From Gemmatimonadota bacterium (GTDB lineage Bacteria > Gemmatimonadota > Gemmatimonadetes > Longimicrobiales > Gaopeijiaceae), in the NCBI GenBank assembly GCA_039590375.1, contig JBDHFN010000004.1, forward strand, positions 577 through 64,576: a stretch of DNA of 64,000 nt, read 5' to 3'. How positions within the stretch are numbered: the first letter of the stretch is position 1; each line of letters begins with the position of its first letter. The notes beneath the pieces were generated by a model. It was not told where the DNA came from and made no database searches. It saw only the letters and a program-made list of their open reading frames with translations. A program made the translations under genes and the position numbers. Of this stretch, positions 1 to 64,000 are shown piece after piece.

Positions 1-58
1 CAGGGGAAGGATCCTGGGTCGCAGTTTACCCGCTACCCGCCATAGGGAAAGGACCATC

Positions 59-1432
59 ATGCAAATGCAGAAACGGTCCTGGATCGGAGCCGCCACTCTC
101 GCGTTCGTCGCGGTCTTCACTTTCCAGAGCACAACGCAGGCCCAGGCCAGCTTCGCGTCGTCGTCGAATGATGCGGCGTTGACCTACTCGGCGGATGTCG
201 CGTCGATCATCCAAGAGAACTGCACCGTCTGCCACCGCGAGGGTGGAATCGGGCCGTTTTCTCTCACGACTTACGAAGATGCACGGCGGTATTCGCGGCG
301 CATCAAGGCGGCGGTGCAGAACCGCATAATGCCGCCGTACTACTACGACAACGATATCGGCATCCAGGACCTCAAGGAGGACTGGCGTCTTTCTCAGGAA
401 GACATCAACACCGTTGTTGCCTGGGTAGACGAAGGCACTCCGCTCGGCAATAGGGATGAGATTCCGGAGTTGGACCTGCTCGACACCGACGACTGGACGC
501 TGTCGACCCTGTTCGGCCAGCCGGACCTCCTCGCCCCCTCGACGCCGATCGACGTACCGGCCGCCGGCAACGACATGTGGCACCGCCCGATCGTTCAGAT
601 CCAGGGTTTGCCGCAGGGCGAAGAGCGCTGCATCAAGGCTCTCCAAGTGAAGCCTCGCGGCGTCGCCAAGACGGTCGTCCACCACGCCAACTCGACCTTC
701 CAGCTCATGCAGGAAGACGGCAGCTTCGAGGGCTCGGGCGACCGGGCCACCGAGTACGCCATGGGCAAGCTGGGTGAGATCATTCCTGACGGCGTGTGCC
801 GGATCCTGCCCGCGGATGCCTTTGTTCGCTGGGACATCCACATGTATCCGGGCGGGCTCGGCGCGACCGCCGCGAATGACGTGGTCGAAGGCAACGTGGT
901 CGACCTGGGTATCTGGCTCCACCCGGCTGACTACGAGTACGAGTACAAGCAGGATCTGAGGAGCTATGGGATCCGTCAGGGTGAGTTGGTCATGCCCCCG
1001 CACGGGACGACCATGACTCAGGGTTTCCACAGCTTCGACCATCCGGTCCGCATCGACAGCTTCCAGCCCCACGGGCATCTGCGGCTGCGGTCTGCGTCTT
1101 TGGAGATCTTCTATCCGGAGAGCGGACGGACCGACATCATCAGCATGGTCTCGAACTGGAGCGCCACCTGGCACCAGAGCCACCTGTATGAGGACGACGT
1201 GGCGCCCCTGATTCCGGTGGGTGCGGTTCTCGTGATCAAGCAGTGGTACGACAACACCGAGGGCAACCCCAACAACCCCGACCCGGATCAGTGGGTGGAT
1301 GGGGGCAGCCGAACGGCTGATGAGATGTCCCACGCGTGGATCGCCGTGACCCACCTCGATGAGGAGGGCTACGAAGAGCTCCTCGAGGCTCGGGAGACGG
1401 ACGAAGAGCAGAGGATCGCTGCTAGGGACTGA
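59..1432 (+). CDS. Exported haem-c binding protein with a copper-monooxygenase-like (PHM/DBH-type) C-terminal region
   Basis: ATG at 59. Signal-peptide-like N-terminus (WIGAATLAFVAVFTFQSTTQAQA). Single CxxCH motif (CTVCHREGG). C-terminal HGHLRLRS and DEMSHAW patterns resemble monooxygenase folds. A hairpin terminator follows the gene. Function is inferred from motifs only. Confidence 0.8.
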   Translation: MQMQKRSWIGAATLAFVAVFTFQSTTQAQASFASSSNDAALTYSADVASIIQENCTVCHREGGIGPFSLTTYEDARRYSRRIKAAVQNRIMPPYYYDNDIGIQDLKEDWRLSQEDINTVVAWVDEGTPLGNRDEIPELDLLDTDDWTLSTLFGQPDLLAPSTPIDVPAAGNDMWHRPIVQIQGLPQGEERCIKALQVKPRGVAKTVVHHANSTFQLMQEDGSFEGSGDRATEYAMGKLGEIIPDGVCRILPADAFVRWDIHMYPGGLGATAANDVVEGNVVDLGIWLHPADYEYEYKQDLRSYGIRQGELVMPPHGTTMTQGFHSFDHPVRIDSFQPHGHLRLRSASLEIFYPESGRTDIISMVSNWSATWHQSHLYEDDVAPLIPVGAVLVIKQWYDNTEGNPNNPDPDQWVDGGSRTADEMSHAWIAVTHLDEEGYEELLEARETDEEQRIAARD

Positions 1433-1475
1433 TCCCCAGACTAGTCTGGATTCTGGATCCTCAGTGAGGTAAGCG

Positions 1476-1535
1476 ATGGGGACCGAAGGACGCTTCGCGG
1501 TAATCGCGGCTTCTTCGGTCCCCATTGTGTTTTTC
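1476..1535 (+). terminator. Intrinsic terminator downstream of the 59..1432 gene
   Basis: 13-bp stem ATGGGGACCGAAG (1476-1488) pairs with CTTCGGTCCCCAT (1513-1525). It is followed by TGTGTTTTTCAG. Confidence 0.6.
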
Positions 1536-1590
1536 AGCTCCGCCCGGCGCTTCTCGGGCAGCCCCGCCCCGCGCTTCTCGTGAGAGCGGT

Positions 1591-3297
1591 CTAGTCGGCG
1601 ATATCCCTCCAACTTTCGACGAGGTGCGCCGCCGTCCGCCAAGAGAGTGCCTGACTCGTCAGGGTGGGATTACGCGCGCCGCTGGTGCCCATCACTGAGG
1701 CGCCCAGGACCCCCAGGTTCGGCGCTTCATGCGAGAATCCCCAGCGATCGACCACGTTGGTCTCCGCATCGTCACCCATGCGCGTGCCCCCATAAGCGTG
1801 GGTGGAAGCGCCCATGGTGTTGCCGAGCCCGCCCCGGTTGACCTCGATGGCCCCGGCCTCCCGATACCACTCCTCCATCCGATCCTGCATGAACGTGGCG
1901 ATGGCCGTCTCGTTCTCCTTGTACTGGCCCGTGATGCGGATCACCGGGAACCCGAGGGGATCCTTCACCACGGGATCCAGATCCAGGTAGTTGTCCTCAT
2001 ACGGCAGGGTCGTCTTCTGGATGTAGGAGCCGTGGGTGCGATCCGAGTGTTCGTGGATGAATCGCTTCCAGGCTGATCCCCAATTCCGGCTTCGCCCGTA
2101 CGTGTTCATGTTCGCCGCGGATATGGGCCGACGGTCGGACATGGCCCACAGGTTGCCTCCCCCGATGAAATCGAGATCGGAGTGGTCGAAGTTGTCGTCG
2201 GCCCAATCATCCACCGCGACGCCCTGTGCGGGTAGGCCGTACCACGCCTTGAGGTCGTACGGAAAAAGCGCTCCCACGCCCGCGCCCTGGTGATGACTGA
2301 AGTAGTGGCGGCCAACCTGTCCATGATTGTTCGACAGCCCGTCGGGATAAGCGCGGGATTTCGACAGGAGCAACAGGCGGACGTTTTCGTAGGTGTAGGA
2401 GGCGATCAAGACGACCCGCGCCGGCTGGAAGTACTCATTACTTCCCACGACGTAGTTGACCCCCGTCACGCGTCCGTCCGAGCCCACTTCGAGCGTCGTT
2501 ACATGGGCACGCGTGACCACCTTGAGGTTGCCCGTATCGACGGCCTTCGGGATGGTCGTGATATGGGTGGCGTTCTTCGCGTTGATCGGACATCCACCCT
2601 TGTTGCAGAACCCGTGATAACCGCATCCCGGACCATTCCCGTACGCTTGGCTGTTGACGGCGGCCGGGCCGGGGAAGGGATTCCATCCCAACGAACGCGC
2701 GGCGTCGGCCATGCGTTCGTTGAAGGCCGTCCAGCGCAGCGGCGGCATGGGGAATTCACGCCGCCGAGGACCCTCGAATCGATTCCCGCGTGAGTCGATG
2801 TTGCCGCGAACGTTGCCGGCCTGCCCGGAGATACCGATCTCGCGCTCCACGCGGTCGTAATAGGGCTCCAACTCGTCGTATCCAAATGGCCAGTCCTCGA
2901 CGGTGGAGCCGGCCGGAATCCTGGATGCTCCGTAGCGTCTCGCGGTCTCGGTCACCACGCTGAAGTCCCAAGGGTTGAGCCGCCAACTCTGGGCCCAGTA
3001 GTGCAGAGTTGTTCCACCCACTGCGTTCATCATGGGATGGCTGCCGACACGGTTGGCCGTGGTGGCCGAAGTAGCCCGGGACGTGGGTCGCTCCAACTCG
3101 GCCTTATTCACCAGCATGGGCCAGTCGCGATAGTTGTTCCTGATCTCGTCGGGAGCAAAGTCGCGCTGGTCGAGCCAGGTCCCGGCCTCGAGCCCTACTA
3201 CGTTCAGCCCCGCCTCCGCCAACGGATAGGCCGCGACGCCACCCGCCGCGCCCATTCCCACGATGACGACATCGGTCTGACCAAGCTGCGTCGGCAT
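1591..3297 (-). CDS. GMC-family FAD-dependent oxidoreductase (gluconate 2-dehydrogenase flavoprotein-like)
   Basis: N-terminal Rossmann motif VVIVGMGAAGGVAAYPLAEAGLNVVGLEAG. 568 aa with a GMC-like C-terminal region. Lies directly downstream of a subunit-3 family partner. Confidence 0.9.
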   Translation of the reverse strand: MPTQLGQTDVVIVGMGAAGGVAAYPLAEAGLNVVGLEAGTWLDQRDFAPDEIRNNYRDWPMLVNKAELERPTSRATSATTANRVGSHPMMNAVGGTTLHYWAQSWRLNPWDFSVVTETARRYGASRIPAGSTVEDWPFGYDELEPYYDRVEREIGISGQAGNVRGNIDSRGNRFEGPRRREFPMPPLRWTAFNERMADAARSLGWNPFPGPAAVNSQAYGNGPGCGYHGFCNKGGCPINAKNATHITTIPKAVDTGNLKVVTRAHVTTLEVGSDGRVTGVNYVVGSNEYFQPARVVLIASYTYENVRLLLLSKSRAYPDGLSNNHGQVGRHYFSHHQGAGVGALFPYDLKAWYGLPAQGVAVDDWADDNFDHSDLDFIGGGNLWAMSDRRPISAANMNTYGRSRNWGSAWKRFIHEHSDRTHGSYIQKTTLPYEDNYLDLDPVVKDPLGFPVIRITGQYKENETAIATFMQDRMEEWYREAGAIEVNRGGLGNTMGASTHAYGGTRMGDDAETNVVDRWGFSHEAPNLGVLGASVMGTSGARNPTLTSQALSWRTAAHLVESWRDIAD

Positions 3298-3330
3298 ATC
3301 CTCAGATCCCTCCCCTGGAAGGCTGTTGCA

Positions 3331-4218
3331 TCATTCGAACAGGTTGAAGTCGTACGCCGACCGCCGTACGGGGTCCAACTGATCGGCCTCGAGGCGGCTT
3401 TGGTCCTCCGCGCTCACGCTCAGACGCACGCCCGGATAGTTGATGAGGTCCCACCCGGCGAAATTCGCGTTACCCCCGTACTTGGGGTCGCCGAACATCC
3501 CCTGCCACGTGTGGCTCTTCACCATGTTGAAGAACGATCCGGAACTACCCACGAAGCCCGCGCCTGCGCCGGTCGCCGCTCCGGTCTGGACGTCGATGAG
3601 TACCGAGTCCTGATCGATCGTGGGGAGGTCGATGAACGGGCCTCCCCTCGAGTAACGGCTGTAGGCGTCGAGCGCTGCAAGGCCGGACCGATACGCCTCG
3701 GCTGCATCGGACTCCGCCTCGCTCAAGGCGCGATCGATGAATTGGAGAACGCCGGCGTCGATAGCGCCCGCGCCCAACTCGTCGGTGGGGATCAGGCGGT
3801 CGACCATCGCGCTGAGAATCTCGGTCTCACTCGCCGTCAAATTCGTCAAAGGACCGGCGAGCAACGGCGCCGCGTCCAATGGCAGCACGCTGCCTAGCTG
3901 CTCCTTCCCGGTTGCGGCAGGGGACGGGATCGCTGGCGCTTCCTCAGTCACCGCGTCCACGGCATCGGGAATCAGCGCCGCCGCCCCGGCGATCCCAGCG
4001 GTCCGGAGCAGATCTCTCCGTGAGATGGGCGGGCGGAGTGAGTCCGCCGAAGGCGATGACTCGCCCAAAGACGATGATTCGGCCGGAGGAGATGAGTCGG
4101 CCAGAGACGATGGGTCGGCGGGAGACGATGACTCGTCCAGAGGCATCGATTCACCCGGATGGGGTGTATCGTCCGGGCGCGGGTCGTTCGAGTCAGTCAT
4201 GCGGTACCTCCGAGCCAT
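3331..4218 (-). CDS. Gluconate 2-dehydrogenase subunit 3 family protein, Tat-exported
   Basis: Twin-arginine motif SRRDLLRTAGIAGAAAL. Core LTASETEILSAMVDRLIPTDELGAGAIDAGVLQFIDRAL is typical of the family. Stop is 33 nt upstream of the GMC partner's start. The start codon is uncertain because a long Ser/Pro/acidic N-terminal extension precedes the RR motif. Confidence 0.8.
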   Translation of the reverse strand: MARRYRMTDSNDPRPDDTPHPGESMPLDESSSPADPSSLADSSPPAESSSLGESSPSADSLRPPISRRDLLRTAGIAGAAALIPDAVDAVTEEAPAIPSPAATGKEQLGSVLPLDAAPLLAGPLTNLTASETEILSAMVDRLIPTDELGAGAIDAGVLQFIDRALSEAESDAAEAYRSGLAALDAYSRYSRGGPFIDLPTIDQDSVLIDVQTGAATGAGAGFVGSSGSFFNMVKSHTWQGMFGDPKYGGNANFAGWDLINYPGVRLSVSAEDQSRLEADQLDPVRRSAYDFNLFE

Positions 4219-4231
4219 GCTCGTTGGATCG

Positions 4232-4816
4232 TCAGGGCAACTCGTTCATGGGTTGCCGCTCATACAGTGTGACCATGTCCCCCTGGCCGATCACGTGCCC
4301 TTCGATTGCCTGCAGCAGCTCGTCTCGATCGAGGCCCGGCGGCAGGTCGAGCGCCTCATCGAGGGCGTAGACGGCGAAGTGGTAATGGTGCACGGCACCG
4401 ACCGGCGGTGCGGGACCACGGTACGCGGGCAAGCCCCAGCCATTGTTTCCCTGGACCGCACCGGCAATTTCCGCGGGCATGGGATGATCGGAATCGAACG
4501 GAATACCCTCGGGGAGCCCCAGGGCGGTGCCGGGAATGTTATAGATGATCCAGTGCACCCACGGTGGCGGACGGCCCGCCCCGTAGTCCTGAGAGATCAC
4601 GGCGAGTTGGCGCGTCCCCGCTGGGAGATCCCTCCAGCTGAGGGGGGGAGAGAGGTTTCTCCCGTCCGGAGAGTAGTCCCGCGGCATGAATCTACCGGTC
4701 GTCATCGTCCGACTCTCGACGATGAACGTGGTGGGCGCCTGGGCTCGCAGACCGGTCGCGGCGCCTCCCGTCAGGAGCAGCGCCGCCCCCAAAGCAACCG
4801 GTACACTCACCTTCAC
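4232..4816 (-). CDS. YbhB/YbcL (PEBP / Raf-kinase-inhibitor-like) family protein, secreted
   Basis: PEBP-type motifs PWVHWIIYNIPG and YRGPAPPVGAVHHYHFAVYALD. I prefer the GTG start at 4816: it is preceded by GGAGGG and followed by a signal peptide (VKVSVPVALGAALLLTGGAATGLRAQA). The track start at 4918 is less likely. Confidence 0.85.
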   Translation of the reverse strand: MKVSVPVALGAALLLTGGAATGLRAQAPTTFIVESRTMTTGRFMPRDYSPDGRNLSPPLSWRDLPAGTRQLAVISQDYGAGRPPPWVHWIIYNIPGTALGLPEGIPFDSDHPMPAEIAGAVQGNNGWGLPAYRGPAPPVGAVHHYHFAVYALDEALDLPPGLDRDELLQAIEGHVIGQGDMVTLYERQPMNELP

Positions 4817-4896
4817 GGTAGGGCCCTCCAGGCTCGATGCGCGACTCCGGGATCCTTCACGGGAAGCACCGAGAATACGGGCTACCTTAGCGCGCG

Positions 4897-4962
4897 GGCA
4901 AGTCCTCGAGAGCACCACGGCAAGTCCTCCAGAGCACTACGGCAAGTCCTCCAGAACACCAC
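4897..4962. repeat. Three head-to-tail copies of a 22-bp unit (GGCAAGTCCTCCAGAGCACCAC-like)
   Basis: Units at 4897-4918, 4919-4940 and 4941-4962 differ at 1-3 positions. They are intergenic, between the stop of the DUF5916 gene (4964) and the likely PEBP start (4816). Confidence 0.9.
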
Positions 4963-4963
4963 A

Positions 4964-7273
4964 CTACATCCTCAGGAGCTTGTTGATCTTGAGAACGAAG
5001 GCCCGGTTCTCGAGCTCGGGGAAGCCGCTTCCCAGGGTGCTCCGCTCGTCGGTGTAGACCGCGAAGAACTCGCTGCCGGGGGCATACTCCCAGCGGAACC
5101 GCAGATTGCTGCTGAACGAGTCGCTGTCGGAATCGTACTGGACCAGCCCTCCGGCGAACATCAGCGGCGTGAACGCGTAGTCGGCACGCAGGCGCAGCAC
5201 CGTGGTCGTGAAATCACCGGCCGACAGCTTCACATCGTTGAACGAAATACTGGGCTCCAGCGAGAACTGATCGAGCACGGCGATGCGCCCTCGGTTATAT
5301 CCGATGGTCTTGATGGTGCCGTCGTAGAATTCGCCGACCTCGAACGAGAGAGACCCCGATACCCTGCGTTGTGCGCCGATGCTGTACTGGAACGTCGCGC
5401 TCTTGAAATCGTAGTCGCCCACCGGAACCGAGACGGCGCTGGAGACTCGCAAGGGGTCATCCAGTCGTTCGGAGTTCAGGGCCCCACGCACCGAGATCTG
5501 ATCACTACTCTCCAATTCGACGTTGAAGCTGCCGTTCCAGATCTCGGTCTCGAGCACCCCCGCGTCCAAACTCTCGAGTCGCTCATATCCGCCTTGAAAG
5601 GTGATTTGGCGTATCGAGGCCACCGACGAGAGGCGTGGGCTGAACCGCGCCGAAGAGGAATACCGGCGGAAGTTCCTACGGCGCACGAGACCGACTTCGG
5701 GATTGAACTCGTTACCCACGACGAGGTAGTCCCCACTCAGTCCATACCGGTCGCCAGCATAGTTGGCCCGGCCCAGATAGCTCTCGTTGTCGCCGTTCAT
5801 CCCCGGAGTTCTCGACTGAGTGTAAAACCCGCCGAAGCTGAGGTCCTGGCCGAAGTTGAAGCTACCGTCGACTCCGTACACCTGGTTGGTGCCGTCGACC
5901 GTCGTCGACTTCGACCGGTTCGTGAAGAGCGCACCGATGCTGCTGCGTCGGAAAATGTCCCGCTTGACCCGCACGACACTGAAATTGGTCTCCGGCGTGA
6001 CACCCACGATGCGGTCGGTCTGCAGGTTCATGAGCCCGAATCCGAGGCGGCCCACCTTGCCCGTCACCCGCCCACCACCGAGGATCGGAACGGCCTCCCC
6101 GCCGCTCAGCCCGATCCGTCTGGAATAGAAGACCGTAGGCGTGGCGCCTCCGCCTCCACCTCCACCCCCGCCTCTGCCCCCAGCCCGGCCGAAGTCGAAG
6201 GTCCCTCGGCCCTCCAGAAAGAACTCTCTCTTTTCGGGGAACGACAAGCTGAAACGGCTGAGATTGACCTGACGCTCGTCCACCTCCACCTGCGCGAAAT
6301 CAGTGTTGTAGGTCAAGTCCGCGGTGATATTGGCCGTGATGCCATACTTGAAGTCGAGCCCTATGTCTCCGTCGGCATCGTTCGATACGGCCGGTGTCTC
6401 CGTGAGATCGCTCGTCAGACTGGACGTCGCATACGGCTTGATCTCGATGTTCTTGCCCGCCGGAGGCAGGTTCAGGCCAACCAGATCCGCTGCGGCCGAC
6501 ACGCGGAAAATGCTCGACACGCCGCCGGTCGAAGCCGGAACGAACGTCAGATGCGCAAATTCGTTCTTGCGCCGAATCGAGCGCCGAATCTGGATCCCCC
6601 ACGTCTGATCGTCTCCGGAAAGATACCGGATCGACTTGAAGGGAATGGCCATCTCCACCGTCCAACCACCCTCGAACCGGCCCGTACGCACGGCCCACAC
6701 GGGGTTCCAATCTGTGTTTGGGCTCCCCTCATCCGTGATCCACTGATCAGCACGCGCGCCAAGCGGGTTCGTATAGAAGTTGAAACCATTGCGACGATCG
6801 TGGAACGTGTCGAAGAGGGCGCCGAAAAAATCGTTCTGCCGCAACCCGTTCGTGTCGCGCCGCATCTCATTGGCGATCCACTCTTCGGGCGGTTCGGAGT
6901 CCCAGCAGCGGCAGGCCACGTAGAGGTTCTCGGCATCGTACATGACCCATGCCTCGGTCCTCTCCGACACGAGCTCGCCTTCCAGAGGAAGGGTCTGGAT
7001 GAACCCGTCGGCAGGCAGGTTATCCGCATACGCCGCTTCGTCCAAAACGCCGTCCAGGTTCAGCGGCTCGGTGAGCCTGATCGCACGAACCGTGGCCCGC
7101 CCCAGGTCCGTGCGTGCGATCGACATCGGCGCCAGCGGCGGTGGCGGGTTCAGATTGGCATCCGAGGAAAGGCCTTCTTGTCCGGCCGCTGAGGCTGGAT
7201 TCGATAGGGCTAGAGCCACGGTCAACGCCAAAAACGACCACGACGCTGAGTAACTTGAGTCTTTCATCCGCAT
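4964..7273 (-). CDS. DUF5916 / CBM9-like domain outer-envelope protein
   Basis: Signal peptide after the internal ATG (MRMKDSSYSASWSFLALTVALALSNPASAAGQ). N-terminal LNLDGVLDEAAYA...AENLYVACRCWD is CBM9-like. The long C-terminal region has alternating beta-strand patterns. Contains a run of 9 Gly. Confidence 0.8.
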   Translation of the reverse strand: MRMKDSSYSASWSFLALTVALALSNPASAAGQEGLSSDANLNPPPPLAPMSIARTDLGRATVRAIRLTEPLNLDGVLDEAAYADNLPADGFIQTLPLEGELVSERTEAWVMYDAENLYVACRCWDSEPPEEWIANEMRRDTNGLRQNDFFGALFDTFHDRRNGFNFYTNPLGARADQWITDEGSPNTDWNPVWAVRTGRFEGGWTVEMAIPFKSIRYLSGDDQTWGIQIRRSIRRKNEFAHLTFVPASTGGVSSIFRVSAAADLVGLNLPPAGKNIEIKPYATSSLTSDLTETPAVSNDADGDIGLDFKYGITANITADLTYNTDFAQVEVDERQVNLSRFSLSFPEKREFFLEGRGTFDFGRAGGRGGGGGGGGGATPTVFYSRRIGLSGGEAVPILGGGRVTGKVGRLGFGLMNLQTDRIVGVTPETNFSVVRVKRDIFRRSSIGALFTNRSKSTTVDGTNQVYGVDGSFNFGQDLSFGGFYTQSRTPGMNGDNESYLGRANYAGDRYGLSGDYLVVGNEFNPEVGLVRRRNFRRYSSSARFSPRLSSVASIRQITFQGGYERLESLDAGVLETEIWNGSFNVELESSDQISVRGALNSERLDDPLRVSSAVSVPVGDYDFKSATFQYSIGAQRRVSGSLSFEVGEFYDGTIKTIGYNRGRIAVLDQFSLEPSISFNDVKLSAGDFTTTVLRLRADYAFTPLMFAGGLVQYDSDSDSFSSNLRFRWEYAPGSEFFAVYTDERSTLGSGFPELENRAFVLKINKLLRM

Positions 7274-7471
7274 CTTTATCAAATTGAAGAGGGCTATCCC
7301 AGGGGGGGGACGGTCCATTCGAGCGCTCCTACTGGAGACACGAGTCACAGCCAATCTGTTGGAGTCAGCCTTGGGGTGAGGTCCGTTGCGGAAGGGACGC
7401 TACAGGCGGGAGGGGCACAACCGATCGTGAAGACCCATTGGCCAGAGAGCACTCCGGCTGGGGAAACCGGC

Positions 7472-7915
7472 TTATGCCGGGTGTACCGGACAAGCACACG
7501 AGCCGCAAACGGACTGATGTCTGAGGTGTCCATTCCAGAACAGCGAAATCGCGACGAGCGAGCCGCCCAGGGGTGACATCAGGCTCTCGGGCAGAGGACC
7601 CAGCCAGCCGGCGAGAGCCGCAACCCAGACCGCAAATCCCAGGGAAGCCACGCCCCAGACCGCGCGCCGTCCGTGAAGCCGCCAGGAGGACGCGAGCGTG
7701 CCAGCGGCGAGCAGGACCGAAACACCCAGAAGCCACGCCTCCCAGGCATGGGTCGCAGCGAAGAAGGGAAGCGTGGAAGCAAGGATGGGCATCGCCAGAC
7801 AATGCACGGCGCAGATCGCCGGAAGGACCCCAGACCAACTGGATGCGAGACCCTGGCCCGAAGCGGCGGGCGGATCGCCACCGTCTTTCCAGATCGTTTC
7901 TGCTTCCATCTTCAT
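7472..7915 (-). CDS. MerC-like small membrane protein with Cys/His-rich C-terminus
   Basis: Four predicted TM segments. First TM carries PAICAVHCLAMPIL, as in MerC-family proteins. C-terminal tail is HQSVCGSCACPVHPA. Start chosen at the internal ATG (MKMEAETIW...). Divergent from a Fur-family gene. Confidence 0.7.
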   Translation of the reverse strand: MKMEAETIWKDGGDPPAASGQGLASSWSGVLPAICAVHCLAMPILASTLPFFAATHAWEAWLLGVSVLLAAGTLASSWRLHGRRAVWGVASLGFAVWVAALAGWLGPLPESLMSPLGGSLVAISLFWNGHLRHQSVCGSCACPVHPA

Positions 7916-7995
7916 GGTTCCTGGCTGCATGAGAACGCGGACACTTCTGGCTCCTGGCCGCATGCGAACAAGTACACACTTGATGATGGCTAAAC

Positions 7996-8009
7996 GATAA
8001 CCGATTATC
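7996..8009. promoter_or_regulatory. Fur/Zur-box-like inverted repeat GATAACC|GATTATC
   Basis: 7+7 inverted repeat with one mismatch, AT-rich. It is centred between the divergent MerC-like and Fur-family genes. Confidence 0.4.
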
Positions 8010-8070
8010 AAGAGGCACGTACCGAAGGGGATCGACATTAGAAGACCGAAGATCGACTTAGAAAATCGAC

Positions 8071-8466
8071 TTGGGAAAGGGATTCGTTCTCGTGGAGCGC
8101 GACACAAAGCAGCGGCGAGCCATACGTGAGGTCTTCGCGCGTGAACGCAGACCGCTGAGCACCGACGAAGTGCTCGCGGCGGGCCGAATGCTCGTTCCGT
8201 CCCTCGGCATCGCCACCGTCTACCGCAACATCAACTCTCTGGCAGACGAGGGGTGGATCCACTCCGTCGAGCTGCCTGGCGAGCCCGCCCGCTACGAGCG
8301 GTGCGGAAAGCCGCATCATCACCACTTCATCTGCCGCGGGTGCGGGTCCGCGTTCGACGTCGCGGCCTGTCCAGAGGACGTGGAGCGGCTGGCGCCTCCG
8401 GGCTTCACGGTCGACTCGCACGACCTGGTGCTATACGGACATTGTCCAGGATGCCGCCGGACGTGA
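8071..8466 (+). CDS. Fur-family metalloregulator (Fur/Zur/PerR type not resolvable)
   Basis: Winged-helix region (LSTDEVLAAGRMLVPSLGIATVYRNINSLADEG). HHHHF-ICRGC...CPGC metal sites. TTG start at 8071, or GTG at 8092. Confidence 0.9.
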   Translation: MGKGFVLVERDTKQRRAIREVFARERRPLSTDEVLAAGRMLVPSLGIATVYRNINSLADEGWIHSVELPGEPARYERCGKPHHHHFICRGCGSAFDVAACPEDVERLAPPGFTVDSHDLVLYGHCPGCRRT

Positions 8467-8533
8467 TGGACCTGCTCGATCCCGGAGCCGGGGAAGGGCC
8501 GCAGGGGTCTACTACCGAGTTGGGGTGAGTGAT

Positions 8534-9721
8534 CTAGTTCCGAGGGGGTCCGTCTAGATCTTCTATGGTGGCGTTGGACGGCCCGCGCCGCTCCTGGATT
8601 CGCGCCGCTACGTTCTCGGCCGCGCTCCAGGCACGGAGGACGTTCGCTCCAGCAAGCTTCGAGAGATCGTCCTCGCTCCAGCCGCGTCGCGAGAGTTCGG
8701 CGAGGAGCGCCGGAAACTTCGACACGTCCTCGAGCCCCTCGGGGGGCGGATCGGGCTCCATTCCGTCGAAGTCCGAACCGAGGCCCACGTGGTCGATGCC
8801 GGCCACATCCCGCACGTACTCGATATGATCCGCCACGTCGACGAGAGTCGCCCACGGTGGGTCCCCCGGCCCCTCATACGTGCGTAGGGCCTCCGACACA
8901 TGCCAGGGGTAGAACACGACCATGACCAGGCCCCCGTTCTCCGGGAGCCGTTGGAGAACCTGATCGGGCACGTTCCTCCGATGGTCGGTCAGCCCCTGCG
9001 CTCCGGAATGGGAGAAGATCACGGGTGCCTCGGCGATATCGAGTACGTCGTTCATCGTCTCGGTGGATGTGTGTGACAGGTCCACCAACATCCCGAGACG
9101 GTTCATCTCCCCCACTACTTCCCTACCAAAAGCCGTCAGTCCCCCATGCTCCGGATCGTCGGTCGCCGAATCGGCCCAGTCGGCATTGCCCGAATGCGTG
9201 AGGGTCATATAGCGCACCCCCAAGTCATAGTAGGCCCGTAGCGCACCGAGAGAGTTCTCGATGGCGTGGCCGCCCTCCATCCCGAGAACCGACCCGATCC
9301 TGCCCGATCGGAAGATCCGCTCGACGTCGGAGGTCGTGTACGCTTGTTCGAACACATCCGGATACGCACGGATCACCTGGCGTGCGATGTCGATCTGCTC
9401 CAACTGGACCCTGGCCGCGCCAACCTCGACAGACTCCATGTCGACGTAGACCGACCAGAATTGGGCGCCCACCATTCCGGCTCTCAGGCGTGCGATGTCC
9501 GTATGGCCTGGAGTCGTGCGTCGCAGGTCGTACGCCTGCACGCCGTGTGGATCACCCTCCTGTTCACGGATGGCCCAGGGAAGATCGTTGTGGCCGTCGA
9601 AGAGAGGCGTCGAGGAGAGGACCCGCCGTACCCTCTCGACGTGCTCGTCGTCCTGGGCACAGGCGGAACTGGCGGTCATCAGAGCCAGAGCGAGGGCGAG
9701 CCAAGCGGATCTGCTACCCAT
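8534..9721 (-). CDS. Membrane dipeptidase (peptidase family M19)
   Basis: Signal peptide. Hallmark FDGHNDLPWAIRE and later HSGNADW / DLSH / FSHS / GSDFDG metal-ligand blocks. Confidence 0.9.
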   Translation of the reverse strand: MGSRSAWLALALALMTASSACAQDDEHVERVRRVLSSTPLFDGHNDLPWAIREQEGDPHGVQAYDLRRTTPGHTDIARLRAGMVGAQFWSVYVDMESVEVGAARVQLEQIDIARQVIRAYPDVFEQAYTTSDVERIFRSGRIGSVLGMEGGHAIENSLGALRAYYDLGVRYMTLTHSGNADWADSATDDPEHGGLTAFGREVVGEMNRLGMLVDLSHTSTETMNDVLDIAEAPVIFSHSGAQGLTDHRRNVPDQVLQRLPENGGLVMVVFYPWHVSEALRTYEGPGDPPWATLVDVADHIEYVRDVAGIDHVGLGSDFDGMEPDPPPEGLEDVSKFPALLAELSRRGWSEDDLSKLAGANVLRAWSAAENVAARIQERRGPSNATIEDLDGPPRN

Positions 9722-9773
9722 CTGTAAGCGACCCCACTTTGGGCGGTCCCACCCAAGGGTTCCGAGAAAATTC

Positions 9774-9806
9774 GAGAGGCCGGAACCACGCGGGTCCCGG
9801 CCTCTC
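9774..9806 (-). terminator. Putative intrinsic terminator (minus strand)
   Basis: 10-bp stem GAGAGGCCGG / CCGGCCTCTC with a 13-nt loop. On the minus strand it is followed by GAATTTTCTC. Lies about 77 nt downstream of the 9883 stop. Confidence 0.45.
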
Positions 9807-9882
9807 GTAACGTACCAGGGGGGAATTATTGAAGCCCAGGGACACTGTAAGGTGACCTCCTCTCGAATTCCGCCTTCCCTTT

Positions 9883-10164
9883 TCAGGGCGTGACGTGGGA
9901 CGAAAGAGCCGGTCCCGGCTTCACGGGTGTTGGCTCAATAAACGAGCCCCCCAGTACGCACCGCTGAATATAGGCCACCGTCTCCAAGACTGTCCAGCCG
10001 ATACATCGTGGATGACCCCCATCTTTTGCCATCATTTCCACCTCGACTTGGATATTTTTTGCCGCTGTCATCACAATTTGCCCAACCCTGAGGGGCCATA
10101 GCTGAGGCGCGCCACCAGCACGCCATCCCACTAACGTGTTGTTGTACAACAGCTTATGACCCAT
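9883..10164 (-). CDS. Hypothetical small protein (orphan) in the lower-GC patch
   Basis: ATG is preceded by an SD-like AAGAGG. It overlaps the stop of the upstream minus-strand ORF by 11 nt (translational coupling). A minus-strand hairpin lies downstream. No recognisable domain. Confidence 0.4.
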   Translation of the reverse strand: MGHKLLYNNTLVGWRAGGAPQLWPLRVGQIVMTAAKNIQVEVEMMAKDGGHPRCIGWTVLETVAYIQRCVLGGSFIEPTPVKPGPALSSHVTP

Positions 10165-10705
10165 TCACCTCTTTCGATCGTCGCTCGAATCCAAACGGCA
10201 CAGGACTTGTCGTAAAGAGATCGCTAATCACCAAGGAATCTTTCTCGATCGAAAAGGCCTCATCGACATGAGAACTCGAGTTCACGCAGACGGTTTTCTG
10301 GACATCTCCGACCGCCGGAGGGTTCGCACACCCGGTAATCACGAGGTACGTGTGGACCCCGCGCCGGACGCGGAAGCCCTCGCTTTCCTTCTTTCGCACA
10401 CCTTTCCGGGCCATCGGAAGATCGTTCGATCCATGACGGTTTCCGACCGGAAGCAGATCCAGCTCGCGATGTGGGCCGATTCTGTAAGTGAGCGAATGGG
10501 CCTCGTGGACCGGATCTGGCGCCGCATCACTGAACCGATCGCCCCGGGCAAGACTTCGAACCGGCCGAAATTGGTGCAAGTGGTCCGCTACGGAACCTCC
10601 TGGGCTTACCCGCTCTACTTGGACGGCTCCGTCACGCGGGTACTCCCCCACGGTGGCGTGCCCGCTCCAGTCACGAACAAAGAACTCGGGAAGAAGCAAC
10701 TTCAC
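10154..10705 (-). CDS. Hypothetical protein (orphan); start and strand uncertain
   Basis: 183-codon ORF with a GTG start at 10705, or ATG at 10414. It competes with the plus-strand ORF 10268..10726, whose 3' half has higher third-position GC. No recognisable domain. Confidence 0.3.
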   Translation of the reverse strand: MKLLLPEFFVRDWSGHATVGEYPRDGAVQVERVSPGGSVADHLHQFRPVRSLARGDRFSDAAPDPVHEAHSLTYRIGPHRELDLLPVGNRHGSNDLPMARKGVRKKESEGFRVRRGVHTYLVITGCANPPAVGDVQKTVCVNSSSHVDEAFSIEKDSLVISDLFTTSPVPFGFERRSKEVNGS

Positions 10706-10894
10706 TTCAATCTGAAGAGTGCCTGAGCTGGGTTCTTGAGCTGGGTCAGCGACTGAGCCGGTCTCAGCATCTTAGCCCGGCGTGTCGGCTGCGTCATCAC
10801 CGTGACCACCTCCCTCGAGGCAAGGGTTGTCGGTTGCGAATGGCCAGTTCGGCGCGTCGGGTGACTTTTTTTCGGGGGCCGAATCCCCGGGGCA

Positions 10895-12289
10895 TCAACT
10901 CCCAGGCAGTCCCGGTTCGGTCATGGCCCGGACGTCGAGCGCCCCATCGATCTCCTCGGGGGTGAGCAACCCCTTCCTCTCCACGACATCGCGGACTGAA
11001 ATCCCCTCCCGGGCGGCCTCCTTGGCCACCTCCGTCGCCTTGTCGTAACCGATGGAGGGGTTGAGCGCGGTGGCGATGGACGGGTTCTTCTCGAGAAGCT
11101 CCTTCGCTCGTGGCTCATTGGCAGCGATGCCCACGACGCATCGGTCGGCGAACGTCATCGCCACGTTGGAGAGCAACGTGATGGACTCGAGGAGCGACTG
11201 AGCGAGGACCGGCATCATCACGTTTAGCTCGAAATTGCCCCGCTGGCCCGCGATGGTCACGGTGGTATGGTTCCCCATCACACGTGCAGCCACCATCATC
11301 ATCGCTTCGCACATCACGGGATTCACTTTCCCGGGCATGATCGAGCTACCCGGCTGAACCGCGGGAAGCCGGATCTCCGAAATGCCGGACGTCGGTCCGC
11401 TCGCCAACCATCTCACGTCATCGGCGATCTTGAAGAAGCTCGTGGCTATCGTATTCAGGGCACCCGCCGCGCTCACGGCGGCGTCCTTGGCGGCCTGCGC
11501 CTCGAAGTGGTTCTCGGCTTCGTAGAACTCCAGGTCGAGTTCCTCCGACACCAGCGCGATGGCGCGCTTGGCGAACTCTGGATCGGTATTGATGCCGGTT
11601 CCCACCGCGGTTCCACCGAGCGCCACCTCGGCAAGCTCCTGCGACGCCCGGGAGACCCGATCGATTCCCTTCGTCATTTGGTGCGCGTAACCACCGAACT
11701 GCTGACCGAGTCGCACAGGAGTGGCATCCATCAGGTGGGTCCGGCCGGACTTGACCACATGATCGAACGCCTCGGCCTTCGATTGGAGCGCATCCCGCAG
11801 ATGGGTGAGCGCCGGAATGAGCTCGCGCTCGATCGCCACGCGCGCCGCGATGTGGATGGCCGACGGGATGAGGTCGTTGGACGACTGCCCGAAGTTGACA
11901 TGATCGTTGGGATGCACCGACCCGTCGTTCCCGACAATCTGGCTCGCGCGGTGAGCCACGACTTCATTTGCATTCATGTTCGTCGAAGTGCCCGACCCGG
12001 TCTGATAGATATCCACGACGAACTCATCATCCCAGTCACCCGCCGCCACCTCTTCCGACGCCGCGGCGATGGCCTCGGCGATTCCTTGGTCGAGGTGGCC
12101 GAGCTCCTGATTGGTGAGCGCCGCGGCTTTCTTCAGCAGACCGAGAGCCTGGATGAAACCTCGCCCGAAACGCTGGCCGCTGACGGGGAAATTCTCGACC
12201 GCCCGCTGAGTCTGCGCGCCGTACAACGCGTCAGAGGGTACGCGGACCTCGCCGAGAGAGTCCTTCTCCGTTCGATAGCCGTCCGACAT
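10895..12289 (-). CDS. fumC: Class II fumarate hydratase
   Basis: 464 aa. Signature GSSIMPGKVNP and typical N-terminus YRTEKDSLGEVRVPSDALYGAQTQRA. Confidence 0.95.
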   Translation of the reverse strand: MSDGYRTEKDSLGEVRVPSDALYGAQTQRAVENFPVSGQRFGRGFIQALGLLKKAAALTNQELGHLDQGIAEAIAAASEEVAAGDWDDEFVVDIYQTGSGTSTNMNANEVVAHRASQIVGNDGSVHPNDHVNFGQSSNDLIPSAIHIAARVAIERELIPALTHLRDALQSKAEAFDHVVKSGRTHLMDATPVRLGQQFGGYAHQMTKGIDRVSRASQELAEVALGGTAVGTGINTDPEFAKRAIALVSEELDLEFYEAENHFEAQAAKDAAVSAAGALNTIATSFFKIADDVRWLASGPTSGISEIRLPAVQPGSSIMPGKVNPVMCEAMMMVAARVMGNHTTVTIAGQRGNFELNVMMPVLAQSLLESITLLSNVAMTFADRCVVGIAANEPRAKELLEKNPSIATALNPSIGYDKATEVAKEAAREGISVRDVVERKGLLTPEEIDGALDVRAMTEPGLPGS

Positions 12290-12344
12290 GGCTGCCTCAT
12301 TCGTTGTGGGGTCATACGAAATCTAGCTCAGTTCTTGATCTAGC

Positions 12345-13079
12345 CTACTTCTTCGGCGGACGGCTGGGCCGCATCTCCACCCGACTGACGTGGGCATTGT
12401 CCGGGTAGGACAAAAGATGGAGCACGGCCGAGGCGACGTCGTCCGGGCCCAGAGCCCAGTCCCGCCCAGATTGGGGGTAGTCCCCGCCGAAGCGCGTGTT
12501 CACGCTCCCGGGCATCACCATGCTCACGCGGATTCCCGACTGCCGAAGATCGAGCATCATGGCCTCCGTCATTCCCAAGAGCCCGAACTTGCTCGCGTTG
12601 TAGCCACTGCCACCCGCGAAGGGATTGCGGCCCGCTAGCGATCCGATGTTGATGATCCATCCTTCGTTCGACTCGAGGTGCGGTACGGCGGCCTTGGAGC
12701 AACAGAACACGCCCCTGAGGTTCGTATCGATCTGGGTCTGCCAGTCCTCCACGGACAGGTCTTCGATGGACTGGAGGATCCCCACCCCGGCGTTGTTCAC
12801 CAGAACGTCCAGGCGCCCCAAGGCCCCCACTGCCTCCTGGACAAGGCGCAGGCAGTCCTCGGGACGGGACACATCGGCTGCGATACCGACCACACGCCCG
12901 GTCGAAGCGGCGTCCACTTCCCCGGCAACTCGCTCGACGTCCGACGGGGTCCGCGCGCTGATCACCACATCCGCCCCTGCTGCCGCGAGGGCCTCGGCTA
13001 TGGCGTATCCGATGCCCTTGGTGGCGCCGGTCACCAGACACACCCTTCCCGTCAAATCCATATCGCTCGTCTCCTCCAA
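12345..13079 (-). CDS. SDR-family short-chain oxidoreductase
   Basis: TGATKGIGYAIA cofactor motif, NNAG, and the YNASK catalytic Tyr/Lys motif. 244 aa. Confidence 0.9.
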   Translation of the reverse strand: MEETSDMDLTGRVCLVTGATKGIGYAIAEALAAAGADVVISARTPSDVERVAGEVDAASTGRVVGIAADVSRPEDCLRLVQEAVGALGRLDVLVNNAGVGILQSIEDLSVEDWQTQIDTNLRGVFCCSKAAVPHLESNEGWIINIGSLAGRNPFAGGSGYNASKFGLLGMTEAMMLDLRQSGIRVSMVMPGSVNTRFGGDYPQSGRDWALGPDDVASAVLHLLSYPDNAHVSRVEMRPSRPPKK

Positions 13080-13124
13080 GACGCCGGACCCCAGGAGTGT
13101 CCCGCCGAGGGGCCGGTAGCGTTC

Positions 13125-14117
13125 TTACTCTAGCCGGGCCGAGGCTCTCTCCGGACCCCCGTGCACCAGCCAACGCTCGGCCTCGAGCGCGGCCATGCAG
13201 CCAGTTCCCGCCGCAGTGACGGCCTGCTTGTAGAAATCGTCCATCACGTCACCGGCGGCGAATACCCCAGAAACGGAAGTGGCTGTGCGCCATGACTTCC
13301 TCGTCTCGATGAAGCCGTTTTCCTTGAGCGCAACCTGGCCGTTCAAGAAACTGGTGTTGGGATCGTGCCCAATCGCGATGAACAGCCCGCCGACGTCGAG
13401 CTGCCGCTCCTCACCGGTGACAGTGTCCCGAAGGAGCACGCCGGTGATCACGTCGTCTCCCAAGACGTCGACCACGGTCTGATTCCACTCGAAACGAATC
13501 TTTTCCTCCCCGAACGCCCTCTCCTGCATGACTTTGCACGCCCGCAACTCTTCGCGCCGATGAATGACGACGACTTCCTTGGCGAACTTCGCCATGTAGA
13601 GAGCTTCCTCCATCGCAGTGTCGCCGCCACCGACGACGGCGACCACCTGGTTCCGGAAGTGAGGGAGCGCACCGTCGCACACCGCGCACGCGGACACGCC
13701 GCCGCCGCTCTGCGCCAAGCGCTCTTCATTCTCGAGTCCTATCCAGTTGGCATTGGCGCCTGTGGCAATCACGACGGTATCGGCCTCGATTTCCGTGCCA
13801 CCGCTGGTCTTCAGTAGGAGTGGACGAACCGAAAAATCCACCTCGGTCACGTCCTCGGTGATCACGCGCGTATCGAACCGCACCGCCTGGGCCTTGAAGC
13901 CCTCCATCATCTCGATGCCCGTAATGCCGTCCGGGAAGCCCGGGTAGTTCTCGACCTCCGTGGTGAACATGAGTTGTCCGCCAGGAATCATCGTGCGGCT
14001 GCCGGCCCCCTCCACGACGAGGGGAGAGAGATCGGCACGAGCCGCGTAAATGGCGGCAGTCCAGGCGGCCGGCCCCGATCCGATGACGACAATTTTTTCG
14101 TGTTGACGCTCAGACAT
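13125..14117 (-). CDS. trxB: Thioredoxin-disulfide reductase
   Basis: VVIGSGPAAWTAAIYAARA FAD motif, CAVCDG redox-active site, VVGGGDTAMEEA NADPH motif. Start taken at the internal ATG (MSERQHEK...) rather than the track start. Confidence 0.92.
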   Translation of the reverse strand: MSERQHEKIVVIGSGPAAWTAAIYAARADLSPLVVEGAGSRTMIPGGQLMFTTEVENYPGFPDGITGIEMMEGFKAQAVRFDTRVITEDVTEVDFSVRPLLLKTSGGTEIEADTVVIATGANANWIGLENEERLAQSGGGVSACAVCDGALPHFRNQVVAVVGGGDTAMEEALYMAKFAKEVVVIHRREELRACKVMQERAFGEEKIRFEWNQTVVDVLGDDVITGVLLRDTVTGEERQLDVGGLFIAIGHDPNTSFLNGQVALKENGFIETRKSWRTATSVSGVFAAGDVMDDFYKQAVTAAGTGCMAALEAERWLVHGGPERASARLE

Positions 14118-14460
14118 AGTCCAGTCTATTGGCAGTGAGTAAAGGTCTCGGTCCCCGCCAGAGCGGAGGATCCATTTCCAGCCATCTAATCCGTGGGGGT
14201 TCCCGACGCCGGGAGAAGTCCCGTGTGCACCCACCCTACCTACTTGTTTTTTTCAGGTCGAGCCGCCCGCCCATCCCTGGGGCGATCCATCGAATTAGGG
14301 GCGAAGGCCCTCAAGAATAACCCCCGGTCGAAGCACTTCCAACCGGACGAGAGGCCTCCTGAAGAAGTACAGTGGGTCGCTCACGGGCGTCTTGCGGAGC
14401 ACAGAGTAGGAACGACGAGGAGGGATGCCGTACCATCGCTGACGAGGAGACGCTTCTCCG

Positions 14461-14913
14461 TCAGAATAGTGCGTCCGCTTCGCCCGAGCTCAGTACGTCC
14501 GCCGCCCGTACCACGACCTCCCGAGCATTATCGTACGCCACCGTCGCGATGGCCTCCGTCACGGGAAGCCATAGGCACTCGGTGATCCCTTCAGACACCT
14601 CCGGGCTCGCGTCTCCGTCCGCAGAAGCCATGAGGAAGTAGTCGCAGAACTTGTGCACGAGATCGCCCTTCAGCCTGAAGTACCAATCGATCGTACCGAG
14701 TGAAGGACCCGCATCGAGACTCGTCAGGCCAGTCTCTTCACGTACCTCTCGCAACGCGGCCTCACGAGAGCTCTCACCATTCTCGACGTGGCCCTTGGGA
14801 AGCCCCCACTTACCGTAGGGATCACGAATCAACAGCAGATGCACGGCCCCATCCATGAACCGGGCGACCACGCCGCCCGAGCTGTGTTCGATTCTGGCCT
14901 TCGGCTTTGTCAC
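14461..14913 (-). CDS. NUDIX hydrolase
   Basis: NUDIX box GKWGLPKGHVENGESSREAALREVREETGL. Confidence 0.88.
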   Translation of the reverse strand: MTKPKARIEHSSGGVVARFMDGAVHLLLIRDPYGKWGLPKGHVENGESSREAALREVREETGLTSLDAGPSLGTIDWYFRLKGDLVHKFCDYFLMASADGDASPEVSEGITECLWLPVTEAIATVAYDNAREVVVRAADVLSSGEADALF

Positions 14914-14930
14914 AGGGCGGGAATCCCTAA

Positions 14931-15926
14931 TCAGAAAATCGAGAGACGGACGTACCTCCGTGGGTTCGCCCGAACATCCTCCATGAGAAGGTTCAACTCC
15001 TCGACGAGGCTTTCGGCACGACTCGCAAACAGGGTATCGGAAATCAGCCGTCCAAGCGATCCCTCGGCGTTTTCAAGATTGTTCGTGATACGATTCAGAG
15101 AAAGGAACGTCGAGTCCGCCAGGTTCAGGGTTCTGGAAAGACTTTGCGAGGCCTCTGCGATATCCCCAGAGACGCCGCGAAGCTCGGCGGTGATCACCCT
15201 CGTGTTCACGAAGATCGAATCCACGTCACCGGAGGCGAGTAGCGCCTCGATCCGCTCCAGCGACTGGCGCGCCGTCGACAATACCAGCGAGATCTCGGAG
15301 GTCGAAGTCTGTACGTCCTCGGCGATTCCGATAAACTGATCTGATTGCTCGTCGACGAAGCGGGATAGAGTCGCCGTGAACTCCTCCATGTTGTCGATGG
15401 CCTGCGAGATCTGGTTCAACGCGCGGTCGAAACGATCCGTGAGAGACGCCACATTCTGGGCGACTTCGTCCGCAACGGCAGTCAGGCGGGAGAGATCCGG
15501 AAGCATGTATCCGCCCAGCACCCGAACGCCGTCCTGGAGCCGGGCATCCGCAGGAACCTCATAGTAATCGTACAGAGGAAACCGAGACCGCGTCACGATT
15601 TCGGCCTGCCAGTCCCCGAACAGGGATTCGGGAGCGATCACCACGACCGCATCATCCGCCAGAAGCCCATCCCCCTCGAGCAGCAGCGAGACTCGGACGG
15701 CGGCGCCACCCTCATCGAGAGAGATGTCGCCTACTCGACCGATGTTCACACCCCTCGACGTCACCGCGTTGCCGACGGAAAGCTGGCCGACATCCCTCAT
15801 CAATACGTGGACCTCGGTCTGCACGCTCCCGAACCGCCTGCCCTGGAGCCAGAACGTTCCGAACACCCCGACAACGATCCCCACCAGAACGATCGAGCCG
15901 GCCAGCAACTCCTCGCGGCGCTTCAA
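14931..15926 (-). CDS. mlaD: MlaD/MCE-domain protein
   Basis: N-terminal TM followed by an MCE-like domain, then a long helical C-terminus. 4-nt overlap with the upstream ABC ATPase gene. Confidence 0.85.
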   Translation of the reverse strand: MKRREELLAGSIVLVGIVVGVFGTFWLQGRRFGSVQTEVHVLMRDVGQLSVGNAVTSRGVNIGRVGDISLDEGGAAVRVSLLLEGDGLLADDAVVVIAPESLFGDWQAEIVTRSRFPLYDYYEVPADARLQDGVRVLGGYMLPDLSRLTAVADEVAQNVASLTDRFDRALNQISQAIDNMEEFTATLSRFVDEQSDQFIGIAEDVQTSTSEISLVLSTARQSLERIEALLASGDVDSIFVNTRVITAELRGVSGDIAEASQSLSRTLNLADSTFLSLNRITNNLENAEGSLGRLISDTLFASRAESLVEELNLLMEDVRANPRRYVRLSIF

Positions 15927-16672
15927 GAAGCCCTCTCCGCCAGCTCGGGCAGTCCTTCGATGAACGACCTGAGCAGGGGATCAGCCGACTCCCTGATCTC
16001 GTCTACCGTCCCGATGATCCGGATTCGGCCGTCATGGAGCATCGCAATCCGGTCGGAAATCCGGTAGGCACTTTCCATATCGTGCGTGATGACGACACCC
16101 GTCACACCGAGTTCCTCCTTCATCCGAACAATCAGCCGGTCGATCACAGTCACGGTGACTGGATCCAATCCCGTCGTCGGCTCATCATAAAGCAAGTACT
16201 TCGGTCTCGTGGCGATGGCCCGGGCGAGCCCGGCCCGCTTCAACATCCCACCGGACAACTGGGATGGATACCGGTCTTCGACCCCCTCCAGATCGACGAG
16301 CGCGAGACACTCGCGCACACGTGAGTCGATCTCCTCTTCATACATCCCGGGTATGCGACGAAGCCCCATCGCGACATTGTCCGCGATGTTCATGGAGTCG
16401 AAGAGGGCGGCGAACTGAAAGACGTAGCCGATGCCACGGCGGAGTTGGCTGAGTTCCTGGATGTCGAGCTCACTGAGGTTCTGGCCGTCCACGATGACGT
16501 CGCCGGAGTCGGGGCGAATCAGCCCGACAATGTGTTTTAGGACCACGGACTTGCCGGCTCCGGAAAACCCGATGACGCTGAGCGTTTCCCCGTCCCGGAC
16601 CTCGAGATCCAGGCCCCGGAGGACTCGGTTCAGTCCGAACGACCGATGAACGTCCCGGAGAACGATGCTCAT
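15923..16672 (-). CDS. mlaF: ABC transporter ATP-binding protein (MlaF-like)
   Basis: Walker A GFSGAGKS, signature LSGGMLKRAGLA, Walker B LLYDEPTTGLD. Start at the internal ATG (MSIVLRDV...) overlaps the permease stop as ATGA. Confidence 0.9.
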   Translation of the reverse strand: MSIVLRDVHRSFGLNRVLRGLDLEVRDGETLSVIGFSGAGKSVVLKHIVGLIRPDSGDVIVDGQNLSELDIQELSQLRRGIGYVFQFAALFDSMNIADNVAMGLRRIPGMYEEEIDSRVRECLALVDLEGVEDRYPSQLSGGMLKRAGLARAIATRPKYLLYDEPTTGLDPVTVTVIDRLIVRMKEELGVTGVVITHDMESAYRISDRIAMLHDGRIRIIGTVDEIRESADPLLRSFIEGLPELAERAS

Positions 16673-17451
16673 AGTAGAACCACCGCCCAAAACGCGTCGA
16701 GAACAAGGATCAGCATGCTCGACAGGACCACCGCCCTGGTCGTGGCCACGCCGACGCCCCCTGCTCCACCCTTCGCGTGGAAGCCATAAAATGACCCGAC
16801 GCTGGTAACGATGATCCCGAAGCTCAGGCTCTTGATGGCCGCGAACTGGACGTCCCACGGCTCGAAGAAGAGCCGGAGGCCCCGGACGAAGTCGGCCGTG
16901 GACATGTCGAGGAGGGTGAGCGAGGCCGACCACCCCGCGAGAATCCCCATCGCCGAAGCCAGCACGATCACGACCGGAAACATGAACGCGCCGGCGAGCA
17001 CACGCGGCACGACCAGATAGGCCAACGGATCGTACGCGAGTGTCTCCAGGGCGTCGATCTGCTCGGTCACCCGCATGGTCCCTATCTCAGCGGCCGTGCT
17101 GGCGCCCACCCGTCCGGCTAGAGAGAGCCCGGTGAGCACCGGGCCCAACTCGAGGATCATCGACTTCCCCACCATTGCTCCGACCAGGTATATGGGGACG
17201 GCTCCGGTCAGGGTGTAGGAAGCCTGGAGCGCCAGAACGATGCCGGTGAAAGTCGCAATGAAGAGCGCGATCGGGACGGACGCCACGCCCACGCTGACCA
17301 GCTGTGTCGCGACGCGCGGGCGCCAAACTTCGACGTTCCTGAGCGCACGCAGCGCCCCCGTGGTCAGGTAGCCGGCTTTTCCAAGCGATCGAACGCTGTT
17401 GATCGACCAGCGGCCCAGGTACTGAACCGGGGTCAACACGTAACCGTTCAT
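16669..17451 (-). CDS. mlaE: MlaE-family ABC transporter permease
   Basis: 260 aa, multi-TM. Conserved GRVGASTAAEIGTMRVTEQIDALE block typical of MlaE/Ttg2B. Confidence 0.9.
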   Translation of the reverse strand: MNGYVLTPVQYLGRWSINSVRSLGKAGYLTTGALRALRNVEVWRPRVATQLVSVGVASVPIALFIATFTGIVLALQASYTLTGAVPIYLVGAMVGKSMILELGPVLTGLSLAGRVGASTAAEIGTMRVTEQIDALETLAYDPLAYLVVPRVLAGAFMFPVVIVLASAMGILAGWSASLTLLDMSTADFVRGLRLFFEPWDVQFAAIKSLSFGIIVTSVGSFYGFHAKGGAGGVGVATTRAVVLSSMLILVLDAFWAVVLL

Positions 17452-17522
17452 GACTCAAAGATAGCCAGGGCTCGAACCGGGGGACCAGCTTCGTGTCGAG
17501 GTTAGGAGTATGGCCTTCAGCC

Positions 17523-17873
17523 TTAAGGAGCCGGTACGCTGTCCTCGAGGGTGTAGATCACTTCCTCTGAGCCACCGTCCCCCGTAGGGATCATACACGT
17601 GACCTGGATCCGGTGGACGTGTCCGTGGGGATCCGACACGGCGACTTCCATGTCCAGTCCCTGTCCCTGCGAAACGATCCTCGTGCGGACCTTTTCGGAG
17701 GGTGCTTCCCTTCTGCGCGACGTTGGGTTTCGGAAGAGCGTCTTAGTGGACTGGCGCCCACTGTCCAGGGTACGCGTGACCTTGACCAACCGTAGCCAAT
17801 CAGGCTGATAGTTGAGCTGGTACTCGTACCCCTGCTGATCCGCCCCCCTACCCTCCCGGTTGTGCCGCCCCAT
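17523..17873 (-). CDS. Hypothetical protein (116 aa)
   Basis: Third-position GC is high in this frame by hand check. No recognisable motif. Divergent from rho. Confidence 0.5.
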   Translation of the reverse strand: MGRHNREGRGADQQGYEYQLNYQPDWLRLVKVTRTLDSGRQSTKTLFRNPTSRRREAPSEKVRTRIVSQGQGLDMEVAVSDPHGHVHRIQVTCMIPTGDGGSEEVIYTLEDSVPAP

Positions 17874-18120
17874 ATGACCTCCAAGAAACTACGAAAAAAC
17901 GAGAGGTAAACGAATGTTTATTCCGGAAGCCAAAAATGTCAATGTTCTTGTTTCTCTGGAAGCTGAGAAACCCTGTCCAGGGAACATCTTTCGCACGAAT
18001 CGGCTCCCCCCAAAACCGTCAGATTAGAGCCTCGTCGGCGCCCTCACCGGAGTATTGAAAAAGTTCGAGATCGGAGCTCTCACGACCCCCAGATCTTGGC
18101 GCTTTTGGCCTGAAAAACTC

Positions 18121-18149
18121 TTGACCCCCTCGGTTCCGCTCATTACAAT
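18121..18149 (+). promoter_or_regulatory. Sigma-70-like promoter for rho (TTGACC - 17 nt - TACAAT)
   Basis: TTGACC at 18121-18126, a 17-nt spacer, then TACAAT at 18144-18149. It lies about 170 nt upstream of the rho GTG start. Confidence 0.5.
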
Positions 18150-18317
18150 CGGATCAACTCCCTCACAAACCCCACATGTCTTTCCACGAGTTCCCCCGAC
18201 TCGGAATTCGTCGCACTTCCTCGCAGATCGCAGGCGTGCCACCCTCCATGAATTTTCCAGCCACCTACCCATCGTACCGGCCCCACAGCCGTTAGCGCTC
18301 AAGGCCCGGAGTAGTCC

Positions 18318-19571
18318 GTGGATATCGCGCAGCTGAGAAGCAAGAGCCTTGGAGACCTCCATGACATGGCGGAGGAACTCAAGATCTCCAACTATGTCGG
18401 GCTCCGTACACAGGATCTGATCTTCCGGATCGAACAGAGTCTGCTCGACAACGAGGTGGTCCTCAGAGGCGAGGGCGTCCTGGAGATTCTGGCCGAGGGT
18501 TATGGCTTCCTCCGCTCGCAGGACTGGAATTACCTGTACGGTCCGGACGACATCTACGTAAGTCCATCGCAGATCAAGCGATTCGATCTCCGCACCGGAG
18601 ACACGGTGCTCGGCCAGGTTCGGCCCCCGAAAGAGGGAGAGCGCTACCTCGCCCTGCTCAAAGTCGAGAGCATCAACGGGGGCTCCCCCGACAAGGCCAA
18701 GCAAAGAGTCGCCTTCGACAACCTGCGTCCTCGCTATCCGGAACACAGGCTGTCCCTGGAGGTCTCCGACACCGACCTGTCGATGCGGGTCGTGGACCTC
18801 GTCGCGCCGGTGGGCATGGGTCAGCGCGGTTTGATCGTGTCGCCACCCAAAGCCGGAAAGACGGTGTTGCTGCAGAGGATGGCGAACGCCATCAGAACGA
18901 ACCATCCCGACGTCCACCTCATCGTGCTGCTCATCGACGAGCGCCCCGAGGAGGTTACCGACATGGAGGAGCACGTCGATGGAGACGTGCTTTCGTCCAC
19001 GTTCGACGAACCCGCGGTGCGGCATGTGCAGGTGGCCGAGATGGTGTTGGAAAAGGCGAAGCGTCTGGTCGAGACGGGGAAGGACGTGGTCATCCTGCTC
19101 GACTCCATCACCCGCCTCGCCCGGGCGTACAACACCACGATGCCACATTCCGGAAAAATTCTCTCCGGCGGCGTGGACGCGAACGCCCTCCAAAAGCCCA
19201 AGCGCTTCTTCGGGGCCGCCAGGAACATCGACGGTGGCGGCTCCCTGACAATCGTAGCCACGGCTCTGGTCGAGACCGGTAGCCGCATGGACGAGGTCAT
19301 CTTCGAAGAGTTCAAGGGCACGGGGAACATGGAGTTGATCCTGGATCGGCACATCTCGGACAAGCGGATCTTCCCCGCCATCGACATCAACCGCTCCGGG
19401 ACCCGAAAGGAGGAACTCCTTTTGTCCTCCAACGAGCTCAACCGCGTCTACCTCCTCCGCAACTTCCTCTCCGACATGCCGCCCACGGAAGCCATCGAGT
19501 TTCTGTTGGAGCGCATGAGCCGGACGGAGACCAATCAGGAATTCCTGGACTCCATGGCCGCGGGCGGCTGA
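18318..19571 (+). CDS. rho: Transcription termination factor Rho
   Basis: GTG start preceded by GGAG. N-terminal RNA-binding region. Walker A SPPKAGKT. 417 aa, collinear with Rho. Confidence 0.95.
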
Positions 19572-19694
19572 CCCGCCCCTCCTCGGTGTGCAAATGTGAG
19601 GTCCCCGATCGTCCTATGGTGTGGTGCAAGACACCAAACCAAGCAGGACCGTCTTCCTCGGTCCCGCAACAGGACACGATTCGGAGGAACCACA

Positions 19695-21755
19695 ATGCGC
19701 GCCTTCTTGCTTCTCTCGGCGATGCTCACCGGCCTGATCTTGGATGGGCCGCTGACCACCAACTCGACGGCCACGACGACTTCAACGGCCACCGTGGTAT
19801 CGGGTACGGTCACCGACGCCGTCTCTGGAGTCCCGCTCGGTGGGGCACAGATCCAGGTGGAGGGCCTCACCCTCAGCGCGCTAGCCGCGAACGACGGGCA
19901 GTACCGACTCACGATTCCTGCCTCCGCGGGATTGGAGATCGTGATTCGGGCGGACTTGATCGGGTACACCTCCATGACCAAGAGGGTGAGTCTGGGCGCT
20001 CAGTCGCTTCGCCTGGACTTCGCTCTTCAATCGTCCGCGCCCATAGAATCACGCGACGACAGCGACACGAGGGACGAGGCCGAGCTCGTCGGCGGCACCG
20101 CAGGGGCGGACGTTCGAGGCTTGGGAGCGAAAGCGGACGTCGTTTCGGTTGCCCCCAACCTGCCGAGGAGCCTTTCCGAGATCTCCGGCCGCTTCGAGCC
20201 ACGACAACGGTGGTCGGGAGCGGTCGATCGCGACCAGCAAGCATGGGGGCAGGGTCTCCGGGGACGCTACAACGGGGACTTCGAGCGAGAGGGCTACGAC
20301 CGGATCTACGAGAACGAATTCATGGCTGTGGGCGCCAACCCGCTTTCCACCTTCGGAATCGACGTGGACCGCGCGTCCTACTCCAACGTTCGGCGCTTCA
20401 TCCGTGCCGGGCAGCTCCCGCCCGCGGACGCCGTTCGTATCGAGGAGTTGATCAACTACTTCACGTACGATCTGCCCGACCCGGAGGGGCCCGACCCGTT
20501 CTCGGTTCACACGGAGGTCGGACCCGCCCCCTGGAATCCCGTGCACCGCCTCGTGCGCATCGGCATTCAAGGACTACATGTCGACACAGAGGACCTTCCT
20601 CCGAGCAACCTGGTCTTTCTCGTGGACGTCTCCGGCTCCATGCAGCCCGCGAACAAACTGCCGCTGCTGAAGTCGGCTCTCCGGATGCTCGTGAATCAAA
20701 TGCGGCCCCAAGACCGGGTGGCGATCGTGGTGTACGCCGGCGCCGCCGGTCTGGTGCTCGACCCGACATCCGGTGCGAACAAAGAGACCATCCTCGACGC
20801 ACTGTCACGGTTGGAGGCCGGGGGGTCGACGGCCGGGGGCGCGGGCCTGCGGCTCGCGTACGACGTGGCGAGGCGACATCACATGCACGGCGGAAACAAC
20901 CGGGTGATCCTGGCCACCGACGGCGACTTCAACGTCGGACCGTCGAGTGACTCGGAAATGATCCGCTTGATCGAACGGCGTCGGGATGAGGGGACCTTCT
21001 TGACGGTGCTCGGTTTCGGGACCGGGAACCTCCAGGACGCGAAGATGGAGCAGATCGCGGACCACGGGAACGGCAACTTCGCCTACATCGACACTGCACA
21101 CGAAGCCCAGAAGGTTCTGGTGAGGGAATTCGGGGGCACGCTTCACACGATCGCGAAGGACGTGAAGCTCCAGGTGGAATTCAATCCAGCCCGGGTCCAG
21201 GCATATCGTCTGATCGGATACGAGAACCGTGTCCTGGCTGCGGAGGACTTCAACGACGACCTCAAGGACTCCGGGGATCTCGGGGCCGGGCACACCGTAA
21301 CGGCCCTTTACGAGATCATTCCGACCGGCGTGGACACGAGTACGCCTATTCGGGGCCTGGACGAGTTGCGCTACCAACGCACCGACGGGCGGGATTCGCT
21401 CCGCGACAGCCCGGAGATGCTCTTCGTCAAACTGCGGTACAAGGAGCCGAACGGGAGCCGCAGCCGACTCCTCAGCCATGCGGTGAGGGACGTCGGTGCG
21501 CGGACGGACGTCGATCGGCGGGGCGACAGCGATATGCGGGGCGACGCCGAGGCCGAGACTTCGTCGGACTTCAGGTTCGCAGCATCGGTGGCCGCGTTCG
21601 GCATGGTCCTTCGCGACTCCGAGTACCGTGGATCGGTGGATCTGGCGACGGTCCTCCGGTGGGCCCGTGGTTCGGTGGGCCCGGACCTGGAGGGGTACCG
21701 AAGAGAGTTCGTAAGGATGGTCGAGGAGGCTCGACGCCTGGCGGATCGTGGTTGA
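19695..21755 (+). CDS. von Willebrand factor type A domain protein (YfbK-like) with N-terminal CarboxypepD_reg-like domain
   Basis: GGAGG then ATG at 19695, followed by a signal peptide. VSGTVTDAVSGVPLGGAQIQV beta-sandwich motif. vWA MIDAS motif LVDVSGSM. C-terminal YRLIGYENR block (DUF3520-like). Confidence 0.88.
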   Translation: MRAFLLLSAMLTGLILDGPLTTNSTATTTSTATVVSGTVTDAVSGVPLGGAQIQVEGLTLSALAANDGQYRLTIPASAGLEIVIRADLIGYTSMTKRVSLGAQSLRLDFALQSSAPIESRDDSDTRDEAELVGGTAGADVRGLGAKADVVSVAPNLPRSLSEISGRFEPRQRWSGAVDRDQQAWGQGLRGRYNGDFEREGYDRIYENEFMAVGANPLSTFGIDVDRASYSNVRRFIRAGQLPPADAVRIEELINYFTYDLPDPEGPDPFSVHTEVGPAPWNPVHRLVRIGIQGLHVDTEDLPPSNLVFLVDVSGSMQPANKLPLLKSALRMLVNQMRPQDRVAIVVYAGAAGLVLDPTSGANKETILDALSRLEAGGSTAGGAGLRLAYDVARRHHMHGGNNRVILATDGDFNVGPSSDSEMIRLIERRRDEGTFLTVLGFGTGNLQDAKMEQIADHGNGNFAYIDTAHEAQKVLVREFGGTLHTIAKDVKLQVEFNPARVQAYRLIGYENRVLAAEDFNDDLKDSGDLGAGHTVTALYEIIPTGVDTSTPIRGLDELRYQRTDGRDSLRDSPEMLFVKLRYKEPNGSRSRLLSHAVRDVGARTDVDRRGDSDMRGDAEAETSSDFRFAASVAAFGMVLRDSEYRGSVDLATVLRWARGSVGPDLEGYRREFVRMVEEARRLADRG

Positions 21756-21826
21756 GCGCCACGTGGTTGACCCCCTCACCTCAGCCCGCGATTCTGAGCA
21801 TCGTGCACCGCCAACACCACGGAGCG

Positions 21827-22306
21827 ATGGATCAAACGATACAGGACAGGGCCGACCAGATCTTCGAGGAGGCTCTGAGCCAAACCGGAACGAGGGACCC
21901 GAGGGAGTTTTATCGAAAACGCCTTCGCGAGTTGAAGGCGGACAACCCGGAGGCCTACCGTGACGCGGTAGCGTATTACGAGAATGAGCTCGTCCCCTCG
22001 ATCGCCGAGGCCGGCGACGATCCCGTGACGGCTTGGCAGCGCTTTGGGTGCCGCGTGGCCGAGTTGACCGTCGCCGGAACGCCCATGGAGATCGATGCGA
22101 CCGGGCGAACGCTCCCGTACCAGCCACCCACGCCCGTGGATCGCATGGTCCTTCATGTTCCCAAGGGAACGAAGGGCCGCGCACTCGTCGTCGGGCTCCC
22201 GCCGGAACTATCGGCGGCGCAGTTGGCTACCTATGATCTGCTGGTGGGTGGACGTCAAAAATTACGCGACGAAGGGGCCGGGACCCCGGAGAACTATGAT
22301 GTCTGA
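21827..22306 (+). CDS. Hypothetical protein
   Basis: Start taken at the internal ATG (MDQTIQDRADQIF...). Helical N-terminus. No recognised domain. Confidence 0.55.
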   Translation: MDQTIQDRADQIFEEALSQTGTRDPREFYRKRLRELKADNPEAYRDAVAYYENELVPSIAEAGDDPVTAWQRFGCRVAELTVAGTPMEIDATGRTLPYQPPTPVDRMVLHVPKGTKGRALVVGLPPELSAAQLATYDLLVGGRQKLRDEGAGTPENYDV

Positions 22307-22580
22307 ACAGAGACTACGAACTCCGACGAACCTCGTCTGGGCACCGCGTCCGGGATGGGCGACCGTGCGCCTGGTGGGAACGTGCGCTGACCGAACCCTC
22401 CGGCGGGGACGAGTCGTTCTGCACACGCCGAGCGACGAGTACGACATCCCCGGTCAGGACGACGGTATCACGCCGGGCACACTGGTGATCATCCTCCATG
22501 AAGCGGCACGCCTGGTCGAGGACGATCTCCACCTCGTGCCGGAGCACGCGATCGTGGCCCTGGGCGAGGCTCTGCCCTAG
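22296..22580 (+). CDS. Hypothetical small protein (94 aa)
   Basis: ATGATG start overlaps the upstream stop by 11 nt. No recognised domain. Confidence 0.4.
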   Translation: MMSEQRLRTPTNLVWAPRPGWATVRLVGTCADRTLRRGRVVLHTPSDEYDIPGQDDGITPGTLVIILHEAARLVEDDLHLVPEHAIVALGEALP

Positions 22581-24391
22581 TCCTCCACCATGTAGGCGAG
22601 ACCCCACGCCCCGATGCCGATGTGCGTCGCGATTACCGGTGTAACCGGCGCGCTGAGGATTTCCACTTCCCCATAGCGGGCCACAAGAAGGTCTCGTACC
22701 TCCGGCACGATCTCCGGAACACCGACGTGTACGATACCGAAGCGAACCGTCTCCGGGACGCGTTCCATGTCCTCGGCGACGGCATCCAACAGCGCCGTGA
22801 CGACCCGCCTTCGACCCACCGCCGTGGCCCGGGGCACCACCTTGCCCTCGCGATCGATGGACAAGATCGGTTTGACGTTCAACAGGGTGCCGAAGAATGC
22901 CTTGCTGCGGCTGACCCTGCCCGACGCCAAGAGGCGGTCGAAGGTCTCGATCGTGAACATGACGCCCGACTGATCTCTGATGCGGCTCAACTCCTTCACG
23001 ATCTCATCCGGGGGCACGGCCATCTCGGCGAGCTCCGTGGCTTTCAATACCAGGAGTCCTTGGAGAAGAGAGACTCCCCGTGAGTCCGCGAGATGGATGG
23101 GCAACTCCGGTTCCTGGCCGGCGGCGGCCTCCGCGGACTGATACGTGCCGGACAGGGCAGAACTGACGATCACACCCACGACCTGCTCGGCATCCGCCGC
23201 CGCTCGCTTGAAGCCCTCCAGAAACGAGGCGGGCGGCGGTTGCGACGTTGTCGGTAGCTCCTCCTGCGAAGCCAACATCTTGTGAAACCGCTCCGCTGTC
23301 ATGTCCACGCCGTCCCTGTAGACGTTGTCCCCATCGACCAGCATCATCGGGACCACCTGGATCCCGTGGGCGCGCACGATCTCCTCGGGAAGGTCGGCGG
23401 CACTGTCGGTGAGAACCCCGACTGGACGGCGTGCGAGAGCGAGATGGTCACTCGCCGCACGCCCGACCGCGTCGTACTGGGCCTTCATGTCCTCGGCCTT
23501 GTGGGTGACCAGGTCACCCAGGCCCTTCAGGTAGGTGAAGACCTCGTCGGGCTCATCCGTGTGGATATGGACTTTGAGGACGTCATCGGAGCGGATCACG
23601 ATCATCGAGTCACCGTGGGTACGTAAATCCGCGCGCACTTCCTTCTGCTCCGGCAGGTCTTTCCCACGGACTAGCGCCTCGGTACAGAACTGATATCGCT
23701 CCACACGATCCGGATACTCGACCGAGGCCAGTATCGGAGGGCCGGCCGTGAACTCCTCACCCGTCTCAACGGATAGCGAATCCCCACGGAGAAACATGAC
23801 CACTCCCTCCAGGAGGCTCACGAAGCCTTTGGCGCCCGCATCGACCACGCCCGCCGAAGAGAGCACCGGCAAGAGCTCCGGGGTCCGCTCCAGGGAGTCG
23901 CGGGCCCGATCGAGCATATGCTCGGCCAGCGGAGCGATGTCTTCGATTTCCGCTCCGGACACGGCCCTGGCCGTGTCTCGCATGACCGTGAGAATCGTAC
24001 CCTCCACCGGGGCTTCCAGCGCGTCGGAGAGGTTCTGGACCCCGGCCTCCAGCGCGCCCCCGAAATCCGAAGCGTCCATGCGGGTCTGCCCCTCCAGGCT
24101 TCGAGCGAAACCCAGGAGAAAGTGGGACAGCATCATGCCGCAGTTTCCGCGAGCGCCCAGTACGGCGGCCTGCGCTGCCTCCTGCGCCACCACACCCACG
24201 GATCTCTCGGTGCTGCGGTCGAGATGATCCGCAATCGCCTGCACCGTGAGGTACAGGTTGGTCCCGGTGTCTCCGTCGGGGACAGGAAACACATTGATAC
24301 GATTGAGTTCGCTACGCTGCAGCTGCGCCCAATGGCAGCCCGCAGTGAGAGCCCGCCGAAGCCGAGGACCATCGATATAGCCGATCTGCAT
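22577..24391 (-). CDS. DAK2-domain (YloV-like) / DegV-domain fusion protein
   Basis: N-terminus [14 protein letters not shown] is typical of the DAK2/YloV family. The C-terminal half ([12 protein letters not shown]...IQVVPMMLV...TTSQPPP) is typical of DegV fatty-acid-binding proteins. Start at the internal ATG (MQIGYIDG...). Confidence 0.85.
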
Positions 24392-24531
24392 GCGGCAAGA
24401 TCGACGCTGACGGGTTACCGTGCAACGGACCGCGCCCGAAGGGCACCTCGGAGGTATATCTTCTTGGGAATCGTAACGAGCCGCGACGCGGCCCACTCCA
24501 CTTCTTCAACGGCCTTCCAAGGTGGTTCGAT

Positions 24532-24885
24532 ATGGGCGAACTAGAACACATGAAATGCGAGGCCTGCCGGCGCGGAGCCCCGCAAGTCACCGCAGAGGAG
24601 GGTCGAACGCTGCACGCGCAGATCCCCGATTGGGCACTAGTGGAACGAGAGGGCGTTCAGCGTCTCGAGCGCGAGTTCGCCTTTCCGGACTTCGCCATTG
24701 CGCTCGCCTTTACGAACGCGGTGGGAAGCCTGGCCGAGGAGGAGGGCCATCACCCGGCACTCCTCACGGAGTGGGGGAGGGTCACCGTGACATGGTGGAC
24801 CCACAAGATCCGTGGTCTCCACCAAAACGACTTCATCATGGCGGCCAAGACCGACCAGCTATCCGGCTCCCTCGATCTCGAGTAG
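24532..24885 (+). CDS. 4a-hydroxytetrahydrobiopterin dehydratase (PCD/DCoH)
   Basis: EEEGHHPAL...W.TH motif ([34 protein letters not shown]). 117 aa. Confidence 0.9.
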
Positions 24886-25908
24886 CCGCTGCTTCCGCCA
24901 CAGCCCACCACCGTATCCCGTCAGCCTCCCGTCGGATCCGACCACCCGGTGGCAGGGAATCAGAATGGCGATGCGATTGTCCCCGTTCGCTCGCGCGACC
25001 GCCCTGACGGCGGTCGGGCGCCCGATCTCGGCGGCAACTCCTGCGTAGCTTCGTGTTGTCCCTGAGGGGATTGTCCCAAGCCGACTCCATACTAGACGCT
25101 GAAATTCGGTGCCGGGGGTCAGGAGCGGTACACTGAATTCCGTCAGGCCACCCCGGAAGTAGCCCTCGAGTTGGGACGTGAGTTCGGTGAAGAGCGCGCT
25201 GGATCCGGGAACGAACACACAGTCCAGGCGTTTCTGAAGCCGCACGATCTGGGTCTCGATCATCCGTCGGTCGGCGAATTCGAGAAGGCAGAGGGCGTCA
25301 TCGACAGACCCGGCGACCATGGGTCCCAGGGGAGTCGGAATCCGCGTGAGTGTCACCACCTTGGCATCGGTAAACGCCGTAGGCGCTTCTCCCATGAAGC
25401 GCTTGAACGCCTCGTTGAAGCCACTCAATGAATCGTAGCCCGTCTGAAACGCGGCCTGACTCACACCCGATCCATGTCTGATCTGCCCCAGGGCCAGACC
25501 CAATCGGCGCGCACGCCCATAGGCGTGAAACGTCATACCATGGTGCGACTGAAACCACCGTCGCACACGCTCCGGGCTGAGCCCCCGGTCTCGAAGCTCC
25601 TGATCCGTCCAGCGCCTCCCCGGCTCGGCATCGAAGTCCCGAAGGAGATCCTCGAGCCAGGCCGGCTGGGTGCCCGTCGGCTCCATGGGCCGGCACCTCT
25701 TGCAGGGTCTGAATCCGGCGAGTAGGGCGGCCTGAGTCGACGAGAAGAATTCGACGTTCTCCTCGCGGGGCTTCTTCGCGGGGCACGTGGTACGGCAGAA
25801 GACGCCGGTGGTTCGCACTCCGGTGAAGAACACCCCGTCGTATGACCCGTCGCGCGAAAGAAAGGCTTCAATCATCTGACCGCGGTGCGGCATCGTTTGT
25901 GTATTCAT
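24859..25908 (-). CDS. ada: Bifunctional Ada: methylphosphotriester-DNA methyltransferase / AraC-type activator / O6-methylguanine-DNA methyltransferase
   Basis: Ada zinc site [10 protein letters not shown]...GFRPCKRC, an AraC HTH region, and a C-terminal PCHRV active site. The 3' end overlaps the convergent PCD gene by 27 nt. Confidence 0.88.
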
Positions 25909-26093
25909 GCGAGTCAATGTGGGGGGTCGTCGCGGCACAATCCACCGGAAAACCGACGTCGAATTCTGCGCCCGCGGGCCCCGCCATCGGGGCCTGCACA
26001 TATGTGAGTCCGTGAAGCTTGGCATCCTTCATGCATCTATTGAAGAAGTGTCACTGAGTTATCGCTTGGGATTTCATCATGGGAGGATCGAAC

Positions 26094-26762
26094 ATGGCTA
26101 GGCGCATCGGTTTACGGCCACGGCTCATCAGGGGAGCCGCTTTGACGTTCGCTGGCATCATGGCGGCGTGTGCACACGTAGGGCAGGAACAGTTCGACGC
26201 GGAGGTCGCCGCCCTCCGGGCCGAGATCGAGGAGTCCGGCGACGACTCCAATCGTCGCACACAGGCGCAGTTGGCCCAGTTGGAGGCCCAGATGGATCGG
26301 CTTGCCAGCGGTCTTTCCCAGCTCGAAAGGGAGTTCGACGTCACGGTGCAGCGACTCGAAACGTCGGTTCGCTTCGACATGCCGGTGTACTTCGAGTTCG
26401 ACAAGGCGAACCTACGGCCCGAGGATCTCCCGGTACTCGACCGCTTCGCGGGCGTTGTGGGCGAGTACTACGAGGATCCTCTTCTGACCGTCGAGGGATT
26501 CACCGATCCGTCTGGCTCCGACGCGTACAACCTCGCGCTCGGTCAGCGACGGGCCGAATCCGTCATGAGGTACCTGGTCGAATCGGAGGGCTTCTCGGCA
26601 GAGCACGTCAGGGCCGTGAGTTACGGTGAGGACGCTAGCCGTCTCGTCGCACCCGGGCAGGGCGGGCCGGAGGCGGGTTGGCAAAATCGGAGGGTGGTGC
26701 TGGTCATCGAGCAGGTCGGCTACGAAAGCGACGCGCCCATGGTCATCGGGGACGATCTGTAA
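26094..26762 (+). CDS. OmpA-family lipoprotein with coiled-coil linker
   Basis: GGGAGGA then ATG at 26094. Lipobox-like FAGIMAAC. OmpA C-terminal-like block FDKANLRPED...TDPSGSDAYNLALGQRRAESV. Confidence 0.85.
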   Translation: MARRIGLRPRLIRGAALTFAGIMAACAHVGQEQFDAEVAALRAEIEESGDDSNRRTQAQLAQLEAQMDRLASGLSQLEREFDVTVQRLETSVRFDMPVYFEFDKANLRPEDLPVLDRFAGVVGEYYEDPLLTVEGFTDPSGSDAYNLALGQRRAESVMRYLVESEGFSAEHVRAVSYGEDASRLVAPGQGGPEAGWQNRRVVLVIEQVGYESDAPMVIGDDL

Positions 26763-26836
26763 TCACCCGTCCTGTCGGCGTCGAGCCGGTCCGGCCGGGT
26801 CGTGATACGATCCGCGCCGGCCGGCCCCGCCTGCAC

Positions 26837-27376
26837 TCAGCGGGGAAGACCCAGAAACTCGGTCACCTCCGTGGCCACCCGGGTCAGCAATAATCTTCTG
26901 TCGCTCTCTACATCGGCGCCGACCTCGAACTCGCCTCGCCAGAGGACGGTACCATCGTCGACGCGGAACACCTCCGCCACGAGGATGACCGGAACGCCCC
27001 CAGGGACCTCACGCCCGACCAGGACCATGTCGGCGCCGAGCGCCATGCCCACGGCCAGAGGATCATCCCCGGCCTCGACGTACCGGGAGGTACTAGCCGG
27101 TCCGAACACGCCCAGGACATTCGGGTCGGCTCGACCGAAATAGGCCGCCAGCCCCTCTCCGAATCCCCCGTATGGGTCCGATCCAGCGCCAGGGTCTGAC
27201 CCCTGGAAGGGAAGCACAGCCAAGACGGGTCTTCCCCCGGGAGTGCCCCGATCACCCCGCACCATCATGAAGAGAACCGAGCCCACGAAGAGCGCGGAGA
27301 CCATGATCAGGAGGGTCGTCAACGTCCGGCGGGCGGCGGCCCGCTGGTCCTCGGGTGGAACAGTACTCTCCATCAT
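26837..27376 (-). CDS. Membrane-anchored hypothetical protein (TolB-N-like/periplasmic sensor-like domain)
   Basis: Single N-terminal TM, then a LAVLPFQG...GEGLAAYF pattern. Lies 26 nt downstream of the ZIP gene. Confidence 0.55.
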   Translation of the reverse strand: MMESTVPPEDQRAAARRTLTTLLIMVSALFVGSVLFMMVRGDRGTPGGRPVLAVLPFQGSDPGAGSDPYGGFGEGLAAYFGRADPNVLGVFGPASTSRYVEAGDDPLAVGMALGADMVLVGREVPGGVPVILVAEVFRVDDGTVLWRGEFEVGADVESDRRLLLTRVATEVTEFLGLPR

Positions 27377-27402
27377 CGACCCCCTCCCCGGAGAGCCATC
27401 GT

Positions 27403-28212
27403 CTAACCCAGCGCGACGTCGAGGACCATCATGATCGCGAATCCTCCAAGAGCCCCCATGGTCGCATAATCGCCGTGCAATCCGGCCTGCGATTCAGGAA
27501 TCAACTCCTCGACGACCACGTAGATCATCGCGCCCGCGGCGAATGCCAGAGCATATGGAAGAATGGGCATCATCGCGATGACGGCCACCGCACCTACGAA
27601 CCCGGCAACGGGTTCGACGATCCCCGACAACTGACCGTACCACATGGCCCTGGACCGAGAAAATCCCTCCCTGCGTAGAGGGACCGCCACGGCCGCGCCC
27701 TCGGGAAGGTTTTGAAGGCCGATTCCAATGGCAAGGGCCACCGCGCCCCCGAGCGTCGCTGCGGGCATACCTGCCGCTGCAGCCCCGAACGCCACACCCA
27801 CGGCAAGGCCCTCAGGAATATTGTGTATCGTGATCGCCATAACGAGCAGAACGGTGCGTTGCCATCCGGTCTCGGGACCCTCCGCAGACTCTCGCGGCAT
27901 GTTGGGGTGGAGGTGGGGAAGAAGCCGGTCTACAAGGCCGATAAACGCCCCCCCTGCCAGAAATCCGACCAGGGCAGGCCACCACGGTGGGACCCCGTAC
28001 GACTCGGCCATTTCGATAGACGGGGCGAGAAGCGACCAAAAACTCGCCGCGATCATCACGCCCGCGGCAAAGCCGAGCATTACGTCCATCACCCGCCGGT
28101 CGATCTCCCGAAAGAAGAAGACGAGCGAGGCACCGACACTCGTGAGCAACCAAGTCCCCAACGTTGCAACCACCGCTTGGCCCACCGGGTGGAGCTCCAC
28201 AAACCATCCCAC
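27403..28212 (-). CDS. ZIP-family divalent metal transporter (ZupT-like)
   Basis: Multi-TM. Conserved [10 protein letters not shown] and [12 protein letters not shown] motifs. GTG start. Confidence 0.88.
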
Positions 28213-28230
28213 GAACGGCTCGCCGAATCC

Positions 28231-29085
28231 CTAGAGGTCCAGCACGAAGCCGAGACCGTAGAACGTCTCGTCCGAATCGCGGAAATGGCCCATCGGCGTG
28301 GATCCGAAGCGGGCTCTCGCTTCGAGCCGGAAGCGTTGCCCGTTCACACGGAATCCCATGCCTCCAACCAGCGTGGTGCCCAACTGCTCGGAGAAGCTAC
28401 CGTACTCGAAGTCGCTCGCGAAGAAGGGCCAACTGCCGTTGTCCTCTCCGGGTTCGACCGGCTCCCACTCACCACCGAAGCGTACTCTGGCACGCGACAT
28501 CAGCTCGTTCGTGTGGAAGTCCACATCACCCCCCACGTAGAGGCGCACGCTGTTGCCGACCCTGCGAGCCAAGATCCCCTCGAAGCCGTCCTTCGAGGTC
28601 TGGCCGAATCCACCCGCGAGCAAGGCCTGGCCAAATCGTACGAAGTAATCGTCCCCGAGATGCGAACTGACATGCCGGAGCGTGAGCCTGGACTCCCAGG
28701 GACCAAGCCGGATCGAGATGGGGAAGCCTATGCGAAAATCGCTATTGATGAGGTCCTTTTGAGGCACCTCCATGAAGAAGCGGGAAAAGATCCCCATTTC
28801 GATTCCGAGAGTGACGGCCCGGTCCGGCGATGTGCCATCGTCGAGCCGTAACAGGCCGAGGCGGTGGCCGACGGCGACTTCCGCTTCGATGTTTCGACCG
28901 ACGTATCCCCCAGGACGGTCCGCATAGACGAATGAGGCCCGCACCTGCACCTCACGTGGAGTCGCCATGAGGGTCGAAAACGGCTCGACGTCGGGGAACC
29001 ATCGCGACTCGAGCTGCGCGGAGGCCGACGCCGGGGAGAGCAGGACCAGGGCGGCGAGCCACAGCCATGTGCAGACCTGCGCCAC
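28231..29085 (-). CDS. DUF1207 domain-containing exported protein
   Basis: GTG start at 29085 gives a signal peptide (VAQVCTWLWLAALVLLSPASASAQ). PDVEPFSTLMATPRE...RLTLRHVSSHLGDDY matches the DUF1207 pattern. Starts 20 nt after the thyX stop. Confidence 0.75.
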   Translation of the reverse strand: MAQVCTWLWLAALVLLSPASASAQLESRWFPDVEPFSTLMATPREVQVRASFVYADRPGGYVGRNIEAEVAVGHRLGLLRLDDGTSPDRAVTLGIEMGIFSRFFMEVPQKDLINSDFRIGFPISIRLGPWESRLTLRHVSSHLGDDYFVRFGQALLAGGFGQTSKDGFEGILARRVGNSVRLYVGGDVDFHTNELMSRARVRFGGEWEPVEPGEDNGSWPFFASDFEYGSFSEQLGTTLVGGMGFRVNGQRFRLEARARFGSTPMGHFRDSDETFYGLGFVLDL

Positions 29086-29104
29086 TCGGCGCTCACCGGA
29101 TCGA

Positions 29105-31234
29105 CTATTCGAAGGAGCCAGGAACCGCCTCCTCCAGTTCGGCGGCCATGTCCTCGGCTCGCCGCATGAGAGACACGTCGAGTTCGTAATCAGGGACGTC
29201 GGCGGCCTGTAGTTTGCCCACAAACTCACGAGCCTCACGTCCGGACAGGCCGAACTCCTTAAAATCTTCCAAAGCGACACTCTCGCCTCCCTCCCTCGGC
29301 CGAACGCCCTCCGCATCGGCCTCCAGTAGACGCCGCAGAACGTCCATTTCCCCGCGGCTCATGGGGTGCGCGCGGACATTGTAGTCGATCCACGCCTCGT
29401 AGCTGAGCGGGGCCACCCTCTTGAGCATGCCCGCCATTACTCGCGCGAACTCCTGTATCTCCCACTGCGCGTGCGGGTCCGCCCGTAGCGTCAGGAAGTG
29501 GAAGAGGTTGTGGAGATCGATTTTCCAGTACCACTGCGTGTACGTGGAAAGGGGCAGGTCGATGCGGGCCAGTTCTCGCGCCACTTCCTCCTCGACCATC
29601 CATCGGTACCCGTCGGACGCTTCCTCACGCACGCGGTCCCAGTGCTCGATCGCCTTCTTGTACAGATCCGCCGAGGCGGGGTCGGGCCGCCGGCCCTGGT
29701 GGTTCTCCGGGCTTTGAAGAGCGAAGTGGTCGAGGTCCGGTTTGTAGAAGAGGAGGGGCATCAACGAATAGCGGCCCGAATACTCATTAACCGAGTTGTG
29801 AGTGACGATGCCGTTGGCGATAAAATTGTGGGACGGGCCTTCGACCTCCAGATCGTAGGTCTCGCGCATCCCCACGTACTCGAAACGCTCTACGCGGACG
29901 AGGCGAGTGTTGGTGAGCTTGTTCCACGCCACTCGCGGCCGCTTCTGCCATTCCGATCGGATGGGGCCTCCACCCAGTCGCTCGACGTATTCCAATTCGT
30001 TCCCTGTGACGCTTCGATGGCAGGGCCCACATAGGGTCGTGAGGTTATGCAGCTCTCTGGCCTTCGACTCGTCCGCCCAGACTGGGATGATGTGGTGGCA
30101 GTGCAGCTCATCCGCCCTCTGAGCACACAGCTGACAGGTCCATCCATTCTCGGCGTGGATCTTGGGGGCGACCTGCGTGGTCCATCGCCCTATGGCGCTC
30201 CGCTCGGAAGAACCCCCACCGCGCCAGAAGTTGGAAGCGGCTCCACTCCGTGATCTCTGGTTCGCGGCTAGCCACTCGGCGGAGAGTCTGCGAGGCCCTA
30301 GCTCGTAGGTGAGGTCCCTGTTCCACGGGGAATCGCCGTCGGAGAAGCGTCCACGACTCGGATCGGTAAGTTCGTGGCGCGTCAGCCACTTTCTGATGGT
30401 GTGGTATGAGACTCCGCAATCCTCCGCGATGTCCCGGATGTCGCGGCGCTGTTCAGTGTACTGTCGCTCAAGCCACGCCTTGTCCTGATAGAGCGCTGGG
30501 GCTTCGGCTACGAGGCCATTCACATGGACGTAGTGGTCTCCAGCCCGCCATACGGCCTTCCCGTTCTTCTCCTCGACCCCTGTGGCCTGATGAAGCGTGC
30601 TCCAGCCCTCGGCGAATCTGAAGCGGTGGTCCGCAGTCGCCGTGATCTCTTTCCCGTCGGCAAGCACCAGGCGGAATACGTGCTTGGGGCCGTTCTTGAA
30701 GGCGTCCACGACTCGGGTATGGCCTATCCGTCCCGTCTCCTCATCCATCTGACGCAGTCGCATCCCCTTCACACGGTCACGCCGGAAGTACGGATTCCTC
30801 TGCTTATCGGGACGGTGGCGGTTGGCGGTCGGCTGAAATCTCTTCCAGACTTCCTCGATGGGGAGCTTGTACAACTGATTCCCCCGTCGTCGGATGCCTC
30901 CGGGGAGGTCGAAATAGATCTCGGTTCCCTCGGCCAGGCATGCCGTTCTGTGCCGTATCCACTGACGCGCCACGAACATGGGCATGGCGCAGTGGAACTT
31001 GAGCTCGACCATTTCACTGGGCGTCGTGTGATGGTGGCGCCGCAGATAACGAATGAGTCCGCGCGTCTGGCTCACTTTGCGGGTCCCGTACCCGTAGCTG
31101 ACCCGCGCCGCCCGCTCGACGTCCTCGTCCGAGCCCATGTAGTCCACGAGCGAGACGAATCCGTGGTCCAACACTGGGAAATATCCCCCGAGGATTTCCT
31201 CGGCGGCCGGATTGGTGGGGCGCTTCGTTTCCAT
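29105..31234 (-). CDS. thyX: FAD-dependent thymidylate synthase ThyX, interrupted by an in-frame intein
   Basis: ATG at 31234 (METKRPTNPAAEEILGGYFPVLDHGFVSLVDYMGSDEDVERAARVSYG...). The ThyX motif is split as RHRTA | intein | SVNEYSGRYS. Extein total is about 327 aa. The track ORF extends to 31708, but that extension lacks ThyX similarity. Confidence 0.9.
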   Translation of the reverse strand: METKRPTNPAAEEILGGYFPVLDHGFVSLVDYMGSDEDVERAARVSYGYGTRKVSQTRGLIRYLRRHHHTTPSEMVELKFHCAMPMFVARQWIRHRTACLAEGTEIYFDLPGGIRRRGNQLYKLPIEEVWKRFQPTANRHRPDKQRNPYFRRDRVKGMRLRQMDEETGRIGHTRVVDAFKNGPKHVFRLVLADGKEITATADHRFRFAEGWSTLHQATGVEEKNGKAVWRAGDHYVHVNGLVAEAPALYQDKAWLERQYTEQRRDIRDIAEDCGVSYHTIRKWLTRHELTDPSRGRFSDGDSPWNRDLTYELGPRRLSAEWLAANQRSRSGAASNFWRGGGSSERSAIGRWTTQVAPKIHAENGWTCQLCAQRADELHCHHIIPVWADESKARELHNLTTLCGPCHRSVTGNELEYVERLGGGPIRSEWQKRPRVAWNKLTNTRLVRVERFEYVGMRETYDLEVEGPSHNFIANGIVTHNSVNEYSGRYSLMPLLFYKPDLDHFALQSPENHQGRRPDPASADLYKKAIEHWDRVREEASDGYRWMVEEEVARELARIDLPLSTYTQWYWKIDLHNLFHFLTLRADPHAQWEIQEFARVMAGMLKRVAPLSYEAWIDYNVRAHPMSRGEMDVLRRLLEADAEGVRPREGGESVALEDFKEFGLSGREAREFVGKLQAADVPDYELDVSLMRRAEDMAAELEEAVPGSFE
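29795..30940 (-). mobile_element. Class-1 intein (382 codons) with an HNH homing-endonuclease domain, inserted in thyX
   Basis: Cys1 (TGC at 30940-30938; CLAEGTEIYF). Block B is ITATADHRF (TxxH). Blocks F/G are ETYDLEVEGPSHNFIANGIVTHN, ending in Asn at 29797-29795, with +1 Ser. Internal HTH-like RRDIRDIAEDCGVSYHTIRKWL. HNH zinc-finger CQLC..LHCHHIIP..HNLTTLCGPCH. Confidence 0.85.
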
Positions 31235-31523
31235 GAGCCTGGGCTGAAACTTCAGGTCCGACGGGGCCAAAAAAACCGACCGGCACGGTCGATGGGCCGG
31301 AATAGATCCAAAGCCCTGCTGGGCCGCAAGGCTTCGAGTCGGGGATCGCGGTCGTGGGGCGTCCAGGGCGCTAACGCCCCGCCAATCGAGCGTGTCAGCC
31401 AATCCTGTGAGGCGGTAATTCTCTGGACACTGACGGGCACGCGGGCAATCCTTTAACAGCAGGCTCGATACGGGAAGAAACCCGCTCCCGCATACCGATT
31501 CCGAGGGACGACGCACTCCCACC

Positions 31524-33377
31524 ATGACCACTCCTGGGGACAAGAGCTCCGGATCCCGCCGCCTCGCGGCGGTCTGGTTCGCAGATATCGTCGGGTTCAC
31601 TCGCCTGGCGGCGGAAAACGACACTCTGGCGCTTCGTCTGGTGGAGACCCTGCAGGCAGCCGCCACCGCGGCGGTCGAGAGCCACGAGGGCACGGTCGTC
31701 AAGTTCACGGGCGACGGTGTCCTGGCGGAGTTCGCGAGTGCCGCGGGCGCGGCCCTCGGCGGAATACAACTCCTCCTCCGATTTAGTCAACTCACGGAGG
31801 ACTGGCCGGAGGGACCACACCAGATCCGGCTGGGAATGCATCTTGGCGACGTCACCGTGGGCGCGGACGGCGATATCTACGGCGACGGCGTGAATCGAGC
31901 CGCTAGACTCGAGGGTCTGGCGGAGCCCGGAAGGCTCCTGGTCAGCGAAGACGTCTATCGGCAGCTTCGAAACCGCCCCGAGTTGATCCTGACAGAGCTG
32001 GGGGTGCGTACGGTAAAAGGGTACGACGATCCGCTCCTGGTCTACGATGCGGAGCCCACGGGGAAGCTCGCCGCGACCCTGCTTCGCGAGGCGACGACTC
32101 CCGAGCCTGCGGCCCAGGCCACCCACCCCCGACGTTCGGTTCGGCCGATCGCGGTCGGACTGGCGGTGGGGATTCTCTCCTTCGTCACTCTAGCGCTCTG
32201 GACGGCGATGGGAACGCCGAGCTCCGACACCCTGCCACTCTCGTCCGGGGCGGGAGCAGATGCGACCACCACTGCAGGTGAGATCCCCACTGCGGGTGGG
32301 GCACCCACGGTAGATGCGCCCACCGCAAACGGGACGCCCACCACAAATACGACGCCCGCCGCAAACGCTACCACGACCGCAGATTCGCCCCCCACCGTCG
32401 ATCCAAGGGTCGCCGAGTTACTGCGGAGGGGGCGTGACCAGTTGTCGCAGGGCACCCCGCGGAGCATGGCCACGGCCGCGGAGCTCTTTACGCGGTCCAT
32501 CGAGTTGGCACCCGACGACGCTCGAGCCCACCTGGGCCTGGCCGAGGCGCAGATGGGGCTCGGCAAGACAGGTGTTCGCCGACTCGGCGAGGTACTACCT
32601 CTTGCTCGAGGACACCTGGAAGACGCCATTCGTCACGACGCCGACCTGGCCGAGGCGCACGCCGCGTTGGCATCCCTTCTGGGCACCTTCCTGTGGGATT
32701 GGGAGGGCGCGGAACGGGAGTTCGAGACCGCGCTCGATTTGGCTCCAAGCCCCGCCGTCCATCGGGCCTTCGCTGAACTGCTCTCGTCTCGCGGGCGCCA
32801 CGATGAGGCCCTCGCCCAGGTGGCCATGGCCTCGAGTCGCGAGCCGGGCGCAGTGGCCAACGTCGGCGCCCAGGGCCTCGCCCTCTTCCGGGCTCGGAGC
32901 TACGCACGCGCCCGAGTGGCTCTGACCGAAGCACTTCGCCTCGACCCCACCGATGACCGCATCCGGGTCCACTTGGCGCGTACTCAGGGGATGCTTGGCG
33001 AACGCCAGCAGGCAAGAAGCACTCTCGAGGGTACGGACTCGGCGAACCGGAGCCCCTACCTACAGGTATGGAGCGCCCTCTTTCGCCCGACCACCCCTGG
33101 GGCGGGCCAAGCGCGTGGAAATCAACTCGTCCGGACGTTACGGCGAACCCTCGGTCCTTCGGAGGCCCGCAATCCCGACGCGCCCTACAACCTGGCCTCC
33201 CTCCAGCTGGTGCTCGGGGATCAGGCCGGAGCGGCCGAATCGCTCCAGCGGGCGGTACGCACCCCATCCCCATCCCTGATCTGGCTCGCCACGGATCCCC
33301 TTTGGGATCCCGTGCGATCCGACCCCGACTTCGAGAGACTCGTGCGGCTGATCGATGCGGGAGGGCGAACGCCCTGA
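31524..33377 (+). CDS. Class III adenylate/guanylate cyclase - TM - TPR-repeat protein
   Basis: Cyclase core AAVWFADIVGFTRLA...KFTGDGVLAEF...GDGVNRAARLE. One TM segment (IAVGLAVGILSFVTLALW). A Thr/Pro/Ala/Asn-rich linker. C-terminal TPR-like repeats. Confidence 0.85.
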   Translation: MTTPGDKSSGSRRLAAVWFADIVGFTRLAAENDTLALRLVETLQAAATAAVESHEGTVVKFTGDGVLAEFASAAGAALGGIQLLLRFSQLTEDWPEGPHQIRLGMHLGDVTVGADGDIYGDGVNRAARLEGLAEPGRLLVSEDVYRQLRNRPELILTELGVRTVKGYDDPLLVYDAEPTGKLAATLLREATTPEPAAQATHPRRSVRPIAVGLAVGILSFVTLALWTAMGTPSSDTLPLSSGAGADATTTAGEIPTAGGAPTVDAPTANGTPTTNTTPAANATTTADSPPTVDPRVAELLRRGRDQLSQGTPRSMATAAELFTRSIELAPDDARAHLGLAEAQMGLGKTGVRRLGEVLPLARGHLEDAIRHDADLAEAHAALASLLGTFLWDWEGAEREFETALDLAPSPAVHRAFAELLSSRGRHDEALAQVAMASSREPGAVANVGAQGLALFRARSYARARVALTEALRLDPTDDRIRVHLARTQGMLGERQQARSTLEGTDSANRSPYLQVWSALFRPTTPGAGQARGNQLVRTLRRTLGPSEARNPDAPYNLASLQLVLGDQAGAAESLQRAVRTPSPSLIWLATDPLWDPVRSDPDFERLVRLIDAGGRTP

Positions 33378-33415
33378 GCTGTCGTCACCCCTAGGCTAGT
33401 CCAGACCGCACCGTC

Positions 33416-34741
33416 TTACTGTAGCGCCTCTCCCGCAATCCACACCGACTCGATGCTGTGGGCGTTCCGGATGTCGTCCAAAGGATTCTCGGTCAGAACG
33501 ATGAAGTCCGCCCATCGGTTCGGCCGCAGGGTGCCGATCTCGTCGTCCAGACGCAGACACTCGGCGGCCACACCGGTGGCCGACCTCAGAATCTGTTCCG
33601 GCGTGAGGCCTGCCTCGGCCATGAGATCGAGCTCCATGTGCTCGAAATAGCCCTGGAACCGTGCCGCCGGCCCAGTGTCGGTACCCATGACGACCGGCAG
33701 TCCGGCGTCCGAAATCGTCTTGAGATTCCTCAGAGCCACCTGCAGCGCTGCCTTGTACGGTTGCGCCCTGGCGAATCTCGCCTGGCGTTCCGGCTCCTGG
33801 AGCTGCTCGAGCACCGCGGGGTCGGCATGCGTCAGGAAGAACGGATCGTCGAAGAAGTCCGGACGACTCTCGTAGACGAAGGTGGAGACCTCTCGGGTCA
33901 GCGTCGGCGTGTAGCAGATGCCGCTCTGGGCCATCATCCCCAGGAACTCGTCGTCGACATCCCTGTCGCGGACGCTGTGGGCGATGAAGTCGGTTCCGGC
34001 TCTCATGAGCGCCTTGGCGTCGTCCAGGTAGAAGAGGTGGGAAGCCAAGCGCAGGCCGAGCTCGTGGCTGCGGTCGATAATGGCCGAGTAGATTTCCGGG
34101 GACATCTTCTCGGAAGCACCCAGGTTATCGTCCACGCGAAGCTTCATCCAGTCGACGCCCATGTCCGCGTTCTGTTGCACCTGGCCGAGCGCGTCCCGGA
34201 CCGTGCTGCCGGTCACCACGGCCCCGGCGACGAAGATCCGGGCGCGGTCGAGCCCGGTCATCGACTGCTCGTCACGCAAGGCGACCCCGGCCTGTTCGTC
34301 ACCACCCAAACTGTTCACGGTGGTGATTCCGTACTCCCCGTAGAGGCGGAGCTGGCGAACCAGATTGCCCCGGTTGTAGTGGCCGCCCTCCAGACCCAAC
34401 GTGCCACCCACGTGTCCGTGAGTGTTGATCATACCCGGAATGATCGTGCGTCCATTGAGATTCACCACCGTGGCGCCGGCCGGCACCGGCACCGCCCCTC
34501 GCGGCCCCACGTACGTGATTCGACCCTCCCGAACGAGCATGATGCCGTCGGGGATGGCCGGCGCGCCCGTTCCGTCCCAGATACGAGCACCGACGACCGC
34601 CGTCACTCCGTCGGCGGAGCCCCCTGCCTGGGCAGCCGACACCATCTCGGGAGCGGCAATGTCAGCGACGAGGCCCACGACGAGGCCCGCAAAAGTCGAA
34701 CCCGTCAGGAGAGACGAGAGAAGCGTCCGTTTCTTGGTCAT
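33416..34741 (-). CDS. Amidohydrolase-family metallo-hydrolase, exported
   Basis: Signal peptide. INTHGHVG metal-binding motif. Later HS..D and GTD blocks. The ATG overlaps the upstream stop as ATGA. Confidence 0.85.
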   Translation of the reverse strand: MTKKRTLLSSLLTGSTFAGLVVGLVADIAAPEMVSAAQAGGSADGVTAVVGARIWDGTGAPAIPDGIMLVREGRITYVGPRGAVPVPAGATVVNLNGRTIIPGMINTHGHVGGTLGLEGGHYNRGNLVRQLRLYGEYGITTVNSLGGDEQAGVALRDEQSMTGLDRARIFVAGAVVTGSTVRDALGQVQQNADMGVDWMKLRVDDNLGASEKMSPEIYSAIIDRSHELGLRLASHLFYLDDAKALMRAGTDFIAHSVRDRDVDDEFLGMMAQSGICYTPTLTREVSTFVYESRPDFFDDPFFLTHADPAVLEQLQEPERQARFARAQPYKAALQVALRNLKTISDAGLPVVMGTDTGPAARFQGYFEHMELDLMAEAGLTPEQILRSATGVAAECLRLDDEIGTLRPNRWADFIVLTENPLDDIRNAHSIESVWIAGEALQ

Positions 34742-36027
34742 GAGCGTAACCTCGGTCTTGATCGTTTCACGGTCTCCACCGGAATCCCTATCGCTTCCGC
34801 GAGCAGGGCGGCGAGGATCTCCGACTGCCGGCCCAAAGGTATGTCATCACCCAGCGGAATGCGCCTCCCTCCCCGCAGGAATCCCCTAATCCTCATGTGG
34901 GACAACGACTTCGCTCCCTGTCCAACACGACTGTGCATGTCCATTTCGATCCTCTCGACGTCTTCGAAGCGAGCCGTCCGTCTGAACGGGAGAAAGAAGC
35001 TCCGCCGGGTGATCACCCGGCCGTTTCGGATTTCCACGACCAAGGAGTTCAACAGGGAGTACAGACCCAGAAGCATCATCAGGCCGCCGAAACCTCCGAA
35101 GACCAGGAGGAAGAAACCCCCGAAACCCACCGCGACCGCCCCCATCAGCCCTCCAGCTCCGAACTCGCTCGTGCCGAGGAGCGCGAACACTCCCCCACCC
35201 GCGAACACGGCGCCGAAGATCAGAAGCATGAGTCCGCCGATGCCCCCCCGGCCCGCCGGAAAGGAAAGGGTCACCCCGCCCCGACTCCTTCGCACGCGCA
35301 CGACCTCGGGCGACAGGGAGGAGATATCGGCGGCCGTAGCCTCTGACAAAACTGGCTCGCTAGCCTCGATCGGGGGATCCATGAGAAGCGCCGGAACCTC
35401 GAACACCTGGTCGAGATCCGCCCCTGCAAAGTCGGCTTGAACGCGAACGACCCATTTGTGATAGTCGTCCGACGGCTCTTCGGAGGGGGGCAGCCCCACC
35501 GGAACCTCGAAGGTGTATCGAAGACGGACGCCCCCTGCGGAGCGCTCCACCTCGGGGAGCGTCTCCTTCCCCCACTCAACCGACTCGCTACGGCCGGAGC
35601 CGTCATTCGTCTTCACCAGCCGATCGCGAAGGCACAGCAGCATCACTCGGAAATCCGAGGCGGTCGCCTGATGAATCGGAAGTTCGAGTGATCCCCCGAC
35701 ATGGCCCCCGATCGAGCCCGGGAGCGGATCGAGGGTCATCTCGAGACGACCGAAGCGACGCCAACGGAAGGAATCCCTCACGGCCATGAACAGAATGTGC
35801 AGGCCCAGCAGAGTGAATGCGGGAAGCACCACCTGGATGTACACCGGCAGGTCCCGGCCTCCGAAGAGTGCAATCCAGCCCACCGGCAATCCGAGCGCGT
35901 TCATGATCGCGGCCGCAAACCATACGACCCGGAGCTCCTTTCGGCCCGCTGTCGACGCGACACCCGACGCCCAATCGGGGCGACTCTTCAGAATCTGCGG
36001 AAGGGGCTCAGGAGGCGTTGAACGCAT
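34738..36027 (-). CDS. Hypothetical polytopic membrane protein with Gly-rich TM cluster
   Basis: N-terminal TM segments, a central soluble beta-rich region, then Gly-zipper-like TMs (GGIGGLMLLIFGAVFAGGGVF...GFGGFFLLVFGGFGGLMMLLG). Translationally coupled to the amidohydrolase gene. Confidence 0.6.
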   Translation of the reverse strand: MRSTPPEPLPQILKSRPDWASGVASTAGRKELRVVWFAAAIMNALGLPVGWIALFGGRDLPVYIQVVLPAFTLLGLHILFMAVRDSFRWRRFGRLEMTLDPLPGSIGGHVGGSLELPIHQATASDFRVMLLCLRDRLVKTNDGSGRSESVEWGKETLPEVERSAGGVRLRYTFEVPVGLPPSEEPSDDYHKWVVRVQADFAGADLDQVFEVPALLMDPPIEASEPVLSEATAADISSLSPEVVRVRRSRGGVTLSFPAGRGGIGGLMLLIFGAVFAGGGVFALLGTSEFGAGGLMGAVAVGFGGFFLLVFGGFGGLMMLLGLYSLLNSLVVEIRNGRVITRRSFFLPFRRTARFEDVERIEMDMHSRVGQGAKSLSHMRIRGFLRGGRRIPLGDDIPLGRQSEILAALLAEAIGIPVETVKRSRPRLRS

Positions 36028-36151
36028 TGGACCTCTGGGTCGGACGGGTCTCGGCGGCCCCGTGCACGGAGCCTTCGAGCCTTAGAATCGTACAACGAGA
36101 CGCCTGGCGGGGCATGGCCCGAGCAGAGTAAGGTGCTGTAGGGAGGAGTCG

Positions 36152-36937
36152 ATGCACGAAGAAGGGAGCGTTTTGGATGTGGTCCCCGGCGAGAGTCCGC
36201 CGAAGGGAAAGCGTCCCTGGCTCAGGGTTGCGGAGTCCGAATGGCTGGTCCGATTGCAGGACGGACTGCGAGTTGGGCTGCGAGTCGGATTGCGCTGGGG
36301 GCGGCGCTGGTGGCGGCCCACCGTCCTATGGATCGCCGGGCTCTCTCTGATATTTCTGCTCTTGGTCCGTGGATCGATGTACGCCTATCAGAGCTTGGGA
36401 TGGGGCACTTGGTCGTCGATCGGGCTGGGTGTCTTCAGTACAGTAGTCGTCTTGTCCGGCTACGCGACGTGGCTCTGGCGCACTGTCACCGGCGAGGGCC
36501 GGCTGCGGCGCATCGTGCAGCCGGTTCTGATCGCGGTTTTCGCGGGTTATGGCGTTTCCGGGCTCCTCTACTTGTCGTCCGGACAGGCGAGGAATCCCGA
36601 GCTCGCGGACCACTACGCGTCCCTGCACCCGCTCATGAGACTCGGCGCCAGCATCTACTTCCTGTTCGACCGAGACGGGGTCGTCACAGATCTGGGGCGA
36701 ACCGCCGAGGACTACCTGGCGATGGGTCTCACCATCGAAGAGGCTTCCCTGCACTTCAAGCTCGCGGACCCGTATGTCCACGCGATGGATCTCCGCACGA
36801 TGGGTCGCAGTGCCAGAAGGAATCGCCTGACCGTCGCGTACTTCCGGATCATGGGCTTCCGGAGCCTCTACCATGTCGCGGCTGCGGATCATCTCCACGT
36901 GTCGCTGCCAATGAGGGAGGAAGCCCGGGTGCGATGA
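36152..36937 (+). CDS. Hypothetical membrane protein
   Basis: GGGAGGAG then ATG. 4-5 TM segments, then a soluble C-terminal region ending ...AAADHLHVSLP. No family recognised with confidence. Confidence 0.6.
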   Translation: MHEEGSVLDVVPGESPPKGKRPWLRVAESEWLVRLQDGLRVGLRVGLRWGRRWWRPTVLWIAGLSLIFLLLVRGSMYAYQSLGWGTWSSIGLGVFSTVVVLSGYATWLWRTVTGEGRLRRIVQPVLIAVFAGYGVSGLLYLSSGQARNPELADHYASLHPLMRLGASIYFLFDRDGVVTDLGRTAEDYLAMGLTIEEASLHFKLADPYVHAMDLRTMGRSARRNRLTVAYFRIMGFRSLYHVAAADHLHVSLPMREEARVR

Positions 36938-37266
36938 CGAAGAACCTCAAGCCAGCCGTCACAGACTTCTTCTGGGGATTGGCCGCTCCCCTGATAGCCT
37001 CCGGCCAAGCCACGGAGGGAGTCCTCATGGGTTTCCCCTGTCTGAGGGTGAAGGGAGAGTTCTTCGCGACGTGCGACCACCGGACCGGGGAACTCATCGT
37101 GAAGCTGCCCCGCGCGCGAGTCGAGGAACTGACCGATCTCGGACACGGCCAACCGTTCGCACCGGCCGGCCGTGTCTTTCGAGAATGGGTGCTCGTTCCG
37201 GAGCGGGACGACAGACGTTGGGCCGAACTGATGGCGGAGGCCCGTTCGTTCGTGGGTGGCGCTTAG
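36934..37266 (+). CDS. Hypothetical small protein (TfoX-N/YjbR-like fold possible)
   Basis: ATGA overlap with the upstream stop. 110 aa (MTKNLKPAVTDFFWG...CLRVKGEFFATC...LIVKLP). Family assignment is tentative. Confidence 0.55.
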   Translation: MTKNLKPAVTDFFWGLAAPLIASGQATEGVLMGFPCLRVKGEFFATCDHRTGELIVKLPRARVEELTDLGHGQPFAPAGRVFREWVLVPERDDRRWAELMAEARSFVGGA

Positions 37267-38017
37267 CGTGGCGACGCTCTCCGGGCCGGTACGCCAGGGA
37301 TGGATTGGGGCATTGTTGGCTCTCGTCACGGTGGGAGCGATCGCGGCGGCCCAGGACGACCCGCTCTACCAGGTCCCCTACAATGGAGACTTCACGTTCA
37401 CTCGCATCCGGTACGGCGGGCCAGGGTTTCGGGGGTTCGGCCGCTCGTCGTGGTCGCATGACTACCCGGACGCCGACCGCAACATGCAGACCATCCTCGA
37501 CGAGTTCACCGCCCTGACGCCCAACACGAGCGGAAGCAACGTGGTCCTGCTGGAGGACCCTCGAATCTTCCAGCACCCGCTCATCTACATCTCCGAGCCC
37601 GGCTTCTGGACCATTTCGGAGGAGGGGGCTCTGAATCTCAGAGAATACCTCCTCAAGGGTGGCTTTCTCATTTTCGACGATTTCGAGGCGGGCCAGTGGT
37701 ACAACATGGACGACCAGCTACTCAGAGCGCTCCCGGAGCGAGAGTGGGTGGAACTGGACGAAACGCATCCGATCTTCGGAACGTTCTTCTACGTGGAAGA
37801 CATCTACGTGCCCCACCCGTCGGTCAACGTACAGCCCCGGTACATGGCCATCTTCGAGGACAACGATCCGAGGAAGCGTGTCATGGTCCTTGCCAATCAC
37901 AACTCGGATCTGGCGGAGTACTGGGAGTGGTCCGCTTCCGGGCTTTTCGCAGTCGACCCCACGAACGACGCATATCGGCTCGGTGTGAACTACATCATTT
38001 ACGCGCTGACCCACTGA
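37256..38017 (+). CDS. DUF4159 domain-containing exported protein
   Basis: GTG start overlaps the upstream gene end. Signal peptide. FTFTRIRYGG...WSHDYPDADRN...HPLIYISEPG...GGFLIFDDF matches the DUF4159 pattern. Confidence 0.8.
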   Translation: MALSVATLSGPVRQGWIGALLALVTVGAIAAAQDDPLYQVPYNGDFTFTRIRYGGPGFRGFGRSSWSHDYPDADRNMQTILDEFTALTPNTSGSNVVLLEDPRIFQHPLIYISEPGFWTISEEGALNLREYLLKGGFLIFDDFEAGQWYNMDDQLLRALPEREWVELDETHPIFGTFFYVEDIYVPHPSVNVQPRYMAIFEDNDPRKRVMVLANHNSDLAEYWEWSASGLFAVDPTNDAYRLGVNYIIYALTH

Positions 38018-38025
38018 CGTCTTCT

Positions 38026-38133
38026 ACCCTGCTGACGGCGCTCTTGCTTGCGACGACCCTCGGGTCGTGACGACGTTCTGGCCTGATGACGACGCTTAGC
38101 CTGATGACGACGCTCTGCCTGCTGACACGTGGA
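38026..38133. repeat. Imperfect tandem array, about 6 units of 17-18 bp (core GCCTGATGACGACGCT)
   Basis: An exact 16-mer GCCTGATGACGACGCT occurs at 38081-38096 and 38099-38114. It is flanked by degenerate copies (ACCCTGCTGACGGCGCTC, TTGCTTGCGACGACCCTC, GGGTCGTGACGACGTTCT, TGCCTGCTGACACGTGGA). Intergenic, ending at the RBS of the cyclase gene. Confidence 0.75.
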
Positions 38134-38150
38134 GGGAGGGAGGTCCGAGA

Positions 38151-39200
38151 ATGAAGGCCTACACGCGGCGCAGGCTTCAGGCCTCGGTGAAGCTCGGGGT
38201 CGCCTCGATTCCAGCCTGGATGGCCCTGACGTTGATGCAGGGACGGGCGATCAATGCCGGAACGTTCATACTCTCCTTCGGCATCGGATTCGCCGTCGGG
38301 ACCGCTGAACTCTTCTTTCTCAGATCCTGGCTCCGACAACTCCCCTTCCTCTCACACTTGGCCGTGAAATCGCTGGCCATCACGGCGGTGATCTACGTTG
38401 CCGCCGCCCTCCTCAACATCCTGGACGTGATCATCGACGGGATGACGTGGCAGGCGTACGCAGACACGATCACGAGCGCCGAGTGGGCCTCAGGATTGGT
38501 CGAGGCGTTCGGCATGATCGCCTTCCTCCTCTTCTTCGTTCACCTCGACCGCCTCCTGGGCCCCGGCGTGTTGTTGGGGTACGTGACTGGGCGATACCAC
38601 CACCCCCATCGGGAGTCACGCATCTTCATGTTCCTGGATCTGAAGGGGTCCACTTCGCTGGCCGATGTGATGGACCCGGACCGGTACTTCGCCTTCTTGC
38701 ATCAATACTTCACGGAGATGTCGGACCCGATTCTCGAGACGAGCGCCGAAATCTACCAATACGTCGGCGATGAGATCGTCCTCTCCTGGAAGATGAAGAG
38801 CGGACTCGAGGAGGCCGGCTGCATCCGTGTGTTCTTTCTGATCGAAGACCAGATCCACGCGCACAGGGAGCGGTTCAGAACAGAGTACGGAGTGGTGCCC
38901 ACCTTCAAGGCTGGGGTCCACGCCGGCGACGTGATCACGGCCCAGATCGGTGAGCTCAAGAGCGAGATCGTCCACAACGGAGACGTGCTCAATACGACCG
39001 CCCGTATTCAAGGGCTCTGCAACGAGCTCGGTCACAAGCTCCTGGTGTCTGCGGAGCTCATGGACGAGCTGGAACTGGGACCAGAGTACGTGGTGGAGGA
39101 ATTGGGGCCCGTGGAATTGCGTGGAAAGGGGGAGGCGGCCAAGCTCTACGCGGTGAGTCGCGCAAATGGAAACCGTGATGTCCGGAGCGAAAGTTCCTAG
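38151..39200 (+). CDS. Membrane-anchored class III adenylate/guanylate cyclase
   Basis: GGAGGGAGGGAGG then ATG. About 4 N-terminal TMs. Cyclase core IFMFLDLKGSTSLA...YVGDEIVLSW...GDVLNTTARIQ. Confidence 0.85.
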   Translation: MKAYTRRRLQASVKLGVASIPAWMALTLMQGRAINAGTFILSFGIGFAVGTAELFFLRSWLRQLPFLSHLAVKSLAITAVIYVAAALLNILDVIIDGMTWQAYADTITSAEWASGLVEAFGMIAFLLFFVHLDRLLGPGVLLGYVTGRYHHPHRESRIFMFLDLKGSTSLADVMDPDRYFAFLHQYFTEMSDPILETSAEIYQYVGDEIVLSWKMKSGLEEAGCIRVFFLIEDQIHAHRERFRTEYGVVPTFKAGVHAGDVITAQIGELKSEIVHNGDVLNTTARIQGLCNELGHKLLVSAELMDELELGPEYVVEELGPVELRGKGEAAKLYAVSRANGNRDVRSESS

Positions 39201-39267
39201 CCTTACTTGCGCCGGGAACGAATTGACCGCACCCTCAGCGGGATACCTTGAACCAAGGAGGGATGCG

Positions 39268-40452
39268 ATGACATCCAAGCACTTCGCAGTAGCTGCCCTT
39301 GTCTTTATTTGCGCCGCCTGTACTGGTGTTGGCGACGCCGGGGAACCGACCGATATGGCGTCCGATCCGGCGCTCACCGACGGGTCTATGGCGCCGATGT
39401 TCGAGGTGGATCCGCTCTGGCCGAATCCGCTGCCGAATCATTGGCTGCTAGGCTCGACAATCGGCGTAGGGGTGGACTCGCGGGATCACGTTTGGATCAT
39501 CCACCGGGGGAACTTGGCGAACAACGAGATACCGGCGGCACTCGATCCGCCGAACGCGGACGAGTGTTGCTTCGCGGCACCGCCCGTTCTCGAGTTCGAC
39601 GCCGAGGGTAACCTGGTCCAGTCCTGGGGTGGTCCGGGTGACGGATACGACTGGCCGACGTCGAATCACGGCATCGTCGTGGACCATATGGACAACGTCT
39701 GGATTGGCGGGAATGGGGGCGGGGACTCGCACGTCTTGAAGTTCAGCCGCGCTGGGGACTTCCTCATGCAGGTGGGTGAAGCCGGTTTCGCGCAGCCCAA
39801 CAGCAATGCCGAAAACCACTTCTCGCGGGTGGCCAAGCTCCAATTCGACGGCCCAGCAAACGAGATGTACCTGGCCGACGGCTACGGGAACAAGCGAGTC
39901 GCGGTCATCGATGCGTCGAACGGGGACCTGAAGCGATTCTGGGGTGCCTACGGCAATGTGCCGAGCGACGACAACCTCGGAGCCTACGACCCGACCACGC
40001 CGAACCAGCAGTTCCGCGGTCCGGTGCACTGTGCCGATCCGTCCGACGACGGCTTGGTGTACGTCTGTGACCGTGGGTCAGACCGGATCCAGGTCTTCCA
40101 GAAGGACGGCACATACGTGGAAGAGATGTTCATCGAGAGGAATACGCGGGGCGCCGGAGCGGTTTGGGACGTCGCCTTCTCACCGGATCCGGGCCAGACC
40201 TTCATGTACGTCGTGGACGGCATGAACGAAAAGATCCACGTCGTCAGGCGCGAAGGGCTCGAGTACGTGTACAACTTCGGTGATGGCGGGCGTACGCCTG
40301 GTCAGTTCTACGGGGCGCACAGCATCGCGACCGACTCGAACGGAAATATCTACACGACGGAGACCTACGAAGGGAAGCGGGTCCAGAAGCACCTCTATAG
40401 AGGTATGGGGCCGGCACCGAGTGGGTCGATCGGCGTGGCCAGGGGGAATTAG
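39268..40452 (+). CDS. NHL-repeat beta-propeller lipoprotein
   Basis: AAGGAGGG then ATG. Lipobox LVFICAAC. Repeated NHL-like blocks (MYLADGYGNKRVAVID, LVYVCDRGSDRIQVF, FMYVVDGMNEKIHVV, NIYTTETYEGKRVQK). Confidence 0.8.
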   Translation: MTSKHFAVAALVFICAACTGVGDAGEPTDMASDPALTDGSMAPMFEVDPLWPNPLPNHWLLGSTIGVGVDSRDHVWIIHRGNLANNEIPAALDPPNADECCFAAPPVLEFDAEGNLVQSWGGPGDGYDWPTSNHGIVVDHMDNVWIGGNGGGDSHVLKFSRAGDFLMQVGEAGFAQPNSNAENHFSRVAKLQFDGPANEMYLADGYGNKRVAVIDASNGDLKRFWGAYGNVPSDDNLGAYDPTTPNQQFRGPVHCADPSDDGLVYVCDRGSDRIQVFQKDGTYVEEMFIERNTRGAGAVWDVAFSPDPGQTFMYVVDGMNEKIHVVRREGLEYVYNFGDGGRTPGQFYGAHSIATDSNGNIYTTETYEGKRVQKHLYRGMGPAPSGSIGVARGN

Positions 40453-40496
40453 AGACCCGGCACTCTCGGATCAGCCTTCACGCTGAGAGAACAACA

Positions 40497-40526
40497 GGGC
40501 CGCGCGACCACCTGGTCGCGCGGCCC
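40497..40526. terminator. Bidirectional hairpin between convergent genes
   Basis: GGGCCGCGCGACCA / TGGTCGCGCGGCCC is a near-perfect palindrome. It is A-rich upstream and has TTCGTTG downstream. Confidence 0.6.
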
Positions 40527-40561
40527 TTCGTTGATCCGTGCCTGTGGCTACCCTGAAGCGC

Positions 40562-41299
40562 CTACCGCCCGTGCCATCCATCATCGTGATGACCCCCATC
40601 ACCCCCAAACCCGATCGACACCCCCACACGGAAGCTCCACAGGTTCGCTTCGGTCCTGCGGGGATAGATGACCACGCTGCCATCCGGCTGATCGACGATG
40701 TCTCCTTCTCTCAAGTACGTGGCCATGCCGTTGCGATGATAGTCGGCACCGAGATCCAACCAGACCGGGCGCCGTCCGTTCGATAGCCGGAGGCCCAGTC
40801 CCGCGCCCGCCCGCTGCTGAAAGACGAGGTCGTCGAGATTATTGGTGTTGGCATACGAGTGGCCAGACCAATCATCGCTTCCACTGAGCCCCGAAGTCGT
40901 TACGAAATAGCCCGCGCCGAGGGAAACCCTCCCGTAGGGACGCAACGGACCCATTCCGATGGCAAACTCGGGGCCGACACCCATGAAGAGGATGTTGTTC
41001 CGCGTGTCGAGATCCATGCCGACCCGACAGCTATACACGCTGCAGAACCGGAGTGTCTCGTTCCCGTAGTTGATGAAACCCAGACTGCCCCGAACACTGA
41101 GAAGTCCGGCCGAGTCCAGCTCATAACGCCCGCCGAGTTCCAGCCCCCACCCCTCGTCCACATTCAGCCCGAAGTCCCCTGTGGGCTGCGCCCCAACCAA
41201 TGTGACGTCGAAATACCCACGAGGCGCACGGGTTGTCTGGGCCTGGGCTGAACCGGCTGAAAGCGTCACTACTAGGCCGGCGATCAAGGCGATACGCAT
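40562..41299 (-). CDS. Putative outer-membrane beta-barrel protein with His-rich C-terminal tail
   Basis: GGAGGTGG then ATG at 41299. Signal peptide MRIALIAGLVVTLSAGSAQAQ. Alternating hydrophobic beta-strand patterns. Tail is GGDGGHHDDGWHGR. Confidence 0.65.
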   Translation of the reverse strand: MRIALIAGLVVTLSAGSAQAQTTRAPRGYFDVTLVGAQPTGDFGLNVDEGWGLELGGRYELDSAGLLSVRGSLGFINYGNETLRFCSVYSCRVGMDLDTRNNILFMGVGPEFAIGMGPLRPYGRVSLGAGYFVTTSGLSGSDDWSGHSYANTNNLDDLVFQQRAGAGLGLRLSNGRRPVWLDLGADYHRNGMATYLREGDIVDQPDGSVVIYPRRTEANLWSFRVGVSIGFGGDGGHHDDGWHGR

Positions 41300-41922
41300 T
41301 TCCACCTCCATGGGCACGTGTGCCATTTTTCTCCAAGACCTCTCCACGGCACCGGGCATCCAAATGGGCAAGACCGATGCCAAGAAGCGAGAGGGAACGC
41401 CCGCGCGCCCGCGCGCACGCCAAAACCACCAAACTGAAGGGATTTTCCGCCGAGAACGGTAGCGGAAGCACAAGGATTCCGGTGGGAATCGTGCCGGGTC
41501 AGGAGACCGACTGTCCTCTCCATAGGACGGCACGCCCACGCATGGAGGAGTAAGGCCCAGACTCACGAGAAGGCAGGCGCTACCGAAAGCCGCCAAGATC
41601 CGAGTCACCGCAGGATTACCGCAATCGCTCGACCTTCAGAGCCCTCAACGAGGGACCCTCTGCGAGCGTCCGTCCAAGACTCTGTCACAGGAGCACTTAA
41701 GACATCGGTGCAGCACCGACCATGCGAATCCCACTCTTTTCAGCCCTCATCGGAGGCACGAACGATTTTAACCCAATAAGAAAGCGCTTGACTCTCAGCC
41801 GTCACCTGTGAGTTATTGGTGGTGGCGCCGAGAAATCGATGGCGCACGTGAAGTATTGGCACGGGCGTCAGAATCAGAAGAAGAATGACGCATTTTTCAT
41901 CTTCGTGATCAAAGGATCTGAA

Positions 41923-42576
41923 ATGACGACACAAGAATCCGTATTTGCTTTCGCAATGGCGGCGCTGTTGGTTGCGACGCCGGCCACGGGGCAGTTGCTC
42001 AATCACCCCGTCCAGGCGTTGCCGCAGGGTCCGGCCGATGGAGCCACCTTCGCGGCGGTGCAGTTCGCTCGCGGACTCAATGACAACTCCGGAAAGCAGA
42101 ACTCCTTCGCTGCGGCAGTTGGAAGAGGCATGGAGAGAGTTTCCGTCAGTGGTTCCGCCGGCTACGTCGCCAGCGACACCGACGAGCTGACGCTCGCCGC
42201 TTCGGTGGCCGTGCATCTGCTCAGTGACGACAGCACGCCCGTTCAGGTGAGCGTGCAGGGTGGCTTCGGCTGGGCTTCCATCGATGGCACCCCCGACAAC
42301 CTGTCGCTCACCCGCTTTCCGGTCGGCGTGGCGATCTCGGCCCGCCCGGCCGACTCCGGCACGTCGATCAGGCCTTGGATCATGCCCCGCCTCGATATCG
42401 AGAGATCCTCCCTCGGTGGCGTCAGCAACACCGAGTCGGACATCGGCGTTTCGGGTGGCGTAGCGCTCACCAGCGAGAGTGGGGCCGGCTTCCACGTGGC
42501 TGGTGATTGGGTCAACGTCGAGGGTGGCTCACCCTTCGGAATCAGCGTTGGCGCGCACTACGTGTTGGGCCGCTAA
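41923..42576 (+). CDS. Putative small outer-membrane beta-barrel protein (paralog 1)
   Basis: Signal peptide FAFAMAALLVATPATGQ. Alternating-strand patterns. Clearly homologous to the 42845..43501 product (shared ...ATPA.GQL.N.PV.AL..G...G.GLND.SGK...MERVS...). Confidence 0.65.
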   Translation: MTTQESVFAFAMAALLVATPATGQLLNHPVQALPQGPADGATFAAVQFARGLNDNSGKQNSFAAAVGRGMERVSVSGSAGYVASDTDELTLAASVAVHLLSDDSTPVQVSVQGGFGWASIDGTPDNLSLTRFPVGVAISARPADSGTSIRPWIMPRLDIERSSLGGVSNTESDIGVSGGVALTSESGAGFHVAGDWVNVEGGSPFGISVGAHYVLGR

Positions 42577-42844
42577 CCGTACTAGCTGACTGAATTCTGG
42601 GTACGTCTTGCCCGGGCGGGCGGGCTGGATCAGCCGGAACAACCCGTCCGGGCAGGGCTCGCAGCTTGCCACATCGGATTCGCGAGCCCGTGAAGTGTCG
42701 GATGAAAGGGGTTGACTCCCACTTGTGGGGGTGAGGTATTTACTACGAGCGCTGGAAGGTTATGGCGCGTGTGAGGGATATTCGTGAGGGCGTCGATCCA
42801 GAGAGAGGCGCATCTTCCACCTACGTTTCCAAAAGGGACGTCAA

Positions 42845-43501
42845 ATGAACCGAATCAAATTTGTATTCTCCGTCGCGATCGCGGCTTTGTTGACCGCGAC
42901 GCCGGCCATGGGCCAACTGGTCAACTTCCCCGTCCTCGCCTTGGCACCGGGCGATGCTGACGGAAACACGTCCATCGGTGCGGGCTGGGGCCGCGGACTC
43001 AATGACCAGTCCGGAAAGCTGGACTTGATCGGCGCGGGGGTCCATAGAAATATGGAGAGGGTTTCCTTCGGGATCAGCGGCGGCTACCTCCTCAACGACG
43101 ATCCTATCGACGATGAGGTGGCGCTCGCTGGCAGCGTAGCCTATCACGTGCCTTTAGATGGCTCCGTGAATGTAGGCATTCAGAGCGGCATCGGATGGTT
43201 CAATCCTGGCGAATCGATCCTTCTCATTCCGGTCGGCGTAGCGATATCCGGCAGCACCGAAGCCGGCTCCCTTACCGTGAACCCCTGGGTGATGCCTCGC
43301 GTCCAGTTCACCCGAGTGGGTGGCACCGCCAGCAGCACCGAAACGGACTTCGGCGCATCGGGTGGCGTAGCGATCCAGACCGAAGGCGGCTTCGGATTCG
43401 GCCTGGCTCTCGATCTTATCATTCAGGACGACATATCCGCGCCCGGCGACAATGCATCGTCGCTCGGGCTCGGCACGTACGTGTTCTACGCGCTACCGTA
43501 A
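42845..43501 (+). CDS. Putative small outer-membrane beta-barrel protein (paralog 2)
   Basis: Signal peptide FSVAIAALLTATPAMGQ. Collinear similarity to paralog 1 along its whole length. Confidence 0.65.
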   Translation: MNRIKFVFSVAIAALLTATPAMGQLVNFPVLALAPGDADGNTSIGAGWGRGLNDQSGKLDLIGAGVHRNMERVSFGISGGYLLNDDPIDDEVALAGSVAYHVPLDGSVNVGIQSGIGWFNPGESILLIPVGVAISGSTEAGSLTVNPWVMPRVQFTRVGGTASSTETDFGASGGVAIQTEGGFGFGLALDLIIQDDISAPGDNASSLGLGTYVFYALP

Positions 43502-43581
43502 CACCGGAGGCGTCTTTGTTCGGACGGCCCGGCTGATCAAGCCGTAACGCGCCGTCAGAGCAAGGCTCATCCATTCGACGC

Positions 43582-43610
43582 GGCTCCCCAGCCCTGAGGG
43601 CTGGGGAGCC
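43582..43610. terminator. Hairpin terminator between convergent genes
   Basis: Perfect 13-bp stem GGCTCCCCAGCCC - TGA - GGGCTGGGGAGCC, followed by GTTCGTCTTA. Confidence 0.65.
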
Positions 43611-43632
43611 GTTCGTCTTAGGGTCAGCCCCG

Positions 43633-44166
43633 CTACGTCAGCCCCGCTACGTACGCCCCGATGCTATAGGCGAGCGCCGACGCCACCATCCCCAGCAACA
43701 ACATCTCCATTCCGCTCTTCAACCACCCTACTCGCGTGACCAGGGATCGCAGGGCCCCAACCACGAACAGCGTGCTGAGCGTCAGGACCGCCGCGATCGG
43801 AAATCGATCCGAGGTTGCCCCAGGAAACAGGTAGGCAGCCAGCGGAATCGCTCCGACCAGAACGAAGGCAACGAACGTGGCCGTTCCGTGCCGGAACGCG
43901 AACGGCTCGTCCCTCTCCAGGCCGTCAGCGGTGCGAACGTCCTGGCCCGACCGGATCGCGAGCACATTGCTGGCCCCCATGGAGAACCCGTCGGCGATCA
44001 GGTTGGCGAAGCCGAGGATCAGTACGGTGCGCGCAGGAAGCGAGGCTCCGGACACACCCGCGACGACGGCGAAGGTGGTGATGATTCCGTCATTGGCGCC
44101 GTAAACGAGATCGCCCAGATAGTGGCGCGCCAAGCCGCTCAAGGACCGGGGTTCGTGATCGTGCAT
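43633..44166 (-). CDS. VIT1/CCC1-family iron/manganese transporter
   Basis: GGAGGA then ATG at 44166. Hallmark LVYGANDGIITTFAVVAGVSGA. Five TM-like segments. Confidence 0.85.
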   Translation of the reverse strand: MHDHEPRSLSGLARHYLGDLVYGANDGIITTFAVVAGVSGASLPARTVLILGFANLIADGFSMGASNVLAIRSGQDVRTADGLERDEPFAFRHGTATFVAFVLVGAIPLAAYLFPGATSDRFPIAAVLTLSTLFVVGALRSLVTRVGWLKSGMEMLLLGMVASALAYSIGAYVAGLT

Positions 44167-44347
44167 GGGATCCTCCATAGAGACATTACCGTAAAACCCT
44201 AGAACCATGGCCGCGCGAGCACCTTTGCCCGGCGCCATGGCTTCGTCCATCTTTACAGATCGGCCCGATGGATCGGTGGCCTCGCCGCCCGTGGCCCGGT
44301 GGCTGGAATCCGGACAGGGCAGGCGTTCAATGTAGAAGGATCGACGG

Positions 44348-47300
44348 ATGAAAATAGCGCGTGTCTCACTGTGCCTCGTCGCCACGGCCCTGATCCTTCC
44401 CCTCGGGTCGGCAGCGCATGCTCAGGACGACGTGATGCAGGGCCTCGGCCCGGCGGCCTTCCTCGAATGGCGCGAGGTTGGGCCAGCCGTCGTCGGTGGA
44501 CGCGTGAGCGACCTAGCCGTCGACGAAACCGACACGCGCACGATCTACGTGGGCACCGCAACCTCGGGCGTCTGGAAGAGCACGAACCACGGCACGACCT
44601 GGGAGCCCATCTTCACGGACCAATCCACGGCCTCGATCGGCGATGTGACGCTTGCCCCGTCGAACCCCGACGTCGTGTGGGTCGGAACGGGGGAGCCCCA
44701 GAACCGGCAGAGTTCTCCGTGGGGGGACGGCGTGTTCAGGTCGATGGACGGGGGGCGGACGTGGACCCACAAGGGTCTTCAGGCCACCCGCCATATCTCG
44801 CGGATCCAAGTCGACCCGCGGAACCCGGACGTCGCGTACGTCGCCGCGGTGGGCAACCTCTGGACGGAGAGCCCGGAGCGGGGCGTCTACAAGACGACAG
44901 ACGGCGGAGACAGTTGGGACCTGGTCCTGTACTTGGACGCCAACACAGGAGCGATCGACCTCGCCATGGATCCCTCAGACCCCAACACGCTATTCGCGGC
45001 GATGTATTCGCGGCGGCGCACGGCGTGGGGCTTCAACGGCGGTGGGCCTGGAAGCGGTATCTACCGTACGACGGACGGTGGCGCGGACTGGACCCGCCTG
45101 GGGGAGGGCCTCCCGGACGGAGACCTTGGGCGCATCGGACTCGACATCTACCGGAGGGACGGAAACGTCGTCTTCGCCACCGTGGAAGCCCGCCGTGGCC
45201 AAACGGGGGTCTACGGCTCCACCGACGGGGGTGACACCTGGGAGAGCCTCTCCAGCACGAATCCTCGGCCGATGTACTTCAGCCAGATTCGGGTCGACCC
45301 GAACGACCCGGAGCGGATCTACGTCGGCGGCCAGGATCTCATGCGCTCCGACGACGGTGGGAGGACCTTCACGGACGACGGCGCCGAGAACGTCCATCTC
45401 GACCATCACGCGCTCTGGATCGATCCGAGCGACTCCAACCACTTGCTGCTCGGTGGCGACGGAGGCGTCTCGACTTCCTTCGACCGCTCCGAGACGTGGC
45501 GGTTCTATGACAACCTGCCCATCGCCCAGTTCTACGAGATCGGCTTCGACAACCGGCGGCCGTACTGGGTCTGTGGGGGACTCCAGGACAACGGGACCTG
45601 GTGCGGTCCCACGAACACTCTCGACAGCCAGGGTATACGCAACGCCGATTGGCAGAACGTCGGGGGTGGAGATGGATTCTACGTGCGAATCGACCCAACC
45701 GACCCGACAGTCGTGTACGCCGAGTCGCAGAATGGAGCCATCAGGCGAGTCGATACCGATACGGGCGAGCGGGTGTCCCTCCGGCCCTCACCCCTCTTCG
45801 AGCTGGACGAGGGCTCGATTCCAAAGAAGGAGTATCCTTCGGATAACGAACCGGACGAGGAGGCGCGCGAATACAGGTTCAACTGGAACACCCCGATGGT
45901 GGTCTCGGTGCACGATCCGAGCACCATCTATCTCGGCAGCCAGATGCTCCTCAGAAGTAGCGATCAGGGACTCAGCTGGACTCAGATCAGCCCCGACCTG
46001 ACGTACGACATCGACCGCTCGCAGCTGCCCATCATGGATGAGCTCCCATCCGATTCGATGCTGTCGAGGCACGACGGTGTGACCTTCTACAGCACGGTGA
46101 CGACGCTGTCCGAATCGCCTCTCGACCCGAGCGTTCTGTATACGGGTAGTGACGACGGACGGGTCATGGGTACGCGGGACGGTGGGGCCACGTGGGTCGA
46201 CCTCACGGACAACATCCGGAATCTGCCCGATAACACGTACGTGAGTCGAATCGTGGCGTCCAACGCCGAGGAGGGCCGGGTCTACGCCACCTTCGACGGA
46301 CACTACTCCGGGGACTTCGCGCCTCACGTCTACGTGAGCGACGACTTCGGGGAGCGTTGGCAATCGATCACGGACGGACTGCCCCAAGCCTCCGTCAACG
46401 TCCTGATCGAACACCCGGACGAAGGCGATCTCCTGTTCCTGGGTAACGAGGTCGGCTTGTTCGTGTCTTTGGACGGTGGGGAGCGATGGGATCCACTCAT
46501 GAACGGTCTCCCCACCGTCCCCGTCGATGACGTCCATATACACCCCGCCTACGGCGACCTACTGATCGGAACCCACGGCCGTGGCATATGGGTGCTCGAC
46601 GATATCGCACCACTGGAACAGCTGGCGAGCGGGTCGATCACGTCCGGGACGCCCTATCTGTTCCGGGGCGGGCAGGCCATCCAGTGGAGGCATCGTAATA
46701 TTCAGGATTTCCCGGCCTCGGGTGAGTTCAGGCTTCCCAATCCGAGTGTCGGCGCGCGGATCCGTTACTGGATTCCAGAGGGGATCGACCTGGGTGATTT
46801 GGAAGCACGCGACGGGAGTGGAGACGCCGTCGAGGACGGCGTCGAGGATCGTGTGGGGGGCGGATTGGATGACGAGGAGGCCGAAGAGGGAAACGAGGAC
46901 GGTCCGCAGCTCGAGATCGAGATTCTCACTGCCATGGGACAGCCCGTGAGGACGCTGAGCGCGCCCGCGATGCCCGGAGCCCACGAGGTGCTGTGGGACT
47001 TCCGGATCCCTCCCGCCTACCTACCGGACCAGGATGATCCGGAAGCAGAAGAACTCAGGGCCCGAGGGCCCACCGTGCTCCCGAGCGTATATCAGATCCG
47101 AATGGATGTAGGCGAGACCACGATGTTCGGAGACGTCACGGTTCGGCAGGACCCGCGGATCGATATATCGAGAGCGGATCTGGCCGCACGCCAGGCGGCG
47201 CTGATGTCCATGCACGAGTTGCAGGCGCCTGTGTATCATGCCCGTGAGGCAAGCGGACGGCTTCAACAGGAACTCTCCGAGGTGGAGCAGCTCCTGGGCG

Positions 47301-47608
47301 ACACCGACGCCGCCGAAACGTTCGCAGAGCAGCTGAGGGAGATCATGCGGGTCCTCGACGACCTGGATGGAGACTTGAGTCGTTTGCCCATGGATTTGGG
47401 TCGGCAGATCGAAGCCTCGACCACGCGCCCCACCGAAGATCAGCTCCAAGACATCGAGCGGGCGTGGGAAGACGCTCCCGAACTCATCGGGCAACTCAAC
47501 GCCCTGATCCTGGTCCGAGTACCAAGGTTCTACGAAAGATTGAACGACGAGAGGGTCCAGGCCGAACCGGGAGAGCCCCTGCTGATCCCAAGGCGACGAG
47601 GAGGATGA
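44348..47608 (+). CDS. Sortilin/VPS10-like BNR (Asp-box) repeat protein, secreted
   Basis: Signal peptide. Many S-x-D-x-G-x-T-W Asp-box repeats (STNHGTTWE, SMDGGRTWT, TTDGGDSWD, TTDGGADWT, STDGGDTWE, SDDGGRTFT, TRDGGATWV, SDDFGERWQ, SLDGGERWD). 1086 aa. Confidence 0.85.
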   Translation: MKIARVSLCLVATALILPLGSAAHAQDDVMQGLGPAAFLEWREVGPAVVGGRVSDLAVDETDTRTIYVGTATSGVWKSTNHGTTWEPIFTDQSTASIGDVTLAPSNPDVVWVGTGEPQNRQSSPWGDGVFRSMDGGRTWTHKGLQATRHISRIQVDPRNPDVAYVAAVGNLWTESPERGVYKTTDGGDSWDLVLYLDANTGAIDLAMDPSDPNTLFAAMYSRRRTAWGFNGGGPGSGIYRTTDGGADWTRLGEGLPDGDLGRIGLDIYRRDGNVVFATVEARRGQTGVYGSTDGGDTWESLSSTNPRPMYFSQIRVDPNDPERIYVGGQDLMRSDDGGRTFTDDGAENVHLDHHALWIDPSDSNHLLLGGDGGVSTSFDRSETWRFYDNLPIAQFYEIGFDNRRPYWVCGGLQDNGTWCGPTNTLDSQGIRNADWQNVGGGDGFYVRIDPTDPTVVYAESQNGAIRRVDTDTGERVSLRPSPLFELDEGSIPKKEYPSDNEPDEEAREYRFNWNTPMVVSVHDPSTIYLGSQMLLRSSDQGLSWTQISPDLTYDIDRSQLPIMDELPSDSMLSRHDGVTFYSTVTTLSESPLDPSVLYTGSDDGRVMGTRDGGATWVDLTDNIRNLPDNTYVSRIVASNAEEGRVYATFDGHYSGDFAPHVYVSDDFGERWQSITDGLPQASVNVLIEHPDEGDLLFLGNEVGLFVSLDGGERWDPLMNGLPTVPVDDVHIHPAYGDLLIGTHGRGIWVLDDIAPLEQLASGSITSGTPYLFRGGQAIQWRHRNIQDFPASGEFRLPNPSVGARIRYWIPEGIDLGDLEARDGSGDAVEDGVEDRVGGGLDDEEAEEGNEDGPQLEIEILTAMGQPVRTLSAPAMPGAHEVLWDFRIPPAYLPDQDDPEAEELRARGPTVLPSVYQIRMDVGETTMFGDVTVRQDPRIDISRADLAARQAALMSMHELQAPVYHAREASGRLQQELSEVEQLLGDTDAAETFAEQLREIMRVLDDLDGDLSRLPMDLGRQIEASTTRPTEDQLQDIERAWEDAPELIGQLNALILVRVPRFYERLNDERVQAEPGEPLLIPRRRGG

Positions 47609-47657
47609 AGCCGCGGCGGGTGAAGCCGGGGAGGAAGGCGCGGGAGGGGAGGGAGCC

Positions 47658-48170
47658 GTGAAACTGGAAGAGGTCCAGGCCGTCATCGACAGTGCCAAGG
47701 CCCGCGGTTCGGATCAACTGGCGACTTACATTCGGAGCCGGCTGCCCGAAGCCTCAGATGCGCATGTTCACGATGCCGCTTCGGTCTTGCTCGAGATCAT
47801 CGAGAGCGTCCCGCTCATTCTGGCGGCCGCCGCTCAGGGAGCCGAGGATCGTAACCTGACGCACGTCGTCCAGCCGGTTCTCGATAGGGCTGTCCGTTAT
47901 TTTCTCCACCCCGTCGATCTCATGCCGGAGATGACACTGGGGTTGCCCGGCTTACTCGACGATACGTATCTGGTCCTCCGAATCCTCATGGTCCTCGAGG
48001 AGGGTCCGGAACCCCTGGTGGATTGGGACCTGGACCGCCCGACATCCCTGATACGTAGCCTGCTCGAGGACGCCGTCAGCGAGGAGCTCGACGTGATCTC
48101 CACTCTCGCGTTCGAGGAAATTGCCGATGACGTGAGACAGTCGTGGGGCTCCGAGCCGCTCGACGCCTGA
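47658..48170 (+). CDS. Hypothetical acidic protein
   Basis: GTG start. 170 aa, predicted helical. No recognised motif. Confidence 0.5.
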   Translation: MKLEEVQAVIDSAKARGSDQLATYIRSRLPEASDAHVHDAASVLLEIIESVPLILAAAAQGAEDRNLTHVVQPVLDRAVRYFLHPVDLMPEMTLGLPGLLDDTYLVLRILMVLEEGPEPLVDWDLDRPTSLIRSLLEDAVSEELDVISTLAFEEIADDVRQSWGSEPLDA

Positions 48171-48214
48171 GGGACTGCGCGACGCACCAACCTCTCACCC
48201 CAAGGAGACGCTCC

Positions 48215-48895
48215 ATGTCCTACTTCACGAAGGAGACGTTCACCTTCCTGAAGGACCTTACTGAGCACAACGAGCGGGAGTGGTTCCACCAGAACAAGCA
48301 CCGCTACGAGGATCACGTGAGGGATCCCGCCATACGGTTCATTACCGACTTCGGGGCCCATCTGAAGACCTTGAGTGAACACTTCCGGTCGGATCCGCGA
48401 ACGGTGGGCGGTTCGATGTTTCGGATCCACCGGGACACGCGGTTCTCGAAGGACAAGACCCCGTACAAGACGGCCATCGGCATCCAGTTCCGGCATGAGT
48501 TGGGAAAGGACGCCCACGCGCCGGGATACTACCTCCACATAGATCGTGGCGGATGCTTTGCCGGTGCCGGGATGTGGCATCCCGACTCGCCGAGCCTGAA
48601 GAAGATCCGCGAGGCGATCGTCGAGGACCCGCAAGCCTGGAAACGAACCGTGGGCGCCAAACGCTTCCGTGAAGCCTACGTTCTAGAGGGCGACCGGCTG
48701 CAGCGGCCGCCCAAGGGGTTCGACCCGGAGCATCCGCTCGTCGAGGATCTGAAGCGGAAGGACTTCATCGGCGTTGCTAAGATCCCACAGAAGATGATCA
48801 CCCACCCAGGGCTTCCCGAGGAGCTCACGAGGGTCTTTCGAAGCGGGACGCCACTCGTGGAGTTCCTTTGCGACGCGGTGGGCGTGCCCTTCTAG
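48215..48895 (+). CDS. DUF2461 (TIGR02453) family protein
   Basis: AAGGAG then ATG. FTFLKDLTEHNEREWFHQNK...FRIHRDTRFSKDKTPYKT is typical of the family. Confidence 0.85.
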   Translation: MSYFTKETFTFLKDLTEHNEREWFHQNKHRYEDHVRDPAIRFITDFGAHLKTLSEHFRSDPRTVGGSMFRIHRDTRFSKDKTPYKTAIGIQFRHELGKDAHAPGYYLHIDRGGCFAGAGMWHPDSPSLKKIREAIVEDPQAWKRTVGAKRFREAYVLEGDRLQRPPKGFDPEHPLVEDLKRKDFIGVAKIPQKMITHPGLPEELTRVFRSGTPLVEFLCDAVGVPF

Positions 48896-48897
48896 AA

Positions 48898-50142
48898 TCA
48901 AAAGTACCGCGCCACGACCACAGACAGATATCCGTCCCGACGGAAGCCATGGAGCAAGTCGCCGTCTCCCACGCCCAGGAACGCCCTGCTCTCGAGCTCC
49001 ACGGTCCACTGGTTCTTTAAACGCCGGCTGGCTTCAAGCGAGAGAAGGGTCGCCTGACTCTCTCGGTCAACGATCCCTCCCAAGAGAAACTGGGTGTCCT
49101 GGACGTCGTTCAGTACAACGCGGGCTCCGACGAAGACGTCATTCTGGAAAGGAGTCCTGGCCGAGCTCCCCCGGTCGTCCAGTAGAATCTCGCTGACGAC
49201 GCCCAGGTCCACGTTGGAGCCCAGTACCTGCGGAATCGTGTATTCGAAGCCGCCCGTCATGGCATAGTACCTGCCATCCGGTCCACCGGAGCGAGTGATC
49301 CCCTCGAATTTCAAGAGCCATCCGCCGGACGTGTACTGGGCGTCGACCCCGGTCTGATCGATTACATCATAATGGGGAATGAGGACCGGGCCGTGAGCCC
49401 CCACATCGACCTCGAGCCGGGGCTCTCGAGAGGTCCCCTGAAAATGTGCCACGCCCACGTCGAAGCTGCCGAGGGCGTGGCTCCACCGCACCGCCCAGTC
49501 GACGCGCTTGGTTCCGGCGTCGGACTCGAAGACCGCCCGGTCCGGGTCCACGGTCAGGGGAAACCGAAGCCGGCCCTCCTCACCCGCAAACGTTCGTTCT
49601 CGGAACCCTGTCAGCAGGAACGCTTCCAACGTCCCCCAGTCCCGGACAGCCGCAAGGCTGACCATCGGCTGTCCGAGCTTGTCTTCACCATCCAGATTCT
49701 CCACCAGATCGGTCTGGTTGATGATGTCGACCAAGTGTTGGGACTCCGTCACACCCCAAAACTCGCGCCGAAGCCCGGCCCGCAACTCCCATCGCTCCCA
49801 AACCTTCTCCCAAAAAAGGGATCTCACGTCGAAATGGCTCCGCTCGCGGTCGGCCGCGTCGAGACGGACGAAAGGCTCCAGCGTGACGCTCTGATCGCCC
49901 TGGTCCCAACTCCAGAAGAGCTCCCCTTGGAGACGGATGGAGGCATTATGGCGGGCCTGCTCCTCCGAGAGGGGCGGGCGGAAGAAGCCGCGTGTCTCCA
50001 TCGCCACCTCCCCGTTTATTTCGGGGCGGATCTGGCCGGCCGCGGCCGCAGCGGCCACCAGAATCAGTGCCACCACCACAGCAAGCACCGGACCCACGGA
50101 TTTGGGATCCCACAGTCGGCAAATTCCTCTATGCTCGGTCAT
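48898..50142 (-). CDS. Putative outer-membrane beta-barrel protein of the MMPL cluster
   Basis: TM/signal region LAVVVALILVAAAAAAGQ. Alternating-strand patterns; C-terminal ...VVVARYF ends in an aromatic residue. The ATG lies 2 nt after the stop of the LolA-like gene. Confidence 0.6.
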   Translation of the reverse strand: MTEHRGICRLWDPKSVGPVLAVVVALILVAAAAAAGQIRPEINGEVAMETRGFFRPPLSEEQARHNASIRLQGELFWSWDQGDQSVTLEPFVRLDAADRERSHFDVRSLFWEKVWERWELRAGLRREFWGVTESQHLVDIINQTDLVENLDGEDKLGQPMVSLAAVRDWGTLEAFLLTGFRERTFAGEEGRLRFPLTVDPDRAVFESDAGTKRVDWAVRWSHALGSFDVGVAHFQGTSREPRLEVDVGAHGPVLIPHYDVIDQTGVDAQYTSGGWLLKFEGITRSGGPDGRYYAMTGGFEYTIPQVLGSNVDLGVVSEILLDDRGSSARTPFQNDVFVGARVVLNDVQDTQFLLGGIVDRESQATLLSLEASRRLKNQWTVELESRAFLGVGDGDLLHGFRRDGYLSVVVARYF

Positions 50143-50144
50143 CG

Positions 50145-50999
50145 TTACCTCGCTCTCCGAAGGCTGTTCGTGTCAAAATCGCGATCACTGAGACCGGCCT
50201 GGAACGAGTACGCGCCCCACTGCAGCGTCGTGCTCTTGCCGGTCTGATGGTTCACCATCTCATAGCGCTGGGCCCTCCAGAACTGGCCCAAATGCTGCCG
50301 ATACTCATGAAAGGTCAGCGTCTTGAGGAGCGACTCCTTCCGATCGTAGAACTCGATCTTGACCGGGCGGTACTCGGCCTGGTCGTACCACACGAGCTGC
50401 CAGCTGTATCCGGACCGATCATCGACCGGATCTCGCTCCACCACGAAGGTCGGTTGACCATCCAGTACCTCGTCACGGACGTACCTATACGTGTACTTCT
50501 CGACCTCCTGCGAGGAGATGTCCTCGTAGGCGAACTCGCTCCCCATGAACGGGCCGGCCTTGTTGTTAGAGGCGATCCGCTTGACTCTTCTGAGAGCCGG
50601 CAGGTAGAGCCATTGATCGTCGGAACCCTCCTTATGGGTATGGCTCAAGAAGGCAGTCCCACTCACGTCGCGGGGCTCGTCGAAAACAATGATGGCCTTG
50701 TCGCCGTCCCCCTCGACCTCGAGAACACTGGTGTGCATTGCCCGTGTGCTCTCATCGCCATGCCGGTTCCGCAGGATCATTCGCAGGCTCACCTCCGAGT
50801 CTGAGAACCCCGTGTCCCTCCGGTCTGCCTCGAGGGCGATTGCGAGGCCGCGGTCGGCGTCCGGGCTCTGTCCTGACGCCATACCCGGGTGCGACGCAGC
50901 CAGCGACGCGGCGATCATTAGCGCGCCCCCTATGCGCGTCCCGGAAATCGACCTCTCAATTCTTGTCGACATCGTGTCTTCCTTTCTTCTGGACATCAT
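50145..50999 (-). CDS. Outer-membrane lipoprotein-sorting (LolA-like) protein
   Basis: GGAGGAGG then ATG at 50999. Signal peptide. Pattern DKAIIVFDEPRDVSGTAFL...WLYLPALRRVKRI...GSEFAYEDI is typical of LolA-like proteins found next to MMPL/RND genes. Confidence 0.75.
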   Translation of the reverse strand: MMSRRKEDTMSTRIERSISGTRIGGALMIAASLAASHPGMASGQSPDADRGLAIALEADRRDTGFSDSEVSLRMILRNRHGDESTRAMHTSVLEVEGDGDKAIIVFDEPRDVSGTAFLSHTHKEGSDDQWLYLPALRRVKRIASNNKAGPFMGSEFAYEDISSQEVEKYTYRYVRDEVLDGQPTFVVERDPVDDRSGYSWQLVWYDQAEYRPVKIEFYDRKESLLKTLTFHEYRQHLGQFWRAQRYEMVNHQTGKSTTLQWGAYSFQAGLSDRDFDTNSLRRAR

Positions 51000-51089
51000 C
51001 TTTTCCTCCTCCAACGATTTGGGTTCTCCGGTGAGGCGTGCGTTTGCAGCCCCACCGTCTCGGATCGCGATGAGTACGTTCATCACGGG

Positions 51090-53480
51090 TCAGTCTCCAG
51101 TGACCGGTTCCGGTGCCGGGCCCGGAAGTGGGCCCGCAAGCGGGATCGGTATGTGTGCCCTAAGTGGCACCCACTCCTCCACCTTCATCAGGAGTGGGGG
51201 CAAGAAGAAGAAGTCGGCCGTCAACGCCATCGCGATCGTGACGGCGGTGAGCTTTCCCATCCCCGCGTTCAGGTCGAACGCGGACTGTGCCAGGATCGCG
51301 AATCCGACCGCCAGGATCACCGAGGTGAACAGGAGCGCGGCCCCCACGGTGCGAAACGCGTATTGGACCGCCTCGGGCGCACCCATGCCTCGCTCGCGGC
51401 GAGCCCGTAGATACTTGCTCAGGAAGTGCACGGTATCGTCCACGACGATGCCGATGGTCATCGCCACCACGGTAGACAGCCCAATGTTCACCCGACCCAC
51501 CAGAAGCCCCCACACGCCGAAGGCCATGAGCGCCGGAAGCATGTTGGGGATCAAGCTGATCAATCCGAATCTCACCGATCTCAGTGCCACGACGAGAATC
51601 AACGACACGAGGATGAACGCCAGGATGGTGCCGGTGATCATCCCTCTGATCTGCCGGTCCGAGATGTGCGAGAACATGACGCCGGGCCCGGCTCCCGTCG
51701 CTAGCATGGCTTCGGGCGCGTTTTCGGCCAGCCAGTCATGTCCTGCGTCGGTGAGGGCCCTGAGCTTCTTCGTAGTCAGATCGCCACCTGCCGAAACCAC
51801 GACCTTGGTGGCCGAGCGGTCCACGTTGATCTGATTGTTGAGGTCGAGCCCGTAGGGCAGCGAGAGTTCGTAAAGGAGCAGATACTGGGCTGCCAACTCA
51901 CGTTTCTCTGGAATCCGGTAGAATTCCGGAGAGTCACCATTCAGGGTCTTGTTCAGCCGCTTCATGATCTGGCTGAAGGAATTGACCTGAACGACTCCCG
52001 GCTGAGCTCCGTACCACTCCGTGAACTCGTCCAGCTTGGCCAGGTACGCTGGCTCGCTGACGCCCCCACTTTCTCCGGCGCCTATGGAGAACTCCACCTG
52101 GTAGATTCCGGTCAGATTGTCGGTGACGAAATCCGTGTCCGTCCGGAAGGTGACCGTCTCGTCGAAATACTCGACGAACTGATCGTTCAGTTCATTCTTG
52201 GGGACGAGCGCCGCCAAGAGGAGCGCGACTCCCGTCGATCCCCACAGAAGGGGCCGGCGGCGAGCCACCACCAGCGACCCGAGACGGTCCATGAAACCAT
52301 GACTCGACCCCACCACAGCCTTCACACGCACCGGCAGGACCGCCATCAAGGCGGGAAGGGTCGAGACTGAGAACACGAACGCCGCCGTCACGCCTACGGC
52401 CGCGATGTTGCCTAGATCGCGGAACGGTGGCGAGTCTGAGAAGTTCATGCTCAGGAAGCCGATCGCGGTGGTCAGGCTGGTCAAGAACACCGGCTGCAGA
52501 TTGACGCGTAGGCTCTCCACGATCGCGTCGAACTTGCTTCGACCATGCCGCATTTCAGCGAGCATCTTCACGAGAATTTGCACGCTTTCCGCCACGGCCA
52601 GCGTCATTATCATGGTCGGAGCGGTGGACGAAGGAGGCGTAAGAAGCACCCCGGCCCACCCCGTCAGGCCCAGAGCGGTGGCCACCGAGGCGCCGATCAC
52701 TACGACCGTGGCGACCGTCGCGCTCACCGAACGGAGCAACACAATCATCGAAACGATGATCGCTAGGTACATGATGGGAATCAGGGTGGTCATGTCCTTC
52801 AGCGAGTTCTCGAAGAACGCCTGGGACAGCATGACGTTGCCTGTCAGATGGGTTTCAATTCCCGGGTGGACGGCCTCGATTCTTTCAAGGAGTTCACGGG
52901 TGGCCTTCACGGTCTCCAGGGGCTCCTGGGGAGACTCCCCCGGGAGTTGTAGTGTCACATTCACTGCCGTCACGTGACCCCGGTCCGAGATCAGGCGGCG
53001 GGCCAGTAGAGGCTCCGCAAGCGCGATACGCCGGGCTTCTTCCAGATCCTCGTCACTCGCGACCGCGGCGTCGACCACCAAATCCCGCACCAGAAGATCG
53101 TCCTCGGTCGCCTCTGTGTGCTGGTAGTTCGTGAGCGCGTCGACCCGCAGGACATATGGGAGCTTCCACGCCTCGGCGGTGAGCTCCTCCACGGCGGTCA
53201 GTGTCTCACGGGTAAAGACGTCTCCATCCTCAGGCGCCACGGCGATCAGGATGTTGTCATTCTTGGTGTAGATGTTCTGGAGGCCCTCGAAGGCCGCCAT
53301 TTGCGGATTTTCGTCGCTGAAGAAGGCTCTATAGTCGTTCGAGAAGCCTAGGAACCGCCCTCCCGACGCCGCCGCGATTACGCCGATCAGAGAAGCCAGC
53401 AAGACGGGACCCCTCCAGCGTATCAGCCATCGTCCGTAACGAGCCGCCAAGCTGTTCTTCTCGATTCGTTGGTCATGCAT
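51090..53480 (-). CDS. MMPL/RND-superfamily transporter (12-TM, two large periplasmic loops)
   Basis: About 800 aa with a duplicated 6-TM architecture and typical MMPL blocks. I prefer the ATG at 53480 (GAGGA upstream) over the GTG at 53513. Confidence 0.9.
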   Translation of the reverse strand: MHDQRIEKNSLAARYGRWLIRWRGPVLLASLIGVIAAASGGRFLGFSNDYRAFFSDENPQMAAFEGLQNIYTKNDNILIAVAPEDGDVFTRETLTAVEELTAEAWKLPYVLRVDALTNYQHTEATEDDLLVRDLVVDAAVASDEDLEEARRIALAEPLLARRLISDRGHVTAVNVTLQLPGESPQEPLETVKATRELLERIEAVHPGIETHLTGNVMLSQAFFENSLKDMTTLIPIMYLAIIVSMIVLLRSVSATVATVVVIGASVATALGLTGWAGVLLTPPSSTAPTMIMTLAVAESVQILVKMLAEMRHGRSKFDAIVESLRVNLQPVFLTSLTTAIGFLSMNFSDSPPFRDLGNIAAVGVTAAFVFSVSTLPALMAVLPVRVKAVVGSSHGFMDRLGSLVVARRRPLLWGSTGVALLLAALVPKNELNDQFVEYFDETVTFRTDTDFVTDNLTGIYQVEFSIGAGESGGVSEPAYLAKLDEFTEWYGAQPGVVQVNSFSQIMKRLNKTLNGDSPEFYRIPEKRELAAQYLLLYELSLPYGLDLNNQINVDRSATKVVVSAGGDLTTKKLRALTDAGHDWLAENAPEAMLATGAGPGVMFSHISDRQIRGMITGTILAFILVSLILVVALRSVRFGLISLIPNMLPALMAFGVWGLLVGRVNIGLSTVVAMTIGIVVDDTVHFLSKYLRARRERGMGAPEAVQYAFRTVGAALLFTSVILAVGFAILAQSAFDLNAGMGKLTAVTIAMALTADFFFLPPLLMKVEEWVPLRAHIPIPLAGPLPGPAPEPVTGD

Positions 53481-53566
53481 GCTGTTTTCCTCGGTTGATG
53501 TCTTCAGGCTCACTCTTGAATTCCCACTCGATCACCGGGCCACGCGTGCAACTTGCGAGAGCCGAT

Positions 53567-53590
53567 GAACATTCCTACTGGTAGGAATGT
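53567..53590. promoter_or_regulatory. Palindromic operator O1 (GAACATTCCTACTGGTAGGAATGT)
   Basis: Perfect 10-2-10 palindrome ACATTCCTAC-TG-GTAGGAATGT, about 87 nt upstream of the MMPL ATG. Confidence 0.6.
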
Positions 53591-53637
53591 AAATGCCCGC
53601 AAGAAACCCTGCCCGGTCAGTTCATGACTGCTCACTA

Positions 53638-53661
53638 GAACATTCCTACTGGTAGGAATGT
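53638..53661. promoter_or_regulatory. Palindromic operator O2 (identical 24-mer)
   Basis: Exact second copy of GAACATTCCTACTGGTAGGAATGT, 71 bp from O1. It lies between the tetR stop and the MMPL start. Confidence 0.6.
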
Positions 53662-53681
53662 TTTCTGCCACATGAAGACCG

Positions 53682-54305
53682 CTACGCCGCATTCTTGGAA
53701 ACCTCCTTCGGACGAAGACTCTCCAAGAAGACGAGAGCCGGCGCCGACATGTCCAGCAACAGCTCCCTGCTCCCAACTGTCTTCGCCAGGCCAGCCATCC
53801 CCTCGAGCGCCCCGATCAGGAACGCGGCAGTCGCATCGGGATCTATGTCCCCCCGCACATTCCCGCCCTCCTGGCCACGCCGGAAAGCGGCGGCCAGCCC
53901 TTCCTGCCATTCTGTGAAGATCGCCTCGATCTTGACGCGGAACTCTTCATCCACGGAAGACAGCTCCTGTGCGAGGTTGTTCAGTGGGCACCCGAGGCAG
54001 CACATCTCCTCAGGTAGCTCACTGAGGCCCTTCCGGACCATCTCCTTGATCGCCGCGATGGGATCGGAGCTCTCACCGATCGGATGAAGCCAACGGTTCA
54101 GCACGAACGGCTTGACGACTTCGTCGAGCACCGCGTGGCCAAGCGCAGACTTGTTGGGGAAGTGGTGATAGATGGCACCCTTGGTGACCCCGGTGCCTTC
54201 GGCGATATGGTCCAGGCGCGCCGCGTTAAACCCGTTCCGGTGAATCTCCAGGAACGCGGCATCTAGCAGAATCTGCCTGGTCCGGTCGGGGTCACGCTTC
54301 GTCAT
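53682..54305 (-). CDS. TetR/AcrR-family transcriptional regulator
   Basis: N-terminal HTH TRQILLDAAFLEIHRNGFNAARLDHIAEGTGVTKGAIYHHFPNK. ATG at 54305 preceded by AGGAG. Confidence 0.9.
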   Translation of the reverse strand: MTKRDPDRTRQILLDAAFLEIHRNGFNAARLDHIAEGTGVTKGAIYHHFPNKSALGHAVLDEVVKPFVLNRWLHPIGESSDPIAAIKEMVRKGLSELPEEMCCLGCPLNNLAQELSSVDEEFRVKIEAIFTEWQEGLAAAFRRGQEGGNVRGDIDPDATAAFLIGALEGMAGLAKTVGSRELLLDMSAPALVFLESLRPKEVSKNAA

Positions 54306-54359
54306 CGCTCGGGGTCTCCTCACACCGATGTCGCTATAGTTTTTTCGATCACGAAGACA

Positions 54360-54381
54360 ACATACCTACTGGTCGGTATGT
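54360..54381. promoter_or_regulatory. Operator-like palindrome O3 (ACATACCTACTGGTCGGTATGT) upstream of tetR
   Basis: Same core as O1/O2 with a few substitutions; one mismatch within the palindrome. About 55 nt upstream of the tetR ATG. Confidence 0.55.
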
Positions 54382-54404
54382 ATGTCAAGGGCCTTCTTGC
54401 CGGT

Positions 54405-56522
54405 CTACGGGGCGACGACCGTCGCCCGGACGATCACGTCGCCCTCGGCCACCCGATCGACCACGTCCATCCCGCTCACGACCTGCCCAAAGACGGTGTA
54501 TTCATGATCGAGACGGAAGTTATCCACCAGATTGATGAAGATCTGGCCGTCTCCGGTGTCCCGCCCTCGGGTGGACGTACCCACGGTGCCCCGCGAGTGC
54601 GAGACGAGGCCCACCTCGTCCCTCGTGTACTCGGGCGCGCCCGAGTATTCGTTCGCGCCCGGACTTCCGCCTTGCACGACGAAGTTGGTCACGACCCGGT
54701 GGAACGTGAGGCCGTCGAAGTAGCCGGACGCGGCCAGCCGCTCGAAGCGTGCGGCGTTGATCGGGGCGTCGGCGACCAGAAGTCGGATCTCGATTTCCCC
54801 CCCGCGTGCCATTTCCAGCACCACCCGCGTCCCCGCCAACCGCTCTAGGTCCTCGGCCGACGGAAGGGCCTGTGCCGCGAGAGGAACGGGCCGAGCCGTC
54901 CGTAACTCACCGGTCCAATCGGTCAAGATTTCGGCGACGCGAGCTGCCACGACGGGATCGTAATCGTTGAGGTACGGCTCCAACTCCGCGACCTGCTCAA
55001 CTCCCCCCGTCTCGCTAATGCGCTCGAGGAGAGCCATCCGGGGGTCCCGTGACGTCTCCTGGCGCGCCTCCGACACGCGCGCGAGGGCGGCCACGAGCGG
55101 ACCTACGGCCGCAGCCGGATCGGGTGTTCCCTCCAGCAGGTTCGCCACCGTCAGGAGAAGCTGCGGGTCGTTCTGCCTGAGCTGCGCAGTGAGCACGCCG
55201 TCGGAGTCGTGGCCAACGAGATCGAAGAGGCCCTGCAGGGCCACCGTGCGGACATTGAGCGCCGGATCCCCCGCCAGGGCCTCGAGCACTTCGGTGCTTC
55301 CCGTTCGGGCGGCTGCGCGCGCGGCGTACATTCGGACGAAGGGATTGGTGCTCCGGAGCGCGCCGTCCACCAGCGTCGCCGCGACATCGGGAGACACCAC
55401 GGCCAGAGCCACGAGGGCGTGGGCGCCCCGGTGCCAATCCAGCCGGCCGGCATTCTCCAAGCCGAAGGCGAGGCCACTGAGGAACTCGTCCTGCGTGGCC
55501 CGGTTCTCACAAGGCTGTTGCAGGAGATCGAGGGCCACGAGGGCGACGTGGAGGTCGTCGTCCCGGGAGGCGCTGAGGAGGAGCGGGCATTCTTGGACCC
55601 CCGGAACCCGCGCCGCATAGGCCCTCACGGCCTCCGCGCGGACCCGCGGGAACGAATCCTCGAGCGCGTCGATCAAGAGATCCGGGGGGCCCTCGCCGGC
55701 GGTGCCCCGCCCGATCAACATCACGGCCAAACGCCGCACGTCCGGATCCGGGTCGCGCACGCCGTTACCGAGGACGTCCGAATCCACCTCACCGATCGTT
55801 GACAGGGCCATCATCGCAACACGGCGAACGCGCGCGTCGTCGGCCGTACGACCCAGGGTGGTCAGCTCACGGAGCCTTTCGATGGACGCCTCCGACATCC
55901 TGTCCCTTCCGGTGCCACGGGCCATCGACTCCAGCCCCATGACGGCACCGATCATAGCCACGAACGGCGCGTCCACATCCCCGTCGCGCGTCAGTCCGAT
56001 CAACGTCTCCTGGGCGCGCCGGAAGCGGGCGGCATCGGCATACCGCAGCCGTCCCAGCGTCCGACCGATCGTCCCGCGAACCGTGGGACCCTCCTGAAGC
56101 TCCCGAGCGAGGTATTCGAAAAGCACCTCCGCGACGTCGTCACCAAGCTCCCCGCGGGCCGCCTGACCCAGCGCGTTGACGGCTTCGGCGCGGACCATCT
56201 CGTCATCGGAAAAGAGGAGCGGAAACGTCAGCGGGATCAGTTCGGGATCCTCCAGACGCCCGATGGCCCGTACCGCCAGCCGCTGAAGCTCGGGCTCGGT
56301 GGCGATGAGGCCCTCGCGAAGGGACGTGGTTCCCGACATTCCCGAGCCGCGGGCGTCCTCCTCCTCGAGCATGGCAGCCTGCAACCCCGGATCGCTCGTG
56401 ACGAGCGGCGCTGGCTCCACGAACTGTTCGGCATCCTGGGAACAAGCCGTGAGGCTCGAGAACACCGCCACGATCAGCGGCATCCCCCTCGGCATCCTCC
56501 TCGCCAGATCCACGAACTTCAC
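54405..56522 (-). CDS. HEAT-repeat lipoprotein fused to a cyclophilin-type peptidyl-prolyl isomerase
   Basis: Lipoprotein signal (VKFVDLARRMPRGMPLIVAVFSSLTAC). The start is GTG at 56522 or ATG at 56495. Long HEAT-like helical repeats. C-terminal cyclophilin block FHRVVTNFVVQGG...GTVGTSTRGRDTGDGQIFINL...YTVFGQVVSGMDVVD. Confidence 0.85.
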   Translation of the reverse strand: MKFVDLARRMPRGMPLIVAVFSSLTACSQDAEQFVEPAPLVTSDPGLQAAMLEEEDARGSGMSGTTSLREGLIATEPELQRLAVRAIGRLEDPELIPLTFPLLFSDDEMVRAEAVNALGQAARGELGDDVAEVLFEYLARELQEGPTVRGTIGRTLGRLRYADAARFRRAQETLIGLTRDGDVDAPFVAMIGAVMGLESMARGTGRDRMSEASIERLRELTTLGRTADDARVRRVAMMALSTIGEVDSDVLGNGVRDPDPDVRRLAVMLIGRGTAGEGPPDLLIDALEDSFPRVRAEAVRAYAARVPGVQECPLLLSASRDDDLHVALVALDLLQQPCENRATQDEFLSGLAFGLENAGRLDWHRGAHALVALAVVSPDVAATLVDGALRSTNPFVRMYAARAAARTGSTEVLEALAGDPALNVRTVALQGLFDLVGHDSDGVLTAQLRQNDPQLLLTVANLLEGTPDPAAAVGPLVAALARVSEARQETSRDPRMALLERISETGGVEQVAELEPYLNDYDPVVAARVAEILTDWTGELRTARPVPLAAQALPSAEDLERLAGTRVVLEMARGGEIEIRLLVADAPINAARFERLAASGYFDGLTFHRVVTNFVVQGGSPGANEYSGAPEYTRDEVGLVSHSRGTVGTSTRGRDTGDGQIFINLVDNFRLDHEYTVFGQVVSGMDVVDRVAEGDVIVRATVVAP

Positions 56523-56584
56523 CGCGTCACCCCCCTCCAGGTTGCGGATCGAATAGCCCCAGTCCACTACGCCAGTCCACTGGT

Positions 56585-57841
56585 CTACCGGACCTCCGTA
56601 TCCACCCCGGCCTCGCCCTCCGAGCGCGCGATGATGGCCGCGCCGCAGGAGTCGCTGAAGATGTTGACCGCGGTTCGATACATGTCCAGTGGCCGGTCGA
56701 TTGCAAGCATCGAGCCGACGATCACGTTTACGTTCGGGCCTCGAAGGCCGATCGCCTCTAGAACGATGAAGATCACCACGAGGCCCGCCGAGGGCACGGC
56801 GGCAGCACCGATCGACGCCAACAGGGCGGTCAGCACGACGATCGCCTGCTGCATGATCGTCAGATCGAAGCCCAGCGCCTGTGCAATGAAGAGGGCGCCG
56901 GCACACTCGAAGACCGCCGTGCCGTCCATGTTCACCGTCGCCCCCATCGGCAGAACGAAGGACGCGATTTTGTTGGACACACCCACCTTCTCCTCGACTA
57001 CGTTCATCGTGACGGGGAGCGTGGCCCCCGAAGAGCTGGTCGAGAAGGCGATCAGCAGCGGTTCACGCATGTTCAGGAAGTGGATGCGGGGAGAGATCCG
57101 TCCCAGAACGATCAAGAGGATCGGCAAGCTCACCAGGAAGTGAATCGTCACTCCGGACCCGATCGTGAGCGCGTACAGTGCGAGCGGCCGGAAGGCGTCG
57201 AAGCCGGTCGTAGCGACCATCCGCGTGATCAGCGCGAATACCCCGATCGGCAGAAACTTGATGATGCCAGACGTGAGGTTCATCATTGCGTGGAAGAGCC
57301 CTTCGAAGAGCCCGACCAGCGGCTCCCGGGTCTTGTCCGGCAGCGTCGTGAGTGCGGCCCCGAAGACGATGCAGAAGAAGATGAGCGCCAGCATGTCTGC
57401 GCCGGCCGCCGCCTCGATGACGTTCTCTGGAACGATGTCCAGAAGGAGCTGGATCGGCGAATCGGGCGTGGACAGCTCGGGAAGCGCCTGCTGATCCGTG
57501 CCCGTCAGGTTGGCCCCCACCCCCGGACGGATGAGATTGACCATCAGGAGTCCTACGAAGGCCGCGAGGAAGCTCGAGAGCACGTAGTACCCCAAGGTCT
57601 TGCTGAACAAGCGCCCAAGGGCACGGCCCCCGCCCACCGACGCCACGCCCGAAATGATCGACGTAAACACCAGCGGGACGATGATCATCCTGAGCAGCTG
57701 CATGAAGAGGTCGCCGATCCATCCGACCCTTTCGGCCATCGGCTCGCCGAACACGGCCCCGACCAGCGCACCGAGGACCATGGCCATCAGCACTTGCCAG
57801 TGCAATCGGCGGTACCAGGGGGCGTCCGGGTTGTGCTCCAT
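56585..57841 (-). CDS. Dicarboxylate/amino acid:cation symporter (DAACS family, GltP/DctA-like)
   Basis: 418 aa. Typical blocks LRMIIVPLVFTSI, SSSGATLP, GATVNMDGTA and AIDRPLDMYRTAVN. Confidence 0.9.
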   Translation of the reverse strand: MEHNPDAPWYRRLHWQVLMAMVLGALVGAVFGEPMAERVGWIGDLFMQLLRMIIVPLVFTSIISGVASVGGGRALGRLFSKTLGYYVLSSFLAAFVGLLMVNLIRPGVGANLTGTDQQALPELSTPDSPIQLLLDIVPENVIEAAAGADMLALIFFCIVFGAALTTLPDKTREPLVGLFEGLFHAMMNLTSGIIKFLPIGVFALITRMVATTGFDAFRPLALYALTIGSGVTIHFLVSLPILLIVLGRISPRIHFLNMREPLLIAFSTSSSGATLPVTMNVVEEKVGVSNKIASFVLPMGATVNMDGTAVFECAGALFIAQALGFDLTIMQQAIVVLTALLASIGAAAVPSAGLVVIFIVLEAIGLRGPNVNVIVGSMLAIDRPLDMYRTAVNIFSDSCGAAIIARSEGEAGVDTEVR

Positions 57842-58052
57842 GGGGATGTCCTATCCAAGGGCGGGAGAATCTCACGAGTGGAGTCGCCGGGGCCGAAGAT
57901 AGATGCTCGTCGCGACATCCGCCAAGGCGGAGCGCCCTGGATCGCATACCCCCACTACCAGGCACCGGTCTTTTCGAAACCCGCTCGCCACCTCATGTTG
58001 TCCGGTCGGTCCGAAAGCGTGGGCCGCCGATCCCCAAGGCAAAGGAGCCCCC

Positions 58053-59750
58053 GTGAGCCCCGCAATGCTGGCCGCCCTCGCCGCCCTACCCATCCTTCTC
58101 GGTGGAGTCCTTCTGGTGGGCTTCCGAATTCCGGCCAAGTGGGCCATGCCCGCGGTGTACGTCACGGCGGTCGTCATCGCCCTGAACGTATGGGGCATGC
58201 CCTCCGTCGACGTCGCGGCCTCCACGATCCAGGGCCTCTTTCTCACGTTCGACCTCCTTCTGATCATCTTCGGCGCCATTCTGCTCCTCAACACGCTCGA
58301 GCGGTCGGGCGGCGTGGCGGCCATACGGAGAAGCTTTCACGACATCAGCGACGATCGCCGGGTGCAGGTCGTCATCATCGCCTGGCTTTTCGGATCCTTC
58401 ATCGAGGGCGCGGCTGGATTCGGAACGCCGGCCGCCGTGGCGGCCCCCCTCATGGTGGCCATGGGCTTTCCAGCCGCGGGCGCCGTGATGTTGGGCATGA
58501 TGATCCAGAGCACCGCGGTCACGTTCGGCGCGGTGGGGACCCCGGTTCTGGTAGGTGTCCAAGGGGGTGTCGTGAGCCCGGAGTTCACGGTGGCGCTGGC
58601 GGCGTCGGGCGCGACCCTGAGCGAGTATGTCCGGGCGGTAGCCGTGCGGGCCGCCGGCCTCCACGCCATCACCGGCACAATCATGCCGATGTTCATGGTC
58701 GTCATGATGACCCGCTTCTTCGGGGAGCGGAAGTCGTGGACCGAGGGGCTATCCGTGCTGCCCTTTGCGCTGTTCGGCGGTGTCGCGTTCACCGTTCCGT
58801 ATTTCCTGACTGCGTGGATCTTCGGGCCCGAGTTTCCCTCTCTTCTGGGAGGCCTGGTTGGGCTCGCCATCGTGTCCTCCGCGGCACGGAAGGGTTTCCT
58901 GATCCCGAAGGACACATGGGACTTTCCCGCGGCCAGCCAGTGGCCCTCGGAGTGGGTGAGCGGCCTCGAGGTCAGCTCGGAGGAGATAGGTGAGCACCCG
59001 GAGATGTCGGCTGGAAAGGCTTGGCTTCCCTACCTCCTGTTGGCGATTCTTCTGGTTCTGAGCCGCCTTCCCTGGCTGCCCTTCGGAGAGGCCCTCAGGA
59101 GCTTCAGTATCTCATGGCCGGAGATCTTCGGAACGTCGGTGAGCGCGGTGACCACTCCGCTCTATCTGCCGGGGACGATTCTGATCGCCGTCGTGGGGAT
59201 CACGGCGCTGTTGCACCGTATGAGCGGGGGCGCCCTGAAGAGCGCCTTCGTCGACTCCAGCAAGGTCCTCTTGGGGGCGGGATTCGTGCTGGTCTTCACC
59301 GTGCCCATGGTTCGTGTCTACATCAATTCCGGGGTGAACGCGGCGGGCCTCGAATCGATGCCTCTCGAGATGGCGGGGTGGGTCGCCGACACAGTAGGGG
59401 GTGTCTGGCCCCTCTTCGCGGGCGTCACGGGGGCCCTGGGGGCCTTCATTGCCGGATCCAACACGGTGAGCAACCTCATGTTCGCGGCATTCCAGCATGG
59501 TGTAGCGGCGCGCCTGGCCATCTCGAGCTCGATGATCGTGGCACTCCAGGCCGTGGGAGCCGCGGCGGGTAACATGGTCGCGATCCACAACGTGGTCGCG
59601 GCGTCGGCTACGGTGGGGCTGCTGGGACGGGAGGGAGCCACTCTGCGGAAGACGATCCTGCCGACGATCTACTATCTGACGGTGATCGGCATATTGGGGC
59701 TCATCGCCGTATACGTGCTACGGATCGCTGGACCGCTAGGGGCCGGCTAG
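58053..59750 (+). CDS. L-lactate permease (LctP family)
   Basis: AAAGGAG then GTG at 58053. Blocks [29 protein letters not shown] and [15 protein letters not shown]. Multi-TM. Confidence 0.88.
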
Positions 59751-59795
59751 GGAGCGCGGCTAAAGAGGCGGCAGAGTCGAGGGGAATCCGGCCCT

Positions 59796-60383
59796 TCAGT
59801 CCGCCCGTCCACTCCCGGCGTAAGGAAGCCCCGGCGCACCGATTTCCGAACGGATCTCGGCCTCCGCGGAAAACGGGTCCCCACTCCATTCCTCAAACCG
59901 TCCCTGGAGATCGAACGCGACGGTCTCCAGCGGAATGGACATGTAGTTGAAGCGGTTCTGTATAAAGGGCTCCACGTACCGGCGGGCGAACTCGTGGATC
60001 CCCAACACGTCGTACTGCACGACGTGGACCATCTCGTGGAAGACGACCGAATGGGATGGCGGCCCCGGCACCTGCTCGCCGTTCACGAGAATGACATCCC
60101 CGAACGTGATGGCGGCCCAGACCGTGAAGTCCAACGGGAACGACTCCCCGGCCTCCTCGAACTCCCTGTAGAAGGGGGGATTGTCCAGCCTGGAGACGTG
60201 CCTGATCCTGGCCCGATCCAGCGTCTCCTGCGCAAAGAAGCCACTGAGGGCGGCCACAGTCGTGTCGGGGAGGGGGTCAGCGTGCACCCGATGCTGGGCA
60301 CGCTGACCCTCGATCCAGTGCCCGGCGTTTTCCGCCAAGTACGAGACCAACTCCTGCATATTGAGGCGCTTGGGGTCCGTCAC
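59796..60383 (-). CDS. Hypothetical protein with HExxH zinc-metallopeptidase-like motif
   Basis: VVFHEMVHVVQY motif, reminiscent of DUF4157-type domains. Starts 9 nt after the gyrB stop. Confidence 0.6.
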   Translation of the reverse strand: MTDPKRLNMQELVSYLAENAGHWIEGQRAQHRVHADPLPDTTVAALSGFFAQETLDRARIRHVSRLDNPPFYREFEEAGESFPLDFTVWAAITFGDVILVNGEQVPGPPSHSVVFHEMVHVVQYDVLGIHEFARRYVEPFIQNRFNYMSIPLETVAFDLQGRFEEWSGDPFSAEAEIRSEIGAPGLPYAGSGRAD

Positions 60384-60392
60384 CGGGATATC

Positions 60393-62336
<1,944 letters not shown>

Positions 62337-62389
62337 CTACAGCACACTCCTTTGTGGGTTGGGAACGCACACCGTCCAAATCACGGTCG

Positions 62390-62704
62390 TCACGATCCGT
62401 CTCCCTCCATCAGCGTCAGAACGATCCGATCGATCGTCCCCTCCCCTCCCAACTCGTCATTGACCCGATCCAACAGGGCCTTCTTCATGAGGCTCAATTC
62501 CATGAGCCAGGCGCTACTCCGAACCTCGACGAACAGCGTGGACGCTACCACCGTCCTCGCGTTCGTCACTTCGGCAATCTTGTCGCCCACCGCACCCGGC
62601 CAGACGTCGAGCGCACCGATCCTCTCGATCTGCGTACCGACGCCGCGCTTCGCCAAGACACCATGGAGGAGATCCCCCACCCGCGTCGGCCCGACGTCGC
62701 TCAC
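62390..62704 (-). CDS. DUF721 (DciA-like) domain protein
   Basis: Sits between recF and gyrB as in many bacteria. W...VG..IA..T......G.L.V.V.SS.W..EL pattern. The GTG start at 62704 forms a GTGA overlap with the recF stop. Confidence 0.7.
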   Translation of the reverse strand: MSDVGPTRVGDLLHGVLAKRGVGTQIERIGALDVWPGAVGDKIAEVTNARTVVASTLFVEVRSSAWLMELSLMKKALLDRVNDELGGEGTIDRIVLTLMEGDGS

Positions 62705-63888
62705 GCGCAGATCCGTCCATCCTTGATACCCCATCGGGGAAGCACATCTCCCTGCAGCGGGACGTCGCTCTCTTTGGGCGCCGTGAGGATGACCTGGCCG
62801 AAGCGGCCTAGCCCCATCAGCCCGAGCACTCTCTCCCTCCTGGCGTCGTCCAACTCGGCGAACGCGTCGTCGAGAAGGAGCACCGGAGCGCTGTCCCTCG
62901 CCTTGCGGATCGCATCCCCCTCGATCAACCGGAGCGCGAGCGCCACCGTCCGGCGCTGGCCACCCGACCCGAACTCTCTCACCTCCATCTCGCTTTGGCC
63001 GTCCACCAGCGCGAGCAGGAGTTCGTCCCGATGCGGTCCCGCGCTCGTGCTCTTCCGCCGAAGATCGACGGTCCAGCGGCTATCCAGGGCAGCTCGGCAC
63101 GCCCGGTAGATGCCATCGTCCTGCCAGTCGTCCACGGGGACCTTGGGAACGTAGGTCATCGTCGCCGAGTCTCCCCCACTCACCTCCTCGTAGTATCCAC
63201 GGAAGGCATCCCGCCACTCGGCGATCCATCGGTGCCGAGCACCCATCACGGTCGCGGCGCTCCGAGCCAGGGGCTCGTCCCACGCCCGTACCACCTCTAC
63301 AGGCTGTTCCTTACGAAGGGCCGCGTTCCGCTGGGCCAGCGCGTGCCGAAAGGCCTGAAGAGCAGCCAGGTATCCGTCCTGGTTCAGCGAAAGGGCCACG
63401 TCCATGAATCGGCGGCGGCGCACGGGTCCCTCGTTCACGATGCCGACATCGGCCGGCGAGAAGATCACGGCGCCCAGCTTCCCGATCGCGTCCCCGATGC
63501 GCTCGGGCTCCACACCGTCGATGGTCACCTTTCGACGACCACTCGATCCTTCATACGCGGCCGCGACCTCGGTCGGAGAGTCCCCGCCGTCATCCGTTGA
63601 GACGACTCGACCGGCCACCCGGAAGACATCCTCCCCAAACGTGATAAGGTGCTCCATGCGCGCGCCACGAAACGAACGGAACGTCTCCAGATAGTAGATG
63701 GCCTCGAGCAGGTTGGACTTCCCTTGAGCGTTCGCGCCTATAAGGGCCACGCCCCCTGGCGGGAAGGAAAGCTCCTGGTCACCGAGGTTTCGAAAGAACC
63801 GAAGTTTCAGCACGCTCAGGTGCAAGGAATCGATGCCAGGGAAAGCCTTGAAATCATGAGGAAATTTAACCGTGCGAGGGCCCTGCAA
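62701..63888 (-). CDS. recF: DNA replication and repair protein RecF
   Basis: LKLRFFRNL, Walker A GANAQGKSNLLEAI, signature SGGQRRTVALALRL, Walker B LLLDDAFAELD. The true start may be the TTG at 63825 rather than the ATG at 63888. Confidence 0.92.
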   Translation of the reverse strand: MQGPRTVKFPHDFKAFPGIDSLHLSVLKLRFFRNLGDQELSFPPGGVALIGANAQGKSNLLEAIYYLETFRSFRGARMEHLITFGEDVFRVAGRVVSTDDGGDSPTEVAAAYEGSSGRRKVTIDGVEPERIGDAIGKLGAVIFSPADVGIVNEGPVRRRRFMDVALSLNQDGYLAALQAFRHALAQRNAALRKEQPVEVVRAWDEPLARSAATVMGARHRWIAEWRDAFRGYYEEVSGGDSATMTYVPKVPVDDWQDDGIYRACRAALDSRWTVDLRRKSTSAGPHRDELLLALVDGQSEMEVREFGSGGQRRTVALALRLIEGDAIRKARDSAPVLLLDDAFAELDDARRERVLGLMGLGRFGQVILTAPKESDVPLQGDVLPRWGIKDGRICA

Positions 63889-63908
63889 CCACCCGTCGTC
63901 ACACCAGG

Positions 63909-64000
63909 CTATTCGCCCTTGAAAGCCGCCTTGCGCTTCTCGAGAAAGGCCGTCATTCCTTCTTTCATGTCGGTCGTGGAAGCCAGTAATCCGAACAGTG
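63909..64000 (-). CDS. Enoyl-CoA hydratase/isomerase family protein, 3' end only (truncated by window edge)
   Basis: The minus-strand translation ends ...DMKEGMTAFLEKRKAAFKGE then TAG. This is the typical crotonase-family C-terminus. Confidence 0.6.
   Translation of the reverse strand, partial: LFGLLASTTDMKEGMTAFLEKRKAAFKGE

Follow-up and report, generated by a model that had tools for sequence, protein, structure and literature searches.

Knowledge of HNH inteins goes back to Dalgaard et al. 1997, and they form a minority among inteins. In-frame HNH inteins have been described in actinophage thymidylate synthase (bioRxiv 10.1101/2025.01.02.630785), and those of mycobacteriophage ThyX (TdS) are documented in two reports (Kelley et al. 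2016, mBio, PMC5050341; bioRxiv 10.1101/2025.01.02.630785). The mycobacteriophage set compared here comprises Bixzunavirus/cluster C1 phages (Cane17, Colt, Blubba, Norm, Gizmo and Lukilu) and phage StAugustine. In E. coli, the related Ter ThyX intein splices with an efficiency of about 100% (PMC3620165). Published surveys name ThyX among the common intein hosts, which bears out the remark in an earlier note on the present DNA that ThyX inteins were known before.

HNH inteins are also found in the ThyX of cyanobacteria, where we compared those of Nostoc, Calothrix PCC 6303, Halomicronema, Picosynechococcus PCC 73109 and others. We presume that the Ter ThyX intein of Trichodesmium belongs to this cyanobacterial group. 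A ThyX HNH intein is thus not new in kind, being known from both phages and cyanobacteria.

The stretch analysed here (64 kb in full length, hereafter the window) comes from a Gemmatimonadota bacterium and carries on its minus strand, from 31234 to 29105, a thyX gene encoding a 709-aa ThyX precursor. The gene divides into the following parts, with the stop codon ending at 29105.

29105..31234, minus strand: thyX precursor gene, 709 codons plus stop, consisting of N-extein, intein and C-extein (ORF and ThyX HMMs)
30941..31234, minus strand: N-extein, ThyX residues 1-98, ending ...FVARQWIRHRTA (aligned to 6j61 chain residues 7-87)
29795..30940, minus strand: intein of 382 aa, Cys1 to His-Asn, an exact in-frame insertion (HMMs; DNA contiguous at the junction in intein-less orthologues)
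29108..29794, minus strand: C-extein, ThyX residues 99-327, whose first residue is the Ser+1 nucleophile (SVNEYSGRYS...; aligned to 6j61 chain residues 87-240; a continuous thyX match once spliced in silico)

The ATG at 31234 is backed as the start by 709-aa homologues that share the N-terminus METKRPT. A GTG start at 31708, which gives the longest mechanical ORF (867 aa), is disfavoured, as the 709-aa homologues begin at METKRPT. The intein (CLAEGTEIYF...IVTHN, 382 codons) occupies residues 99-480 of the 709-aa protein and residues 257-638 of the 867-aa ORF, and the boundaries given in the earlier note, 29795-30940, are correct to the base. It is inserted between Ala98 and Ser99, which occupy X2 and X3 of the dUMP-binding motif RHR-X7-S, so that the catalytic motif is split as that note had proposed; the joined flanks read RHRTA/SVNEYS (here and below a slash marks the insertion point). 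Pfam Thy1 matches the precursor in two separate stretches (E=6e-47), and the 327-aa extein spliced in silico gives one unbroken thyX match at 172.4 bits against a cut-off of 87.9 (TIGR02170/PF02511), with the RHR-X7-S motif intact as RHRTASVNEYS. Solved ThyX structures align gaplessly over the junction (6j61 chain residues 7-87, then 87-240), and the spliced extein is 91-94% identical to intein-less ThyX relatives that are likewise exactly 327 aa long, which confirms the gapless alignment that the earlier note had anticipated. On this evidence the mature ThyX enzyme is predicted to be the 327-aa spliced product. No second thyX, second intein copy or thyA was found within the 64-kb window, the thyA query being an approximate E. 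coli sequence.

Three splicing models recognize the insert: Pfam Intein_splicing (42.6 bits, cut-off 35.8), NCBIfam intein_Nterm (TIGR01445; 27.5 bits, cut-off 24.5) and NCBIfam intein_Cterm (TIGR01443; 31.3 bits, cut-off 15.6). The Hint N and C blocks, whose absence the earlier note took as telling against an intein, are therefore both detected by HMM, and together with the ThyX and HNH models all score above their cut-offs, well outside what chance would give. The internal organization, all on the minus strand, is as follows.

30506..30940: N-terminal Hint (splicing) lobe, intein residues 1-145 (TIGR01445; pLDDT 85-94 at residues 60-145; Foldseek to DnaB and RecA inteins)
Intein residues 1-10: block A, within the N-terminal Hint lobe
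30761..30910: basic 50-residue insertion in the N lobe, intein residues 11-60, conserved, with 14 K/R against 5 D/E
30620-30646: block B (ITATADHRF), intein residues 99-107, within the N-terminal Hint lobe
30356..30505: HTH module, intein residues 146-195, with RRDIRDIAEDCGVSYHTIRKWL at 30383-30448 (sub-cut-off Pfam HTH_23; predicted helices)
30203..30355: conserved linker, intein residues 196-246 (PWN...LGPR.LS...SNFW.GG...), predicted unstructured, pLDDT <50
29972..30202: HNH (beta-beta-alpha-metal) nuclease, intein residues 247-323 (Pfam HNH; motif; Foldseek)
30017-30136: HNH motif C269-x2-C272 ... H282-H283 ... N299 ... C304-x2-C307-H308, intact
29795..29971: C-terminal Hint lobe, intein residues 324-382 (TIGR01443; pLDDT 84-94)
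29822-29863: block F (ETYDLEVEGPSHNF), within the C-terminal Hint lobe
29795-29821: block G (IANGIVTHN), within the C-terminal Hint lobe

Each hallmark of a class-1 intein listed in the earlier note is present. Cys1 is found in all 16 aligned inteins and in every one of the 118 homologues, of the best 120, in which the N-terminal junction is present. The TxxH of block B reads T102-A-D-H105, with H105 invariant, and the C-terminal splice junction reads ...YDLEVEGPSHNFIANGIVTHN/S, with H381 and N382 invariant and Ser at +1. In Foldseek the Hint fold matches best, with probability 1.0, to the inteins Ssp DnaB, Mtu RecA and Npu DnaB. The AlphaFold model is of moderate overall quality (mean pLDDT 72, pTM 0.43), with the Hint core at 85-94 and the linker unresolved.

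Between the Hint lobes lies a zinc-finger HNH nuclease instead of LAGLIDADG, again in agreement with the earlier note. The Pfam HNH model (PF01844) matches at 30 bits (cut-off 21.4), and the motif residues C269, C272, H282, H283, N299, C304, C307 and H308, which supply the catalytic His, the structural Asn, the metal-binding His and the paired CxxC zinc ligands, are all invariant in the 16-intein alignment (A2). The GVE2 HNH endonuclease (5h0m) and Cap5 HNH are Foldseek matches of this part. The HTH-like segment proposed in that note is the one weak element: HTH_23 matches at 21.5 bits (E=2e-4), below the cut-off of 24.6. The model shows a confident unit of three helices there (residues 154-188, pLDDT about 85), and the records of many relatives carry HTH_23, HTH_28 or MerR matches. 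Eleven linker residues (W206, N207, Y212, G215, P216, R231, G233, S236, N237, W239 and G241) are invariant in the 16 inteins, and no NUMOD-type or other DNA-binding motif was matched in the linker by Pfam at E up to 1. The basic N-lobe insertion also contains many invariant columns in alignment A2 (pLDDT 54-69) and is shared in part by the phage inteins; it may contact DNA. Taken together, these results support the assignment of the 382-aa insert as a class-1 intein (Hint domain) carrying an HNH homing-endonuclease motif, and each point of the earlier note's reading that could be checked held up.

The earlier note had left open whether this insertion site had been described in combination with an HNH architecture, and it has: both occur in the mycobacteriophage ThyX genes. 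The phage inteins are homologous (whole proteins 31-34% identical to that of the window), have class-1 blocks and an in-frame HNH (C-x2-C ... H ... PV ... NL ... C-x2-C-H), share part of the N-lobe insertion and sit at the same site, just before the Ser at X3 (StAugustine, RHRIA/C...HN/SYNEES). StAugustine and Cane17 use the same insertion column as the window ThyX, although exteins of the Cane17 type have one additional residue between RHR and the site. The phage inteins differ in that they are about 110 residues shorter, have no HTH module and little of the conserved linker, and reside in another ThyX subfamily. The cyanobacterial inteins align end to end with that of the window (31-34% identity, E 1e-59 to 1e-71) and share its Hint, HTH, HNH, Hint architecture (Pfam), host enzyme and motif, but they are longer (about 445-455 aa), belong to another subfamily with THR instead of RHR, and are inserted five residues downstream, directly before the motif Ser (...FDVQ/SFRY). 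More broadly, canonical LAGLIDADG inteins (PI-SceI, PI-PfuI and Mtu RecA, for example) have the same Hint fold and class-1 chemistry as this one, likewise enclose a nuclease between their Hint lobes, interrupt a conserved active-site motif, and pass through a homing cycle in which the nuclease decays to leave mini-inteins; the window nuclease differs from theirs in being an HNH with a zinc-finger CxxC pair and an HTH. What is new here is the host phylum, a nuclease module made larger by the HTH and linker, and a population snapshot in which the homing cycle shows clearly.

That snapshot comes from the relatives. All of the best 120 full-length homologues carry an intein, of 195-385 aa, at the same RHRxA/C...HN/S site, and among the 150 nearest representative clusters, 87 have their intein in the RHR-xx/S column. 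At syntenic Gemmatimonadota loci the site is found in four states: a full intein, in-frame deletions restricted to the nuclease module, a 195-aa mini-intein, and no intein. Full, decayed, mini and absent states coexist among relatives whose exteins are at least 90% identical. The deletions all fall inside intein residues 153-344 (HTH, linker and HNH) and leave the Hint lobes untouched, and in one full-length relative HCHH has become HCYH. A scan of contigs with the extein left 80 loci that appear intein-less, with contiguous matches of roughly 981 nt, and these served for the empty alleles and the taxonomy. One ENA contig, ERZ26167216:ctg495719, has two thyX loci, either a real duplication or an assembly chimera.

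The DNA junctions at the syntenic loci are exact, the junction comparison covering 14 loci. The window locus is orthologous to an intein-less locus, with 80-90% nucleotide identity over about 16 kb, and intein-less orthologue DNA runs uninterrupted over the junction (...ACGGCC/TCCGTGAAT...). An empty allele at locus L093 reads ...CGGCATAGAACGGCC/TCCGTGAATGAGTAT..., and a variant allele at L005 reads ATGGTC/TCTCTA. The presumed homing site has the following extent.

29759..30976, minus strand: presumed homing site, 36 nt on either side of the insertion point, contiguous in intein-less alleles (14 loci); putative nuclease target

Purifying selection acts on the nuclease module: dN/dS is 0.06-0.12 for the HNH nuclease and 0.07-0.18 for the HTH and HNH together, compared with 0.08-0.17 for the whole intein. 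The N-extein differs from that of close relatives at 0 or 1 amino acids (dN/dS 0.00-0.02). Intein and extein dS are about equal between the window and L086 (0.51 and 0.54), L088 (0.57 and 0.63) and L090 (1.32 and 1.42), a pattern in three of four comparisons that prolonged vertical inheritance of intein and extein together would explain just as well as frequent homing would. The remaining locus, L092, is discordant, with an extein dS of 1.57 and an intein dS of 0.69 against the window, and an extein dS of 0.67 and an intein dS of 1.06 against L090. This discordance indicates probable horizontal transfer of the intein, at one locus and from saturating dS values that a simple Nei-Gojobori script estimated. 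IMG/VR viral contigs scanned with a single sequence gave nothing, and a profile scan found distant relatives only, 25-32% identical over most of the intein, with no vector identified. Within the window, a scan of the 64 kb found no tRNA and no transposase or integrase was found among the 30 large ORFs scanned, which agrees with the earlier note's view of the intein as the only evident mobile element.

The best explanation, which we hold with high confidence, is a class-1 HTH and HNH intein in a chromosomal thyX that splices and homes in the following way. Translation would give a 709-aa precursor incapable of forming the ThyX active site. Cys1 would undergo an N-to-S acyl shift, the hydroxyl of Ser+1 would then attack the thioester, Asn382, helped by His381, would cyclise to free the 382-aa intein, and an O-to-N shift would rebuild the Ala-Ser peptide bond of the 327-aa ThyX. 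The nuclease, positioned by the HTH, the conserved linker and probably also the basic insertion of the Hint N lobe, would cut or nick intein-less thyX alleles at the conserved motif-coding DNA, and recombinational repair would copy the intein into the cut allele (homing). The analysis observed the anatomy, the family memberships, the exact presence/absence polymorphism, the selection on the nuclease and one intein-extein discordance; from these we infer the splicing chemistry, the DNA target and a currently active nuclease, with splicing and cleavage predicted from conserved residues. Site-specific cleavage of the intein-less allele by the intein nuclease is predicted, with indirect support from the purifying selection and the presence/absence pattern.

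Alternatively, the intein might splice yet no longer home, being inherited vertically with its HNH kept for a reason other than mobility or only newly idle. The near-equal intein and extein dS against L086, L088 and L090, the occupancy of the site in all of the best 120 homologues and the absence of a viral vector in the IMG/VR scans speak for this reading. Purifying selection on the nuclease module (dN/dS 0.07-0.18) nevertheless needs a function, the L092 discordance favours mobility, and empty alleles and decayed nucleases beside full inteins in relatives at least 90% identical are what a running homing cycle predicts, so we regard loss of homing as unlikely, though a reading to be taken seriously. 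That the segment is instead a native domain of this ThyX lineage, or the gene a pseudogene, with no splicing in either case, is barely credible, and no observation favours it. None of the splicing-block residues is missing or varies among relatives, the insert folds as a Hint domain, the frame is intact with low dN/dS, and an unspliced insert would break the RHR-X7-S of the sole thyX seen in the window. Because intein-less orthologues at 94% identity exist, the segment is dispensable and precisely bounded; the native conserved insertion that the earlier note had weighed is contradicted by these 327-aa orthologues, and both readings were rejected on the invariant splicing blocks, Hint fold, low dN/dS and intein-less orthologues.

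A further proposal makes the intein a co-opted post-translational switch, with conditional splicing (in response to redox state, temperature or DNA damage, for example) gating dTMP synthesis. Circumstantially, the enzyme interrupted in its substrate-binding motif is one of dTMP synthesis, the 64-kb window showed neither a thyA-like gene nor a second thyX, the intein has been retained long-term under selection, and other inteins have been proposed to splice conditionally. The sequence holds no specific pointer to a sensor, however, and close relatives live without the intein. Selfish inteins, moreover, generally sit in conserved active-site motifs, because the DNA there is conserved and losing the intein imprecisely is lethal. 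We consider the switch very improbable. Equally far-fetched is the broader scenario in which one HNH and HTH intein lineage was repeatedly retargeted within six codons belonging to the RHR-X7-S motif (X3, X5 and the motif Ser), crossed very distant ThyX subfamilies and phyla, and in Gemmatimonadota, where it would be no mere parasite, was kept under selection as a conditional-splicing gate on dTMP synthesis.

In annotation the gene should be called an intein-containing thyX. The label 'HNH endonuclease' for the 709-aa product, of a type borne by some RefSeq records from phages and cyanobacteria, should be avoided. The finding leaves the current understanding of inteins unchanged. Homologous inteins at three neighbouring positions of one motif across phyla could serve as a model of HNH-intein retargeting, and the Ser+1 mini-inteins of this family could find use in protein engineering, for which Ter ThyX is already a candidate. 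For Gemmatimonadota, the orthologous loci capture the natural homing cycle at a single site with unusual completeness, showing an active-looking nuclease, a point-inactivated nuclease, nested in-frame nuclease deletions, a mini-intein and an empty allele.

The minus-strand reading frame ending at position 29105 is a real gene whose longest mechanical form, from a GTG at 31708, encodes 867 aa. Since its homologues are 709 aa long with the N-terminus METKRPT, we place the start at the ATG at 31234. The stretch CLAEGTEIYF...GIVTHN occupies exactly 382 codons, residues 99-480 of the 709-aa protein, and its excision joins ...WIRHRTA to SVNEYSGRYS..., restoring the RHR-X7-S dUMP-binding motif and leaving a 327-aa protein. 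The coordinates and counts in the earlier note agree exactly with this translation.

29105-31234 (-): thyX, 709-aa precursor
29795-30940 (-): HNH intein, 382 aa
30761-30910 (-): N-lobe insertion, intein residues 11-60
30203-30355 (-): linker between HTH and HNH, intein residues 196-246
29108-29389 (-): ThyX extein residues 234-327, a C-terminal extension of ~95 residues past the TIGR02170 model

The C-terminal extension has a constant length clade-wide (327-aa protein), and the ThyX structure 6j61 covers just part of it.

Profile searches on the translation place ThyX, intein splicing, and HNH models all above their cut-offs. In Pfam, Thy1 matches two separated stretches of the precursor (E=6e-47); the intein by itself reaches 42.6 bits with Intein_splicing (cut-off 35.8), and the precursor reaches 30 bits with HNH (cut-off 21.4). 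The HTH_23 match in the precursor falls under its cut-off (21.5 versus 24.6 bits). NCBIfam assigns the precursor to the thyX equivalog, with intein_Nterm and intein_Cterm both over their cut-offs, and matches the extein spliced in silico as one unbroken thyX across residues 26-233 (172 bits, cut-off 87.9). In a PDB sequence search, DnaB inteins match the insert, and 6j61 aligns to the ThyX parts over its chain residues 7-87 and then 87-240; the junction therefore neither lacks nor gains a residue. An AlphaFold model of the intein, built from an alignment of 16 inteins (mean pLDDT 72), resolves into the following units.

Intein residues 60-145 and 340-382: Hint core (splicing domain), pLDDT 85-94
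Intein residues 154-188: three-helix unit, pLDDT about 85
Intein residues 196-244: no confident structure, pLDDT below 50
Intein residues 247-323: beta-beta-alpha unit, pLDDT about 70-78

In the PDB, Foldseek ranks three inteins highest, Ssp DnaB, Mtu RecA, and Npu DnaB (probability 1.0); the HNH endonuclease of phage GVE2 and Cap5 HNH appear further down. Across the 16 aligned inteins, neither the HNH residues (C269, C272, H282, H283, N299, C304, C307, and H308) nor the splicing residues (C1, H105, H381, and N382) vary.

Intein-less relatives bear on whether the insert could instead be a native ThyX domain. With the spliced extein as query, 327-aa ThyX proteins of 91-94% identity were recovered in which RHRTASVNEYS is uninterrupted. 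In empty alleles the DNA runs contiguously over the junction (...ACGGCC/TCCGTGAAT...; slashes mark intein/extein borders), and the intein amounts to precisely 1146 nt, inserted in frame. Together these rule out a native domain. The precursor search listed 120 homologues, whose named sources are all Gemmatimonadota or Longimicrobiales MAGs; RHRxA/C...HN/S lies at the same place in every one with both junctions present, and intein lengths range from 195 to 385 aa. Profiles, fold, and intein-less relatives thus agree with the earlier reading of an HNH intein splitting RHR-X7-S.

Several relatives' contigs share a neighborhood of NHL, DUF4159, amidohydrolase, thyX, DUF1207, a 176-aa protein, histone-deacetylase-like, OmpA, and Ada genes; their thyX loci (L numbers) differ in intein content.

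L086, L088, L090, L092: full intein
L004: 265-aa intein
L095: 195-aa mini-intein
L093, L094: no intein

The window's own thyX locus carries DUF4159, amidohydrolase, a guanylate-cyclase/TPR gene, thyX, DUF1207, ZIP, OmpA, Ada, and Dak2/DegV, and is 80-90% identical in DNA to the intein-less locus L005 across about 16 kb. Two adenylate/guanylate-cyclase-domain genes lie near thyX (31524-33377 (+) and 38151-39200 (+)); the former, fused to TPR repeats and located between thyX and the amidohydrolase gene, is present in L005 and missing from the otherwise syntenic L086, L088, and L093. IS elements with DDE_3 and rve transposases lie within a few kb of intein-bearing thyX in relatives (L088:8049-9176, L090:1983-3436, and L091:247-3221, the last with tandem copies); the equivalent positions in the window contain no such element. 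Elsewhere the window holds ordinary chromosomal genes (gyrB, recF, fumarase, a Pyr_redox_2 pyridine nucleotide-disulphide oxidoreductase, transporters), with no second mobile element among 30 ORFs scanned. The gyrB gene (60393-62336 (-); 647 aa, no space for an intein) adjoins a RecF-like SMC_N gene (62701-63888 (-)), a pairing typical of replication-origin regions. In other phyla GyrB often contains an intein; here it is uninterrupted.

Relatives whose exteins match the window's at 90% identity or more show several coexisting states: full-length inteins in which the HNH motif is intact, one full-length intein altered from HCHH to HCYH, in-frame deletion inteins of 348, 355, 321, 271, 247, and 245 aa, 195-aa mini-inteins, and empty alleles. 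All deletions fall within intein residues 153-344 (HTH, linker, and HNH), and both Hint lobes are always spared. These mixed states look like signs of a running homing cycle. Nei-Gojobori dN/dS between the window and four full-length relatives is 0.08-0.17 for the intein, 0.07-0.18 for its HTH and HNH part, and 0.08-0.12 for the extein; the low value for the HTH and HNH part therefore places the nuclease of this lineage under purifying selection. Intein and extein dS are similar for three of the four relatives. For L092, extein dS is 1.57 and intein dS 0.69 against the window, and against L090 they are 0.67 and 1.06; this discordance, at one locus and at high dS, is suggestive of at least one horizontal intein transfer.

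One long metagenomic ENA contig (ERZ26167216:ctg495719, 2.75 Mb) carries two thyX loci 1.8 Mb apart, L004:6001-7776, whose 265-aa intein lacks the nuclease, and the intein-less L005:6001-7110, whose target is altered to RHRMVSLNEYS (ATGGTC/TCTCTA). Their flanks are only 67-72% identical; the pair may reflect an old duplication in which one copy is immune to homing, or else a chimeric assembly.

Inteins of this kind are abundant and already catalogued. A survey of bacterial COG1351 thymidylate synthases found 21, in Actinobacteria and Cyanobacteria only (Novikova et al., PMC4760082), and efficient splicing in E. coli is on record for the Ter ThyX intein (PMC3620165). For C1 phages, Kelley et al. 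2016 listed inteins in thymidylate synthase (PMC5050341), and a 2025 preprint describes in-frame HNH nucleases within such inteins of actinophages (10.1101/2025.01.02.630785). By tblastn, homologous inteins occur in ThyX genes of Bixzunavirus/cluster C1 mycobacteriophages (Cane17, Colt, Blubba, Norm, Gizmo, Lukilu) and of StAugustine. They share the window's insertion point (RHRIA/C...HN/SYNEES in StAugustine) and HNH motif but are shorter by about 110 residues, the HTH being among the missing parts. RefSeq labels several intein-bearing thyX genes "HNH endonuclease" (NC_054716.1 gene 82, NC_041901.1, NC_021346.1, and protein P0501 of Calothrix sp. PCC 6303), which conceals both enzyme and intein; GenBank entries for the same phages read "ThyX-like thymidylate synthase".

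Among representative proteins, the intein matches 158 clusters at E<1e-30, with named members from Acetothermia, Armatimonadota, cyanobacteria, and Binatia; all but one of 132 inspected sequences with a recognizable junction have a ThyX-like C-terminal junction. In the best 150 clusters, 87 inteins lie at the window's site before X3 of RHR-X7-S, 9 lie two residues downstream before X5, and 27 lie five downstream before the motif Ser. A MAFFT alignment of spliced exteins bears out the three sites, which belong to different ThyX subfamilies. This distribution suggests that HNH inteins have been retargeted repeatedly within a six-codon stretch of the motif. At the +5 site, a homologue that aligns end to end and has both HTH and HNH is present in many cultured cyanobacteria (Nostoc, Calothrix PCC 6303, Picosynechococcus PCC 73109, and others). 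One 5631-aa protein (P0357) shows 10 separate matches to the intein, with a C-terminal junction HN/TYISGN... outside any ThyX context; in another (P0234, 1025 aa) the ThyX intein spans residues 430-808, implying that this ThyX is either a fusion or annotated with the wrong start.

By established intein chemistry, translation would yield a 709-aa precursor with its dUMP-binding loop split. Cys1 would form a thioester, the N-extein would pass to Ser+1, cyclization of Asn382 would free the intein, and an O-to-N shift would create the Ala98-Ser99 bond. The freed HTH-HNH intein would then cleave thyX alleles that lack it, at the conserved DNA encoding the motif, and repair would copy it into them. 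The 50-residue N-lobe insertion is highly conserved and strongly basic (14 K/R versus 5 D/E), is in part common to the mycobacteriophage inteins, and presumably resembles DNA-recognition insertions of other homing inteins. In the linker, many Trp, Asn, Tyr, Gly, and Pro positions are invariant, and no Pfam family matches it. Both elements probably take part in DNA recognition, and the linker may fold only on DNA. The thyX intein is real, and what is new here is its host phylum, Gemmatimonadota, a nuclease module fuller than in phage inteins at the same site, and a clean natural series from an active-looking intein to an empty site.
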